A stretch of DNA of 53,836 nt from Candidatus Proteinoplasmatales archaeon SG8-5 (GTDB lineage Archaea; Thermoplasmatota; Thermoplasmata; SG8-5). Of the stretch, positions 1 through 53,836 are shown one piece after another. Positions within the stretch are counted from its first letter, which is position 1; each line of letters begins with the position of its first letter. A program made the position numbers and the translations under genes. The notes beneath the pieces are model-generated. The model did no database searches and was not told the origin of the DNA. It saw only the letters and a program-made list of their open reading frames with translations. The stretch is from positions 1 through 53,836 of the forward strand of contig LSSH01000059.1 in assembly GCA_001595885.1 (NCBI GenBank). Direction: 5' to 3'.

Positions 1-1
1 C

Positions 2-178
2 GGGGGACTTAACCCGCGCGCCGAGGATGTGGTCCTGAAGGAAGGAATGGTCTTCACGGTCGAACCCGGCGTCTACGAGCCAGGATTCGGTGGGGTCCGC
101 ATCGAGGATGACGTTGTGGTGAGGAAGGGTGGTCCGGAGATACTCACAACTGCCAGCCGCGATGTCTTTGAACTCTGA
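2..178 (+). CDS. C-terminal fragment of an M24-family (Xaa-Pro peptidase/creatinase fold) metallopeptidase. The 5' end lies outside the window.
   Basis: The frame is open from the window edge and reads ...[39 protein letters not shown]... This is the conserved C-terminal EPG-x-Y / GGVRIED block of M24B peptidases. TGA stop at 176-178. Confidence 0.8.
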
Positions 179-620
179 CCCTGTATCTCGGCACCCTTTT
201 GGGTCGGGGCAAGCGCCTTGACCTCTGGACGACCTCCCAGATATAGCTGAGAACCCCGACCATCATGAGGATGAAGGCAGTGACGGTTAGCAGGATCGAT
301 GTTATCTGGTTCGGCAATATGTGAAAGTAACCCAGCAGTGAGATGAAGTACAGGACTATCCCGCCCTTGACGAAGAATAAGACCGTGTTAGGAATGTCCA
401 TGCTCGAGGCCCTGACGGGTCCCGAGTACGTGATCAGCAGGTAGCCGACACCGAAGACCATTGCCAGCGATATCACCGTGACCATGAATATGATCAGGCT
501 CGTATTGTTGAGGAGGTCGAAGTACTCGAGCATCAGTACGAACAGAATCATCATATACCCTCTTACCAGTAGCTTCAGTACCGGGGGAAAGGGGAATCTC
601 TTTTTATGCTCCTGAGTCAA
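144..620 (-). CDS. Hypothetical multi-pass membrane protein
   Basis: 158-aa ORF with four or five hydrophobic segments and a basic tail. TTG start at 620 is preceded by GGAGGTGA at 4-5 nt spacing. It overlaps the convergent peptidase 3' end by about 35 nt. Confidence 0.55.
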
Positions 621-849
621 ACTATCACCTCCATTATAATATTATGTGATGAAGGGGTATAAATAAGTCATGTGGTGACCCCCAGGTTGTACACCAAAAC
701 ACCATTGCTTGGACATCGTGTGTATACTGGGCCATGGTTCGTGATTGTTTAAGAATCCTTGAACCGTTCTCTTAATGGTCTTCGTACATATTGATGTCGC
801 TCCCTTCATGTATTTATGGATGTATTGTATCCACCTCCGCGGTGATTGT

Positions 850-1860
850 TTGTCAGTCAAGGTGGCCATCAACGGTTACGGCACGATTGGTAAGCGTGTG
901 GCGGACGCCGTCACGCAGCAGGACGATATGGAGATCATAGGGGTAGTCAAGAGACGCCCCACGTTCGAGGCCAAGGACGCGATGAGGCTCGGTTTTCCGT
1001 TCTACGCTGCCGATGAGGAATTTATACCCGATCTCGAAAAGGCCGGTATCAAGGTGGGGGGGGTGCTCACCGAACTTCTGGAAAAATCTGACATTGTAAT
1101 GGATTGTACACCGAAAAAGGCCGGGTACAAGGAGCTTTACGAGAAGCACAACGTCAAGGCCATATGGCAGGGCGGGGAGAAGCACGAATTGACTGGCTTG
1201 TCCTTCAATACAATGGCGAATTATGAGGATGCCATTGGTGCTCAGTTCGCCAGGGTGGTGTCCTGTAACACAACCGGCCTTTGCAGAACGCTATATCCAG
1301 TCAAAGAAAGGTATGGCATAGAAAACGCTCTGGGCGTCATGGTGAGGCGCTCGGCCGACCCCTGGGACACCAAACGCGGGCCAATAAACGCGATCGAACC
1401 GGTCCTCAAGGTGCCGTCCCATCACGGTCCGGACGTTCAGACCGTCATGCCAGACCTTAACATCCAAACCACGGCCGTGAAGGTCCCGACCACGATAATG
1501 CACCTGCACTCGGTCATCGTAAAATTGAAGAGCCGGCCATCGAGCCAGGATATCGTTCAGCTGTGGGACGAGACGCCAAGAGTGGCCATGATCGACTCCA
1601 GCGAGGGCATCAAGTCCACCGCGCAGATAATGGAATGGGCGAAGGACCTGAACAGAAAGCGGGGAGACCTCTTCGAAATAGCCGTCTGGAAGGACGGCGT
1701 ACACGTTGTCGGAGACACACTGTATTATTACCAGGCCATCCACCAGGAGAGCGACGTGATACCGGAGAACATCGACTGCATAAGGGCGATGTGCGAGGTC
1801 GAGACCGACAAGTTCAAGTCAATTGAGAAGACCGACAAGGCGATGGGCCTAATCGCTTGA
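850..1860 (+). CDS. gap: Archaeal type II glyceraldehyde-3-phosphate dehydrogenase
   Basis: (M)[20 protein letters not shown]... Rossmann N-terminus and an SCNTT active-site block. The ORF-track ATG at 775 adds a non-conserved leader. TTG at 850 is preceded by GGTGAT; GTG at 862 is an alternative start. Confidence 0.9.
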
Positions 1861-1942
1861 TATTCGGTTCGATACCTTCAAATTAATTAAGTGATGGTGC
1901 GCCTTTGAATATTTAAAACGGCGCCGGCCACGTGGGGGTCAA

Positions 1943-2656
1943 TCACTTCTTCTTTTTATGACGCTTAATGGACTTGCTTGCCCTATTAACCACCCCGGCC
2001 AGCGTGTGGAACTCCCACTCTGACAGGTCGGCCCTTGCCACAATTTTCCGGAACATCACCTTGGTCTTCGCCTTCTTGTGCTCGGGATAGTTTATTTCCT
2101 CAAGGAGTGCGGCCCACAATTCATTGAGGGTTTCCTTTTCTCTCTCGCCGACCAGCGTCCTCGCCATGGGCTCCTTGTCAAGCCTGAAGAGCTCGTATAG
2201 GACCACTGTCACGGCATGCGACACGTTCATGATGGGATTAAGCTCGGCAGTGGGAACGGTGACCATGATGTCGCACTTTGCCAGTTCCTCGTTGCTGAGG
2301 CCCTGGTCCTCGCGACCGAAAACGAGGCCCACCCGCCCCTGCTTCTCGCCCACGTACTCCGCGAAGTCGCTCGGAGACATCGGATGCCGCAGGAATTTCC
2401 TCTCGTTGCCGCTGGGTATGCCCGATGTGCCTATGACCAGGTCGAGTCCCTGAATGGCCTCATCGAAGGTCTTGGTTATCTTGGCATTCTCGACGATGAA
2501 CCTGCCGTGCTTGGCAAATCTGTATGCATCGTCGTCCAGCTCACAGGGATTGAAGAGGACGAGCTCCTCCGCTCCGAAGTTGCTCATGCTCCTTGCCACG
2601 GAACCGATATTGCCGGCGATGAGGGGTTCGGCCAGTACCACGACGTACTCTGGCAT
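1943..2656 (-). CDS. SpoU/TrmH-family RNA 2'-O-methyltransferase (TrmJ-like)
   Basis: Motifs AGNIGSVARSMSNFG, LVFGREDQGLSNEE and the SPOUT-knot block NVSHAVTVVLYEL. Confidence 0.8.
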   Translation of the reverse strand: MPEYVVVLAEPLIAGNIGSVARSMSNFGAEELVLFNPCELDDDAYRFAKHGRFIVENAKITKTFDEAIQGLDLVIGTSGIPSGNERKFLRHPMSPSDFAEYVGEKQGRVGLVFGREDQGLSNEELAKCDIMVTVPTAELNPIMNVSHAVTVVLYELFRLDKEPMARTLVGEREKETLNELWAALLEEINYPEHKKAKTKVMFRKIVARADLSEWEFHTLAGVVNRASKSIKRHKKKK

Positions 2657-2677
2657 CGGCCGGCCATAACCGAAGGC

Positions 2678-2687
2678 ATTTATAAAT
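2678..2687. promoter_or_regulatory. Palindromic TATA box (ATTTATAAAT) shared by the divergent trmJ-like and truA genes
   Basis: It is the only AT-rich element in the 52-nt intergenic gap. Its centre lies 26-27 nt from both ATGs (2656 on the minus strand, 2709 on the plus strand). Confidence 0.6.
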
Positions 2688-2708
2688 CCATGTCATCGGC
2701 AGCGTTGC

Positions 2709-3446
2709 ATGAAGTACGCACTGAAGTTCGCCTATGACGGCCAAGCCTTTGAGGGATATGCCAGGCAACCCGGTATGAGGACTGTCGAGGGAGAGGTCAT
2801 CGAGACAATGCAAAGCCTCGGAATCATCGAGGACCCGAGATCAAACGCGTTTCAAAGCGCTAGCAGGACGGACAGGGGCGTTAGCGCTGCCGGCAACGTG
2901 ATCGCCGTAGTAACTGGCTTTGACAAAGACGCGCTGATACCCGCACTCAACTCGAAGCTCGATGGGGCCGTGTTCTGGGGCATTGCCCAGGTCGAAGGCG
3001 GCTTCAATGCCAGGCACGCCAGGGAGAGGTGGTACAGGTACATTCTCCACCGCACCAGAATGCCGGACCCTAATGAACTTCAAACAGCAGCCAACCAGTT
3101 CGTCGGTGAGCACGACTTTTGCGATTATGCAAAGAAGGACACAGGGGAGGAGAATACGGTTTTGACAATCAACTCCATTGATATCAATGGGAACGCTGAC
3201 TTCATCTTCATCGACATCAAAGCGGAACGATTCCTCTGGCAGATGGTGCGTCGACTCGTCTCTTCAATGATGGATGGAGGAACTGGACCAGCGCCGGCCG
3301 AGAACCTCATCCTCATGGATGTGGCCTATGATTTTCCGTTTAATGAACCGACCGAGAAAGGTACGCCCTTTCTTAAACATCACATCAGTGCCCGAACCCG
3401 TGCCGAAGCCATGAGCCAGATAGATAAAATCATTACATCCGCTTGA
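2709..3446 (+). CDS. truA: tRNA pseudouridine(38-40) synthase TruA
   Basis: MKYALKFAYDGQAFEGYARQPG... followed by SASRTDRGVSAAGNV, which contains the catalytic Asp motif. Confidence 0.9.
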   Translation: MKYALKFAYDGQAFEGYARQPGMRTVEGEVIETMQSLGIIEDPRSNAFQSASRTDRGVSAAGNVIAVVTGFDKDALIPALNSKLDGAVFWGIAQVEGGFNARHARERWYRYILHRTRMPDPNELQTAANQFVGEHDFCDYAKKDTGEENTVLTINSIDINGNADFIFIDIKAERFLWQMVRRLVSSMMDGGTGPAPAENLILMDVAYDFPFNEPTEKGTPFLKHHISARTRAEAMSQIDKIITSA

Positions 3447-4728
3447 GGGGTTTTGAAAGGTGCCGCCGGGAGCCGACTGGCGGCTCGTACCAGCCGGTTG
3501 AGGCGGCTCTCCGCAGAGCCCTGAACTCTGCCTCGTTTTCCCCGACCTTCTTCCCGCAACTGCATCTGTAACCCTGGTCTTTGCCTATGGATTTCATCCG
3601 CTTGCTGCACTTTGGGCACATGGGATTGGCGACCTTTTCCCTCACATTGGCCAGCTTCTGGATCCTGACTTTTTCGACGTTGATCGTGAAGGGCTTCTCC
3701 CTGACGCCGCCCATGACGAGAAGCCGGTCTCCGGGAACGAGGACCTCGCCAATCCTCCTGAAGGATTTGGCAGGTTCGTAGATGGTGCAATCGACAACGT
3801 TATGGCCATTTGATAACGAAAATATCAAATGACCGCCCTTAATCGTCCTCGGAGCTGAGGTGACGTTTCCTATCACGCTGACTGATGTAAACGGCTCCAA
3901 ACGTGATATTGATGTGCGAGTGATGTGGTCGTCCGTGCCCTGGTTGGTGAGGAAAATCATATGCCTGGCTATTCTTTCCGACCTCACGGCGGCGGCTGCC
4001 TCGGGCAGGTCTTGTTCCTTATCCCCCCGGATGCCGTACAAGATCGGGCAGGGCGAGGCCGGTGCGATGACCATGTGCATCTCCTCGTAATCGTAGTTGT
4101 TGAATGTCGTGGGAAAGGCCCTGTCCATCTTCCTGACGCTGGCCTCATTGATGTTCCGGGGCTTGCCCCACATTATCTGCTCCCTATAAGCTATCAGTTC
4201 ATGCGTAGGGGCCCGAGGCCGCCAGGCAACTGCCGATATTGCTCCTATAAGGCCTCGGTTGTTCTTCCAGCCTTTCGAGAATTCGGGCTTGGCCAAGGCC
4301 ATGTGCCGTTTGAGGTCAACAACCTCCCTGACAGCCCCCCAGTACAATGCCTGGGGAGGTTTCCTACTTGTCATTATTAGGCCTGGATTGGTGTTGGCGT
4401 CTTCGAACATTGCCAGGTCCTCGATGACCCTGCAGGCGCGTTCGTAATGACCCTCCGTCGGCTTGGTGTTTGTACCCGACGGGAAGCATTCGACAGGTTT
4501 CCCGTCCAACTCTCCGATGGTCTTGGGCCTTCCTGAGCCGTTGCCCAGCTTCAGAGCTATGGCCCCGTTCCCCCTGGTCTTCCACGGCACGTTGGGGTTC
4601 AGCCGGACCAGGCGCGGGTGTTCCAGTAGGTCGAACTCGCCGAACTCCCTTATCAGCTCTGTTGCCAGGTATGTCGTGCACATGCCCCTGACAGAATCCG
4701 TGTCGTCAACCCCGATGTATATGCCAAT
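3433..4728 (-). CDS. tiaS: tRNA(Ile2) 2-agmatinylcytidine synthetase TiaS. The start codon is unresolved.
   Basis: GMCTTYL, RLNPNVPWKTRGNGA, and a C-terminal zinc ribbon (CPKCSKRMKS...CSCG). The first ATG is at 4683, but the conserved G-V-DDTDS motif is encoded upstream of it, at 4713-4693. The 5' limit given is the first near-cognate codon (ATT) after the in-frame TGA. Confidence 0.85.
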   Translation of the reverse strand: MGIYIGVDDTDSVRGMCTTYLATELIREFGEFDLLEHPRLVRLNPNVPWKTRGNGAIALKLGNGSGRPKTIGELDGKPVECFPSGTNTKPTEGHYERACRVIEDLAMFEDANTNPGLIMTSRKPPQALYWGAVREVVDLKRHMALAKPEFSKGWKNNRGLIGAISAVAWRPRAPTHELIAYREQIMWGKPRNINEASVRKMDRAFPTTFNNYDYEEMHMVIAPASPCPILYGIRGDKEQDLPEAAAAVRSERIARHMIFLTNQGTDDHITRTSISRLEPFTSVSVIGNVTSAPRTIKGGHLIFSLSNGHNVVDCTIYEPAKSFRRIGEVLVPGDRLLVMGGVREKPFTINVEKVRIQKLANVREKVANPMCPKCSKRMKSIGKDQGYRCSCGKKVGENEAEFRALRRAASTGWYEPPVGSRRHLSKPLKRM

Positions 4729-4731
4729 CCC

Positions 4732-5619
4732 TCACTTTGTAATCTTGGTCACCTGGCCGCACTCACATTCTATGACGTCGGCGCGCTCAACGTGGCGCTT
4801 GCACTTCGGGCACCTGGCAACGTTCTTGAAGAAGTAGTCGAGCCACGCCTCCCTCACCTCTTCCTCGTCCTCTTTCTCAATCTTCTCCACCATTGCCAGG
4901 TCGCCATCCTTTATCGTCATATTCCTGAGGACGTCGTAATCCAGGTTGACCTCCTTCTTTTCCCTCTTCTTCACGATGAGGGGCGCGATCACGATGCCGC
5001 TGACGATTCCTCCCACGTGAGCAATATGTGCCACGCCGTCGTCTATTGATATCATCACCAGAAAGGTCTCGACCACGAACATGATGCCGACGGCCAGCCA
5101 CACCGGCGCCCTGGTGGTGAAGAAGAAGCCGAGGATCATCGGTATCCTGTCCCTCGGATAGAGTATCAAAAACGCGCCGCCGATGCCGAATATCGCCCCG
5201 GACGCGCCGAGGAGGTGGGATTCCGAATCCATGTGGAGGAAGTAGAAGCTGAGGGTGGCAACGATGCCTGTGACGAAGTAGATGACCCCCCAGTTCCGGG
5301 TGCCGATGCGCTCTTCCAGGGGGAGTCCGAGGAGATAGAGTATCAACACGTTTCCGAGGAGATGTGCCGCGTTCGCGTGCATGAACATCGAGGTGATCAT
5401 GGTGGGTATGTACTCTAACTGGCCGAAACGCGCCGGCACGAAGGTCTGGTAATCAACAAGGCTCTGGGAGAGTGCGTAATCCGACGCATCCAATGCGAAT
5501 TGGTAAATGAAGATGATGATGTTGGCGATCACGAACATCTGGGATAGGTACGCCTTCCTCCAGATAACAACAATAATCGAGACTATGATGATGGCCGGGA
5601 TTGGGAGGATCTCCAACAT
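4732..5619 (-). CDS. Rhomboid-family intramembrane serine protease with a C-terminal zinc ribbon
   Basis: HANAAHLLGN (H-x4-H-x2-N), the catalytic Ser block GASGAIFG and the catalytic His block AHIAHVGG. Six or more TM segments. C-terminal CPKC...CEC. Confidence 0.85.
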   Translation of the reverse strand: MLEILPIPAIIIVSIIVVIWRKAYLSQMFVIANIIIFIYQFALDASDYALSQSLVDYQTFVPARFGQLEYIPTMITSMFMHANAAHLLGNVLILYLLGLPLEERIGTRNWGVIYFVTGIVATLSFYFLHMDSESHLLGASGAIFGIGGAFLILYPRDRIPMILGFFFTTRAPVWLAVGIMFVVETFLVMISIDDGVAHIAHVGGIVSGIVIAPLIVKKREKKEVNLDYDVLRNMTIKDGDLAMVEKIEKEDEEEVREAWLDYFFKNVARCPKCKRHVERADVIECECGQVTKITK

Positions 5620-5629
5620 GTGAGGGCCC

Positions 5630-6463
5630 CTAAGTGTATCTGCCGTCTATGAGGTCGTTAATGTATCTGGACAGGACGTTCAACTCGCCCACGTCGCCCT
5701 TCCAGTCCCTGAGCAGGACCTCGTAGTCGTCCTCGATCTCGTCTATCGCCTTCGAGATTTGGGGTCTGAACGGCTCTATCTCCTCTCCAATGACGACGGC
5801 GGCTATCGTGATGAACCTGCCCCTGCCTATAAGGACCTGGAAGCGTCCGAACTTCATCTGGTCCAGCTCTCCGCCCTCGCCCCTGAAGGAGTCCTTCACA
5901 AAGTCCTGAACGGCCGTCAGCATGCCGCTGAGTATGTCCTGGTCCACGTCGGGCTTTAGGCGGCGGGTGAAGTGCTTGATGAGGCGCCCGTCACGGGACA
6001 TCAGGAACACCTCGTCTATAATGGCCCTCTCGACCCTCAGTTTCTTTCCGCAATGGGGGCAGGACTTCCATTCTTCCTCCACCTTCTTTGCACAGTGGGG
6101 GCAGTTTATGGTCTTGGGCGGTGGAGGCGCGGGTTGCAGCACCGGTTGGGGAGCAGGTATCGGATAGGTTCGCGGTGGCTGTTGCGGGGTGGCTGAAGCG
6201 TCGCAGTGAGGGCACTTCGGCAAAGTCTTGAGGACCTTCCTCTTACAGGTCGCGCAGGTGAGCAATTTACCCTTTGGCCTGAACGCGATATAGATGATGA
6301 TGCCGAGTAAGGGAATGGCCCAGACGACGATGAACCATAAAGCGACCCTGAGTGCGCTTTTCTCGGCCGCCCCCCTGTTGACGCAATCGAAATAAGTCCA
6401 TATGGCCAGTACGAGGTTCGGGAACAGAAAAACCAGGCATATTGTCAGGATCGCTTCGATCAT
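5630..6463 (-). CDS. Membrane protein with a PLD-nuclease-N-like TM hairpin, two zinc ribbons, a Pro-rich linker and a C-terminal roadblock/longin-like domain
   Basis: N-terminal WFIVVWAIPLLGIIIYIAFRPKGK hairpin, then CATCKRK..CPHC and CPHCAKK..CPHCGKK, then PQQPPRTYPIPAPQPVLQPAPPPP. The alpha/beta tail assignment is by resemblance only. Confidence 0.5.
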   Translation of the reverse strand: MIEAILTICLVFLFPNLVLAIWTYFDCVNRGAAEKSALRVALWFIVVWAIPLLGIIIYIAFRPKGKLLTCATCKRKVLKTLPKCPHCDASATPQQPPRTYPIPAPQPVLQPAPPPPKTINCPHCAKKVEEEWKSCPHCGKKLRVERAIIDEVFLMSRDGRLIKHFTRRLKPDVDQDILSGMLTAVQDFVKDSFRGEGGELDQMKFGRFQVLIGRGRFITIAAVVIGEEIEPFRPQISKAIDEIEDDYEVLLRDWKGDVGELNVLSRYINDLIDGRYT

Positions 6464-6603
6464 CGAGTCGACATAATTTGCGGAGTTGATATAAATCTAT
6501 CGATATTGATGGACGCTGTTACCTGAATAATTGTCGTTATTTCTATACCAGACCCTCGGAGACGCCTACCGTTTGTTTATTATCCACACCCCAATACTGA
6601 TGT

Positions 6604-7173
6604 GTGAATCCCGACCCTGACATCAAAATCGAAGTGGACGAAGGCGTTTATGAGCCTTCGGAGGACACATACCTGCTGTTGGAATCCGTATGTGTTGCTA
6701 AAGGTGAGAGGGTGCTCGAGGTGGGGACCGGTTCCGGCATCATCGCCCTCAACTGCGCAAAGGCCGGGGCACGTGTTGTGGCCTCAGATATCTCTGAAGA
6801 GGCGGTGGCCAACGCTAAATCGAATTCTATGAAGAACGGCATAGGTCTCGATGTTCGCCGTTCTGACCTGTTCGGAGGGTTGGAGGGTAGGTTCGACGCT
6901 ATCATATTCAACCCCCCTTACCTGGCCTCTGATGTCGGTCCGGAGGACGCCCGCTTGAGTGGGGGAACCTCGGGTTCGGAGCTTTCCATCAGATTCCTGG
7001 ATGAGGTGGGAGGCGTGTTGAATCCGGGGGGTCGCGTCTATCTACTTACATCCTCACTGAGCTCCCGCGATGTTATTGCCAGGGCTAAAGAGTTGTACAA
7101 GGTCGAATGTGTGGGCTCGAAGGACCTGTTCTTCGAGCGGCTCGAGGTCCATCTGCTAACAGATAAAGATTAA
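6604..7173 (+). CDS. HemK/Mtq2-like N5-glutamine (release factor) methyltransferase
   Basis: SAM motif VLEVGTGSGIIAL and the catalytic NPPY motif (IIFNPPYL). GTG start. Confidence 0.8.
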   Translation: MNPDPDIKIEVDEGVYEPSEDTYLLLESVCVAKGERVLEVGTGSGIIALNCAKAGARVVASDISEEAVANAKSNSMKNGIGLDVRRSDLFGGLEGRFDAIIFNPPYLASDVGPEDARLSGGTSGSELSIRFLDEVGGVLNPGGRVYLLTSSLSSRDVIARAKELYKVECVGSKDLFFERLEVHLLTDKD

Positions 7174-7214
7174 ATACTGGCTCGGCGTTTTCATGACATC
7201 CAAGGGGGATACGG

Positions 7215-8153
7215 TTGAAGACGGCCATTATTGCTATCGGCGGTAACGCCCTTATCAAGGAAGGCGAGGAGGGTACAATCTACCAGCAGTTCGCCAATGC
7301 CAGGGATACGTGCGCGACCCTGATGGACATCGTCAAGGATGGGTATGAGATAGTACTGACCCACGGTAACGGCCCGCAGGTCGGCTTCGCCCTGAGAAGG
7401 CACGAGAGGTCCCGCGACGTTATCCCGCCCTATCCCTTGGGCGTCTGCGTGGCCGAGACCGTGGGCTCGATGGGCTACATGCTGCAGCAGACAATGCAGA
7501 ATACTGTCAAGCGGGTTGGCCTTGGGAAGGACACGGTCACGGTCATAACACAGGTGGTCGTCGACGCGGACGACTCCTCCTTCTCGAATCCCACCAAACC
7601 GATCGGCCAATATTTTTCAAAAGACGAGATCGATGTCAAGGTCAGGGAAGAGGGTTGGGACGTTGTGGAGGCCGGCACGCGAGGCTGGCGCAGGGTGGTG
7701 CCGTCCCCCAGGCCCATCCGCGTCGTCGAGAAGGACACGATAGGCCATCTGCTGGAGAGGGGGAAGATAGTCATCGCCTGCGGCGGCGGGGGCCTGCCAG
7801 TCATTGAACTAGAGGATGGTTCCCTCGACGGTGTCGAGGCCGTTGTGGACAAGGACTATGCCTCGTCCAAGCTGGCCCAGCAATTGGGCGTTGACGACTT
7901 CATCATATTGACGAACGTTGACAAGGTTTGCATCGATTATGGCAAGCCTGACCAGAAGGAACTCGACTCCCTAGACCTTTCCGATGCAAAGGGCCACCTC
8001 GAGGACGGGCAGTTCCCGCCGGGCTCGATGGGGCCGAAAATCGAGGCTGCCATCGAATTCCTCGAGAACGGAGGGAAGAGGGTCGTAATTACGTCCCACG
8101 GTTCACTGGTGGAAGCGGTTCGCGGCAACGCCGGCACCCATATCACCAGGTGA
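7215..8153 (+). CDS. arcC: Carbamate kinase
   Basis: IIAIGGNALIKEGE, VLTHGNGPQVG, and GGGGLPV. TTG start preceded by AAGGGGGA. Confidence 0.9.
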   Translation: MKTAIIAIGGNALIKEGEEGTIYQQFANARDTCATLMDIVKDGYEIVLTHGNGPQVGFALRRHERSRDVIPPYPLGVCVAETVGSMGYMLQQTMQNTVKRVGLGKDTVTVITQVVVDADDSSFSNPTKPIGQYFSKDEIDVKVREEGWDVVEAGTRGWRRVVPSPRPIRVVEKDTIGHLLERGKIVIACGGGGLPVIELEDGSLDGVEAVVDKDYASSKLAQQLGVDDFIILTNVDKVCIDYGKPDQKELDSLDLSDAKGHLEDGQFPPGSMGPKIEAAIEFLENGGKRVVITSHGSLVEAVRGNAGTHITR

Positions 8154-8265
8154 GTGGAACCACTTCTGCAACTGATATGGAAGGGGCAGCCTATGCCAAT
8201 ATCATGAACGCCCATAATCACCAGGGCGGAAATGTTTTAGGCCTTCCAGTCTTCAGCAATGGCGC

Positions 8266-8964
8266 ATGATCAAGGGCATCACCGAGACCTCGTTCCTCGA
8301 CTGGGACGGCAAGATCGTCATGGTCCTTTACACGGGCGTTTGTAATTATAGATGCCCCTTCTGTCACAACTGGGAGCTGATGGAGAATCCCGAAAGGTTC
8401 CCCGATAAGAGTTGGGAGGAAATCAAAGCCTTCCTGACTGAGCACGTTGACTTCCTGGACGGTGTGTGCATCACAGGCGGGGAACCGACCCTCGAGAAGG
8501 AACTGGAGCACTGGATAGTCCGCATCAGGGAGCTGGGACTCAAAGTGAAACTGGATACGAACGGCTCGGTCCCTGGTGTCTTGGATGATTTGATCGAAAA
8601 GCGTCTGCTGGATGCCGTCGCGATGGACGTCAAGGCCCCTCCGGATGAGAGATATTCGGGGGCCTGCGGTACAGATGTTGACCTTGATGCCATAGTACAA
8701 TCCATCAGATTGGTTAGCGAATCCGGCGTGGAGCACGAGTTCAGGACGACGGTGGTGCCGACGATACACCAAATCGAGGACATAACCGACATCGCCAGGG
8801 CACTGTCCGGAGCTGAGAAGTACGTGCTGCAGCAGTTCAACCCCGCAAACACCTGGGATGAGGAACTGAGGAAGATCGTCCCGTATCCCAACGACGTTCT
8901 CCTGGACATGGCCAACGCTGCAAAGGAGCACGTCAAAGAGGTGCGTGTCAGAGGATTGAGGTGA
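8266..8964 (+). CDS. Radical SAM activating enzyme (NrdG / glycyl-radical activase family)
   Basis: SFLDWDGKIVMVLYTGVCNYRCPFCHN (CxxxCxxC cluster) and GVCITGGEPT. No NrdD partner lies in the window. Confidence 0.7.
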   Translation: MIKGITETSFLDWDGKIVMVLYTGVCNYRCPFCHNWELMENPERFPDKSWEEIKAFLTEHVDFLDGVCITGGEPTLEKELEHWIVRIRELGLKVKLDTNGSVPGVLDDLIEKRLLDAVAMDVKAPPDERYSGACGTDVDLDAIVQSIRLVSESGVEHEFRTTVVPTIHQIEDITDIARALSGAEKYVLQQFNPANTWDEELRKIVPYPNDVLLDMANAAKEHVKEVRVRGLR

Positions 8965-9036
8965 GAACCTCAGCCCTCATGAAACCTGTTGTTTGTAGTC
9001 GGGCTACCTAATTGGTACACAAGGAATATCGATTGT

Positions 9037-9486
9037 TTATTCGTACACCCAGGGTTCGTCAATCCTCGAATAGTCCATTATCTCGTTTTCCGAGAAGAAG
9101 AGGGCTATCTCACGGGCCGCGCTCTCGGTGGAATCGGATGCGTGGATTATGTTCCTGCCCGTTTCCATGCCGAAGTCTCCGCGTATCGTGCCGGGGTCGG
9201 CCTCCTGCGGATTTGTCTTGCCAACCACGGTCCTGACGCAGGAAACTGCGTTCTTCCCTTCGAAAACGGTGGCCAGCACCGGTCCGGAAGTGATGTAGCT
9301 TATCAACGGTTCGTAGAATGGCTTGCCGACGTGCTCCCCGTAATGCTTTGAAGCGAGTTCGCCGTCTATGTGCAGCATCCTCGCGGCCACCAGCTTCAGG
9401 CCCTTTGTCTCTAGCCGGGATATGACCTGCCCTACGATTGCCCTTTGAACGCCGTCCGGCTTGATCATGACGAAAGTTCGTTCCAT
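9037..9486 (-). CDS. ndk: Nucleoside diphosphate kinase
   Basis: [14 protein letters not shown] and NIIHASDS, which contains the catalytic His. Confidence 0.95.
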
Positions 9487-9494
9487 TGGCTCAC

Positions 9495-9899
9495 CTACTC
9501 GTCGACCGTCGAATCCTTCTCGGGTGCCGGTCGAACTTTCCCCTTAGGGGCAGGAGACGTTTTCTCCTGGGCCGGTTTTGCTTCAGGCTTCTTGACTTGC
9601 CTGGCCGGTTTTGTTTCGGCCGGAACCGGTTTGCGCTTGACCAGCCTAGCCTTGGGCTTGTCCTCATCATCGGGCTCTTCTTCCTCGGCACCCCTCTTCC
9701 TCTTCAGGCTGCTTGCCTTGAGCTCCGAATACCTTACGGTCCACCTGGTCCTTCGGGGCACCCTTCCGAGGTCGATGCGGTTCTTCTTGCATTTGTTGCT
9801 GCAGAAGGTATAGATGGTTCCGTCCTTGCGTATGTACATCTTGCCGGTGCCTGGTTCGATGGGATTTCCGCAAAATGAACAATTGCGTTTCTCTACCAT
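9495..9899 (-). CDS. rpl24e: Ribosomal protein L24e with a long basic, Pro-rich C-terminal extension
   Basis: [34 protein letters not shown] zinc-ribbon core, followed by about 70 extra residues rich in K, E, P and A. Confidence 0.9.
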
Positions 9900-9971
9900 T
9901 ATTCCGCCTCCTTTGTCAAAGCTGGCGTCTCATGATAAATCGTGTTGTCTCTGCCAGATATCTTCATGACC

Positions 9972-10181
9972 TCACCTGATGCTGAGCTTCTTTGCCTCTC
10001 GCTGGGTCTCGCGAAGCATGAGCACGTCGCCTAGCTGGACAGGGCCGAAGACGTTCCTGGTGATGATCCTGCCCTTGTCCCTGCCGTCAAGAACACGGAC
10101 CTTGACCTGCGTGGCCTCGCCGGTCATGCCGGTCCTGCCAACGACTTCCACAACTTCGGCTGGAATGCTGTTCGGGTCCAT
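9972..10181 (-). CDS. rps28e: Ribosomal protein S28e
   Basis: [26 protein letters not shown]...[13 protein letters not shown]. Confidence 0.95.
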
Positions 10182-10197
10182 TCATAACACCTGAGTA

Positions 10198-10563
10198 TCA
10201 CTTCTTGAGGGCGCCAAGTTTGCTAGCCAATTCGTCCATGAGGGATTTGCCCTTGCCGGCGTCCATGATGGCGACCGAGGCGGTGGGCTTCTCGAGGCCG
10301 CATGCCACTCCGAGCTCCTGCTTGCTGGGCACGTAGCCGTATGATATGCCCTTCTCCTCGCAGAGGAGAGGCATGTGTGCGAGTATCTCCTCCGGCTGGA
10401 CGTCCTCCGACATGATTACGAACTTGGCGTTGCCCCGCTCAACGAGCTTGGTAACTTCGTTCGTGCCTTTCCTAACCTTGCCTGTGTCACGTGCGAACTC
10501 CACGAGCTGATAGACCTTGTCCACAAGCTCCTTGGGGGTCTCAAACCTTACATACATGGCCAT
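10198..10563 (-). CDS. rpl7ae: Ribosomal protein L7Ae (K-turn binding)
   Basis: [31 protein letters not shown]...[12 protein letters not shown]. Confidence 0.95.
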
Positions 10564-10694
10564 TGTCTAACCTCCTTCCAACGGACGCCGTGGCATCCGC
10601 CTTCATCAATCACGGGCTCTAAAAGAGCATCGCAACAAAGAGGGTGTGGTATAAATGGCTTTCGCTATAGGCGGTTTGAATTGTTGGGTGGTTC

Positions 10695-11405
10695 TCAGAA
10701 GTTAAAGCGTTCCTTGAAGAGGCGGAACCATATCTTGGTGCCATCCTGCAATGCCCGAAGCTTGTTCATTGTTTTGCGTTGGTCGTAGGATATATTCACC
10801 TCGCCGACCCTGAAGCCGGATTTGATGCACTTGGCATACATCTCCGCCTCGATCTCGAAGTTGTGCGATTCGAGGTCTAGCGCGTTGACGACTTCCTCGG
10901 TGAATCCCCACATGCCCGTACATATGTCGGAGACCTTGTGTCCGTTCGGAAAGAGCACGTTTGCGGTCTGTGTCAGTGCCAGGTTCCCGAAGTAATTGAT
11001 CCTGGACATCGCCCCGGGGCTCATATAGCCCTTAAGGCGCGATCCCATCATTACGTCGTATCTCCTGGATTCCAGGTACGGGAGCATTGCAAGGATCTCT
11101 GTCGGGTCATAGGTGTCGTCGGCGTCAAGCATGAACAGGTATTGGCCGTCGAAGTTCTCGAATGCCGTCTTGAGGGCATTTCCCTTCCCTCTGCCTCGCT
11201 GTTTTAGCAATTTGGCTCCCATGGACTGGGCAATCTCGCAGGTCATGTCCTTGCTGTGTCCGTCCACGACCACGACATTGACGTCGTAACCGCGTTCCTG
11301 CAATTGCTGCCTTGGGACCTTGCTAATGACTTGGCCTATGGTCTCGGCCTCATCAAGCGCTGGCAAGAGTATTGATATCATTTCATCACTCATAGCGCAT
11401 CCCAT
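10695..11405 (-). CDS. Family 2 glycosyltransferase (dolichyl-phosphate sugar synthase-like)
   Basis: ISILLPALDEAETIG, VVVVDGHSKD, and FMLDADDTYDP (DxD motif). The start could instead be an internal Met at 11393. Confidence 0.8.
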   Translation of the reverse strand: MGCAMSDEMISILLPALDEAETIGQVISKVPRQQLQERGYDVNVVVVDGHSKDMTCEIAQSMGAKLLKQRGRGKGNALKTAFENFDGQYLFMLDADDTYDPTEILAMLPYLESRRYDVMMGSRLKGYMSPGAMSRINYFGNLALTQTANVLFPNGHKVSDICTGMWGFTEEVVNALDLESHNFEIEAEMYAKCIKSGFRVGEVNISYDQRKTMNKLRALQDGTKIWFRLFKERFNF

Positions 11406-11599
11406 CTACCAGTTATGATTTCTATTATTTAAAGGTATCTATAATATATGCTGGCAAGTGGCCTCTGGGGATTTCATATTTAAAGAAGGCGCCCTTTTTT
11501 CGATGGTTCACAATCGAGGGGTTTCCGTCTTAACTTGGTTACGAGATGATGGTTCTTCTCAGATAGTCAGAACCGTGGATTTTCAATGATAATCTTTAT

Positions 11600-12559
11600 A
11601 TGGAAGTTCCAGCCTCAATGACATCCATGATTACCAGGTCCGTCGTGATCAATGAGGTCAGGGACATCCTTATTAAGGCTGGGTTTGCCACCTCCGATCC
11701 CGAGGAGATAGTTCATGCCAGTTTCGACCTAGTGGCCAGAAGGGATGCGCTGATCCTCGTAATCAAGATAGTGCTGAATGCAGATTCGGTCAGCGAGAAG
11801 GCGGTGTCCGGCATGATGACGCTGGCAAAGGCCGTGAACGGGTCGCCCCTCATCATCGCACTGAGGTCTGGCAAAGCGGGCATCGAGGACGGGGTGATGT
11901 ATACGCGGGTCAACATCCCCCTGATATCCCTCCAGACCTTGAATGACCTGTTCATCGAGGGGATTCCGCCTATGGTGTACGCCGGCAGCGGGGGTTTTTA
12001 TGTAAAGGTGGATTCGGACATAATAAAGGAGGCCAGGAAACGCGGAATATCGTTGGGTGAACTGGCCGAAGTGAGCGGCGTACGGAGGAGGACCATCCAG
12101 ATGTACGAAGAAGGCATGGGCGCCAAGCTTGAGGTGGCTTTGCGGCTGGAGGAGCGGCTGGGAGTCGAGTTAATCCTGCCGGTGGACCCATTATCATCCC
12201 CTGAGTTCCCTGTGACGGAGAGCGGCGACAGACCAAAGGGCCTGGCGAGAGAGGTTTACGGCGACCTCGGCAGAATAGGCTATTCGGTCGAGCTGGCTCG
12301 CAGATGCCCCTACGACGCCCTCGCCCACGATAAGAAGGTGCTGATGTTCACCGGGATCGACCAGCAGAAACCAGATATCAAAAAGAGGGCGAAGGCCATG
12401 ACGAACCTGTCAAGGGTCCTCGAGAAGCACTCGGTGATCTTCGTTGACAGGATGGGGGAGAAGGTGAACCTGGAGGGCGCCCCGTTAATAGGCAGCAGGG
12501 AACTGAAGGAGATAGATGACAAGAAACGCGTAATCGAGCTCATAGAGGAGCGTGGCTGA
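11600..12559 (+). CDS. Conserved archaeal protein with a central XRE-type helix-turn-helix (putative transcriptional regulator)
   Basis: ARKRGISLGELAEVSGVRRRTIQMYEEGMGAKLEVALRLEERLG is an HTH_3-like segment flanked by conserved domains. The stop overlaps the next start (TGATG). Confidence 0.6.
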   Translation: MEVPASMTSMITRSVVINEVRDILIKAGFATSDPEEIVHASFDLVARRDALILVIKIVLNADSVSEKAVSGMMTLAKAVNGSPLIIALRSGKAGIEDGVMYTRVNIPLISLQTLNDLFIEGIPPMVYAGSGGFYVKVDSDIIKEARKRGISLGELAEVSGVRRRTIQMYEEGMGAKLEVALRLEERLGVELILPVDPLSSPEFPVTESGDRPKGLAREVYGDLGRIGYSVELARRCPYDALAHDKKVLMFTGIDQQKPDIKKRAKAMTNLSRVLEKHSVIFVDRMGEKVNLEGAPLIGSRELKEIDDKKRVIELIEERG

Positions 12560-13188
12560 TGTCGTCCGTTTTGATAATCGGAGCCGTCCGCGGCCTTGTA
12601 TCCGAGGGGGAGAGGGTCTATGATATCATTATGCAGAACCGGCCAGACGTGGTTGGCCTGGCAATCTCCGAGGAGGGGTTAGACGCAATGAAGGAGCATC
12701 TCGACTCGACAGGCGGCAAGAACGCTGAACTTGAGAACCTGGAGGAGGTGATATACGTGGCGGGCCTGGAGGCCTTCGGTGAGGTCAGGAAGCCTCCTCC
12801 GTGTTTCTCTAAGGCCTGGACCGCCGCCAAGAACCTGACAATAACGGCAGAGCCCCTGGACCTGAACGACGAGCAATACACGAACGCCAACTGCCGCAAC
12901 ATATCGACGCTGGAGATGATGACCCAGGGCAGAGGCCAGCGCAGAATCGTCAAGCACCAGTTCCAGGCCACGAGCGCGCAGGAATTCGTCCTTGAGTTCG
13001 ATGCTGTGGTCAACCGCCAGAAGGGATACCGGAAGCTGGAGGCGGAGAGGGAAGAGTTCATGGCCCTGAGGATCAAGAAACTTACCCAGGACAACCAGAA
13101 GGTCATGGCCGTAATCGAGCTCGAGAGGCTGGAAGGGGTAATGAAGGCACTTGATGTGATTGGTGTTTCGTATTCGATGCCTTCCTAA
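12559..13188 (+). CDS. TraB/PrgY-like conserved protein (degenerate)
   Basis: N-terminal LIIGAVRGLVSEGERV...RPDVVGLAISEEGL resembles the GTAHVS...PDVVAVEL layout of the TraB family. This is a weak, memory-based call. Confidence 0.4.
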   Translation: MSSVLIIGAVRGLVSEGERVYDIIMQNRPDVVGLAISEEGLDAMKEHLDSTGGKNAELENLEEVIYVAGLEAFGEVRKPPPCFSKAWTAAKNLTITAEPLDLNDEQYTNANCRNISTLEMMTQGRGQRRIVKHQFQATSAQEFVLEFDAVVNRQKGYRKLEAEREEFMALRIKKLTQDNQKVMAVIELERLEGVMKALDVIGVSYSMPS

Positions 13189-13234
13189 CTTACGTACAAC
13201 GAAAGCCTTTTATGGATATCGCGGTAATGGGCCA

Positions 13235-13546
13235 AGGCTAGGCTAACCGGGGGGGTCGGCGTCCCCTTATACACCGAAATCGTCGTTAGCGGGGGTGACG
13301 GCCGAGTGCGGCGTAACTGGCCTGTTGGCGGTCCTTATCACGACGATGAGGTTCTGTCCCATGGGGCTGGAGGTGACATTCGCGTGCAGCCGGAGGGCGG
13401 CACGGCTTGTCTTGGTTACGGGGATCGGGTCAGGCCCTGACGGGAGCAGCCTTACCGTTTACTACCAACGCTCATGGGGTTGCGGGACCGAGAAGGGGTA
13501 AGACTCCCGCCAGGAGGTGCAGGCGACAAGCTCGGTGCCTAGCACA
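13235..13546 (+). ncRNA. ffs: Signal recognition particle RNA (archaeal 7S RNA)
   Basis: 5' GGCTAGGCTAACCGGGGGGGTCGGCGTCCCC (Alu-domain start). Helix-8 motif GGTCAGGCCCTGACGGGAGCAGCC, compare E. coli 4.5S GGUCAGGUCCGGAAGGAAGCAGCC. The 5' GCTAGGC (13237-13243) pairs with 3' GCCTAGC (13537-13543). TTTTATGG box at 13208-13215 and an oligo-T (GCATTTTAC) just downstream. Confidence 0.85.
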
Positions 13547-13711
13547 ATGCATTTTACTAACACAGGCACAGAGCTTGGGACCTGTCGCAGTATTATCCGT
13601 CAAAGATAATCGACAAATCTGTAAGTGCGAAATGAGACCCATCGAACTAGAAACATATTTCCCAATATGTTCGGGTTTGATACTTTGAAAGGCCAGCCTC
13701 AACTCAATATC

Positions 13712-14671
13712 TCAGCCCGACCAGCAGGAAACGTGCAATAATGTGCCTTCCTCGTCCTGGCCCTGCAGTATCATGCGTGTTGAAGTGCTTTGGAGAACAT
13801 ATCCCCTTTCCAGGAAGAATTCCAGGCTGGGTCTTGCGGCCGCGTAGGTCCGAAGGAAGATGCCGTTCTTGGATCGCTCGAGGGCGGCGTTCTCGCATTG
13901 GTCCAGAAGGGCGGACGCAGAACTCACATCTCCGGCGACCATGAGTTTCACGACGGCGTTGGGGCTGTTATCGAACATCTCATACGTGTGAACGATGGCG
14001 TGTGAACTTTGTACGTCGGATTCGTAAAGAAGGTGTTTGCCCAGATTGTGTTCTGCGGTCGCCCGGATTTCGGTCGAGTAATCAAGCCCGGGGATGATGC
14101 TGTTCCACATCTGTTTGGAGACGGGGAGATCCTCTTTCTGTTCAGTCTCAATGACTTGCGTGATGGCTTCGGTGGGTTCGTGCAACCTCTTGAACAGTAC
14201 ATAAGAAAGGTGCTTGGGCATGAACCCGAGCTTCGCGTACATGGTGATGTTCTTATGGCTGCTGGACATCGTCTCAAGGCCTATGGTCTCACAACCCCTT
14301 GATTTCAGATGATTAACAGACCTGGTGACCAGCTCTTTACCTATTCCGCGGTTCTGGTGTTCTGTGGCCACCTCCACCGGCCCGAACCAACCTACAGAAC
14401 CCCATACGTGCGAGAAGATGCATCCGACCAGCTGTCCATCGACCTCCGCAACAAAACAGCCTTCCTGCTCTTTGGCCATATAGTATCGCAGATTCTTCTC
14501 GGTGCGGTACAACAGAGGGACCTGTAACCCCCTCTCCGCCAGAAAGTAATCCTGCCAGACCTTTGCCTGCAGCTCCGAGACCTCTTTCAGGTCGCTAATA
14601 GTCAGAATCCTGAGTTCGGGGGCGGCCATGGTGTCCCCCGCAATCACTCGTCGTTTCCATAGTTGGAACAA
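13712..14671 (-). CDS. GNAT-family N-acetyltransferase (two-domain)
   Basis: The acetyl-CoA motif ATEHQNRGIGKELV (Q/R-x-x-G-x-G/A) lies within an N-terminal GNAT fold. An alternative start is Met at 14629. Confidence 0.75.
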   Translation of the reverse strand: MFQLWKRRVIAGDTMAAPELRILTISDLKEVSELQAKVWQDYFLAERGLQVPLLYRTEKNLRYYMAKEQEGCFVAEVDGQLVGCIFSHVWGSVGWFGPVEVATEHQNRGIGKELVTRSVNHLKSRGCETIGLETMSSSHKNITMYAKLGFMPKHLSYVLFKRLHEPTEAITQVIETEQKEDLPVSKQMWNSIIPGLDYSTEIRATAEHNLGKHLLYESDVQSSHAIVHTYEMFDNSPNAVVKLMVAGDVSSASALLDQCENAALERSKNGIFLRTYAAARPSLEFFLERGYVLQSTSTRMILQGQDEEGTLLHVSCWSG

Positions 14672-15064
14672 TAGTCGCAGATGTTCTCCAGCGTGGGTTG
14701 TGATGTCATTCCCTGTTTGCCCACCCAGCGGTCACACCTGCCGTGTTGCGCAGGCACCAATCCCAATTTACAGGCCATTGCCGTTCACCAGCTTCGGATT
14801 GAAGGGCTATTATATCAATTTTGGCCTGTTTTCTATTTTCATGGGAAATGACTAAATATAGAAAGATTTATATTATAAACTATAATCCAATGCCAGAATT
14901 AATGGCTGAGTTGTTAATGGAAAGGGGGTGTTTGAACCAGATATAAAACCACCGTCGGAACCATCGCTGTTCTTATTGTAATATTCTCGATTATATTCGT
15001 CAGCTCGGCTCCCGCGTCCGCCCAGACCTCGACGCCGCTTACCGTCAGAGAACGGTACGAGGCC

Positions 15065-16207
15065 ATGGCCTTCGGTGCCGGACATCTGGTAATACCAATG
15101 GACGAGAAGCAGAACGACACCATATTAGCTTTCGGCGTCATCCATGCTCTGCTGAGGAACGGGACCATCTGCTACAGGCTCATCGGACCGCCTGCCCATA
15201 ATATCAAGACCCTTGACTATCCGGACGGCGTCAATTACTCTGGCGGACCCGTCGTGATAATGGACGTGAATGTCACTGTACTGAACGGCATCCAAGAGGT
15301 CTTTCCGAGCGTGACCGTCCATAATATCACCGGGACATTTGTGTCCAGGACCGTGTACAAGATCGATCGGCCTACTAGGATCCTGTTGCTGGCCAGAGAA
15401 GGGGCTGCGTTCCAGCACAGCCTATCAAAGATACTCCTGGACCAGATGCACATCCCCTATTCTGTTAAAATCATCTGGGCCTTAGAACCCACGGTGGACC
15501 TTTTCGAGAACGACCTGATAATTATTGAGGACCCGGGCGCGAAGGGCCTGTACTTCACAGGGAAGGGACACATCAAGAATGCGGTCGCCAATGGCCATAA
15601 CTTCGTGTTCATCGGTGATGCCATTAAGGATTTGACCGGGGTGTTCCCGCTACTGGTAACTGTGAAGGAAGGCGAGAGGGGCGAAGCCTACACCGCGACA
15701 TATTATCACACGGGCGAGTCGATATCCCAATATAGCGGGCCCGAACAATTATACGTTACAACCAGCAGGACCGTGGCAATAACGCCTACAAACCCGGGCT
15801 TCCAAACCATGCTGTATGCGCAGAGCGGAGATTCCCAGATCATATTCTCAGGGTATTACAGGTACGGAAAGGGCACTGTGGAGTTATTCTCGTTCGAGCC
15901 GGACGAGCAAGTAGGCGACATGTACACCCTGGCATGCATATTCTACGGTAACAGGTTCGTCCAGGCAGCTCCTGAGCCGCTCCCGCCGCCTTTGCCCTTG
16001 GTTTCCGGCGGAGTGCCCCTGCCCACGGGCACTGTCCCTCCACCGCCTCCGCCTCCGCCACCGCCGCCGCCGTCGATACCGATGGCGACGACCATTCCCG
16101 CGCAGTACCTGTTCGCAGGCTTCGCGGGCGTGGCCCTGGGCGACAGGCTCAGGTCAAGGGTGAGGCCGAAGATCGCAATCAGACATAAGATCAAGATCAG
16201 TACATGA
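15065..16207 (+). CDS. Exported or anchored protein of unknown function, with a P12 linker and a C-terminal hydrophobic anchor. The coordinates start at the first ATG, but the true N-terminus is probably upstream.
   Basis: 380-aa ORF. The in-frame upstream codons (14936-15064) encode a textbook signal peptide, KTTVGTIAVLIVIFSIIFVSSAPASA|Q, but contain no ATG, GTG or TTG. C-terminal tail: PPPPPPPPPPPPSIPMATTIPAQYLFAGFAGVALG, then basic residues. Confidence 0.65.
   Translation: MAFGAGHLVIPMDEKQNDTILAFGVIHALLRNGTICYRLIGPPAHNIKTLDYPDGVNYSGGPVVIMDVNVTVLNGIQEVFPSVTVHNITGTFVSRTVYKIDRPTRILLLAREGAAFQHSLSKILLDQMHIPYSVKIIWALEPTVDLFENDLIIIEDPGAKGLYFTGKGHIKNAVANGHNFVFIGDAIKDLTGVFPLLVTVKEGERGEAYTATYYHTGESISQYSGPEQLYVTTSRTVAITPTNPGFQTMLYAQSGDSQIIFSGYYRYGKGTVELFSFEPDEQVGDMYTLACIFYGNRFVQAAPEPLPPPLPLVSGGVPLPTGTVPPPPPPPPPPPPSIPMATTIPAQYLFAGFAGVALGDRLRSRVRPKIAIRHKIKIST
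16037..16072 (+). repeat. (CCN)12 tract encoding twelve consecutive prolines
   Basis: cct cca ccg cct ccg cct ccg cca ccg ccg ccg ccg, in frame with the 15065 ORF. Confidence 0.95.
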
Positions 16208-16216
16208 GGTTGGACC

Positions 16217-17227
16217 ATGAAGACGCTCAGCATCGCTTTCATCACTTGGCTCGTCGTTCTCGGTGCATTATCATTACCACTAAATCAGTCTTCTAACGCC
16301 CAGCAGACCATCGGCTGGCAATATGAAACGTTCGGCGAGAACCTGGAGATGACTATCACGCCAGAGATTCCCACCACAGAAGACCCGATCATGGTGGAGG
16401 TGGTCTCAATTTTCCCGGACGTATACGTTCAGGTGGCCAACTTCTACGCACGAGTAACGCCCAACAACGGCCATGAGTTCCAGTTCCAGACTATCTTCCA
16501 GCGATGGAACAACTCCGCTATGAGGGTGTCCGTGGGCCCCTTCCCGTACAACGGATATACCATCTCCATGTATGTCATCGCATACGACTGGTTGAACATA
16601 CCGATGGACTCGCGAGACACGTTCAACTACATCGAGTTCGAGGTGGGGGGCAGCGGCTGGAAGCACGATACGTTCGACGCCAACGTGGAGGTCGAATATT
16701 CCCCCATGACGGTCAATGCGACAGAGGAGGTGACGGTGACAATCTCTTCCAAGGACAACATCACCTTCGGGGGGGCAAACCTCTGGTGGACTTACGAGAC
16801 TCCCGAGGGAGACCTCATCGAGGGGGTGGGGGAAAACTTCACCAAGGTCAATCCCGAGGTCACTGTCATGAAGCAGACCATACCCGGTTATCCGCCCGGC
16901 ACCAACCTGACGTTCTGGGTCGTTGCCTGGGACACCTACAATGAGGTAATGGTATCCAAGGAGTACAACTATAGTGTGCTGGGCCTGGTCCAATACACGG
17001 ATTTCCCCTTCATCTACACTGATGACGATGACCGCTCCGAGTGGGAGCCAGACTTCTCGATATTGGCACCCATGGTAATTCTGTGTGCCGTGGGCGTTCC
17101 CCTTTACCTGTACCTTTACGTCTTGACCAGGAAAAGGGAGGGAAGGCGCGAAACCCTGGTTATGTCCAATGACAGTCAGGCTGCTGCCCCTGAAGAAAAA
17201 GAGGAGGGTGATGAAGATGGAGACTAG
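16217..17227 (+). CDS. Secreted, membrane-anchored glycoprotein-like protein of unknown function (two Ig-like repeats)
   Basis: Signal peptide MKTLSIAFITWLVVLGALSLPLNQSSNA|Q, several N-x-S/T sequons, two similar beta-rich modules, a C-terminal TM segment (ILAPMVILCAVGVPLYLYLYVL) and an acidic tail. Confidence 0.6.
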   Translation: MKTLSIAFITWLVVLGALSLPLNQSSNAQQTIGWQYETFGENLEMTITPEIPTTEDPIMVEVVSIFPDVYVQVANFYARVTPNNGHEFQFQTIFQRWNNSAMRVSVGPFPYNGYTISMYVIAYDWLNIPMDSRDTFNYIEFEVGGSGWKHDTFDANVEVEYSPMTVNATEEVTVTISSKDNITFGGANLWWTYETPEGDLIEGVGENFTKVNPEVTVMKQTIPGYPPGTNLTFWVVAWDTYNEVMVSKEYNYSVLGLVQYTDFPFIYTDDDDRSEWEPDFSILAPMVILCAVGVPLYLYLYVLTRKREGRRETLVMSNDSQAAAPEEKEEGDEDGD

Positions 17228-19868
17228 CCTCCGAACCAACATCGGAAGCATTAACAAGTACTTCATCGAAACGGTCGAAGAAGAGCGCCGTTATCCGAAG
17301 TTACTGACGCCGTTAATGTTCTTCATACTGGCCACGGTGGGGCTGGTCTGGATACCCTTTTACCCCGCCTGGATGGCCCTGATATTGGCCGTTGTCGTGG
17401 GCCTGATATCGTTCAGGTTCCCGTTCCTTTCCATTATCGTGCTCAGTGTTTTTATAACGGCTGCGGCCGCGTATCAGACCCCGGAGTTCGGCCTCTTCAT
17501 GCTGCTTTTCCTGCTCGTCGTATTGATAATATCGCTGTTCGAGTGGAGGCTCGGATACCTGGTCCTGCTCACCATTTCCCTTTCACGGTTCGGCCTATCA
17601 CTGGCCGTGCCGTTGATCGCCGCGGCATTGCTGCCGGTATTGGTGTCCATCACCGCTGTTGTCCTTTCAGGTGCGTTTCTGTGGTTCCTAGTGACCTGCG
17701 GGAACCTTAACTCGATCGGCATGTTCGTCGGCTCTGCGCACACCAGCAGCTTCATGGTTTTCTATGAGCCCGTTGCCGGCAACTTCGCACCCTCAGACGT
17801 CGGTATTGTACTGATGAACATACAGAATGCCGACCTGGACGCAATGGCTCAGGTCGTCGGCGACAACTTCGGCACCTCAGTTGTCCCGCTGTTGCAGATC
17901 ATACTTTGGGGCCTGGCCGTCTATCTCGTGTTCAGGTTCTACAACCGCGACTCGGTGGGCACGGACTATCCCGCAGTGATGGCGTTCGTGCCTTCTGCGA
18001 TCGTGTCCGCGTCCTTCTTGGGCGCTTACATTTTCGAGCTGGATTATGGCACGGGCGGCCTGATGGCGGGAGCGCTCCTGTTCGGCGTGGTGTTCGTTTC
18101 CATAATCATTGCCAGGGTGGCGAAGGAGTTCTTCGCCCCCTACTTTGCGAGTCTGGAGATCGAGACTGGCGTTGGCACCCGCATCTCTGACATGGAAGAC
18201 CTAGGTGAGACGAGCTTCGAGCTGATAGGGGGGCTGGAGGACGTCAAGGAGGACGTGAAGGAATCGATAGTGGTCCCGCTTCTGATGAGCGATGTCGCCG
18301 AAAGATACGGCATTGAACCTCCCAAGGGAATCCTTCTGTTCGGCCCTCCCGGTTGCGGAAAGACGTTGCTCATGAAGGCGCTGGCCAACGAGCTTAATGT
18401 CGAGATGTTGACCGTGAAATGCTCGGATATCATGTCAAAATGGTACGGGGAGAGCGAGGGCAAGGTCGCCGAGTTGTTCAGAGTGGCGAAGGAAAGGAGG
18501 CCATGCATCATATTCTTCGACGACCTCGAGGCCATGGCGAAGCACAGGGACCTCTATGCCGGCGATGACGTCACACCGAGGCTTCTGAGCATCATTCTTG
18601 CTGAGTTGGACGGCATGGACCGCTCATCCGGCATCATCCTGGTCGGGACCACAAACAAACCAGAGATGATCGACCCCGCGCTGTTGAGGCCGGGAAGGTT
18701 CGACAAGGTCATCTACGTTCCGCCGCCGGACATACAGGAGAGGATCGCCATCCTGAAGGTCCACCTTGCCAGCAGGCCCCTGGCGAGGAACATAAATCTA
18801 AAACTCATAGCAGCCAAATGCGAGAGGTTCTCCGGCGCAGACCTGGCAAACCTGGCACGGGAAGGGGCGACATTGGCCATGAAACGGGCGCTTCAGACTC
18901 AGAAGGACACGGTAATAACCAACGAGGACCTGAACAAGGTCGCGGTGACGATAAGGCCGAGCATCACCCTGGCCATGCTCGAGAACTACGAGCTCCTGAA
19001 GCTGGATTTCGAAAGGAAGATGCATCATGTTCGCCGCGAGGACCGGCGATTCGCCGTCGGCTGGGGAGACGTGGGCGGCATGGACCGCCTGAAGAAGGAC
19101 ATCAAGGATTACATCGAGCTGTTGATCAAGGAGCCGAAGGTGCTCGAGGACTTCAGGTTGAAGACGGGGCGGGGCATGCTCCTGTTCGGTCCCCCGGGAT
19201 GCGGAAAGAAGCACGTCATGCGGGCGGCCGCCAATGACCTGGGCGTGCCCATCCAGGAGCTCAGTGCGGCTGAACTCGTTGGCGGTGCTACAGACACCGG
19301 TCAGACCATAAAAGAGATATTCTACAGGGCGAGGGAGAGCACGCCGTCCGTCATTCTCATTTCCGAGATCGACGTTATCGGTTCCAGGGAGGCGATCGAG
19401 GACAAGGGCGCCGGCCAGGCCATTTCCCAGATACTCGCCGAGATAGATGACGTGGAGGCGAGGGAGCATATTTTGGTCATCGCAACGACGAATCGGCCGC
19501 AGGTGCTGCACCCCAGCTTGTTGAGGCCCGGCCGCTTTGACAAGATGTTCCACGTGCCCCCTCCGGACAAGAAGGCGAGGGCCAAGATATTCGGCATATA
19601 CCTGAGGAACATCCCCAGGAACAAGGATGTGGACGCGTCGTTCCTGGCTGCCCTGGCCGAGAAGACCGACGGCTTCAGCAGCGCCGACATCGCGGCGATA
19701 GTGGATGAGGCGAAGCTCATGGCCGTGATCAATTGTCAGGATGCTTCGACCCGTGCCGTTTCGCGCAACGACCTGCTGAACGCCCTGAATAGGGTAGAGG
19801 GGTCGATATCGCCTGAGGACCTTGACTCCTCCGCCAACTTCATGAAGACCTACAAGGTGAGGGATTGA
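17211..19868 (+). CDS. Polytopic-membrane tandem AAA+ ATPase (Cdc48-like D1-D2 fused to an N-terminal multi-TM domain)
   Basis: About 8 predicted TM helices (about 17300-18130). D1 has GPPGCGKT (18342-18365), IIFFDDLE and RPGRFD. D2 has GPPGCGKK (19188-19211), VILISEID and RPGRFD. ATG at 17211 follows GAGGAGGGTG and overlaps the end of the previous gene. Confidence 0.85.
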   Translation: MKMETSLRTNIGSINKYFIETVEEERRYPKLLTPLMFFILATVGLVWIPFYPAWMALILAVVVGLISFRFPFLSIIVLSVFITAAAAYQTPEFGLFMLLFLLVVLIISLFEWRLGYLVLLTISLSRFGLSLAVPLIAAALLPVLVSITAVVLSGAFLWFLVTCGNLNSIGMFVGSAHTSSFMVFYEPVAGNFAPSDVGIVLMNIQNADLDAMAQVVGDNFGTSVVPLLQIILWGLAVYLVFRFYNRDSVGTDYPAVMAFVPSAIVSASFLGAYIFELDYGTGGLMAGALLFGVVFVSIIIARVAKEFFAPYFASLEIETGVGTRISDMEDLGETSFELIGGLEDVKEDVKESIVVPLLMSDVAERYGIEPPKGILLFGPPGCGKTLLMKALANELNVEMLTVKCSDIMSKWYGESEGKVAELFRVAKERRPCIIFFDDLEAMAKHRDLYAGDDVTPRLLSIILAELDGMDRSSGIILVGTTNKPEMIDPALLRPGRFDKVIYVPPPDIQERIAILKVHLASRPLARNINLKLIAAKCERFSGADLANLAREGATLAMKRALQTQKDTVITNEDLNKVAVTIRPSITLAMLENYELLKLDFERKMHHVRREDRRFAVGWGDVGGMDRLKKDIKDYIELLIKEPKVLEDFRLKTGRGMLLFGPPGCGKKHVMRAAANDLGVPIQELSAAELVGGATDTGQTIKEIFYRARESTPSVILISEIDVIGSREAIEDKGAGQAISQILAEIDDVEAREHILVIATTNRPQVLHPSLLRPGRFDKMFHVPPPDKKARAKIFGIYLRNIPRNKDVDASFLAALAEKTDGFSSADIAAIVDEAKLMAVINCQDASTRAVSRNDLLNALNRVEGSISPEDLDSSANFMKTYKVRD

Positions 19869-20197
19869 GGCCCATCGATTGGATCGTCATTATTGCCGCG
19901 GTCGCGTACGTCGCACTGGCAGCCTTTTCAGTTAAGTTCCCCCGAGGCCGTGAGAATTGGCAAAGGGACAGAGTCGAGACCCTTTACCTGGTCATGAGCG
20001 CGACCGTGTTCCTGATGCTCCTTTTCTTACTCTGGTACGTGTCCGCGGTAATCGATTGGCCTGACGTGTTGACCATCATTGTCTGGTCCGGCGTCATCGT
20101 TCTCGTCATGCTGGTGCTCATAAGCATATTCATTCCCAGGGGCATACGCCTCACTTTCCCCGACAAGAGGAAGAATCCGTCGGAAGAGGAAGAATGA
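19865..20197 (+). CDS. Small three-TM membrane protein, translationally coupled to the AAA+ gene
   Basis: TTG start at 19865 overlaps the AAA+ TGA stop (aTTGA). The sequence is hydrophobic with an acidic tail (PSEEEE). Confidence 0.55.
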   Translation: MRPIDWIVIIAAVAYVALAAFSVKFPRGRENWQRDRVETLYLVMSATVFLMLLFLLWYVSAVIDWPDVLTIIVWSGVIVLVMLVLISIFIPRGIRLTFPDKRKNPSEEEE

Positions 20198-20323
20198 CAG
20201 GCACAAATTGTAACGATCTCAGTAGTATGGACCTCCTACTTTATTCATTAAATTGTATACATATGTAAACAGTTTCGGTCATCCTTTAAGAACTCTTATA
20301 TTACTTTTAGCAATCTCAATATC

Positions 20324-21265
20324 GTGATCATCGAAAAGTATCGGGCCAAGAGCCTGGTCAGGGAGCAGAAGAACTCGACCGCCGTCCACCTAAACCCGTA
20401 CCAGGGATGCTATCATGATTGCGTGTACTGCGACGGTAAGGCAGAGAATTACCACATGCATGAGGACTTCGGAACCCGCATACGTGTGAAGGAGAACGCT
20501 CCCGAACTCCTTGAGGAATACCTGCGCAAGCGAGGGTTCCTGCCCGTTAACAGGGATAGGACCGGGACACTTGCAGATTACACCGGCGAAAAGGCCCATA
20601 TCCACAATGCCGGTGGAGAGCGCTTCACAATCGGCATTTCGGGTGGCGTGTGCGATATCTATCAGCCGGCAGAGGAAGAGGTGCGGATGTCGCGGCAGAT
20701 GCTTCAGATGGTGTATGATTACGGTTTCCCAGTTTTCCTGTTGACGAAGAACAAGCTGGTGCTCAGGGACCTGGACCTGCTGAAGAGGATCAACGATTTC
20801 GCCGGTGCAACGGTCTGCCTGACCGTCGTGTTCTCGGTCGAGAACGAACATCTCCGCGAGATTTTCGAGCCGCGTGCCAGCACCATTTCAGAGCGTTTCC
20901 AGGCTTTGGAAATACTGCACAATGCCGGTATAAATACGGGAATCTGGATGTTGCCTATCCTGCCGTGGATAGGTGATGACGATGACAACCTCGAGTCCAT
21001 GGTCAAGAGCGCTGCGGAGGCTTGTGTCCAATTCATCCTCCCGGGCGGTATGACGCTTAAACCGGGCAGGCAAAAAAGGCAGTTCTTAGGCGTGATCGGG
21101 GAGTATTTTCCAGAGCTCTTGGACAAGTATGCCAGGTTGTTCGGCAACGACCACAGGTACGGGCATATGGATGAAGCGGTCGTAAAGGAGTTCGGCATCT
21201 TCGATTGGTATCCCAAGATGGAGCGCCTTTGTGGGAAATACAATGTGCGGATGGAAAGTTGGTAG
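20324..21265 (+). CDS. Radical SAM protein (SplB / 'DNA repair photolyase' COG1533-like)
   Basis: NPYQGCYHDCVYCDG (CxxxCxxC). GTG start lies about 26 nt downstream of CTTATATT (20295-20302). Confidence 0.7.
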   Translation: MIIEKYRAKSLVREQKNSTAVHLNPYQGCYHDCVYCDGKAENYHMHEDFGTRIRVKENAPELLEEYLRKRGFLPVNRDRTGTLADYTGEKAHIHNAGGERFTIGISGGVCDIYQPAEEEVRMSRQMLQMVYDYGFPVFLLTKNKLVLRDLDLLKRINDFAGATVCLTVVFSVENEHLREIFEPRASTISERFQALEILHNAGINTGIWMLPILPWIGDDDDNLESMVKSAAEACVQFILPGGMTLKPGRQKRQFLGVIGEYFPELLDKYARLFGNDHRYGHMDEAVVKEFGIFDWYPKMERLCGKYNVRMESW

Positions 21266-21376
21266 ATGGTGACCCGCATCGGCTTTGGGCATGCACCTGA
21301 TGTCCCCTTTATGAGCGGCTCTCCGCCCAATAGGTGTAAATCGCTGAACCACAAACTATATAATTCCCCCTTAACA

Positions 21377-21384
21377 TTTATATA
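21377..21384 (+). promoter_or_regulatory. Candidate TATA box (TTTATATA) for the 16S rRNA transcription unit
   Basis: It is the strongest TATA-like element upstream of the rRNA leader, about 175 nt before the 5' strand of the processing stem. Confidence 0.4.
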
Positions 21385-21558
21385 CAATATCAACTTAACG
21401 GCATTTCCTGCTTATGCAACGCCCCGCCGGGGCCCACTGTTTAAGCGTGCGGCGAACGGCCGGCACAAGAGGTTTCGACCGGTGATTGATGCCATTTCCA
21501 ACGCCGCCCACATGTGGTGACTTGAGAAAAACCTGCCTCGGAGGGCACTCTCAGGTCA

Positions 21559-21590
21559 GACGTTCGATGACATGGTGATACTTGATCACC
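21559..21590 (+). other. 5' strand of the pre-16S processing helix
   Basis: GACGTTCGATGACA (21559-21572) and TTGATCACC (21582-21590) are complementary to 23404-23417 and 23387-23395 respectively. The unpaired interior is compatible with a bulge-helix-bulge site. Confidence 0.75.
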
Positions 21591-21705
21591 CGCTTGAATT
21601 TAAGAACCCAAGCGAATGTGAACTTCTATGAAGTTCGGTGAACTTGCCATCACAAGTTCAAACTTAGGTAGTTTCAACCACTTCTTGACTTGTCAAGAAT
21701 GCTTA

Positions 21706-23172
<1,467 letters not shown>

Positions 23173-23386
23173 ACGAAATTTAACTTAATACAACCGGAGT
23201 TGGAGGTGACCGCCCGTTGAGACTCGCGAGATTATCGAGCGAGACGCTATGGGCGAATCACCTCCGATTCATAATTCTTGTATTGAGTACGGGACTCTGG
23301 CCTTGTGCCTGTGTCCCCATTTACCTGTTGCGTCTACAGACATCTCAGATGTCATTGCGCAAGTGTGCGAAGAAATGCCTGAGTTA

Positions 23387-23417
23387 GGTGGTCAAGCACC
23401 AATTGTCATCGAACGTC
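23387..23417 (+). other. 3' strand of the pre-16S processing helix
   Basis: GGTGGTCAA...TGTCATCGAACGTC is complementary to 21559-21590. Confidence 0.75.
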
Positions 23418-23460
23418 ATTAGTATTTTAGAGTTGATTGACCGGGTAGTTTTGTGCGGTC

Positions 23461-23484
23461 AGCGCAGCGTTCAGCCGCTGCGCT
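23461..23484. terminator. Perfect 9-bp hairpin between the rRNA unit and the convergent peptidase gene
   Basis: AGCGCAGCG-ttcagc-CGCTGCGCT. A TTTT run at 23450-23453 lies just upstream. Confidence 0.4.
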
Positions 23485-23517
23485 CTACATCATAAATCCA
23501 CCAGGAGATTATCACCG

Positions 23518-24555
23518 CTACTTCTGGAAATCCTTCACCACCGCGGTCACGAGCTTTATCAGGTTCTTCAGGTCGTCGATGTGGATGCACTCGGTCGGGC
23601 TGTGAGTGTATCTCATTGGGATACCGATAGGTAGGATCGCCGAGCCGGATTCCTGCATCGCCATGCCGTCGGTGCTGCCGCCAGTGACGCCGATCTGGTA
23701 GGGGATTTTGGCTTTCCTGGCAATCTTCTCCACCATGTCGCGGAACTTGGGTGTTGCTATGACCCTAACGTCGACCATCCTCAGGACCGGGCCTTCTCCG
23801 AGCCTCTTGGGTTCATAGAAGTTACCGGTACCGGGGCAGTCGGTGCTCGAGTAGGTGTCCAGGGCGATGACATAGTCGAATTCGTTTGTGTTGGCAATCA
23901 CCCGGGCTCCACGGAGGCCCATCTCCTCCTGGACGCTCCACACCAGGCAGACCTCGCCCTTGAACCTCAGGTTCTTGATGTTCTCGTACACCTGCAGGAG
24001 GGCGGTGACGCTTGCACGGTTGTCCAGGCTCTTTGTGCATACGATCTTCCCGTTGAGCAGGAAGAAATCCTTCTTGATGGTGATGGGGTCAAGTAAGCGG
24101 ATCCCGATCCTCTCCGTCTCCTTCCTGCTGCGAGTGCCCACATCTATTACCATCTTGTCCCAGGTCTGTTTCTTCTTTTCCTCGCCCTCTATCTTGAGGT
24201 GCGGTGCGGGAAATCCTATGGTTCCGTTAACTGGACCCTTCGAGGTGTGGATGTCCACCCCGCGTGCAATGAGGACGTCGTCATAGATGCCGCCGACCTT
24301 CTTGAATTTCAGTGTCCCGTCATCGAGGATGTTAGTGACGACGAGACCGACCTCGTCCATGTGTGCCACGATGGCCAGCGATGGTGTTTTGGCGTTCTTC
24401 TTTCCGAGCCTGAGGATCAGATTGCCGATGTTGTCCTCCTCGATGTTCTTCGCGCCCGTCTTCTTCCTCACGTGCTTCCTGACCTGGTCCTCGTATCCGG
24501 ATATGCCCGGAGCCATGACCGCGTCCCTGAGCTCGTCGACTATGTCCTTCGCCAT
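23518..24555 (-). CDS. M42-family aminopeptidase (TET/FrvX type)
   Basis: APGISGYEDQV, AIVAHMDEVGLVV, WSVQEEMGLRGA, and GGSTDG. Confidence 0.85.
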   Translation of the reverse strand: MAKDIVDELRDAVMAPGISGYEDQVRKHVRKKTGAKNIEEDNIGNLILRLGKKNAKTPSLAIVAHMDEVGLVVTNILDDGTLKFKKVGGIYDDVLIARGVDIHTSKGPVNGTIGFPAPHLKIEGEEKKKQTWDKMVIDVGTRSRKETERIGIRLLDPITIKKDFFLLNGKIVCTKSLDNRASVTALLQVYENIKNLRFKGEVCLVWSVQEEMGLRGARVIANTNEFDYVIALDTYSSTDCPGTGNFYEPKRLGEGPVLRMVDVRVIATPKFRDMVEKIARKAKIPYQIGVTGGSTDGMAMQESGSAILPIGIPMRYTHSPTECIHIDDLKNLIKLVTAVVKDFQK

Positions 24556-24647
24556 ATTATCGCTCCCTTAAGGTGATAAATAATCCAACGTTTGATGGGA
24601 TTACAGCCCCCTTTTATAATGACCCGATACTTTACAATCATTAATAA

Positions 24648-25787
24648 CTATTTCTTCTTGATGAAGGGCGTTTTCGTGGTCGTGCCGGTCAGATGGCGCC
24701 CGTGATACTCTAACCCAACCTCCAAATCGGGTTTGTAATATTCCCTGTCGAGGTAAGCCAGTGCTATCGAGTGGCCAAGTGTGGGAGAGTAATTGCCGCT
24801 GGAGACCGACCCCACTATTTCGTTTGGAGAATCCTTCAGGTAAACGGTGCTTCCCGTACGGGCGGGGGCCTTACCATTTATGTTTATGCCGATCATCTTC
24901 TGATGGGTTTTTGCGATCTTTTGGTGTTCCATGATTTCCTTACCCATGAAATCGTGGTCCCATTTTATGACCCATGAACAATTGGTCTCCATTGTGGTTC
25001 TGTCCCGGTTGAAATCCTGGCCGGATAATAGATAACCCATCTCCAATCTTAACGTGTCCCGGGCTCCAAGGCCAATCGGTAATATTCCACGGTTGATTAA
25101 GTGGTCCCAATATTCTTCCGCGAACGAATTTGGCAGGATAATCTCGAACCCTTCCTCTCCAGTATATCCCGTTCTAGATATTATTCCCAGATTGCCTTTT
25201 AGTTCGGTTTCGCTGATATCACTGATTTCCCGAAAATGTCCATCGTGAAAGTCATATGACTTAATTGAGAACTTCTGTATGCTTTCATATTCAGTACCAA
25301 AAAGTGCCTCCATATGTTTGAAAATTTCAGGTCCTTGAAGTGCAATACAAGTTAGGTCATGCGTCAGATTTATGATTTCTACACCAGCTTTTTCGATCAT
25401 CCAGTTTTGGACCGTGTCTACCATCGATGCGTTTGGTACGCAAAAAAAGACATTGTTCTCGAGTTTGGTCACGATTAAATCGTCGATTATTCTGCCGTCC
25501 TCATCCGGTAAGTGTGTGTATATGCTCTTACCAACCCCGACATCGGTTATATTATTCGTCAGTAAGGATTGTAGTTTTGAGTCCGGCGTATCATTGATTA
25601 GAAAGTCCCCCATATGCGACACATCGAAGATACCAGCCGAAGTTCTCACGGCCATGTGTTCCTTCAAAGTGCCCGCCTCATAGTGCAAAGGCATCTTCCA
25701 TCCGAAGAAATCTATGATATTGGCCTTTAACAGAGTGTGTTTGCCGAATAGTGCGGTTCGATTCATCGATGTGTGATATATCAACAC
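24648..25787 (-). CDS. gcvT: Aminomethyltransferase (glycine cleavage T protein family)
   Basis: FFGWKMPLHYEAGTLKEHMAVRTSAGIFDVSHMG and ISRTGYTGEEGFEI. The likely start is Met at 25766 (MNRTALF). GC content is conspicuously low. Confidence 0.85.
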   Translation of the reverse strand: MLIYHTSMNRTALFGKHTLLKANIIDFFGWKMPLHYEAGTLKEHMAVRTSAGIFDVSHMGDFLINDTPDSKLQSLLTNNITDVGVGKSIYTHLPDEDGRIIDDLIVTKLENNVFFCVPNASMVDTVQNWMIEKAGVEIINLTHDLTCIALQGPEIFKHMEALFGTEYESIQKFSIKSYDFHDGHFREISDISETELKGNLGIISRTGYTGEEGFEIILPNSFAEEYWDHLINRGILPIGLGARDTLRLEMGYLLSGQDFNRDRTTMETNCSWVIKWDHDFMGKEIMEHQKIAKTHQKMIGININGKAPARTGSTVYLKDSPNEIVGSVSSGNYSPTLGHSIALAYLDREYYKPDLEVGLEYHGRHLTGTTTKTPFIKKK

Positions 25788-25912
25788 TCATTAATACTTA
25801 ATTATACCGGGAAGCGTCATTTATTCACGGCATACAATTTGAGTCTCTCATCTCAGTCAGATTAAAGATATTGAAAAAGATTTTTATTTAGATATTGGAT
25901 TATGGTGATGAA

Positions 25913-26293
25913 ATGTCCATCAATGCTTTCCTCCACAAGTACAAGATTCCATTGTGTTCAATATTCATAATATTGGGGATAGTGCTCATCACATTCTGTG
26001 TGCCGGGCCTGCTCTACACAGAAGGGGATGTCGGAATAACCGCAACCGCCAATGATATTCTGGGTGATTGGGCATATTGGATTTTGATACTGGGCATCGC
26101 TTTATTGATCATAGGCGTGTTTTATGTTTACGGATACTTCAAGTATTTAAAAGAGTTTAAAGAACTTATGAAGATAAACAGTAAGGCCAAGTTCATAAAG
26201 AACCTTGATAGGATTGAGGAGCTCGCTTGGAGATTGCATCCGAGATTCGAGAACATCGTTATAGAAAAGAAAAAAGAGTTTCGGATAAAATAG
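25913..26293 (+). CDS. Small two-TM membrane protein of unknown function
   Basis: MSINAFLHKYK..., two hydrophobic helices and a Lys-rich tail. GGTGAT lies upstream of the ATG. AT-rich. Confidence 0.5.
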   Translation: MSINAFLHKYKIPLCSIFIILGIVLITFCVPGLLYTEGDVGITATANDILGDWAYWILILGIALLIIGVFYVYGYFKYLKEFKELMKINSKAKFIKNLDRIEELAWRLHPRFENIVIEKKKEFRIK

Positions 26294-26466
26294 TACCTTG
26301 ATCATCCGAAGTATCTCATCCTTAATGGATAAAAAGGCCCATCACATGTACACAACGGAAGATTAAGACACATAAAACACATCTTCGGACACCACCCCTC
26401 GATAATCAACCCCAAACCTTTTTGTACGTTCTGTATAATCCCCCCCTGTCCCTTGACTTTCTTGTC

Positions 26467-26490
26467 ATTTCCACACGAAATACAGGGGTC
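26467..26490 (+). promoter_or_regulatory. Origin-recognition-box (ORB)-like element upstream of orc1/cdc6
   Basis: ATTTCCACACGAAATACAGGGGTC fits the archaeal ORB pattern TTCCA-n-GAAA-n-GGGG(T). It lies 34 nt upstream of the cdc6 ATG. Confidence 0.55.
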
Positions 26491-26523
26491 GGGCACCGGC
26501 CTATAAAGGGGGAGGCCAGACAC

Positions 26524-27771
26524 ATGCAAGAGAGCATATTCAAAGAGTATCTGAACACAAAGTCCATATTCAAAAAGGACAGGGAGGTCTTACGCCCGTC
26601 ATACATACCAGAGAAGCTCTTGCACCGTGACGCCCAAATCGATCAGATAGCTAGTATTTTATCTACCGCCCTTAAGGGCGAGCGCCCCTCAAATATCCTC
26701 ATTTTCGGCAAGACGGGTACCGGCAAGACAGCGACGGCAAAATATATCGGTAAAGAAATTACGAAGGCCACTCATGACCTACCAACGCCGTTCAAGGATA
26801 TCAGGTACATCTACATCAACTGTGAGGTTGTTGACACCCAATATGGCGTCCTGCAGAACATAGGCAACCGCTTCATCGAGGACTTTGACGAACGCATCCC
26901 GCCGACAGGTTGGTCAACGGAGAGGGTTTACAACATACTGTGGGAGAAGATAGATAATTCCCCCAAGGTAGTGGTGGTCGTTCTGGATGAGATAGACAGG
27001 TTCGTCTACAAGAGCGGAGACGACACCCTCTATCATCTAACTAAGATAAACGACGACCTGGACAATGCCAAGATCAGCATCATCGGCATATCGAACGACC
27101 TCAAGTTCACGGAACTTCTGGACCCCCGGGTCCGAAGTCGCCTCAGCGACGAGAAGATTGTGTTCCCGCCGTACGACGCTGACCAGCTCAAGGACATACT
27201 GTGGCAGAGGGCCGGAATGGCATTCGAGGACGGCATCATCGACGAAAGCGTAATATCCCTGTGCGCGGCCGTGGAAGCCCACGAGCACGGCGACGCAAGG
27301 CGCGCCCTGGACCTGCTCAGGGTTGCTGCGGAGACTGCCGAGAGGGGCAGGGACGACAACATCAGCGAGCAGCACGTTGTCAAGGCCAAGAACAAGATCG
27401 AACTCGACTGTGTGATCGAAGCGGTCAAAACCCTGCCGATACAATCCAAACTCGTTCTTTTGGGCATCCTGCTCGGGGAAGAGAACGGCAATTCAAGGCA
27501 AACCACCGGCGATGTATACGGGGCTTACAAGGAATTGGCCAAGAAATCCGGAACAAGTCTGCTAACCCAAAGACGGGTCGCCGACCTGATATCGGAGATG
27601 GACATGATGGGCCTGGTCAGCGCCCGGGTCAAGTCGTTCGGCCGCGGGGGCCGCACAAGGGAGATACAGCTGAGCGTACCGCTGATGGAGACAAAAAGGA
27701 TACTGGAAAAGGACCCGTCGCTTGAGCCAATTAAGAATCATAAGCTGAAGTATCAGAGCACACTAATCTGA
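26524..27771 (+). CDS. cdc6: Orc1/Cdc6 replication initiator
   Basis: LRPSYIPEKLLHRDAQIDQIASIL, Walker A FGKTGTGKTA, Walker B VVVVLDEID, and a C-terminal winged helix. The ORF-track start at 26422 adds a non-homologous leader. ATG at 26524 follows GGGGGAGG. Confidence 0.92.
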   Translation: MQESIFKEYLNTKSIFKKDREVLRPSYIPEKLLHRDAQIDQIASILSTALKGERPSNILIFGKTGTGKTATAKYIGKEITKATHDLPTPFKDIRYIYINCEVVDTQYGVLQNIGNRFIEDFDERIPPTGWSTERVYNILWEKIDNSPKVVVVVLDEIDRFVYKSGDDTLYHLTKINDDLDNAKISIIGISNDLKFTELLDPRVRSRLSDEKIVFPPYDADQLKDILWQRAGMAFEDGIIDESVISLCAAVEAHEHGDARRALDLLRVAAETAERGRDDNISEQHVVKAKNKIELDCVIEAVKTLPIQSKLVLLGILLGEENGNSRQTTGDVYGAYKELAKKSGTSLLTQRRVADLISEMDMMGLVSARVKSFGRGGRTREIQLSVPLMETKRILEKDPSLEPIKNHKLKYQSTLI

Positions 27772-28806
27772 GTTTCTGGGCGGGTCTTCGGCCACATCTT
27801 CAGAAATACCAACTTCATCATTCTCGGGTTCAGGGCTCCCTTCTGCATTTTGTGATTCCTGCTTGGCCGTCTTGTCGGGCTCCTTGGTTACCCCTTCTCT
27901 GTGTCTCGGTGTCTCCTCATTCGCCGTATCAGGCCCCTCTACTTCTCCGCCATCCTGAACGTCCTTACTATCTTTAACAAACAACCGCTTCCTTACACGG
28001 GGCCATCCGTAATCAAGGAAGATGGGTATGCTGATGATAATGATAATTACGGCAAAAAGACTTATCCAGCTGTTGCCAGGAGCGTCAACCGGATGGTCCG
28101 TAATCGACAGTTTGATGAGTCCGAACCACGGCAACTCGCCAATCGCCTTCCCGACGATCCACTCCTCCTTAACGGGGAGATAGGTCAACTGGTCGATGTT
28201 CGGGTTGTTATCTCCAAGGGTTATGTAACCGCTGTGCGGCTCCATTCGATGCAAATAGAAATTCCGAATAACCGTGGTCAGATTGATTGAAACGCTCTTA
28301 TGCGAATATCCGTAGTTATTAAGGATGACATTCTCTCTGCTCCCATATAATCCCAGGGAAGGGATGTCATACGAATAATTGCCATAATCAATACTGTTGC
28401 CCACTATTGGCGAGGCGTTTGAATTATTTACTTCTACCCAGACCAACAAACGATGTATAATTGGAACCCTTTCACGCAGCCCGTCAGGTCTATAGATGAC
28501 CACATCTCCGAACGAGCCGTATCTGCGGTACCCCGTAGCTTCCCCGTCCATGTATGACATCAGACCGTCGCTTCCTTCCACGTCCTTGACGAAGACCATG
28601 TCCCCGGTGTCTATCACGCCTATATAGCTCTTCCTTACACCCGGTGAGGGGGGATGCTCCATGCTCCCGGATTCAACGACCACCATGGGCGGCCAGACCC
28701 GGCAGTATGCATACAGGATAAGCATGACCAACAGGACCACGAAAAAGGCGAGCATCAGGTCTCGGGCAATACTAATCAGTAACCGCTTCATCTTCCTCTT
28801 GTCCAT
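27763..28806 (-). CDS. Signal peptidase I, archaeal/ER (Sec11) type, with a large insertion, a C-terminal TM segment and an acidic tail
   Basis: Box B VESGSMEH, box C GDMVFV, box D PIIHR (His instead of Lys) and box E ITLGDNNPNID. Confidence 0.7.
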   Translation of the reverse strand: MDKRKMKRLLISIARDLMLAFFVVLLVMLILYAYCRVWPPMVVVESGSMEHPPSPGVRKSYIGVIDTGDMVFVKDVEGSDGLMSYMDGEATGYRRYGSFGDVVIYRPDGLRERVPIIHRLLVWVEVNNSNASPIVGNSIDYGNYSYDIPSLGLYGSRENVILNNYGYSHKSVSINLTTVIRNFYLHRMEPHSGYITLGDNNPNIDQLTYLPVKEEWIVGKAIGELPWFGLIKLSITDHPVDAPGNSWISLFAVIIIIISIPIFLDYGWPRVRKRLFVKDSKDVQDGGEVEGPDTANEETPRHREGVTKEPDKTAKQESQNAEGSPEPENDEVGISEDVAEDPPRNSD

Positions 28807-28930
28807 GGTTAGGCTCCGTGTCGGGGTGCGTAAATTGGTTTTATATAAATATCCTTTTCTTCGCCCTCATTATCTGGCCGAAGACCCGACATAAAAACCC
28901 TTAAGTAATCACTGTTTCATAGCTGTATTG

Positions 28931-31861
28931 ATGGTGGGCGTATACAAATCCGGACCTAAGATATCCGTTATTATCATGACCGTTGTCCTAATTATTACAT
29001 TTATTACGGTCCCTGGATATCTGAAGGCCGACGAGAGCAATGAAGGATCTAAAATCCCAACGAACCAACCTCCTCAACCGTCCCAGACCGACCGGACCTT
29101 TGAGATATCGTCCTTAATCTTAAGGTCAGATGACGCGTTGGTTGGGAAGCACATTCAAAACCTCCAGGATTTCGAGACAAGATACTCATATCGTCCGGAT
29201 AAATGCGACAAGGCGGCCGAATATATATACCAGGTCTTCGACTCCAACGGCCTCAATGCCTCATACGATGATTTTGTATTCAACCACTTTGAGATGCGAA
29301 ACGTCATCGGCGAACTCCGCGGCACGGCCTACCCCGATTCCATCTACATCATATGCGCCCATTACGACTCGACCGGCACAATGCCCTGGGGCTTCGCCCC
29401 GGGCGCGGACGACAACGGCAGCGGTACAGCCGCCGTTCTTGCCGCGGCAGAGCTCCTTTCGGACTACGAGTTCAATCACACGATTAGGTTCATTGCCTTT
29501 TCGGGAGAAGAGCAGGGTCTTACTGGAAGCGGACACTATGCAAGCGTGGTCAAAGGCGAGGCTCAGAACATATCCGGAGTATTGAACCTCGATATGATAG
29601 CATACAATCCCGAACCAGCGTCAGTTGACGTTCGAATCAGACACAACGCCCCGTCTACCAGCCTGGCAAATTACATTAATAACGTATCGCAAAAATACCA
29701 GTCAATCAACTCAATAACCGCCACGGCCGTTCTGGACGGAACCACCAACAGCGATCACGCGTCCTTCTGGCCGGAGTACGAAGCCATTCAATTTTTCGAA
29801 AGACAGTTCAATACCCCACACTATCATTCGTCCACTGACATCATAGACAATTGTAATTTGACATATTCAGCCAATTGCACTCAAATCGCCATCGCCTCAC
29901 TTGCAGAGTTGGCCGGGCTCATCGGCACCGACACCTCGCCGCCCGCGCTTTCACCGGGATTCCCGCCGCCAAACGGTTTTGGAAAACCCGACCCGATAAT
30001 CTCAATCGAAATTACAGATCCCGCGCCGCTCAATATCTCAACGATGGAAATGCAGGTGGACGGCCTTCAAGTCGTTCCCAATCAGGAAATCATACCACTG
30101 GGTTTGAATCTGACCTACGATACGCCCCTGACATATCCGGATGGCGCGATCGTGAATGTGAGCATATTTGTGGAGGACATACACGGCAATGGAATCAATT
30201 ACTCCTGGGTCTTCATGATAGATGGTATCGCACCTCAGCCGCCATCAAACCCCGCGATATCTGTGACCCGCATTGAGGCGGTCAAACAGGGGCTGGTCAT
30301 CGACTCGAATACTACCGGGGTCGACGACAGATATGCTTGGGCGCCTTCGGTGATATTTCACGATAATGAATATAAGATGTGGTATTCTGCCCGGAGTCAA
30401 ACGAACTTCCACATTGCCTATGCAAACTCGACAGACGGTCTGAATTGGAACAAGTATGGGGTTGTGATTGCGCAAGGAACCTCAGGCGAGCCCGATTCAG
30501 GTCGAGCGCTTTATCCTACCGTTATATTTGATAACGGGGAATACACGATGTGGTATTCAGCGTATGACTCATCACATTACCGTATCATGTATGCGAACTC
30601 AACGGACGGCCTGTCTTGGACAAAACAAAGCATAGTCCTCGATAACGGCGGAATCAGCCAATATGATACCTACAACGCTTATATGCCCTCCGTAATAAAA
30701 ACTAACGAATACGAGATGTGGTATACAGGAACAAACGGTCGAGGCGACTGGCTGTTATATGCCAACTCTACAGACGGCATTAACTGGAATAAATGGCCAG
30801 AACCGGTAATGACAAAAGAATCAGACCTGCGGTATTCAAAAGGCCGCATCTGTTTTAGTACTGTTGCGTATGATGGCGAATATCATATGTGGTATTCAGG
30901 TTTTGACGGGTCCAGGCATAGGACCTTATACGCCAATTCATCAAACGGTATATATTGGGAAAGGCTAGGCCTGGCCGTCAATACAGGCATCAATGGGGAA
31001 AACGATTTCCTCCAGGCGATGTGGTGCTCAGCGATCATAACACCGAACGAAACAAAACTTTGGTACTCGGGATATGCGGGGGACGGTAAATATAGAATTT
31101 TATATGCTAACATAAGCATGGCAGATTACCAAACCGGCCTGGAGGTCAACTGGGCGCCGTCAACGTCAACCGACATCCTCCACTATGAGATATGCCGCGC
31201 CAACAGCCTATCTGGACTTACTCCCTGGGTAACATATCTGATAATGAATGACACGGCCTTCGTCGAGAACGGGATCGGAGATGAGGATGATAACAATTAT
31301 TACTATAGAATAAGGTCCGTGGACAAGGTGGGCCAGTATTCCGAATGTCCGCAAATCGTTGGCAAGATCGGCAACAACGCCGCCCAAGGTTGGAACCTCG
31401 TGGGCAACCCATTCATTGAGGGGAACTCGACCCTTGCCGGCCCGCTCAGTACAGTCGACTGGAACGCTGCCATGATATATGATATCTACGACCCCGCCCA
31501 CCCATGGAAAAGCAACCACACCGACAGGCCCCCGCAACTCAACACGCTGGGTTATGTGAATCAAACAACGGGAATTTGGATAAACGTAGTCGCACCGGAA
31601 AGTTACACATCCACCGGAACCGTCACGAACATATCAATATATCTTCTAGAGGGTTGGAACCTGGTTGCATACCCGCATCATGACGTCAAGATAGTGAGTC
31701 AAGCGCTGACAGGACTCCCATATGACATTGTGGAGAGATTCAACCCGGCCGCGCCGTATTACATATCGACAATGGGAGCGACCGACCCGATGTATCCAGG
31801 GTACTCATACTGGATACACATGACGTCTGCCGCAGTCTGGTTTGCCGTCAACGAATTGTAA
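28931..31861 (+). CDS. Secreted multidomain protein: M28 Zn-aminopeptidase, Ig-like domain, five-bladed beta-propeller repeats, FN3 and a C-terminal domain
   Basis: Signal/anchor segment ISVIIMTVVLIITFITVPG. M28 ligand blocks AHYDS, GADDNGSG, FSGEEQGL, LDMIA and SDHASF. Five repeats of the form PSVI..gEY.MWYS....Y.I.YANStDG..W (about 30320-31117). FN3-like YYYRIRSVDKVGQYSE. Confidence 0.75.
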   Translation: MVGVYKSGPKISVIIMTVVLIITFITVPGYLKADESNEGSKIPTNQPPQPSQTDRTFEISSLILRSDDALVGKHIQNLQDFETRYSYRPDKCDKAAEYIYQVFDSNGLNASYDDFVFNHFEMRNVIGELRGTAYPDSIYIICAHYDSTGTMPWGFAPGADDNGSGTAAVLAAAELLSDYEFNHTIRFIAFSGEEQGLTGSGHYASVVKGEAQNISGVLNLDMIAYNPEPASVDVRIRHNAPSTSLANYINNVSQKYQSINSITATAVLDGTTNSDHASFWPEYEAIQFFERQFNTPHYHSSTDIIDNCNLTYSANCTQIAIASLAELAGLIGTDTSPPALSPGFPPPNGFGKPDPIISIEITDPAPLNISTMEMQVDGLQVVPNQEIIPLGLNLTYDTPLTYPDGAIVNVSIFVEDIHGNGINYSWVFMIDGIAPQPPSNPAISVTRIEAVKQGLVIDSNTTGVDDRYAWAPSVIFHDNEYKMWYSARSQTNFHIAYANSTDGLNWNKYGVVIAQGTSGEPDSGRALYPTVIFDNGEYTMWYSAYDSSHYRIMYANSTDGLSWTKQSIVLDNGGISQYDTYNAYMPSVIKTNEYEMWYTGTNGRGDWLLYANSTDGINWNKWPEPVMTKESDLRYSKGRICFSTVAYDGEYHMWYSGFDGSRHRTLYANSSNGIYWERLGLAVNTGINGENDFLQAMWCSAIITPNETKLWYSGYAGDGKYRILYANISMADYQTGLEVNWAPSTSTDILHYEICRANSLSGLTPWVTYLIMNDTAFVENGIGDEDDNNYYYRIRSVDKVGQYSECPQIVGKIGNNAAQGWNLVGNPFIEGNSTLAGPLSTVDWNAAMIYDIYDPAHPWKSNHTDRPPQLNTLGYVNQTTGIWINVVAPESYTSTGTVTNISIYLLEGWNLVAYPHHDVKIVSQALTGLPYDIVERFNPAAPYYISTMGATDPMYPGYSYWIHMTSAAVWFAVNEL

Positions 31862-32167
31862 CAATTCCGTGATCCTTACCACAACCACCAATCAGTAAAC
31901 TATATTTCCGATGAAAGACATTGATGTACGCCCCTGCGAAGGTCGTGCAGATGCGGGATTCTTCGAATGCCGAGGTGATGCGCGATGCATATGGGGGTCG
32001 TCTTCGAAAAGAGACGCGGGCGCTCTATGGGTCCCTCCAGGACAAAGGCGTGACGCCTGTGGATGACTGGAGAACAACCCACGCGTCCAACACCCCCTCG
32101 GCCAGGGTCAGGGTACGGAGATAGCTGAGCTTACGATGAGGTTTCCTGTTACGGCCGAGGGACACAC

Positions 32168-35100
32168 TTAGGGTTTATTCTCCGGAGGTCCGCCCTCTGG
32201 CGTAGTGTCATTTGTAACGGATGGCTTTCCTCCTGGTCCCTTCTCCTCAACACCCTGTGTGTTGGACAAGGCATCCGGGATTTCACCCGCATCCCCGTTC
32301 GTCGCCTTGTCTACAGAAGCATCTGTTTGGTCGGCCGATCTTTTCCCCAGCTCCTTCCTCAGCTTCTTGATCTCGACGTTAGCGCGCCTCATCTTCATGC
32401 GCAGAGCGCGGCCCCTGATGTATTGGGCGCATATGATGACGGATAACATGAATATGACAGCCAGAAGCCACCAGATCTCATCCAGTGAGGATCCGGCCGA
32501 TTCTGACTCGGTAACGAATTGCCAAGCGACATCATTGCCGATGGTGTTGCCGTCAAGGTCACTGGCAGAAGCAGACAGCCTAGCCGTGTAGGTCGTATTG
32601 TAGGCCAGAGCCGAGGTGGGTGTGAACTTGAAGGCCGTCCCGCTAACGCTCCAGGAAAATGAGCCGTTAACGGTCGTAGAGCCATTCATTACAGTGAACG
32701 CATTTTCCACGGCCGTCCTGTTCATCACCTTGCTGAAATCCACGGCAATGAATGTGTTGATGAGCACGCCAGTCGAATTATGGTCGGGAAATACGTCCTC
32801 GACGACCGGAGGCGTCTGGTCAATGCTGCTGGCAACGGTGAACCGGAGCATGTATTCATCCCCGCCAAGCCCGTCACCGTTGCCGTCGATCCTGTTACCG
32901 TCCACATCCGTTGCCAAACCATGGATCGAAATCAAATACTGAGTAGCCTCGGCAAGTGTTTGATTGAGGACCAGCGTGAGGTTCATGTCCTGACCCTGCC
33001 ATACGGATGTGAACCCGAAGGTCGGCGTGACAGTCAGCCCGTTGAGAACCGATACCGTATCCATGGATTTGCTGAAGTTCAGCATGATGGCGCCGATGTC
33101 GACCGGCACACCTATGTCACCGTTGATAGGATACGAGGAGGTCACCTCCGGCGGTTTGGGCGCCGTGGAAAAAGAGAAGACGTGATCATCCCCAACCTCG
33201 ATAACGTCGTTGCCGTTGCCGTCTAATGGCATGTCATAGGCCGAACGGGCCGATGAGTTCAATGTAACAGTATAGACGGCATCATAGTCTAGTATGACCG
33301 CAGGCCTGAAGGAGAAGACCTTGTCATCGTCGAACCACTCTACAGTACCGCTGGACGAATCCTTTTCTAGGATTCCGTTTGTATAGCTGAAAGCATCCTC
33401 GACGGAGGCCGTGTTCATCTCGATGTTGAATATCAGATTCAGTATCATGTTCGCTGGGATGTTGGACGAGCCGTCCGGGGGATTGGTGTGTATCACCTTC
33501 GGAAGGGGCGGGTCCAACCAGGTCGTGAACTGGGATGTGAAGTTATCTCCGCCGACGCCGTCCCTATCCCCGTCCAGATTAGAGCCGCCCTGGTCCCTGA
33601 CCCACAAGCTGTCCAGCAAAATGGTATGCGTCGTGTTGTTCGCCAGGGCCGATGCCGGCTGGAACGTCATGATGGTCATCGCGGGATTCCAGGTCACGGT
33701 CCCGTCAGCGACCGTCAGGTTCGTCAATCCGTCAGATACACTGAAGCCGTTCTGGGTGAAGGCCATGTGCATGGGCTTTGAGAACTGGACCATTATCTCG
33801 GTGTTCGGGTCCACCTCGGTCAAACCGTCATCCGGATATGTCGAGAGAACGACGGGCGGAGGCTCCCCCGTCGTGAAGTTCCACGTTAATACGTCCTCGG
33901 GCCAGTCATCTACGGTGCCGTTCTTGTTACCATCAAGATTATTACCATTTATATCGGTCGCGGAACTGTTGATGGAGACGTCGTAAGTCGTATCCAGCAT
34001 CAGATATGCCGACGGTGTGAACGTTGACGTGTTCGTGGATTCAATATGGCTCCACATCCCATCGGAGCTGTCGAACACGGTAGTTCCGTTCGAATAACCG
34101 AACGCCTCCTCGACGGACGTCCAGTTCATGGTCTCGTTCCAGACGATGACGAACTGAGCATCGATCGGCACAGCGGTGCCGTTGGGGCCGTGGGCCTTGG
34201 CGAAGGGCAGATACACATCCTCGTAAATTGTGGTGAAGTTCCAAGATAGGACATCAGCCGGCCAATAGCCGCCGGTGCCGTTTTTATCTTGATCAAGAAG
34301 GTTGTTCGCCAGGTCCTTGGCTGTGACATTGATATTCACCCAATACTCTGTAGAATAGTTCAGTGCTTCAGTTGGGGTAAACACAGACGTATTCGCCGTG
34401 TAATTATGGGCCCACGTGCCATTCGAGGAGTTCCAAACGGTTACATTGTCAGTGTAATTGAAGGCCTCTTCCACTGACGTCCAGTTCATCGTTTCGTTCC
34501 AATGAATCATGATTGGTGAATAGATGGGGGCGAGGGTACCGTTTGGCGAGAAGCCAAGGGCGTAAGGGGGAAGCCCTTCGGCAAATGACTGACCAGCATA
34601 GGGAGCCATCAAAGGATACCTGTCTATCGAATTTCCGTCAATAATGTATGGATTGTCACAGACTCCATCAAGATCCGCATCAGGGCCAGTATGAGTGTCA
34701 TAGTAATTGCCCCCAAGCGGGTAATCACCATCCCAAATCATGGCCCCGTCATCTACTATATTAACTGTATTGTTAAAAAACCCGTTATGAAATAATAAAT
34801 TAGTATACAAAACGATTGAAGCATTGAAACCTATGTTGTTATCCATTAGTGTATTATTCTCAATAGTACAATTGTAAGAATCGGATAATTGAATTCCATT
34901 GTCCATATTGTTGTGAGCATCATTCTGAGTAACATTGATCATGAAACAATCGTGTATCAATATTCCGTACGAATTGTTAACCAGAGTATTGTTATGCACT
35001 GTACTAAAAGATGAATTGCTGATTACAATTCCCCCGCCCATGAAAAACGGATATAAGGCTTGGCCTCTTGAATTATTTAGCGTACAATTCATTATGTTAA

Positions 35101-35425
35101 AGTGGTCCGTCGTATTCGCCACGTAGATGCAGGGGCCAGTTCCGGTGCCGTTGATCTCGTAATTCTCAATCTCCCACGGCGTGGCAGCACTCCCATCTCC
35201 CCCTGTCGCGACGCCGGGAAAATCGGCATCGCTGTCTATTCTGATGGGCGCGTGCGGGGCCAGCACACGCTGCTTTTCTTGGGCATCACCCACGCTCACT
35301 GGCGTGATAATGGCTACGCCTCCAATCATTAAGCCTATGACCAGAATCACCGATAACGCCGTCTTTCCCATCACACGCATCCCGTTTCCCATATTGGTTA
35401 CTCTCATAAATAATCTGTTGTCCAA
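32168..35425 (-). CDS. Large cell-surface (S-layer-like) protein: signal peptide, right-handed beta-helix (PbH1/NosD-like), six tandem SbsA-type Ig-like domains, TM anchor and cytoplasmic tail
   Basis: PbH1-like N-rich repeats (NIMNCTLNNS, HNNTLVNNSYGI, ENNTLMDNNIG). Six modules of about 115 aa, each ending NLDGN/DGDxDG...F.T (32510-34573). TM segment WWLLAVIFMLSVIICAQYI. Dozens of N-x-S/T sequons. Confidence 0.75.
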   Translation of the reverse strand: MDNRLFMRVTNMGNGMRVMGKTALSVILVIGLMIGGVAIITPVSVGDAQEKQRVLAPHAPIRIDSDADFPGVATGGDGSAATPWEIENYEINGTGTGPCIYVANTTDHFNIMNCTLNNSRGQALYPFFMGGGIVISNSSFSTVHNNTLVNNSYGILIHDCFMINVTQNDAHNNMDNGIQLSDSYNCTIENNTLMDNNIGFNASIVLYTNLLFHNGFFNNTVNIVDDGAMIWDGDYPLGGNYYDTHTGPDADLDGVCDNPYIIDGNSIDRYPLMAPYAGQSFAEGLPPYALGFSPNGTLAPIYSPIMIHWNETMNWTSVEEAFNYTDNVTVWNSSNGTWAHNYTANTSVFTPTEALNYSTEYWVNINVTAKDLANNLLDQDKNGTGGYWPADVLSWNFTTIYEDVYLPFAKAHGPNGTAVPIDAQFVIVWNETMNWTSVEEAFGYSNGTTVFDSSDGMWSHIESTNTSTFTPSAYLMLDTTYDVSINSSATDINGNNLDGNKNGTVDDWPEDVLTWNFTTGEPPPVVLSTYPDDGLTEVDPNTEIMVQFSKPMHMAFTQNGFSVSDGLTNLTVADGTVTWNPAMTIMTFQPASALANNTTHTILLDSLWVRDQGGSNLDGDRDGVGGDNFTSQFTTWLDPPLPKVIHTNPPDGSSNIPANMILNLIFNIEMNTASVEDAFSYTNGILEKDSSSGTVEWFDDDKVFSFRPAVILDYDAVYTVTLNSSARSAYDMPLDGNGNDVIEVGDDHVFSFSTAPKPPEVTSSYPINGDIGVPVDIGAIMLNFSKSMDTVSVLNGLTVTPTFGFTSVWQGQDMNLTLVLNQTLAEATQYLISIHGLATDVDGNRIDGNGDGLGGDEYMLRFTVASSIDQTPPVVEDVFPDHNSTGVLINTFIAVDFSKVMNRTAVENAFTVMNGSTTVNGSFSWSVSGTAFKFTPTSALAYNTTYTARLSASASDLDGNTIGNDVAWQFVTESESAGSSLDEIWWLLAVIFMLSVIICAQYIRGRALRMKMRRANVEIKKLRKELGKRSADQTDASVDKATNGDAGEIPDALSNTQGVEEKGPGGKPSVTNDTTPEGGPPENKP

Positions 35426-35459
35426 AAGGGATTTATGGCGATTGTCGTTTTACCGCAGC

Positions 35460-35696
35460 ATGGAGCGCATCTACGTCCTGGCGAAGATCAACGCCGATTC
35501 GTTGCAGGAGACCATAGCCGGGCTGCACAAGGTGAAGGGCGTCAAGGCGGTGGACTCGGTTACGGGGTCATATGACATGGTGGTGTGCATCGAGGGCGAC
35601 AACATCGCCCGCATGCTCTCAACCGTGGTCAAGGAGGTGCGTAACATACCCGGGATTATTACGACGGAAACGCTCGTGGTCATCGGAATCGATTGA
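35460..35696 (+). CDS. Stand-alone Lrp/AsnC-type ligand-binding (RAM) domain protein
   Basis: MERIYVLAKINADSLQETIAGLHKVKGVKAVDSVTGSYDMVVCIEGDNIARMLSTVVKEVRNIPGIITTETLVV. The ORF-track start at 35181 lies antisense within the surface-protein gene. TTTATGG lies about 26 nt upstream of ATG 35460. Confidence 0.7.
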   Translation: MERIYVLAKINADSLQETIAGLHKVKGVKAVDSVTGSYDMVVCIEGDNIARMLSTVVKEVRNIPGIITTETLVVIGID

Positions 35697-35760
35697 TCGG
35701 TAGGTCGGGCCGGCATCCCGGCAATTGGAGTTCTACGCAATATTGATATGGCAATTCCCA

Positions 35761-36711
35761 ATGTCACGCATGATGCGGTTCAGGACATACGACGAGGTCG
35801 ACCCGCGGGCGGTCGCCAATCTCGCGTTGGCGGGTTTCGGATGGAATCTTGACGCGTACAGCGTCAGGAAGCTCAGGAGGCAGGACAAGAACTGCCCGGA
35901 CTGGTTCGCCATGTACGCGGTCGATGACGAAGACGTCATAGGCCAGGTGGGCGCGGCCTACCCGACCATCCAGACGGCCGAAGGACCGATGAAGCTCGGT
36001 TATATCTGGGGGGTCACGACCCAGCCGGACAAGACCCAAAAGGGCGTTGCCAGGAAGCTCATGGAGCGCGTCCACGAGCAGATGAGGGAGGACGGCGCCG
36101 GCATCTTCGCATTGAGCACGATGAGGTCGCTGGTCGCACATGGCCTATACGTGTCCCTTGGGTACCATCATGTTCAGCCGTACGGTTGGAACCAACGCCC
36201 CATACGCAAGTACAAGAGGGAGGGCATCAGGGTCAACATCAGGAAGCGGAGCACGACCCAGATGTTCGAGCTATACAGGACGTTCAGCAAGGGCGCCTTC
36301 GGTTTCGTCCACCGCCACCCCAAGTTCGTGGAGACAAGGTGCCTATGGTTCCCGTACATCTCCGAGATCAATGTCTTCACACGTGATGATGAACCATTGG
36401 GTTATGCCCTGGTCCTGTCAGGCAAGAGGGGAGTGGTCATTCGGGAGATATTTTGCCCCATATCCAGTAACATCCCCGGATGCGTCAGGGCCATCGAGAA
36501 CAGGTACCAGCGCAGGAACATCACCTGCCTATCCCACAGCAGGGACGACGTAATCAAAGCATTGGGTTCGGTGGACCTGGCACCCGAGAGGCCGAGTTTC
36601 GGTGTGCTCATGATGCGGATGCCCAAAGGACGTTCATCAGAGAAATCGATCAAGAAACTCGTGGGGAAAGACAGGGGCCGTTTCCAGTTCACTGCCACTG
36701 ATGAATATTGA
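35761..36711 (+). CDS. GNAT-family acetyltransferase with a C-terminal extension
   Basis: YIWGVTTQPDKTQKGVARKLMERV is the acetyl-CoA binding motif region. The start (MSRMMRF) was chosen over upstream ATG 35725. Confidence 0.65.
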   Translation: MSRMMRFRTYDEVDPRAVANLALAGFGWNLDAYSVRKLRRQDKNCPDWFAMYAVDDEDVIGQVGAAYPTIQTAEGPMKLGYIWGVTTQPDKTQKGVARKLMERVHEQMREDGAGIFALSTMRSLVAHGLYVSLGYHHVQPYGWNQRPIRKYKREGIRVNIRKRSTTQMFELYRTFSKGAFGFVHRHPKFVETRCLWFPYISEINVFTRDDEPLGYALVLSGKRGVVIREIFCPISSNIPGCVRAIENRYQRRNITCLSHSRDDVIKALGSVDLAPERPSFGVLMMRMPKGRSSEKSIKKLVGKDRGRFQFTATDEY

Positions 36712-36773
36712 CATAATGCAGGGGATGGGGTATTTTTCAAATAAGTATGGGCCATCCAATGACCAAATCAGGT

Positions 36774-37979
36774 TCACATGAACACCAGGGCAAGGGCCAG
36801 TGCCACTATTAGTATTATCAGGGCAGGAGGCACTATCTTCTTCAGAAAGGCCTTCAGGTCAACCCTGAAGTACTCGAGCGAAACAGATATGCAGGGGTGG
36901 ACGGGCGATATCAGATAACCCATGAATATGCTGATGTAGCAGATGGCGAAGTGGAGGGGCGCCATCGCACCGAGCCCGGTCGTCCCGAGGTAGATGGGGA
37001 TTATTATCGAGGCCGGGACCTGTATCCTGCCGGTAACCAAACCCAGTAGGAAACCGAATCCCACGCACAAGCCAACAGCGGACAGGTCGAGGGAGGCTAT
37101 CAGCTCGGGAACCCCGGACCTCAGGAACACGCCCAGGAAGAGGAACATCCCAAGGATTATCAACCCGAAGTTCCACGGCTTCATCTTCTTTGCCACAACG
37201 GAAACCTTCGAGGCCGGAAGACGGGAAAAATAATAGGCAAGGACCAATGAAATCATAACGCCGGTGACAAGGGCCGACTCCCTTATCGGAACACCGATTC
37301 CCCGGAAAAGTATGAAATCGAAGATGGGCGCGGCCATCAGAACGCCCAGCGGGATAAACAGGCCCTTTCTGGAGAAGGGCTCGGGACCGGATATCCTGCC
37401 CTCGGCCTCCCTGAGGAAGAAGAGGTATCCGATCAATATGGTGAAAGCGAAGAAGGGGAAGAGATAGGGTATGACCTCGTAAACACCCAGGCCTGCCAGG
37501 TAAGTGGCCACGATCAGCGCCGTGCTGAGGGGATAGACAAGATATATCACGTGCCTGAACCAGACGTTGAGGGCGACCTTCGTGTCGCCGCGGACACCTT
37601 CCCCCCCTCTCCTAACCAGCGGGGCGGAGAGCAAGGCTCCGCCCGGCATGGGCAGCATGCCGACCAACGCGGGGGAGATGCCCAGGAACGCGCGCCTGCG
37701 GATCCTCAGATTGTTAACAAGGCTCTTCATCTGACCGGACGCCTCCATGATGCCTCCTATCATCGGGATGAGGGCTACGGCGAGTGCCAGGAACAGTATT
37801 CCAATATCAGTGAAGGTATCCGTTCCCACACCCCAAAAGTCGTCGGGGGCCATTGTGAAGTAGGCCAAGACCAAGGATGCGGCGAACAATGAGAACCCGA
37901 GGTGCCATCTTGAAAGGACCAAGATGGTTAGAATTGACAGAATAAATCCGGGCCAGACCAATTCGTTCATTGGTTGCAC
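36774..37979 (-). CDS. DUF401-family polytopic membrane protein (putative ion-transporter superfamily permease)
   Basis: More than 10 TM segments. Contains MLPMPGGALLSAPLV and WFRHVIYLVYP, blocks remembered from the DUF401/COG1906 family. Confidence 0.6.
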   Translation of the reverse strand: MQPMNELVWPGFILSILTILVLSRWHLGFSLFAASLVLAYFTMAPDDFWGVGTDTFTDIGILFLALAVALIPMIGGIMEASGQMKSLVNNLRIRRRAFLGISPALVGMLPMPGGALLSAPLVRRGGEGVRGDTKVALNVWFRHVIYLVYPLSTALIVATYLAGLGVYEVIPYLFPFFAFTILIGYLFFLREAEGRISGPEPFSRKGLFIPLGVLMAAPIFDFILFRGIGVPIRESALVTGVMISLVLAYYFSRLPASKVSVVAKKMKPWNFGLIILGMFLFLGVFLRSGVPELIASLDLSAVGLCVGFGFLLGLVTGRIQVPASIIIPIYLGTTGLGAMAPLHFAICYISIFMGYLISPVHPCISVSLEYFRVDLKAFLKKIVPPALIILIVALALALVFM

Positions 37980-38186
37980 ATGGGCCAGAGAGAGATAAGG
38001 GTTTTGGAGTACGACTCTTTATCAATATCCACGCGTGTCAAACCGACAAACAGACTTCGTATTAAAATGAAGGCAATCGCTAGTTTGTCTGCCTGGACCA
38101 ACTTCTTAGTCGCGAAATTTGTCAATTCGTAGTTGGTCTGGCTTGATTTTACAGAATACATGTACTAACTTAAAAAAATCAAGCAG

Positions 38187-38259
38187 CGCCCCGGCCGGAA
38201 TTTGAATCCGAGTCCCGGGCTCGACAGGCCCGGATGATAGGCCACTACACTACCGGGGC
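38187..38259 (-). tRNA. tRNA-Asp (anticodon GUC)
   Basis: Hand-folded cloverleaf. Acceptor GCCCCGG/CCGGGGC with discriminator G. Anticodon stem CGGGC/GCCCG with loop CTGTCGA. T arm TCGGA-TTCAAAT-TCCGG. No encoded CCA. Confidence 0.9.
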
Positions 38260-38359
38260 ATATTGCGGTTGATTACAGTGAATATGATGCGGTGGTAAAT
38301 AGTTCAGCGCTCCCGCATTGGCGCACCGAATCACAAACACCCTAAAAACTCCCTGATTT

Positions 38360-39598
38360 TTAATGGTTTGGATAGACCTCTCCTCTGAGATGCGTCTTTT
38401 CATGACCAATTACGGTCACTTCATACCAGTGTCCCAGGGGCATATGGTTCTTAATAACAATGGGCCAGTAGTCTCGAGTCCTGAGGAATGTTGTCCCTGG
38501 TTGACGGCGCTCAGTCGCCAGTGCCTTGACCGTGTCACCGACCCTCCCATCAAACTTCTTTGACAGAATATCGAATCTCAGATCAGTCAAGCTTCGGGAC
38601 CTCTCCTTTGCGATTCTGCTGACAACTTGCTCCCCCATTTCAGCCGCAGGAGTGTTGGGTCTGGTCGAGAACCTTGTTACGTTCACGATATCCGGCACAG
38701 TCTTTCTTATCAACTCTAGCGTTTCATCGTGATCTTCGTCCGTCTCTCCTGGAAATCCAACGATAATGTCCGTGGATATCGTAGAATCCGGATAGGCCCC
38801 TCTGAATGTATCGAGTATTCTGACGAAGTCCTCAGCCGCGTAACCGCGATCCATCCTATCCAGAACGGCGTCGCTTCCAGATTGGACGGGCAAGTGCAGG
38901 AATCTGAAGACCTTATCGTGTGTATATAACTCGATAATATCGTCAAGAACGTGTTTGGCATACCTTGGGTTCATCATGCCTATTCGGATCATGAATTCCC
39001 CGTCAAGCTTTGTCAGGGCGGAGACGAGCGTGTTAAGGTCACTCGAGATGTCCCTGCCGTATATGACCGTGTCCTGCGCGCAAACCTGAAGCTCGACTGT
39101 GCCGCGCCCGATCAGGTGCTTGGCCCTGTCAACGATGTCGTTCACTGGCCGGCTCTTCAACTCCCCCCTGGCGGCTTTCGTGACGCAATAAGCACAATCA
39201 CCAAGGCAACCGCTGGCAACAGGCAATATTCCGATTGGGGATTGTATGTAAGTTACCGCAGATGCGGTTCTGACATTGGCCCCAAGATGTTCCAACGCGG
39301 CTGGATTATCGGTCGGTTGTATCAGTATGGCCTTCGGGGCCACCGCGAGAATCTTCTCCGGGGCGATGTTACCGAGACAGCCGCATATCAACAGCTTCTC
39401 GAATCCGGCCAGTTCTCTGATCCGCTTGAGCATGCGACGTTCCGTGGTCTCTATGACACCGCAGGTGAAGAGGACCGCGGCATCGGCATCATCCACGTCA
39501 TCGGTTAGGCCATACCCGGATTCCAACACTGCTTGCGAGAACTCTTCGCCCTCGCCCCTGTTGAGCGTACAACCGTAGGATTCGACGAGCACCTTCAT
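38360..39598 (-). CDS. MiaB-like radical SAM methylthiotransferase, archaeal MtaB/CDKAL1 type
   Basis: MKVLVESYGCTLNRGEGE (UPF0004 domain), radical SAM SGCLGDCAYC and a C-terminal TRAM-like domain. Confidence 0.85.
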   Translation of the reverse strand: MKVLVESYGCTLNRGEGEEFSQAVLESGYGLTDDVDDADAAVLFTCGVIETTERRMLKRIRELAGFEKLLICGCLGNIAPEKILAVAPKAILIQPTDNPAALEHLGANVRTASAVTYIQSPIGILPVASGCLGDCAYCVTKAARGELKSRPVNDIVDRAKHLIGRGTVELQVCAQDTVIYGRDISSDLNTLVSALTKLDGEFMIRIGMMNPRYAKHVLDDIIELYTHDKVFRFLHLPVQSGSDAVLDRMDRGYAAEDFVRILDTFRGAYPDSTISTDIIVGFPGETDEDHDETLELIRKTVPDIVNVTRFSTRPNTPAAEMGEQVVSRIAKERSRSLTDLRFDILSKKFDGRVGDTVKALATERRQPGTTFLRTRDYWPIVIKNHMPLGHWYEVTVIGHEKTHLRGEVYPNH

Positions 39599-39694
39599 AC
39601 ACTTGCGCAAATATGTTAGGTTAATTATCTTATCGGTACCCTACCCCCAGAACTATTAAATGGGAGATTGGTAATCCAACCACAAGGTGGCAAT

Positions 39695-40996
39695 ATGAAC
39701 ATCGACAGGCACGTGAGCCTCAACCTGAACATCAGGGGCCTCGAGGAGTCGCCGACATTGGCCTTGAACGAGAGGTCCAATGAGCTGAGCAAACAGGGCA
39801 TTGAAGTGTACAATATGACCATAGGCCAGTCGCCGTTTCCCGTCCCCACCCCGGTCGTAGACGCACTGAAGCACCACGCTGACAAGGGCAAGTACATGCC
39901 GGTCAAAGGCCTCCCCGAACTGAGAAAGGAGGTTGCGGAGTACCACAGGAACAAGGACGGCGTCGAGGACGTGGCCGAGAACGTGCTCATAGGCCCGGGG
40001 TCCAAACAGCTTATGTTCATGCTCCTTCTCGTGTATTACGGCGAGATCATAGTGCCGTCTCCCTGCTGGGTGTCTTATATACCGCAGGCGCAGATCATTG
40101 GCAGGAACGTCCGCATTGTCAACACGACCTTTGAGGACCACTGGAACATGACGGCGGAGCGGTTAAGGGAGCTGTTGGAAAGCGAGCACGACGCCTACCG
40201 GCCGCGCATCCTCGTTCTTAACTATCCGGGAAACCCGGACGGCCTCACGTATACCGTAGAAGAGCTCAAGGAGATCGCCGAGGTGGCCAGGCAATATGAG
40301 GTGGTGCTGCTGTCGGATGAGATATACGGACAACTGCATCACAAGGGCGAACACATCTCGGTGGCCAGGTTCTATCCGGAGGGCACAATAATAAGTTCGG
40401 GGATGTCAAAATGGTGCAGCGCAGGCGGATATCGTTTGGGCACATTCACATTCCCGGACGACCTGACATGGCTGATGGAGGGCATGGCAAAGGCCGCCAG
40501 CCAGACCTACACCTCTGTCAGCGGCCCCATTCAATACGCGGCAATACGTGCCTTCCAGGGCGGACTGTCAATCGAGCGGACGCTTTGGCATACCAGGCGC
40601 ATATATGCCACCGTGGCGAACGAATGCGCGCAGATCCTTACCGACGCAGGGGTCAAGCTCCACCCGCCAGAAGGCGCCTTCTACCTATTCCCGGACTTCT
40701 CACCATTTGCAGATAAACTAAGGGATAAAAAGGGGATCGAAGGGAGTACAGATCTATGCGAATCCCTGTTGAAGGAGAAGCATGTGGCCATCATTCCGGG
40801 GGATGCGTTCGCGCGACCGCCGACCGAGCTCACTGCGAGGATATCATATTGTAACTTCGACGGAGGAAAGGCGCTGGCTGCAAGCGAGAACATAGCCTTG
40901 CACGAGGATCTGCCCGATGATTTTACTGAGAAATATTGCATAAAGACCATCAACGGGGTTAAACGAATAGTGGAGTGGCTGTCTGAAGTTGATTAG
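39695..40996 (+). CDS. Class I/II PLP-dependent aminotransferase (AspC-like)
   Basis: LNYPGNPDG and the PLP-lysine block SGMSKWCSAGGYRLG. ATG at 39695 is preceded by AAGGTGG. Confidence 0.8.
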   Translation: MNIDRHVSLNLNIRGLEESPTLALNERSNELSKQGIEVYNMTIGQSPFPVPTPVVDALKHHADKGKYMPVKGLPELRKEVAEYHRNKDGVEDVAENVLIGPGSKQLMFMLLLVYYGEIIVPSPCWVSYIPQAQIIGRNVRIVNTTFEDHWNMTAERLRELLESEHDAYRPRILVLNYPGNPDGLTYTVEELKEIAEVARQYEVVLLSDEIYGQLHHKGEHISVARFYPEGTIISSGMSKWCSAGGYRLGTFTFPDDLTWLMEGMAKAASQTYTSVSGPIQYAAIRAFQGGLSIERTLWHTRRIYATVANECAQILTDAGVKLHPPEGAFYLFPDFSPFADKLRDKKGIEGSTDLCESLLKEKHVAIIPGDAFARPPTELTARISYCNFDGGKALAASENIALHEDLPDDFTEKYCIKTINGVKRIVEWLSEVD

Positions 40997-41073
40997 GAGC
41001 GCCGTTCACCCCGAGCACCGTTAAGGTCTGTGAACCTTGGGAAAGCTTATATCGGGTCTTGCCTATTCAGTTA

Positions 41074-41322
41074 ATGATAATTATGGATCAACAGACCAGG
41101 GATGCAAAGGTGCGGCAGCGCGAGGCCAAGCAGAAGGTGAAGGACGCGAAGCAGGTCGAGAAACAGGCCAAGGCCCAGGCCAAGGCAGCGAAATTGGTGG
41201 CGAAGGCCACCAAGATCGAGGCAAAAATACAGAGAAAGGAGATGGAAATCAGTAAGATGAGGGCCAAGGTAAGGCAGCTGAGAGAGAAGGCCGACCGAAT
41301 ACAGGGCAAGGCGCGCCCGTAA
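41074..41322 (+). CDS. Small Lys/Ala/Gln-rich coiled-coil protein of unknown function
   Basis: MIIMDQQTRDAKVRQREAKQKVKDAKQVEKQAKAQAKAAKLVAKATKIEAKIQRKEMEISKMRAKVRQLREKADRIQGKARP. A CTTATAT box lies about 25 nt upstream of ATG 41074. Confidence 0.5.
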   Translation: MIIMDQQTRDAKVRQREAKQKVKDAKQVEKQAKAQAKAAKLVAKATKIEAKIQRKEMEISKMRAKVRQLREKADRIQGKARP

Positions 41323-41335
41323 TCGTTCAGAGGCA

Positions 41336-42406
41336 TTGGCAGTGTCGATACCGATATTCTATAGTAGCCAGCTGGCCAATTTTAACTTCGGTCCCGGGCA
41401 CCCGTTCACGGGCGAGAGGTTCGAGAGCTATACGGCGCTCCTGGAGAAGTCAAGTGTCATGGACAAGTGCGAGTTCCTACCGCTTGAGACGGCCAAAGAG
41501 GAAGACCTGTTGTTGGTTCACACCCCCGAATATTTGAAACTAGTGAAGTTCTACGAGGAAACGGGCGGTTACCTCAGCATGGACACGCCCGTGACGCCCT
41601 CCGTTGTCGAGATCCAGGCCTTAATAACCGGCTCAGGCCTTCAGGCAGCAAAATTACTCGTTGAGGGGGCAGAAAATACGGCACACACCTTCGGCGGTTT
41701 CCATCATGCAGGCCGCGATTACGGAGAGGGTTTCTGCGTCTACAACGACGTTGCCATAGTTGCAGAGGCCCTGATTAAAAGGCACGGTCTGAGACGCATC
41801 CTGATATTGGACACGGACGCTCACCAGGGCAACGGTACGATGGACGTATTCTATACGAATCCCAACGTACTCTTTGTATCCATACACCAGGACCCGCGGA
41901 CCCTTTATCCGGGAAAGGGCTTCACATGGGAGATAGGGAAGAACGAGGGGAAGGGCTACACCGTGAACCTGCCCATGCCGCCGTATGCCGGAACCGGGCA
42001 ATACGACCTTGTGTTCGACGAGATAGTCACGCCCATCTCGAAAGAATTCGCCCCTGACGTCATTATCCGGAACGGCGGCTCGGACCCCTATCATGCGGAC
42101 GCGCTCACCAACCTGGGCCTGGACCTAGATGGCCTGTATAAGCTGGGAAAGAGCGTAAGCGCGATATCGGACGCCACGTGCGGAAGGCTCCTCGACATGA
42201 TGGTGAGCGGGTACGGGAACATGGTGATTTACGGTTGGCTGGCACTGTTCTGTGGCCTAGAGGGCCTGGATATTGATTATAAATCGGCATCACCGGAAGA
42301 ACCCGGGCATTTACACGAGCCCGATAACGAGGGCCTCACAAGTTGCACCGAGGCGATGATCGGGGACCTGAGGGCCCACCTGAGAGAATATTGGACAAGC
42401 ATCTAG
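41336..42406 (+). CDS. Zn-dependent histone deacetylase-family enzyme (AcuC / acetylpolyamine amidohydrolase / protein lysine deacetylase)
   Basis: GPGHPFTGERF, GGFHHAGRDYGEGFCVYND, and ILILDTDAHQGNGT (Zn ligands). TTG at 41336 or GTG at 41342 is the start. Confidence 0.85.
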   Translation: MAVSIPIFYSSQLANFNFGPGHPFTGERFESYTALLEKSSVMDKCEFLPLETAKEEDLLLVHTPEYLKLVKFYEETGGYLSMDTPVTPSVVEIQALITGSGLQAAKLLVEGAENTAHTFGGFHHAGRDYGEGFCVYNDVAIVAEALIKRHGLRRILILDTDAHQGNGTMDVFYTNPNVLFVSIHQDPRTLYPGKGFTWEIGKNEGKGYTVNLPMPPYAGTGQYDLVFDEIVTPISKEFAPDVIIRNGGSDPYHADALTNLGLDLDGLYKLGKSVSAISDATCGRLLDMMVSGYGNMVIYGWLALFCGLEGLDIDYKSASPEEPGHLHEPDNEGLTSCTEAMIGDLRAHLREYWTSI

Positions 42407-42455
42407 CCGGATTACTATAACAAGATTTATATCCTATTCTCGATATATAGGTCGA

Positions 42456-44024
42456 ATGATGGATGGGATGCAGTCGAATTCAGATTTTGATGAAGAGACG
42501 GTCGAGAACTTGGATGCCGTCCACGAGGATGAGGAAGCAGAGGGCTTCGGTACCGCATACGAAACCGGAGACATGCCCCACGGGATGGTTGGCATAGTGT
42601 ACGGTGATGTGGGCACATCGGAGCTCAAGTGCAGCGTTACAGCGCCCCTCGAGAAGGGCGAGTACGTCACGATTAAACACCAGACCTGCGGCGAGATCCT
42701 CGGCCAGGTGGACAAGATGGAGAGGAAGACGGACCTCTCACTCGACAAGGCAATCCAGATGTCCCAAGGCGAAGAGATGGACATACAAGAGAAGGTCCTG
42801 GCCATGGTCAACGTCATCGGGTATCGGGACGACCGCGGGCTCCTGCAAACGCCCAAGGTCCCGTTCAAGGCGGGCACACCCGTCACCAGGGCGGAGGATT
42901 CACTGATAACCGAGGTCATCGGGATCAGGCACAACGACAAGACGGGTGCCTACATCGGCATGCTGAACGGTCACGACGTCCAGATCCAACTCGACATAAA
43001 CGAAATGGTACAGAAGCACGTGAGCGTATTGGCCAAGACGGGCGGGGGCAAGAGCTACATGACCGGCGTTCTTGTGGAGGAGCTGATCAAGCACGACGTG
43101 ACGGTCCTGGTCATTGACCCCCACGGCGAGTACGGCTCTCTCAGGGATGCGGGCGAGTCGTCGGATTATGCCGCCCGGTTCGGTATTTCGCCCAAGGGTT
43201 ACGGGGGCAAGATAATCGAGTTCTCCCCCGACACCAAGGTGAACTCGAGCGCCCAACCGCTTAAGTTCACCCTTTCCAACCTCGATGCCAGGGATATACT
43301 GGCCCTGACGAACATCAAGAACATGCGCCAGGCCCTGACCTCATTGAAGAACGCAATCGAGATGCTCAGGGCCAACAAGCCAGATTATTCCTTACAGGAC
43401 CTGATACGCACGCTCGAAGCCCAGGAGGACAGCAAGAACGACAACCTCCTGCACGAGCTCCAATACCTGAACGAGATTGACATCTTCGCTGACCGCGGGA
43501 CCAAGCTGGATGAACTAATCAGCAAGGGCAAGACCACGATCCTGAACCTTCGCGGTTCGCCGCCCGACATCGCCCAATTGATAGTCAATCGTATCATGAC
43601 GTCCCTGTTCGAGATGAGGAAGATCAACGCGATACCGCCGATGCTCATCGTCACTGAGGAGGCGCACAACTACTGCCCGCAGCAGGGCCAGGCCTCCTGC
43701 TCAAAAATAATGCGGACCATCGCCTCCGAGGGCCGCAAGTTCGGCCTCGGCCTCGTCATAATCACTCAAAGAGCGGCCAAGGTAGACAAGAACGTGCTCA
43801 GCCAGTGCAACACACAGGTGATACTCAAGATTACGAATCCCAACGACCTGAAGGCGGTGATTTCCTCTGTTGAGGGCCTGACGACGGGCGTGACCGAGGA
43901 GATACAGCAGCTGCCCATCGGCATCGCGATAGTCTGCGGCGGCGGTGTCCAGGTACCGCTGTTCGTGAGGGTAAGGCCGCGGGAGACGAGGCACGGCGGT
44001 GAGTCGGTCAAGGTCATCGAATAG
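42456..44024 (+). CDS. HerA/FtsK-superfamily ATPase (DUF87-type, HAS-barrel N-domain)
   Basis: Walker A VLAKTGGGKSY, VLVIDPHGEYG, Walker B MLIVTEEAHNY and EGRKFGLGLVIITQR. Its own TTTATAT box (42426-42432) lies about 27 nt upstream of the ATG. Confidence 0.8.
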   Translation: MMDGMQSNSDFDEETVENLDAVHEDEEAEGFGTAYETGDMPHGMVGIVYGDVGTSELKCSVTAPLEKGEYVTIKHQTCGEILGQVDKMERKTDLSLDKAIQMSQGEEMDIQEKVLAMVNVIGYRDDRGLLQTPKVPFKAGTPVTRAEDSLITEVIGIRHNDKTGAYIGMLNGHDVQIQLDINEMVQKHVSVLAKTGGGKSYMTGVLVEELIKHDVTVLVIDPHGEYGSLRDAGESSDYAARFGISPKGYGGKIIEFSPDTKVNSSAQPLKFTLSNLDARDILALTNIKNMRQALTSLKNAIEMLRANKPDYSLQDLIRTLEAQEDSKNDNLLHELQYLNEIDIFADRGTKLDELISKGKTTILNLRGSPPDIAQLIVNRIMTSLFEMRKINAIPPMLIVTEEAHNYCPQQGQASCSKIMRTIASEGRKFGLGLVIITQRAAKVDKNVLSQCNTQVILKITNPNDLKAVISSVEGLTTGVTEEIQQLPIGIAIVCGGGVQVPLFVRVRPRETRHGGESVKVIE

Positions 44025-44169
44025 ACTCGTCGATTGTAGGTTGAATGTTTGGATTTTAATATTTAATTTAAGCGATAAGACTTGGAGATTGGCCTAATAT
44101 TCTATCGTAGATTGAGTACATCCGATCAGTCAACGAATTTATTATAACGGTAACACTGATTCCTGACCA

Positions 44170-44856
44170 ATGGACATCTTCTCGCACGTCCTTTGGGCGT
44201 ATGTGCCTTTCAGGAACAAGCTGTGGAGGGACGAGGGCCTGCTGTTCGCGGTCCTTCCGGACTTCGGGTTCCTCCTCATCATCCTTTACGTTTTGCTGGG
44301 AACTCCGCCGCTCGTAGACTTTCCCCAGGCCCTTCCGAAAATGCCCGGTGTTCTCCTGGTCATCTACTTCACGCTCCACAGCTTCGTGACCCTCGGCGTG
44401 GTGGCTCTGATAGTCTGGAAGTACAAACCAAAGCTGCTTCCCGCCCTTTCGGGCTGGTTCATCCATATCATGATGGACATACCGGTGCACGACGGCTATT
44501 TCGGCACACGGTTCCTCTATCCGCTGCTGCCCGACCTCTACATATCGGGTATCAGCTGGGTAGATTACCGGGTCCTGGCGGTAAGCTATCTAGCACTGGT
44601 GATAGTCTATATCTACAGCCTACGAAGGGAGAGGAAGAAGCGGGTGCTGCGCAAGCGATGGAAGCCCGACTGGATAGACAGATTCCACATGAAGGCCGAT
44701 GCCCTAATAAACAGGAAGCCCATTCGTGCGAGGGATGACAAGGGCGGAAGTGTCGGTCGAACACCTGAAGGCCTACCTGGAGAAGACGGAGAAGGCACTG
44801 GCCAAGGCGAGGATCAGTCCGCCGGAGAGGTCCTTCCACAGGACGATGGCCGATGA
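44170..44856 (+). CDS. Membrane protein resembling DUF457/YdjM membrane-bound metal-dependent hydrolases
   Basis: MDIFSHVLW... N-terminus, 4-5 TM segments and IHIMMDIPVHDG. The low-complexity G/E/D tail overlaps the next gene by 131 nt. Confidence 0.5.
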   Translation: MDIFSHVLWAYVPFRNKLWRDEGLLFAVLPDFGFLLIILYVLLGTPPLVDFPQALPKMPGVLLVIYFTLHSFVTLGVVALIVWKYKPKLLPALSGWFIHIMMDIPVHDGYFGTRFLYPLLPDLYISGISWVDYRVLAVSYLALVIVYIYSLRRERKKRVLRKRWKPDWIDRFHMKADALINRKPIRARDDKGGSVGRTPEGLPGEDGEGTGQGEDQSAGEVLPQDDGR

Positions 44857-45031
44857 CTTCTACAGGATGGCAAAGGCCTATTTTAATGACGCGGGCCACT
44901 TCTTCGACGAGGGCGATCACGTCAACGCCTTTGCTTGCGTGAACTATGCCCACGGGTGGCTGGACGCCGGCGCCCGACTCGGCCTCTTCGACGTGGGGGA
45001 GGACGACCAGTTATTCACCCTCAGCGAATAG
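44726..45031 (+). CDS. DUF357-family conserved archaeal protein
   Basis: FYRMAKAYFNDAGHFFDEGDHVNAFACVNYAHGWLDAGARLGL is the signature segment as I recall this family. The start is GTG at 44726 or ATG at 44735. Confidence 0.65.
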   Translation: MRGMTRAEVSVEHLKAYLEKTEKALAKARISPPERSFHRTMADDFYRMAKAYFNDAGHFFDEGDHVNAFACVNYAHGWLDAGARLGLFDVGEDDQLFTLSE

Positions 45032-45113
45032 GAGTATTGTCACCAGATTTCAGGGTTAAAGACACCGGTCATATGTAAGCAGTAAGGTGATTATTACCAA
45101 AACCAACCGGCCC

Positions 45114-45974
45114 TCATCCAGAATCAACCAGTCTGGCCCCGGAATGCGACATCTCTGTTCTGATCACCGAACCGAAGCTCTCCAGCTCTCCACCGCAATC
45201 GCCGAAGGCGAACACCGCGTTGCCCAGCATGACCATGCTTCCCTTTCCTGGATGATTGTCCAGGACCTCGCGCATCCGGCCTGTGAGCAGCCCCGTTTCA
45301 TTGGCGAAGCGGTTTGATAACGAGATGAAGTTTTCGAATCCCGAGTCAAGCAAGAACTCTTCCAGGCACTTGTTGCCGGCGCCTATGATTGTCTTCTTGT
45401 GTCGCTCTGAGGTAATGATGTCCTCCGTGTTCATTCCATCGCCCAAAATGCAGACGCACACCTCATTGTGATCGATAGGAAAATTACGAACCCGGCCGAA
45501 CGCCCCAACCCCCGGAGTCTCGCGTATGACCGCGCCGCCGATGCTTTGGGCGACCGCATCGCCGAGACCGGTCCCGAGCACGATCTCGGAAAGGTGGGTG
45601 GCCTCGAGGGCCCTTTGCTGTGCGTTATCCATATCAAGAATATGAGTCAGGGCCAGACAGGCAGCGAACGTTCCCGCGGAGCTCAGGCCGAAGCCCTGGT
45701 TGAGGGGGGCGTCGAGCTTGATGTCAACCACTATGTGGCCCTCAATCTCCTGTAAAAGGTTCTCAATACCCCTTCGGGTAACAGGCGCGGGATTGTCTAC
45801 GCCGTTTATTGAAACAGCGATTTTCAAATCACTGGCCTCATCATATTCAACGTCTGCTGTTGCACCCGCCTTCACGCAGAACCCGGCCCCGCGCGACCCC
45901 CCCCTCAACATATCGGGGTAAGCGTCATCGATGGTGAAGAAACCAGTGATGTGACCGGGGCAGAAGGCGCGCAT
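45114..45974 (-). CDS. Pantoate kinase (archaeal CoA pathway, GHMP superfamily)
   Basis: MRAFCPGHITGFF N-terminus, GSRGAG, and the GHMP motif NQGFGLSSAG. Confidence 0.8.
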   Translation of the reverse strand: MRAFCPGHITGFFTIDDAYPDMLRGGSRGAGFCVKAGATADVEYDEASDLKIAVSINGVDNPAPVTRRGIENLLQEIEGHIVVDIKLDAPLNQGFGLSSAGTFAACLALTHILDMDNAQQRALEATHLSEIVLGTGLGDAVAQSIGGAVIRETPGVGAFGRVRNFPIDHNEVCVCILGDGMNTEDIITSERHKKTIIGAGNKCLEEFLLDSGFENFISLSNRFANETGLLTGRMREVLDNHPGKGSMVMLGNAVFAFGDCGGELESFGSVIRTEMSHSGARLVDSG

Positions 45975-45975
45975 C

Positions 45976-47166
45976 TCAGCACTCCGCTAGCGAATCGAAT
46001 ATTCTCTCTGCCAGCTCGGCCTTCGTCCCCGTGAACCTGACCACCTTTTCCCCGGGAGAAAGGATAAGCACCTTAGTGTCGTCCTCCCCGACATCATCAA
46101 GCAGGTTGGCAACAATCATGTCAAGTCCATACTCCTTCATCCTGTGCCGCGCCCTCTTCTCCAGCTCGGGCTCGGATATGCCAACCTCCGCTTTGAAACC
46201 GACTATCCTGCCGTTGTTCTTCGCCCTGAGGACCCTGATTATCTTCTTTGCTGGTTTAAGGGTAAGGGAAGCCGACTCGGAAGACGATATCTTGCCTTCG
46301 GTCTTCTCGACGGTGAAGTCGGAGATCGCGGCCGGCACTATGATTATGTCAGCCCGAGCCTTATTCACCATATTCTCCAGGTCTCGAACGTTAGAGAATA
46401 CCTTGCACTCGAGGCTTCCGGGCACTTCGATGCCACGTGCCGCCCAGACCTCGACCCGGGCCCCCCGTCGATGAGCTTCGAGGGCGAACTCGATGCCCGT
46501 CCTGCCGCTTGAAGAATTGGTGATGAACCTAACATCGTCGATGGGCTCTCTTGTCGGGCCTGTGATCACGAGGACCTTACGATTTTTTAAGTCGCCGGGT
46601 CCCAGGACCCTCGACACGGCTTGGACGATTTCGTCCTGAGCCGCCATCTTGGCCTTCTTCTCCTCCATGACCGGCCCCACAAACCCAACGCCCAGCTTCT
46701 CCAGCCGCTTGATATTGTCCTTGATGATGTCGTGCGTGTACATCGTCGTGTGCATGGCCGGCACGATGACAACGGGCATCCCGGAGCCGAGGGCACAGCT
46801 GGCCATAGTGGTAACGGAAGTGTCATCGACACCAGTGGCGATCTTGGAGATGGTGTTGGCGGTTGCCGGTGCGATGAGCAATAGGTCAGCCCTCCCCTTT
46901 GACTCTCCGCAGAGCTCCACATGCTTCACGGCGCCGTCCAGCTCTATTATCGGTTCGTGACCGGTGGCAAAATGGATTGCATCCGGATGAACGATGCTGA
47001 CCGAGGAGGCGGACATGACCGGAATGACCTCTGCGCCGTGCCTGGCAAGCTCCCTGGCCAGCTTAACGCATTCCACGGCGGCGATGCTGCCCGTGATGCC
47101 CAGCACTATGCGCTTTCCCTCGAGCCTCGAGGATTGTGAAGACCTTATCTCGTTGATGGGGTGCAC
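45976..47166 (-). CDS. coaBC: Bifunctional phosphopantothenoylcysteine decarboxylase / phosphopantothenoylcysteine synthetase
   Basis: GKRIVLGITGSIAAVE flavoprotein domain, PAMHTTMY, and the C-terminal DFP domain ITNSSSGRTG. Confidence 0.9.
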   Translation of the reverse strand: MHPINEIRSSQSSRLEGKRIVLGITGSIAAVECVKLARELARHGAEVIPVMSASSVSIVHPDAIHFATGHEPIIELDGAVKHVELCGESKGRADLLLIAPATANTISKIATGVDDTSVTTMASCALGSGMPVVIVPAMHTTMYTHDIIKDNIKRLEKLGVGFVGPVMEEKKAKMAAQDEIVQAVSRVLGPGDLKNRKVLVITGPTREPIDDVRFITNSSSGRTGIEFALEAHRRGARVEVWAARGIEVPGSLECKVFSNVRDLENMVNKARADIIIVPAAISDFTVEKTEGKISSSESASLTLKPAKKIIRVLRAKNNGRIVGFKAEVGISEPELEKRARHRMKEYGLDMIVANLLDDVGEDDTKVLILSPGEKVVRFTGTKAELAERIFDSLAEC

Positions 47167-47453
47167 GTTTGCCCTTAGATTGGCTCTGAAATATAAACTT
47201 AACTAATATGACCAGCAATGATATGACTGGGAATCCTGTTTGATAATAATAAAGCAACATTTAATAACCAAATAAATTCATTGGCGACCTGTTCCATGAT
47301 GACAAGGCGAACTGTGGTTCTGCAATTGGTATGATTTGAAAATGTTTGCATAAACTCCAGTTCGTGAATGAAAGGGACAATTCAGATGTAATAAGTGTAC
47401 GGAGTATCGATAATTAACAACAGCTTAATATCGCATGCACGTTTATGGAATCT

Positions 47454-47529
47454 GTTCCATGATGACAAGAGGGTCAGCGGAGTTGAATGTAACATTCATG
47501 CGATGAAGAACCCTATGAGTGCTGAGAAC
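47454..47529 (+). ncRNA. Candidate C/D-box sRNA (atypically long internal loop)
   Basis: 5' GTTC, C box ATGATGA (47459-47465), degenerate D' CGGA (47478-47481), hairpin TGAATGT-A-ACATTCA, C' ATGAAGA (47503-47509), 12-nt guide ACCCTATGAGTG, D box CTGA (47522-47525) and 3' GAAC closing stem. Confidence 0.4.
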
Positions 47530-47626
47530 ATAATATCGCATTCTGGGCCAGTACCGAGTGCCCCCCTCAACGTTTATATAAAATAACTTTATTAGGCCTT
47601 CACCCCACGGTACTGGAGTAATAAGG

Positions 47627-48025
47627 ATGGTCGAATTCAAAGCGAACATATCTGACCCGAAGACGGGAAAGTCGTATCAGAGCATGATCAGCGGCAACCA
47701 GGCGAACGCCATCCTGGGGAAGAAGATTGGGGATAAAATTGACGGCATCTTCGTGGAAATGCCGGGGTATAAGCTCGAGATAACGGGCGGAAGCGACAAG
47801 GACGGGTTTCCGATGAGGAGGGACCTTCCAGGTCCCAGAAGGAAGAAGCTGTTGATTTCCAAGGGTCTAGGATTCGATCCCCACATGCAAGGTGAGAGGC
47901 GCAGGAAGAACATGAGAGGGAACACGGTATCCCCCGACACCGTCCAATTGAATCTGAAGGTCACTACCAGGGGACCGAGGAAAGTGGAGGAGCTCCTCGC
48001 CAATAAGGAAGAGGAGGCAAAATGA
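47627..48025 (+). CDS. rps6e: Ribosomal protein S6e
   Basis: [11 protein letters not shown]...[28 protein letters not shown]. Confidence 0.93.
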
Positions 48026-49254
48026 AGGTCGAGAGTCAGCCGGAGGTCAACATCGGGATGATTGGGCACGTTGACCACGGCAAGACGACCCTCACGAAAG
48101 CCATCACTGGGGAGTGGACGGACCGTCATTCTGAGGAACTCAAGCGCGGCATCTCCATCAAACTCGGATACGCGGACGCCTGTTTCTACAAATGCCCAAA
48201 GTGCCAAGGCGTCGAGGCTTACACGACCAAGAATAAGTGCCCCAAGTGCGACACCAAATCCGAGCTGATCAGGTGCGGTTCCTTTGTTGACGCTCCCGGT
48301 CACGAGACCCTCATGGCGACCATGCTTTCGGGCGCCGCCATCATGAACGGCGCTCTTCTGCTCATAGCTGCGAACGAGAAGTGCCCGCAACCCCAGACCA
48401 AGGAACACCTCATGGCTCTGGAGATATCGGACGTCAGGAACATCATCATAGTTCAAAACAAGATAGACATCGTGACCGAGGAGGAGGCCCTCGAGAACTT
48501 CAAACAGATCAAGGAATTCATCTCCGGAACACTGGCGGAAAACGCCCCCATCATCCCGATCTGCGCCCACCACGAGGAGAACATAGAGGTCCTGCTGGCA
48601 GCGATACAGGACACCATCCCGAGCCCGGAAGTAGACGAGAACCAATCCCCAAAGATGTTTGTGGCCAGATCTTTCGATGTAAACACACCAGGCAACCGAC
48701 CGGACGACCTCGTCGGCGGCGTCCTCGGCGGTACGTTATCAGCTGGATTGATCCATGTAGGCGATGAGATAGAGATAAGACCTGGCCTGAGATCGGAGGT
48801 GAAGGGCAAGACGGTGTGGGAACCGCTGATAACCACCGTGGAATCCCTTCATGCGGGCGGGCGCCCTCTCAAGGAGGTCAGACCCGGCGGTCTCATAGCG
48901 ATAGGCACCAAGCTCGATCCCTCTATCACCAAATCGGATTCACTGATCGGCAGGATAGCCGGGGCGCCCGGAGCCCTCCCAGAATCGCTTCACAACTTCT
49001 CGGTGGACGTCAACCTCCTGGACAGGGTCGTGGGCTCGTCAAGTGAGGAGGAGGTCGAGGACCTAAAGACCAACGAGCCGCTGATGCTGAGCGTGGGGAC
49101 GGCGACGACGGTCGGAATTGTAACGAGCGCGAGGGACAACATTGCAGACGTCAAGCTCAAACTTCCTGTTGCGGCCGAGAAGGACCAGAGAGTGGCCATC
49201 AGCCGAAGGATATCCGGCAGATGGAGATTGATAGGCTACGGAATCATCACATGA
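48022..49254 (+). CDS. eif2g: Translation initiation factor aIF2 gamma subunit
   Basis: [15 protein letters not shown], the zinc knuckle CPKC...CPKC, DAPGHE, and NKID. ATGA overlap with rps6e. Confidence 0.95.
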
Positions 49255-49622
49255 TAAAGATTGTGGCCGACACAAACGCCCTTCTCATGCCTTTTCAGAC
49301 GAACTTAAACATCGATGCTGAACTGGACAGGCTTGTGGGAAATCACGAGTTAATCATACCGGAACCGATCATCGGCGAGTTGGAGAGGCTTGCCGGGTCA
49401 TTGCGCGAGGCAAAGGCCGCCTTGAAACTGGCAAGGTCCAGGCAGATTATTCCCACCAAATCTTCTGGGGACGATGCCGTCCTTGAACTCGCCCAGAAGG
49501 AGAAGGCCCACATCATTACAAACGACAAGGACATTATAAAGAAGGCTCAGGAAGCGGGGCTGGCCGTCATTCGGTTGAAAGAGGGCTCCCGCTTGGCAAT
49601 GGAAAACGAATGGGTCGACTAA
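49251..49622 (+). CDS. PIN-domain protein (conserved partner downstream of aIF2-gamma)
   Basis: [14 protein letters not shown]... and [12 protein letters not shown]. The ATG overlaps the eif2g stop (ATGA). Confidence 0.75.
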
Positions 49623-49628
49623 GACCGC

Positions 49629-50249
49629 TCAGTCGGTGAAGGTCTCGCCCTTCTCGTAATTCTCCTTCAGGTGATTGAGTATGACATCACGGTTGCGCTT
49701 GAGGTGCGAATCATACCACACCCTGACAACATCCGCCAGTATTGCGTGGAATTGTTCGAGGCTGAGCTTTTTCACGGGCGTATCCAACAACACGTACTGT
49801 CCGTAGATCCTCTTCCAGCCAGAATACTTGTAGTAGTGTTCCCCCTCACAGAATTCAAAGGTCAGCATGGCGTTTGTGGCGTTCTTCTCGGTGTAGAATC
49901 TCAGCTTGAGCGTGTCACCGACACGACCCTGGTCCCTTGTCCTGTCAATTAGCTGGATCAGGTTAATGCTGCCGAAATCGAAGTTGTCCTTCAGCGACCA
50001 TTCGTACGGATACCGTTCGAACTGGGCGAACAGGGTGTGTGAAGGCTCCATCGAAAAGTGAATGTTGATCCTCTCGAACCTGAGCAGTATCTTCCAGAAG
50101 TCCGAAACAAGGATCTTGTTCAGGTCGTCCTTCTCCGAGGTCTGCTCGCCGTCGCTCTTCATTGCGGTTTCCGTCTTCTTGTCCAGTTCCTTGTCCAAGA
50201 CTTCAAACCAGTCCTCACTCTTGCCCTGTTTGGCAGCCATAATTACCAC
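49629..50249 (-). CDS. Hypothetical cytoplasmic protein
   Basis: 206-aa ORF with coding-like composition. I recognised no motif. Confidence 0.5.
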   Translation of the reverse strand: MVIMAAKQGKSEDWFEVLDKELDKKTETAMKSDGEQTSEKDDLNKILVSDFWKILLRFERINIHFSMEPSHTLFAQFERYPYEWSLKDNFDFGSINLIQLIDRTRDQGRVGDTLKLRFYTEKNATNAMLTFEFCEGEHYYKYSGWKRIYGQYVLLDTPVKKLSLEQFHAILADVVRVWYDSHLKRNRDVILNHLKENYEKGETFTD

Positions 50250-50408
50250 TTTGTCGGTGAATAGGATACGGACATATAAAAGTTATGTAATGGCTGCCGC
50301 ACGTTCGATGCAGCCAGGCATGATAGGAAACGCGCTTTCGTAATAAAATCACATACCAGAAATGCTTTTATATCAATCTCACTTACGCACATCTCCAACG
50401 GTGAAGCA

Positions 50409-50792
50409 ATGGCACTGTGGCAGGGTAAATCAAAGAGGAAGCGGACGGGCGGCCGCTACAGACCGATACGGAAAAAGAGGAAGTTCGAGATCGCACCAGA
50501 GGTCCAATTCACCGTCATCACGGACGAGAGGAATACAAAAGGCTACAGAACCCGCGGCGACAACAAGAAAATGCGTCTTATGACAGTCGTTCGGGCCAAC
50601 GTCTTTGACCCAAAATCCGGCAAGGTCAGGAACACCAAGATCCAAACCGTCAAAAGCAACCCGGCGAACCCGAATTATGTCCAGAGGAACATCATAACCA
50701 AGGGCGCGATGATACAGACCGAACTGGGCCTGGCAAGGGTGACATCGAGACCGGGTCAGGACGGAATCATCAACGCGGTCCTCGTCGGGTAG
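50409..50792 (+). CDS. rps8e: Ribosomal protein S8e
   Basis: WQGKSKRKRTGGRYRPIRKKRKFE...NPNYVQRNIITKGAMIQTELG. Confidence 0.93.
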   Translation: MALWQGKSKRKRTGGRYRPIRKKRKFEIAPEVQFTVITDERNTKGYRTRGDNKKMRLMTVVRANVFDPKSGKVRNTKIQTVKSNPANPNYVQRNIITKGAMIQTELGLARVTSRPGQDGIINAVLVG

Positions 50793-50802
50793 GTGTGGTC
50801 CG

Positions 50803-51108
50803 ATGGTGAGAACCAGGGCAGACCACATAGTTCTCTGGCCGAGTTATTTTGATACCAGGAAAAGCCGCTCGGAGGGCCGGCGCACACCGAAGAACCAGTC
50901 CATCGAAAGCCCCTCGGCAGAGGAGGTGCACAAAGCGGTTAAGAGACTGGGATTCAAAGCTACAATTGATCCGAGCAAGTCACATCCCAATGCCTGGTGG
51001 GAGAAAGAGGGTCTTGTACGTGTTGAGAAGACCATCTCCAAGGCGGAGCTGATAAGCCGTGTGGCTGCCGAGTTGAAAAGTACAGAGGGCAATCGCAAAC
51101 TCCAGTAG
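50803..51108 (+). CDS. srp19: Signal recognition particle protein SRP19
   Basis: IVLWPSYFDTRKSRSEGRRTPK...EVHKAVKRLG. Confidence 0.88.
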   Translation: MVRTRADHIVLWPSYFDTRKSRSEGRRTPKNQSIESPSAEEVHKAVKRLGFKATIDPSKSHPNAWWEKEGLVRVEKTISKAELISRVAAELKSTEGNRKLQ

Positions 51109-51111
51109 CCC

Positions 51112-51402
51112 CTATCCGTCTTGCGGCGTCTTAACCTCATCAACAAGCTTCTTGCCAGACGACACGCTGTCGACCGAGTGAATCACGGCACCGCACTCAC
51201 CGATCACCTTTTTCACCGACTCAAAGTCTATTGAATGGCCTTCGATGGTGATCTTGATGCTCTCCGTTTCTTGGTCGACCTCGTCAAGAGTGCAATTCAC
51301 TCCAGAAATCCCCTCTAGCTGCCCCACCTTCTGGGACACCTCAATGATCGAAGGGTTGTGTGGCTTCAGCACATCGAGGACTAATCGTTTTATATCAGAC
51401 AA
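51112..51402 (-). CDS. DUF211-family conserved archaeal protein
   Basis: IKRLVLDVLKPHNPSIIEVSQKVGQLEGISGVNCTLDEVDQETESIKITIEG. Confidence 0.7.
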   Translation of the reverse strand: MSDIKRLVLDVLKPHNPSIIEVSQKVGQLEGISGVNCTLDEVDQETESIKITIEGHSIDFESVKKVIGECGAVIHSVDSVSSGKKLVDEVKTPQDG

Positions 51403-51516
51403 TATAGGTCCCTGCCGATTTCAACATAAAGGGTCAAGTATATGAAACTTACTAAACCTATTTGCTCAATAGTTAAATAGTGCGAGCCTATAACCAATGA
51501 AACCTGGTGAGGAAGC

Positions 51517-52545
51517 ATGATACGTTTTGGTCCCTCTGGTATTCCCCTTTCCTGCAAAGGAAGAACATTGAGGGACGGAATCGAGGATGTACACACCCTG
51601 GGATTGACCGCCCTCGAAATTCAATTGGTAAGGACCAACACGGTAGAAAGGTACGCGACCGACGAGGACATTGGCAGAGTACCGAATGACATAACCGATG
51701 AACTTGTCATCGAGGTTCTCAGAGGGAGCGGCAAGAGGCGGACGATCGTTGATTTCAAGGAGAAGATAAAGAAGGGTGACGTCATCTGCACGATGATCAA
51801 CCCGATCGCCCACAATTACCAACATCTCAAAGAACTGGGGGAGATTGCCAGCAACCTCGATGTAGTGCTCTCTCTACACACCCCTTATTACATGGACCTC
51901 GTGGCAAACAACGACCTAACACAAAACAGTCTGGACAGCATAAGATGGGGCGGCCTCCTCGCCCAGGAGATGGGGGCCACAATCGTTGCGACCCACCTGG
52001 GCATGTATGGCAACCTTTCCAAAAAAAAGGCCACCAAGCGCATCATCGATAATATCAAGTTCCTACAGGACTGGTTCGATGAAAGGAAGATCAAGGTCCC
52101 GCTGGGCCTTGAGACGAGCGGCCGGCAGGAGATATTCGGCGATTTCAAGGAGATAATCAAGGTTTGCGAGGAGGTCAAGGGCCCGGTACCTGTGCTGAAC
52201 TTCCCCCACATCCATGCAAGGGGTAATGGAGCACTGAAGAAAAAGGAGGACTTCCAGGAGCTGTTCGATAAAATATCGAAATTCTCCTCCAAGTACCACT
52301 ACACCCATTTCTCAGGCGTTGAACACGAGGACGGGAACGAGATCAGGTACACACCCATCAAGAAGGGGGACCTCAAGTTCGAACCCCTGGCCGAATGCAT
52401 ACTGGACAATGATTTTGACATGACCATCATATCCGGCTCACCACTGCTGGAACACGATGCGATGTATATGAGAGTGATAATGGAGAGGGTCCTGGCCAAG
52501 CGGGAGGCAAAGGCCGAAAGGCAGAGGAAGAAGGATAAAAAGTGA
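51517..52545 (+). CDS. Xylose-isomerase-like TIM-barrel protein (AP endonuclease family 2 / endonuclease IV-like)
   Basis: MIRFGPSGIP N-terminus, LTALEIQ, ATHLG, LGLETSG, and FPHIHARG. This pattern is typical of the fold. It carries an insertion and a Lys-rich tail. Confidence 0.55.
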   Translation: MIRFGPSGIPLSCKGRTLRDGIEDVHTLGLTALEIQLVRTNTVERYATDEDIGRVPNDITDELVIEVLRGSGKRRTIVDFKEKIKKGDVICTMINPIAHNYQHLKELGEIASNLDVVLSLHTPYYMDLVANNDLTQNSLDSIRWGGLLAQEMGATIVATHLGMYGNLSKKKATKRIIDNIKFLQDWFDERKIKVPLGLETSGRQEIFGDFKEIIKVCEEVKGPVPVLNFPHIHARGNGALKKKEDFQELFDKISKFSSKYHYTHFSGVEHEDGNEIRYTPIKKGDLKFEPLAECILDNDFDMTIISGSPLLEHDAMYMRVIMERVLAKREAKAERQRKKDKK

Positions 52546-53093
52546 GGGAGAACGTGGAGGAAGCCGAGAAACACATAATAGAGCGCATTACCCAAACCCT
52601 TGAAGCCAGCGACGTCAAGGAACGGGACCAGTTCATGGATACGATACTGGCCACCGACAAGATATTCATTTATGGGGTCGGCAGGTCTGGTCTTGTTGCC
52701 AAGTCCTTTGCCATTCGCCTAGTGCAACTCGGCCTAAAGGTGTTCTTCATCGGCGAGACGGTTACACCGATTGTCGAACCCAACGACCTCGTCATCATCA
52801 TCTCGAACACAGGTCAGACTATGTCAGCAGTGCAAACGGCAAACATAGTCCGCAGGGTGGGGGCGACGGTGGTTGCCATCACCTCCAGGGACCACTCGAA
52901 ACTCGCCCACGCGGCCAGCGTAGTAATTCATCTTCAGACCGGAACAGCAGATGAAGACAGTGAACTGGCTCCATTGGGCACGGTGTTCGAAGACAGCACT
53001 CAAATATTCCTCGACGGAATAGTCTCGAACCTGGCAAAAAAGATGGGCGCGTCCGAATCGAAGATGAGAGCGCGGCATTCCATCTGGGTATGA
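52542..53093 (+). CDS. 6-phospho-3-hexuloisomerase-like SIS-domain protein
   Basis: IFIYGVGRSGLVAKSFAIRLVQLG, VIIISNTGQT, and VVAITS. The GTG start overlaps the upstream stop. Confidence 0.75.
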   Translation: MRENVEEAEKHIIERITQTLEASDVKERDQFMDTILATDKIFIYGVGRSGLVAKSFAIRLVQLGLKVFFIGETVTPIVEPNDLVIIISNTGQTMSAVQTANIVRRVGATVVAITSRDHSKLAHAASVVIHLQTGTADEDSELAPLGTVFEDSTQIFLDGIVSNLAKKMGASESKMRARHSIWV

Positions 53094-53104
53094 GCAATCG
53101 TCGT

Positions 53105-53283
53105 TGACGATTGCGATTACTCCCCGCCCACTCCGAAATTATGAAAGGACCGCTCAGCCGTGAACCGACGATTGCGATTACTTCCCGCCCACCCCGAAAT
53201 TATAAAAGGACCGCTCAGCCGTGAACCGACGATTGCGATTATTCCCCGCCCACCCGATTATGAGAGAACGCCCAGCTGTGAAA
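53105..53283. repeat. Three tandem copies of a 61-bp unit (the third is degenerate)
   Basis: Units start at 53105, 53166 and 53227: (c/t)GACGATTGCGATTAC(T/C)CCCGCCCAC(T/C)CCGAAATTAT(G/A)AAAGGACCGCTCAGCCGTGAAC. A decaying tail motif GTCGTGAAT lies at about 53308. Confidence 0.9.
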
Positions 53284-53441
53284 TGAAGAGGGCAAAGGCC
53301 CCCTCGGTCGTGAATCACGAGAGAGGCTGATTTTGGGAAAAACTTATAGAAGAGCGGAGGATTGCCAGGCTAGGGTTTAGCTTGGACGACTTCGAATATG
53401 AGTTGGACGAGATCAGGAAAAGAAAGATGGAGGAATTGGCG

Positions 53442-53786
53442 ATGAGCGAGAACACGGAAGGGTGGCCGAACAAGCCGGTAGACATCACTGATGCGGAGTT
53501 CTTAGATTTCATTAAAAGATATGAGTTCACGGTGGTCGACTGTTGGGCTCCGTGGTGCGGACCATGCCGCTTGCTCGGGCCCGTCATCGAGGAGCTGGCG
53601 TCTGAATACGAGGGCAGGGTGGCCTTCGGAAAGCTCAACACCGATAACAACCAGGCGACGGCACTGGCCCACGGCATAATGAGCATTCCAACATTGTTGT
53701 TCTTCAAAGGAGGCGAGCTCGTGGACAGGACAACGGGGGCCCTGCCCAAACCTGTGCTCGAGGAGAAGCTCCAGGAACACCTCTGA
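53442..53786 (+). CDS. trxA: Thioredoxin
   Basis: DCWAPWCGPC active site and SIPTLLFFKGG. ATG at 53442 lies 8 nt after GGAGG. The ORF is open from TTG 53382, so the start is uncertain. Confidence 0.88.
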   Translation: MSENTEGWPNKPVDITDAEFLDFIKRYEFTVVDCWAPWCGPCRLLGPVIEELASEYEGRVAFGKLNTDNNQATALAHGIMSIPTLLFFKGGELVDRTTGALPKPVLEEKLQEHL

Positions 53787-53801
53787 ATCGGCGGAACGCA
53801 A

Positions 53802-53836
53802 ATGGACGAACACGAATTGATAATAATCGGCGGCGG
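53802..53836 (+). CDS. N-terminal fragment of an FAD/NAD(P)-binding oxidoreductase, probably thioredoxin reductase (runs off the window)
   Basis: MDEHELIIIGGG... is the start of a GxGxxG dinucleotide-binding fold, immediately downstream of trxA. Confidence 0.5.
   Translation, partial: MDEHELIIIGG

Follow-up and report, generated by a model that had tools for sequence, protein, structure and literature searches.

An AUA codon as the probable translation start of tiaS in a Thermoplasmata archaeon, and recurrent weak start codons of this gene across the class

Background

TiaS is the tRNA(Ile2) 2-agmatinylcytidine synthetase, the enzyme that enables this tRNA to read AUA. Three tRNAs share the CAU anticodon, and TiaS must pick tRNA-Ile2 among them. 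In a contig of 53,836 nucleotides from Candidatus Proteinoplasmatales archaeon SG8-5 (GenBank LSSH01000059.1; the whole stretch is referred to as the window), the first ATG of the tiaS frame (4681-4683, minus strand) lies downstream of the DDTD motif of the TiaS kinase (TCKD) domain (4696-4707, minus strand). Where, then, does translation of tiaS begin? Gene callers use this ATG, which yields a product of 416 amino acids, and the database entry of the protein (P0001) accordingly begins MCTTYL. The first-pass annotation of this DNA proposed instead near-cognate initiation coupled to upstream termination, readthrough of the preceding TGA, or an assembly error.

Near-cognate initiation has precedents. 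[quoted passage not shown] Ribosome profiling of Haloferax volcanii placed about 30% of the putative alternative initiation sites at near-cognate codons (PMC7261190), which shows that archaeal ribosomes can initiate there. These sites, however, were put aside as potential false positives, and conserved essential genes do not depend on them as their only starts. Archaeal aIF1, on the other hand, reportedly selects against start codons other than the canonical ones (PMC6237735), a property that we counted against an AUA start. Our literature search found no paper describing an ATH (ATC, ATT or ATA) start of tiaS.

Results

The frame encodes a complete TiaS

Read from stop to stop, residues 5-145 of the frame match positions 1-142 of the PF22641 (TCKD) profile (E=1e-43). 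This N-terminal domain carries the DDTD and GMCTT (Thr18-equivalent) motifs, and the remaining domains follow in canonical order: PF08489 (FLD; E=6e-34), PF01336 (OB-fold; 27.0 bits, exactly its cut-off) and PF23783 (zinc-ribbon; E=3e-10). The best NCBIfam match is the TiaS equivalog NF040849 (E=5e-95), whose score of 318.6 bits falls under the 600-bit cut-off; the lineages used to train this model evidently diverge less. The crystallised A. fulgidus TiaS (PDB) is matched with E=3e-78, and residues 4-60 align with its residues 3-61, including DDTDS..GMCTTY. According to the structural papers on TiaS from 2011, the DDTD and GMCTT residues reportedly have a catalytic role. Only a single copy of tiaS turned up in the genome. 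AUA accounts for 21.6 of every 1000 codons there, a usage for which TiaS should be required.

An ATA codon at the position of orthologous starts

The rhomboid protease gene directly upstream of tiaS ends with a TGA (4732-4734, minus strand), and the in-frame codons that follow read G-I-G-I-Y-I-G-V-D-D-T-D-S-V-R-G-M-C-T-T-Y, the methionine being at 4683-4681. As initially noted, there is no ATG, GTG or TTG between this TGA and DDTD (GGG ATT GGC ATA TAC ATC GGG GTT GAC GAC ACG GAT), and the only ATN codons before the first ATG are ATT at 4728, ATA at 4722 and ATC at 4716. Sixteen codons lack a canonical start about 45% of the time by chance, which is unremarkable alone; the weight of the missing canonical start comes from homology. 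The Tyr directly after the ATA is position 1 of the Pfam TiaS_TCKD profile, and the ATG, GTG or TTG starts of orthologues fall at the position of ATA 4722, upstream of the DDTD motif that every orthologue used contains. This comparison of N-termini was the check first suggested for the locus, and it bore out the upstream start. Based on Pfam, NCBIfam, PDB and 94 loci, the proposed coding sequence extends from 4722 to 3433 on the minus strand, with ATA (4722-4720) as the putative near-cognate start codon, 429 codons and a TAA stop; the first ATG becomes Met14.

To place this codon in its family, we scored the homologous codon as ATH or as DTG (ATG, GTG or TTG). At 94 distinct Thermoplasmata tiaS loci it was ATG in 35 and GTG or TTG in 6; another 30 had a canonical start 1-3 codons further upstream, and 23 had ATH with no nearby canonical start (ATC in 15, ATT in 5, ATA in 3). 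Where this position was the sole candidate, it was never occupied by any other type of codon. At several ATH loci an in-frame stop lies just 2-3 codons upstream, e.g. TGA GCG AGC ATC. In a class-wide sample of 401 genomes, ATH was found in 52 (14 of 105 genera) and DTG in 194, while the reversed-pattern control gave 0. One genus (g17) has ATC, ATG and GTG at this same codon. On the TiaS tree, ATH and canonical starts are separated by 8 changes, at least 5 of them on well-supported branches, and the ATH state marks deep clades in which ATA, ATT and ATC occur side by side. Third-base changes within ATH (6) are no commoner than changes between ATG and ATH (7), and hence the tree gives no support for a selected, as opposed to a tolerated, weak codon. 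Among the ATH-type tiaS genes, none from a cultured organism was identified.

The idea that an AUA start would have a special meaning for the enzyme that makes AUA decodable did not hold up, since AUC outnumbers the other variants and both of the closest relatives of the window (L182 and L031) have ATT at this position.

A Shine-Dalgarno-like element at working distance

An SD-like element, GTGAGGGAT (4727-4735, minus strand), overlaps the rhomboid stop, and its GAGG core (4733-4730) lies 7 nt ahead of the ATA, as the first reading of the DNA had it. Duplexed with the 3' end of the 16S rRNA, GGATCACCTCCT (23161-23172, plus strand), which was used as the anti-SD in all SD calculations, this element gives -9.7 kcal/mol, with a perfect match of only 4 nt (GAGG or GTGA). 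The motif TGAGG(T) also occurs in L182 and L031. A good Shine-Dalgarno sequence is usually found 4-9 nt upstream at ATH loci: the SD spans 5 nt or more in 78% of them (median duplex -9.4 kcal/mol), versus 6% of ATG loci (-5.7 kcal/mol). After phylogenetic pairing, which left 5 independent pairs, the association was non-significant (median sign-test p 0.125). In an additional set of 30 ATH loci, eight carry an in-frame GTG three codons upstream, inside the SD-like motif, and in these the GTG rather than the ATH could be the start.

The RNA around the tiaS start is predicted to be unstructured (z=+1.0), and no Rfam element was found there. A CAU-containing anticodon-mimic upstream of the start was not conserved in a by-eye comparison across lineages.

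Together, no canonical start lies upstream of the indispensable residues, the candidate codon is homologous to orthologue starts, and a ribosome-binding site, albeit a weak one in the window, stands at a working distance. Near-cognate initiation is thus strongly supported, and homology and SD spacing assign it to ATA 4722.

Other genes of the genome

In 292 orthologue pairs, read with a score and identity filter and manually to guard against antisense shadow ORFs and out-of-frame upstream genes, tiaS was the only gene with an ATH start; CTG appeared in two others. The near-cognates seen as natural starts in this family, AUA, AUC, AUU and CUG, are the same four as in E. coli. A genome-wide SD scan for hidden ATH starts gave no enrichment (ATA 4/146, ATT 10/127, ATC 6/149; background 7%) and a modest one for CTG (15/89, p=0.001, uncorrected). 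The scan is too coarse for tiaS, whose SD is a perfect match of only 4 nt. One of its CTG candidates, at about 14728 (minus strand), turned out to be spurious, the GNAT gene there having a normal ATG start.

The upstream gene: coupling and readthrough

The upstream gene (4732-5619, minus strand) encodes a rhomboid protease with a C-terminal zinc ribbon (PF01694, E=6e-29) and belongs to the same operon as tiaS. Its frame runs on into tiaS across the single TGA, as described earlier from the ORFs. The gene order is shared with L182 and with a second public assembly (L181; ENA ERZ27279932, a 49.7-kb contig), but the in-frame juxtaposition, whose conservation the first-pass annotation had proposed to check, is confined to the nearest clade (the window, L182 and L031) and is absent elsewhere in the family.

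This proximity invites a reading in which initiation at the AUA would come mainly from ribosomes that have just finished the rhomboid gene at its TGA and restart with relaxed codon checking, rather than from SD-recruited subunits. The distance from stop to ATA is 9 nt, within one operon, the arrangement is kept in the three nearest genomes, and an upstream ORF ends within 40 nt at 12 of the 23 ATH loci. The other 11, however, have no such ORF, coupling is commoner among ATG-type loci (28/35), and the strong SDs of ATH loci fit independent recruitment. We consider termination-reinitiation improbable as the main route at this locus, although it is compatible with SD-led recruitment, and reject upstream coupling as a general enabling factor, because 11 of 23 ATH loci are uncoupled and ATG-type loci are more often coupled. 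Of the coupled near-cognate initiation first proposed, then, the initiation stands, whereas the coupling is not needed.

Translation from the first ATG at 4683, giving 416 residues without DDTD from a decaying or functionally altered gene, has the gene callers and public records on its side: 29 of the 120 closest database TiaS homologues, some of them NCBI-named, begin MCTT as P0001 does. These truncated entries arise because gene finders ignore ATH starts. The 13 codons upstream of the ATG are protein-conserved with synonymous variation at all ATH loci and match the beginning of both the Pfam domain and the crystallised enzyme; moreover, the ORF is uninterrupted, the genome is rich in AUA codons and no second tiaS is found in it. 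A start at this ATG is therefore very unlikely. Just as poor a prospect is a start at one of the other two near-cognates, both of which are in frame: ATT 4728 corresponds to GTT in the nearest relatives and follows the GAGG at a distance of only 1 nt, and ATC 4716, 13 nt from the GAGG, encodes the internal Ile/Val/Leu that is conserved in the Y-I-G motif.

Readthrough of the TGA, in which a rhomboid-TiaS fusion would supply the TiaS activity, draws on the shared frame in the window, L182 and L031. Elsewhere in the family, the rhomboid gene terminates in a different frame (L002, L004) or another gene lies upstream, several ATH loci are preceded at a few codons' distance by extra in-frame stops (L010, L013), and the stop varies among TGA, TAA and TAG. 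An in-frame upstream ORF is thus not conserved, and the linker does not evolve as coding sequence: the three codons from the TGA to the ATH are not protein-conserved (G-I-G vs G-V-D), while those downstream are. TGA is also the main stop codon of the genome (503 of 900 ORFs), and aragorn found no tRNA with a UCA anticodon, though among only 16 tRNAs detected in a genome that is 70% complete. Since ATH loci often have no upstream in-frame gene, a fusion is excluded as a general mechanism, and the relatives, through their frames, extra stops and linkers, effectively exclude it here too. An assembly or sequencing error hiding a true ATG, one base away from ATA, is equally remote, because the second assembly is identical including the ATA, the two closest relatives have ATT, and 52 of 401 genomes of the class have ATH at the same codon.

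Discussion

The most probable reading, to which we give a probability of about 85% from the comparison of sequences, is that tiaS is translated from the AUA at 4722-4720, placed by the SD and read with a third-position mismatch by the initiator tRNA, into a full-length TiaS of 429 residues with DDTD. In this scheme the GAGG/GTGA element 7 nt upstream would position the small ribosomal subunit at the AUA, the initiator Met-tRNA would read it despite the mismatch, and the product would be the 429-residue enzyme including its DDTD motif. Across Thermoplasmata the start would toggle between AUG, GUG or UUG and AUC, AUU or AUA at one homologous position. With tiaS, a known type of weak start codon gains a new case from archaea, one that recurs.

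Among the closest known cases is pcnB of E. coli (poly(A) polymerase I), likewise a single housekeeping gene with an AUH start, for an enzyme acting on RNA 3' ends or tRNA. Its AUU limits synthesis, and proteobacterial homologues are also thought to begin with AUU. However, pcnB is bacterial, is subject to start checking by IF3 and has a poor ribosome-binding site, whereas ATH-type tiaS genes mostly have strong SDs. Bacterial infC, which encodes IF3, is another translation-related gene with a conserved AUH start, the codon varying among AUU, AUC and AUA between species. infC is autoregulated, sensing its own product, the factor that rejects non-canonical starts. No such feedback loop is evident for TiaS, archaea have aIF1 instead of IF3, and the ATH state of tiaS is patchy (about 20-25% of Thermoplasmata) while the AUH start of infC is near-universal.

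As to why tiaS in particular has a weak start, we infer that very little TiaS is needed, so that a weak codon would be tolerated or even favoured. A possible further reason is that an excess of TiaS could endanger the other tRNAs with a CAU anticodon. Excess PAP I polyadenylates mature tRNAs and is lethal to the cell (PMC3561954), and this toxicity could serve as a model of why an enzyme acting on tRNA would be kept scarce. A stronger version, in which the weak AUH start, partly offset by a strong SD, is a selected dosage limiter that keeps TiaS too scarce to agmatinylate elongator or initiator tRNA-Met and ties its synthesis to the stringency of aIF1-dependent checking, is tentative and rather unlikely on present comparisons.

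For users of public data, the practical consequence is that expressing the MCTT-truncated TiaS entries would yield a dead enzyme. Of 61,358 ancestral AUG starts in a published survey, a single one had become AUU (PMC5622118), whereas tiaS has undergone at least 5-8 such switches in one archaeal class. It therefore provides a natural test bed for how aIF1 and aIF2 deal with mismatches at the third position and how these are offset by an SD, and it raises the idea that the enzyme separating the decoding identities of AUA and AUG may itself have to stay at a low level.

Results

Beyond the TGA at 4734-4732, the minus-strand frame reads GGG ATT GGC ATA TAC ATC GGG GTT GAC GAC ACG GAT TCT GTC AGG GGC ATG(4683-4681) TGC ACG ACA, which encodes G-I-G-I-Y-I-G-V-D-D-T-D-S-V-R-G-M-C-T-T. 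This TGA is the stop codon of a rhomboid protease gene (5619..4732, minus strand; PF01694, E=6e-29) that shares its frame with tiaS, and a minus-strand GAGG (4733-4730) ends 7 nt upstream of the ATA at 4722-4720. No ATG, GTG or TTG occurs in this frame from the rhomboid stop to the DDTD motif. On re-reading, every coordinate that the first-pass annotation had given for the tiaS start region proved correct, as did its claim that the motif lies upstream of all canonical starts (ATG, GTG or TTG). A canonical-start gap of 16 codons is unremarkable by itself; its weight comes from what the codons encode. In a profile search, the stop-to-stop product contained the complete TiaS domain set (TCKD, E=1e-43; FLD, E=6e-34; OB fold; zinc ribbon), and position 1 of the TCKD profile was the Tyr directly after the ATA. 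Moreover, in an alignment with the Archaeoglobus fulgidus TiaS whose crystal structure is known, residues 4-60 corresponded to residues 3-61 of that enzyme, DDTDS..GMCTTY included. Judged from the sequence, translation from the first ATG would yield a protein without the DDTD motif. At 3433-6463 (minus strand), the genes for a PLDc_N/zinc-ribbon membrane protein, rhomboid and TiaS follow one another, and convergent truA and a SpoU methylase come next downstream; this order is kept in a second assembly (L181) and in a near relative (L182).

The source genome is a MAG of 1.25 Mb, about 70% complete, whose relatives are labeled Methanomassiliicoccales or Thermoplasmata archaeon. In 94 distinct Thermoplasmata tiaS loci, the codon homologous to the ATA was read, which precedes the first DDTD aspartate by five positions. 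This codon was ATG at 35 loci, GTG or TTG at 6, another codon at 30 loci where a canonical start precedes it by 1-3 codons, and ATH (ATA, ATC or ATT) with no canonical start nearby at 23 (15 ATC, 5 ATT and 3 ATA). Across the 94 loci, no codon besides ATG, GTG, TTG or ATH was found where this position was the sole candidate start. Several ATH loci carry an in-frame stop 2-3 codons upstream, e.g., TGA GCG AGC ATC (L010) and TGA AAC AGC ATC (L079), so that essentially no other start is possible there. The two nearest relatives (L182 and L031; 69% protein identity) have ATT in place of the ATA, which is identical in L181, a second publicly available assembly of this organism (ENA ERZ27279932). L031 (CAYLYB010000193.1) is a 3-kb contig with an archaeal rhomboid-tiaS pair 69% identical to that of the window; filed as 'uncultured Pirellulales bacterium', it is almost certainly mis-binned.

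Among 401 genomes drawn evenly from the class (105 genera), the pattern ATH-N12-GAYGAYACNGAY-N15-TGYACNAC matched 52 genomes in 14 genera and its DTG version (ATG, GTG or TTG) 194 genomes; the reversed control pattern had 0 matches in the 401. Within genus g17, the homologous codon is ATC, ATG or GTG depending on the species. When 30 further ATH loci were examined for upstream starts, 19 had no canonical start within 10 codons upstream, and 8 had an in-frame GTG three codons upstream, within an SD (Shine-Dalgarno)-like GGGGTGGGA motif, where the start assignment is ambiguous; two others had GTG ten codons upstream, and one had ATG immediately upstream. Some class genomes (G151, G133, G288 and G359) carry two tiaS N-termini on separate contigs, which could be paralogues or mixed bins; in G151 (contigs C24 and C1), one is of the ATC type and the other of the ATG type. 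A same-order genome (locus L020, G017:C122) has a single in-frame TAG within tiaS, which could represent pyrrolysine, readthrough or an error.

When the 94 TiaS proteins were placed on a maximum-likelihood tree, with the start region excluded, the ATH/canonical state required 8 changes, at least 5 of them forced by well-supported branches; label shuffling on the same tree gave a mean of 20.6 changes. The clades with ATH lie deep in the tree, and all three codons occur together within them (for example, family f4: ATC, ATA, ATC, ATT, ATT). Third-base changes within ATH numbered 6 versus 7 changes between ATG and ATH. These sequences thus show tolerance and repeated adoption of ATH starts by tiaS, but do not show selection against ATG.

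The 16S rRNA gene (21706-23172, plus strand; Rfam) has the 3' end GGATCACCTCCT; Rfam also places an SRP RNA at 13236-13544 (plus strand) and one tRNA at 38187-38259 (minus strand). Of the ATH-type loci, 78% had an uninterrupted SD match of 5 nt or more located 2-12 nt before the start, against 6% of ATG-type loci, with median duplex energies of -9.4 and -5.7 kcal/mol, respectively. The raw Mann-Whitney p of ~1e-5 is inflated by relatedness; phylogenetically independent pairs gave only 5 well-supported contrasts, 3.8 in the same direction versus 0.1 opposite (median sign-test p 0.125). For tiaS of the window, the SD is modest (GAGG or GTGA; -9.7 kcal/mol), and no RNA structure was detected at the start region (z=+1.0).

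When 900 long ORFs of the window's genome (G000) were scanned for SD motifs, ATH codons were not in excess behind them. That genome was also compared with 785 kb of G002, a genome from the same family, by searching 292 reciprocal-best pairs for conserved protein sequence reaching upstream of the first canonical start, and tiaS was the sole ATH case in the window's genome. In G000, CTG behind an SD motif appears to be the start of two other genes: one for an 834-residue zinc-ribbon protein (C80:2656, plus strand), with CTG after AGGGGTGA and also in the G002 orthologue, and a 237-codon gene (C71, minus strand, ORF from ~845 downward) reading GGTGGTGAT-GGA-CTG, where G002 has TTG. Conversely, a carbamate-kinase-like and a nitroreductase-like gene have CTG in G002 and TTG in the window's genome. 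The former lies at 7197-8153 (plus strand) and starts at TTG 7215; at this position its G002 orthologue has CTG, with a further 38 codons free of any canonical start. From these pairs, near-cognate starts (CTG or ATH) are present in roughly 1% of this family's genes, with ATH specifically recurrent in tiaS. Separately, the ORF at 14936-16207 (plus strand) has a clear signal peptide encoded upstream of its first ATG and GGGGGTG at 14923-14929; no in-frame canonical start, ATH or CTG was found for that region, and an A4 run could mask a frameshift that would connect the ORF to a GTG further upstream.

Discussion

We consider near-cognate initiation at ATA 4722, at a probability of roughly 0.85, to explain the tiaS start. 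The first-pass annotation had raised such initiation, coupled to termination of the upstream gene, as one of three explanations. The near-cognate part is upheld, and with the rhomboid stop 9 nt upstream of the ATA, termination-reinitiation may contribute at the window's tiaS; however, an upstream ORF ends within 40 nt at just 12 of 23 ATH loci versus 28 of 35 ATG loci, so reinitiation is not generally required. It is unlikely that tiaS is a pseudogene, as its frame is intact, its N-terminal codons are conserved as protein, it is the single copy found in the genome, and AUA accounts for 21.6 per 1000 codons there. Readthrough of the TGA into a rhomboid-TiaS fusion, also raised at first pass, is essentially excluded. 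Rhomboid, TGA and tiaS do share one frame in the window, L182 and L031, but only there: the sister genus has the rhomboid stop in another frame, overlapping the ATG, and in other lineages the upstream gene is a different one or there are additional in-frame stops (TGA, TAA or TAG). Moreover, the three codons from the TGA to ATH vary as protein (G-I-G vs G-V-D) while those after ATH are conserved, and TGA is the genome's main stop (503 of 900 ORFs). The remaining early suggestion, an assembly error at the ATA codon, is essentially excluded by its repetition in the second assembly and by ATT in sister taxa.

For near-cognate initiation, the best-supported reading is that the SD would guide initiation to AUA, whose third base is mismatched with the initiator anticodon; the N-terminal residue would presumably be Met. 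The significance initially attached to an AUA start on the gene for AUA decoding does not hold on comparison. AUC outnumbers the other variants, and in the sister taxa the start is AUU; the codon thus behaves as a generic weak start. The family's natural near-cognate starts are the same four codons as the E. coli near-cognate class (AUA, AUC, AUU and CUG), which initiates at 1-2% of AUG (10.1101/063800). The simplest account would be that, with a single tRNA substrate, very few TiaS molecules are needed per cell, which would leave start strength under weak selection. Under a stronger hypothesis, scarcity may itself be useful, because TiaS must avoid other CAU-anticodon tRNAs. A precedent is E. 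coli pcnB, where poly(A) polymerase I is limited by an AUU start; surplus enzyme attacks mature tRNAs, with lethal effect (PMC3561954).

A literature search found no paper in which tiaS begins with ATH. In bacteria, infC and pcnB are established examples of AUH starts, which are also included in translation table 11. Archaeal aIF1 reportedly discriminates against non-canonical starts (PMC6237735), the many near-cognate sites that ribosome profiling revealed in Haloferax were set aside (PMC7261190), and in a survey of start-codon switches, one of 61,358 ancestral AUG starts had changed to AUU (PMC5622118). Public annotation misses the ATH start of tiaS: of the 120 nearest homologues in the databases, 29 have MCTT as the N-terminus, some of them named tRNA(Ile)(2)-agmatinylcytidine synthase by NCBI. 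The ATH start of tiaS is a new, recurrent archaeal case of a known type of feature, with practical consequences for annotation.

Follow-up and report, generated by a model that had tools for sequence, protein, structure and literature searches.

Membrane AAA motors such as FtsH, Msp1, Bcs1, LonB and MBA are held in the bilayer by one or two anchoring helices. FtsH and LonB have two transmembrane (TM) helices and carry protease domains, and the archaeal membrane-bound AAA proteins (MBA) are said to combine one AAA domain with an N-domain that lies between two TM helices. Msp1/ATAD1, a eukaryotic protein with a single TM helix, a single AAA ring, many clients and no operon-encoded partner, takes hold of proteins with a C-terminal anchor by a short segment in the cytosol and extracts them from the bilayer. 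The Cdc48/VAT/p97 ATPases combine an N-domain (double-psi barrel and beta-clam) with an AAA tandem. Archaeal members of the CDC48/VAT group that activate the proteasome are characterized by a C-terminal HbYX motif (PMC3493965).

Another precedent is the arCOG01314 (DUF4350)-vWA-MoxR complex, which is itself a prediction, both as a complex and in its role in secretion or membrane remodelling (Makarova, Galperin, Koonin 2015; PMC5898192). It would combine an exported protein of flavodoxin/GldG-like fold that has one C-terminal TM segment with secreted vWA proteins, an AAA+ ATPase encoded in the same operon and membrane proteins whose extracellular modules are repeated. In the bacterial TonB-ExbB-ExbD system, a membrane motor driven by the proton-motive force acts through a rigid, proline-rich rod on a distal binding domain outside the cytoplasmic membrane.

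Here, we analyzed a window of 53,836 nt (contig LSSH01000059.1) from Candidatus Proteinoplasmatales archaeon SG8-5; isotope probing has shown that its lineage, SG8-5, breaks down detrital protein of marine sediment (PMC9123169). The window carries a module of four genes, g1 to g4, that defines three protein families without a match in Pfam, NCBIfam, PADLOC or the PDB, namely the membrane domain of g3, the repeated module of g2, and g4.

Organization and conservation of the module

A preliminary description of the window had proposed four co-directional, tightly packed genes that fit no nameable system. The open reading frames were found at that location, all on the forward strand (to which all coordinates below refer), and the spacing was borne out at each junction. 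The g1 stop codon (TGA, 16205-16207) lies 9 nt before the g2 ATG at 16217, g3 overlaps g2 by 17 nt if it starts at ATG 17211, and the TTG start of g4 overlaps the TGA stop of g3 by 4 nt. From ATG 17211, which has a GGAGG-like motif just 5′ of it, g3 encodes 885 aa; other gene callers place the start at 17169 (899 aa, NCBI) or 17217 (883 aa). Upstream of g1, an A+T-rich, TATA-box-like element read from the sequence (TTTATATTATAAA, 14866-14880), with a purine-rich stretch 5′ of it, is likely the archaeal promoter of the module; it is similar to TTTAWATA, the archaeal TATA consensus. Three of the four products are deposited for this contig as “hypothetical protein”, no product was found on record for g1, and literature searches yielded no paper describing the module, in agreement with the first impression that no known system fits.

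A scan with a six-sequence alignment against 185,579 species genomes returned 29 loci, all from Thermoplasmata or Methanomassiliicoccales MAGs. The order g1-g2-g3-g4 is kept in all assessable loci (about 30 Thermoplasmata genomes) and the junctions are equally tight. A g4 orthologue lies directly 3′ of g3, mostly at 0-4 nt, in each locus in which the downstream end is present. The four genes co-occur in related genomes, and the module is real and conserved.

In a second clade (12 genomic loci, 13 representative proteins of 1,065-1,434 aa) g3 carries the g2 ectodomain as an N-terminal fusion, and the gene 5′ of the ATPase encodes a vWA-headed protein in place of g1. This substitute has a signal peptide, a vWA domain (PF00092, 6e-16), a polyproline stretch, an anchor similar to that of g1 (..PMATT..PQ..YQALFAP..G.G) and a charged tail, which is longer and partly acidic whereas the g1 tail is basic. 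A secreted vWA-domain protein is part of the module only in this fused clade and is lacking from the module in the window. In one subclade of the fused clade the C-terminus of some ATPases is a SAP motif (PF02037, 1.2e-4), which may bind nucleic acid.

Also in the fused clade, genes for giant adhesins (1,765-1,995 aa) flank the module in 7 loci. Big_7 repeats and a vWA domain were identified in one of these adhesins (L020), and the adhesins do not carry a C-terminal module of the g1 type. In 10 loci a signal-peptidase-I-like gene lies directly 5′ of the module, which is adjoined there by this gene and an M28 peptidase gene. In the window, the two peptidase genes form a pair (27763-31861) that is detached from the module by 7.5 kb, and the pair does not adjoin the module in other subclades; we therefore did not count these genes among its parts. 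We also considered known anti-phage defense systems. PADLOC returned no match for g1, g2 or g4, and solely the AAA domains of g3 matched models (IetA and TRIP13). As these matches concern generic AAA domains, a defense role was dropped.

A stalked surface protein with a conserved C-terminus

The body of g1 (ORF call, 15065-16207; orthologues 33-63% identical) encodes an exported head, a proline-rich stalk, and a C-terminal anchor followed by a tail. In the AF2 model, the head (pLDDT about 85-90) consists of a glutamine-amidotransferase-like alpha/beta domain and a beta domain, and the best Foldseek matches of the model are class I GATase, ThuA and the GH42 middle domain (E 4e-8, 12-17% identity). 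The alignment of 10 homologues contains no invariant Cys that could serve a Cys-His-Glu triad. Thus, the likeness to class I glutamine amidotransferases is one of fold only, and the head is non-catalytic as judged from the aligned sequences. Architecture and flavodoxin/GATase-like fold, including the GH42 middle-domain matches, would also suit an exported DUF4350 (PF14258) protein with a C-terminal TM segment. None of the 10 homologues matches DUF4350, or any other relevant Pfam family, at E<=10, so that as far as these Pfam searches reach the likeness is again one of fold.

The stalk includes a run of 12 prolines (16037-16072; residues 368-379 of the 423-codon frame). Runs of 10-12 prolines occur in 19 of the 21 g1 orthologues, with 12 prolines in 13 of those, and within this block pairwise identity averages 0.87. 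From the run to the C-terminus there are exactly 44 residues in 19 of 21 orthologues. This C-terminal module (16073-16204) comprises a marginally hydrophobic segment, SIPMATTIPAQYLFAGFAGVALG, and a basic tail with an alternating pattern, DRLRSRVRPKIAIRHKIKIST; its mean identity is 0.69 compared with 0.48 for the head, and together with the proline run it is the best-conserved part of g1. The exported protein with a P12 stalk and C-terminal anchor that had been described initially was thus recovered in part: the proline run and the hydrophobic and basic C-terminal segment are present, but the anchor falls below the Kyte-Doolittle threshold that every other TM segment passes. An anchor too polar for this threshold fits a position embedded in protein rather than exposed to lipid. 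The motif AQYLFAGFAG is exclusive to the module, with 4 matches in 241 M metagenome records, all 4 in g1 genes that g2 follows. NCBIfam sorting-signal models did not match the g1 C-terminus even at E<=10.

The 5′ end of g1 is irregular in this genome. The start first assigned to it, GTG 14928, proved to be in another frame than g1 and runs into a TAA at 14979. An in-frame 5′ extension (14936-15064) encodes the signal peptide (..KTTVGTIAVLIVIFSIIFVSSAPASA/QTS) and can be aligned to the N-termini of orthologues; it contains no ATG, GTG or TTG and is directly preceded by a TGA (14933-14935). Assembly error was rejected as a simple cause, because an ENA assembly (L034) and a Logan assembly (L035) do not differ from the window over 14840-15080. 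A -1 slip at A_AAA (14945-14948) by ribosomes starting at GTG 14928 could possibly restore the reading frame, and a non-canonical start is also possible. Given that a canonical in-frame start is lacking, g1 may be poorly expressed or a pseudogene in the SG8-5 genome, with g2-g4 intact. In either case, g1 would arguably be dispensable.

The ectodomain protein g2 and the small membrane protein g4

The g2 protein (16217-17227; 336 aa) has a signal peptide, two beta-rich modules (about 16304-16636 and 16637-16990), a TM segment (about 17048-17128) and an acidic cytoplasmic tail. These parts agree with the second signal-peptide protein of the preliminary description, as do the 7 N-X-S/T sequons of the ectodomain, and the modules are homologous to each other (internal repeat, BLASTP E 1e-4). 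In the fused ATPases, the first about 260 aa are homologous to g2. The modules, possibly Ig-like according to the preliminary description, have no match in Pfam or, in a profile search with the g2 alignment, among PDB sequences. The g4 product (19865-20197; 110 aa) likewise agrees with its earlier description, with three hydrophobic TM segments and a TTG start on the ATPase stop codon; its C-terminus is acidic. Searches of Pfam, NCBIfam and PADLOC with g1, g2 and g4 assigned no family.

A polytopic membrane domain joined to two AAA domains

The membrane domain of g3 (17211-18170) has about 8-10 helices, a cytoplasmic N-terminus and an acidic extracytoplasmic loop at about residues 167-219. This topology was derived from the charge distribution (the outside loop holds no K or R) and is consistent with the architecture of the fused relatives, in which ectodomain, TM segment, linker and polytopic domain follow one another. 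Foldseek searches with the AF2 model (pLDDT 86.6, pTM 0.84) found no fold match in PDB or BFVD, and neither Pfam nor a profile search of PDB sequences with the alignment gave a match. Conserved motifs are WIPFYPxWM, AYQxPEFG and F[DE]W[KR]xG; the invariant residues in the alignment are P, F, Q and G, and no Cys, His, Ser, Asp or Arg is invariant. The domain is rare, with only 31 clusters among 1.84 billion representatives, and a word-indexed protein search with its alignment gave six partial matches. In a remote relative (E about 5e-5) the same domain is fused to a KaiC-type ATPase at a locus where, as judged without sequence comparison, no called gene is like g1 or g2; its role therefore need not involve stalked proteins. 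The context of the KaiC fusion offers no functional clue.

As initially described, the hydrophobic N-terminal third is followed by a Cdc48-like tandem, in which Pfam recognizes two PF00004 and two AAA_lid_3 domains (AAA domains 7e-71). D1 (18213-19010; Pfam AAA and AAA_lid_3), the presumed motor, has a Walker A motif (GPPGCGKT, residues 378-385), a pore loop (K410-W-Y-G413), a Walker B motif (FFDD, D437-D438), a sensor-1 Asn and RPGR arginines. Across 44 family members these motifs do not vary, the pore loop reading S[KR]WYGESE, except that the Walker B DE of the family is DD in the split clade, to which the window belongs. D2 (19059-19865; Pfam AAA, with a weakly Vps4_C-like C-terminus) is degenerate. 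Its Walker A is GPPGCGKK (residues 660-667) and its Walker B ILISE (S718-E719), an aromatic pore loop is never present in it among the 44 members, and the whole domain is absent from 7 representatives. The proposed double-ring unfoldase thus did not survive comparison. Because the Walker B of D1 is DD and D2 is degenerate, ATPase activity is possibly low or regulatory.

The best solved relatives of both AAA domains are Cdc48/VAT/p97 (E 1e-123 for the whole protein, 9e-91 for D2 alone), with which g3 shares the classical AAA lid, the arginine fingers and the tandem. However, both domains resemble VAT D2 rather than D1 followed by D2: the best PDB matches of D1 are the D2 domains of VAT and p97, and its pore loop is like that of p97 D2. 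In place of the Cdc48/VAT N-domain, residues 1-320 of g3 form the helical membrane domain, and neither CDC48_N nor CDC48_2 is matched in Pfam. Moreover, only one g3 ring has a pore loop, and the C-terminus (..KTYKVRD) lacks an HbYX tail, which rules out a proteasome-docking Cdc48 paralogue. Relatives that keep D2 mostly end in Y-[KG]-x-R-x, with Tyr at -5. An FtsH- or Lon-like protease is also ruled out, as Pfam and family models detect no protease domain in g3; Peptidase_M41, the FtsH zinc protease, is absent from the Pfam matches listed. Of the curated families, CDC48, PAN and FtsH rank highest, and g3 remains below the cut-offs of these and of CdvC (447.4 bits against 802.65 for the CDC48 model TIGR01243; 395 against 600 for the FtsH model TIGR01241, in which the AAA part alone is matched). 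Thus, the ATPase does not belong to a characterized family with an unrelated role.

With FtsH, MBA and LonB, g3 would share a membrane-tethered classical AAA (or AAA+) ring with its pore entry towards the bilayer, and a presumed action on membrane proteins. It differs from all three in its two AAA domains and dedicated partner genes, and from FtsH and LonB in its about 8-10 helices of unmatched fold and the lack of a protease; MBA is set apart, by helix number and second AAA domain, solely on the description reported for it. In comparison with the arCOG01314 complex, g1 recalls the exported flavodoxin/GldG-like protein, the vWA-headed substitute and the giant adhesins recall the secreted vWA proteins, and g2 recalls the membrane proteins with repeated modules. 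An AAA+ ATPase is encoded in the same operon in both cases, but that of the arCOG01314 complex is a soluble MoxR/COG0714 protein whereas g3 is a membrane-embedded classical AAA; its match to AAA_5 in Pfam is only a weak P-loop match.

A candidate membrane machine and its alternatives

We tentatively favor the explanation that g1-g4 encode the components of a single membrane machine particular to a lineage of Thermoplasmata, an AAA+ translocase that may grip the g1 tail. It draws on the gene linkage, the g2-g3 fusion, the conserved motifs, the folds, the topology of g3, the exchange of the g1 head over a similar C-terminal module, and the exclusivity and fixed length of the g1 anchor and tail. 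As a classical AAA protein, g3 would assemble as a ring, presumably a hexamer, with its polytopic domains embedded in the membrane; because these N-terminal domains sit there, the pore entry of D1 would face the membrane. D1 would be the ATP-driven motor that grips polypeptide, and D2 a degenerate structural ring. The extracellular domain of the machine would be g2, which has its own gene in the window but forms one protein with g3 in many relatives, and g4 would be a small integral subunit whose synthesis is matched to that of g3 through the start/stop overlap. The dedicated client or partner would be g1, a Sec-exported protein in which a rigid rod of polyproline carries a non-catalytic, ligand-binding head. 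The C-terminal segment of g1, weakly hydrophobic, would lie inside the g3/g4 membrane assembly and, most conjecturally, its 21-residue basic tail might reach the D1 pore loops. ATP hydrolysis could then pull on the tail, and either transmit force to the surface head or retract or extract it. For this tail-gripping step Msp1/ATAD1 would be the closest mechanistic analogue, in function only. The lack of a protease domain and of HbYX counts in favor of this explanation, as it leaves no hand-off to a protease. Counting against it are the DD Walker B and degenerate D2, the irregular start of g1, the KaiC fusion of the membrane domain, and the longer, partly acidic tails of the vWA-headed proteins. 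The earlier suggestion that the module extracts, inserts or remodels envelope proteins is still the right kind of hypothesis.

Alternatively, g3 could serve general membrane-protein quality control as an FtsH- or Msp1-like dislocase feeding cytosolic proteases, with g1, g2 and g4 as adaptors or regulators instead of clients. A classical AAA with an intact pore loop towards the membrane suits this role, as does the retention of g2-g3-g4 where another protein replaces g1, and PAN is absent from all Thermoplasmata, in which Cdc48-type ATPases serve the proteasome (PMC3493965). We nevertheless consider it rather unlikely: besides the missing protease domain and HbYX tail, a housekeeping factor would be expected to be widespread rather than restricted to the few clusters and species genomes found, and 5′ there is always a gene for a stalked protein whose C-terminus is conserved in length and exclusive to the module. 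Somewhat less likely still is an apparatus for secretion or surface assembly, whose ATPase would power the export of surface proteins, their insertion into the membrane or their assembly, with the giant vWA/Big-repeat adhesins of the fused clade among them. The parts list agrees with the predicted arCOG01314 complex (PMC5898192), and adhesin and signal-peptidase-I-like genes are neighbors of the module in 7 and 10 loci, respectively. However, Sec would be enough for the export of g1, g2 and the adhesins, all of which have an ordinary signal peptide at the N-terminus, and a classical AAA pulls towards its C-terminal face, here the cytoplasm, not outward. The missing g1-type module in the adhesins and the detached peptidase pair in the window also argue against it.

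Transmembrane signaling, in which ligand binding by g1 or g2 would pass through the polytopic domain to the AAA nucleotide state and on to a cytoplasmic target, appears improbable. In line with it are the heads of ligand-binding type (vWA, GATase-like) and the fusion of the ATPase to extracellular modules. The degenerate D2 and DD Walker B suggest that nucleotide is handled slowly, as in a switch, and a SAP motif ends some fused relatives; yet an invariant substrate-gripping pore loop in D1 is unexpected for a pure switch, the SAP tail is limited to one subclade, and g3 of the window has no output domain. It is very improbable that the C-terminus of g1 is a sorting signal cleaved as in the PGF-CTERM/archaeosortase system, with the g3 membrane domain as the enzyme and the AAA domains clearing the peptide. 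The tripartite C-terminus (motif, hydrophobic helix, basic cluster) and the co-encoded polytopic partner recall such systems, but NCBIfam sorting domains are not matched even at E<=10, none of Cys, His, Ser, Asp and Arg is invariant in the membrane domain, and the motif is limited to a single protein, that of the module, whereas many clients bear a given sorting signal.

Implications for Thermoplasmata

A more specific form of the tail-gripping translocase is ATP-driven force transduction, in which the AAA+ ring would pull the tail and the polyproline rod, of fixed length, would relay the pull through the envelope to an interchangeable GATase-like or vWA head. We regard this form as doubtful. 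For it alone, the TonB system offers an analogy, albeit one unrelated in sequence and fold. If true, an AAA+ pull could serve the cell to retract, release or activate an adhesin or receptor on its surface, and mechanical coupling of the TonB or integrin type would have a counterpart in archaea, made of unrelated parts and with a membrane fold unmatched in PDB and BFVD. We know of no other classical AAA protein that has both a polytopic membrane domain and a co-encoded, dedicated surface client. The module is also a clean test case for specific tail recognition by an AAA pore. If the model holds, it would show by what means archaea whose envelopes are simple link ATP in the cytoplasm to events at the cell surface.

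Gene Order and Conservation of the Module

The four co-directional ORFs of the module, encoding a stalked exoprotein (g1), an ectodomain protein (g2), a membrane AAA+ ATPase (g3) and a small three-TM protein (g4), are present where the preliminary description placed them. Its account of their spacing also stands: a 9-nt gap separates g1 from g2, g2 overlaps g3 by 17 nt provided that g3 starts at the ATG at 17211 (a GGAGG-like motif lies just upstream), and the TTG of g4 lies over the TGA of g3 in a 4-nt overlap. Judged by eye against the archaeal consensus, a TATA-like element (14866-14880) lies 5' of the module, and a T-rich stretch and a second TATA-like element lie between g4 and the downstream radical-SAM gene.

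The GTG at 14928, previously taken as the start of g1, is out of the g1 frame and runs into a stop at 14979. The stretch in frame with g1 (14936-15064) encodes a good signal peptide and aligns with the N-termini of orthologues, and contains no ATG, GTG or TTG. A simple assembly error is unlikely, because the start-region sequence is identical in three assemblies (the window and two others). Two short ORFs overlap the beginning of the signal-peptide frame, one of 14 codons (14902-14946; MAELLMERGCLNQI followed by a stop) and one of 17 codons with a GTG start (14928-14981). A -1 slip on A_AAA (14945-14948, a run of four A) would allow the GTG frame to be joined to that of g1.

A search of 1.84 billion cluster representatives with the g3 membrane domain (first 340 aa) found 31 proteins, and 29 g3-type loci were found among 185,579 species (one genome per species), all in Thermoplasmata or Methanomassiliicoccales MAGs (best identity 58%). 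Linkage was compared by ORFs across these 29 loci and contigs fetched by protein look-up. In the clade of the window, where g2 is a separate gene (“split” clade), the order g1, g2, g3, g4 occurs in every locus whose ends permit the test; thus the four genes do co-occur in relatives, as the proposal of a module implied. The g3 stop and the g4 start are 0-4 nt apart in most of these loci. On one metagenome contig (L001, 1168-3811), g3 is broken inside its first AAA domain (D1) into two ORFs of 407 aa and 468 aa, because of a frameshift or as an artefact of assembly.

ATPases of a second clade have 1,175-1,434 aa. Homology to the g2 ectodomain covers their first ~260 residues (BLASTP down to 3e-23; phmmer 4e-27), after which come a CarboxypepD_reg-like domain (weak match), a TM helix, a linker and the polytopic domain. 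This fusion argues that g2 and g3 are parts of one machine. In a third subclade (represented by the protein P0019), g2 again stands on its own upstream, with a g4-like gene on the downstream side.

The g3 ATPase

For the g3 membrane domain, AF2 modelling on an alignment of 20 sequences gave a confident structure (pLDDT 86.6, pTM 0.84) of ~14 helices. Judged by charge counts, the N-terminus is inside and an acidic loop devoid of Lys and Arg (residues 167-219) is outside. Foldseek against PDB and BFVD yielded no fold match (best E 0.2; TM-scores ≤0.33 in the listed matches), PDB sequences gave no match to a profile, and neither this domain nor the g2 ectodomain has a sequence relative among solved structures. 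The invariant residues in the alignment are P, F, Q and G, and do not suggest an enzymatic role. In remote relatives (E about 5e-5) from a TACK archaeon, the same domain is carried on a KaiC-type ATPase (P0033; L036 8001-9674), whose gene is preceded by a second KaiC-like gene. Genes for CdvA and Vps4 lie a few kb from P0033 in this TACK-type genome.

Both D1 and the second AAA domain (D2) fall in the classical AAA clade, and in VAT and p97 it is the D2 domain that is their closest solved relative; g3 scores under the curated cut-offs of CDC48, PAN, FtsH and CdvC. The D1 Walker A (GxxGCGKT) and pore loop (S[KR]WYGESE) are kept without exception among 44 family members, and Walker B is DE in most and DD in the window's clade. 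In none of the 44 does D2 have an aromatic pore loop; it is degenerate in the window (GPPGCGKK and ILISE), canonical in only three representatives and absent in seven, and g3 has no HbYX tail. These features speak against the double-ring unfoldase of the preliminary description, and we infer that g3 works with a single motor, its second ring being structural. Some fused ATPases (L019, L023, L030, L031) end in a polyproline stretch and then a SAP motif (PF02037, 1.2e-4; P0013 residues 1336-1367), a putative nucleic-acid-binding element unexpected on a membrane AAA protein.

The Stalked Exoprotein and its Substitutes

AF2 predicts the head of g1 (residues 40-345) well, and Foldseek places it closest to class I glutamine amidotransferases, ThuA-like proteins and the GH42 middle domain (E 4e-8, probability 1.0). 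The g1 alignment has no invariant Cys, which suggests that the head is non-catalytic. Past it come a Pro-rich linker, a proline run and a C-terminal module. Of 21 orthologues, 19 have a run of 10-12 prolines (12 prolines in 13 of these), and in 19 of the 21 the distance from the run to the C-terminus is exactly 44 residues. The last 45 residues share a mean identity of 69%, against 48% for the head. The hydrophobic part of this module is too polar for the TM threshold that all other TM segments pass, and the basic tail, DRLRSRVRPKIAIRHKIKIST, alternates in a two-residue pattern. Searched as a degenerate DNA pattern across 241 million metagenome records, AQYLFAGFAG has four occurrences, every one within a g1 gene with g2 next.

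Upstream of the ATPase in fused-clade loci lies a gene whose product carries a signal peptide, a vWA domain and a polyPro stretch, then a related anchor and a charged tail; heads are thus interchangeable, and the stalk-anchor-tail layout is constant. Genes for giant surface proteins (1,765-1,995 aa in complete or longest copies; cluster 6) flank the fused-clade module on L020 (8758-14742), L022, L023, L024, L028, L030 and L033. A domain scan of the L020 copy showed vWA together with about 12 Big_7 repeats. The giant proteins of the fused clade do not carry the g1-type C-terminal module.

Genomic Context

SG8-5 is an uncultured sediment lineage for which protein degradation was shown by isotope probing (PMC9123169). 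The window encodes an archaeal SSU rRNA (21706-23172), with no LSU rRNA match anywhere in its 53,836 nt, and an archaeal SRP RNA (13236-13544) between the upstream neighbours of the module. By exact-sequence look-up, g2, g3 and g4 are KYK28622-KYK28624, each named “hypothetical protein,” and no g1 product is on record.

Directly downstream of the module, the radical-SAM gene (PA0069/Rv2578c type; 20324-21265), with its own TATA-like element, adjoins it only in near-identical assemblies and is therefore probably unrelated. An archaeal signal-peptidase-I-like gene (27763-28806, minus strand; TIGR02228, 1.8e-6, below cut-off; no Pfam match) forms a divergent pair with the gene of an exported M28 peptidase of 977 aa that includes a GH130-like region (28928-31861, plus strand). 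This pair lies directly upstream of g1 in 10 related genomes; in the window it is 7.5 kb from the module, past the 16S rRNA gene.

Possible Mechanism and Relation to Described Systems

To our knowledge, characterised classical AAA proteins all thread polypeptide through the central pore via an aromatic pore loop. Since the membrane domain is N-terminal to D1, the pore entry of g3 would face the membrane, and the natural substrate would thus be a protein that has a segment in the cytoplasm next to the membrane. Of the elements encoded alongside the machine, the g1 tail alone fits this description while also being conserved in length and exclusive to the module. We therefore propose that the g3 ring may grip the g1 tail and pull, with the g1 anchor sitting within a g3/g4 membrane assembly and the polyproline rod carrying the pull to the head; the outcome could be force transmission, retraction, shedding or turnover. 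Rival readings would make the module a general quality-control factor, an apparatus for secretion or assembly, a signalling device or a sorting system.

The g3 motor is a Cdc48-type AAA, yet the protein as a whole falls short on three of the four features by which membership of the Cdc48 family was tested. Unlike FtsH, LonB and the crenarchaeal MBA proteins, g3 has no protease domain, and has a polytopic domain and dedicated partners. The closest described gene set, the predicted arCOG01314 (DUF4350)-vWA-MoxR complex (Makarova et al., PMC5898192), has the same kinds of extracellular parts, but its ATPase is different and soluble. A literature search found no description of the g1-g4 module. 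We conclude that it is a real, conserved, undescribed predicted membrane AAA+ system restricted to Thermoplasmata.
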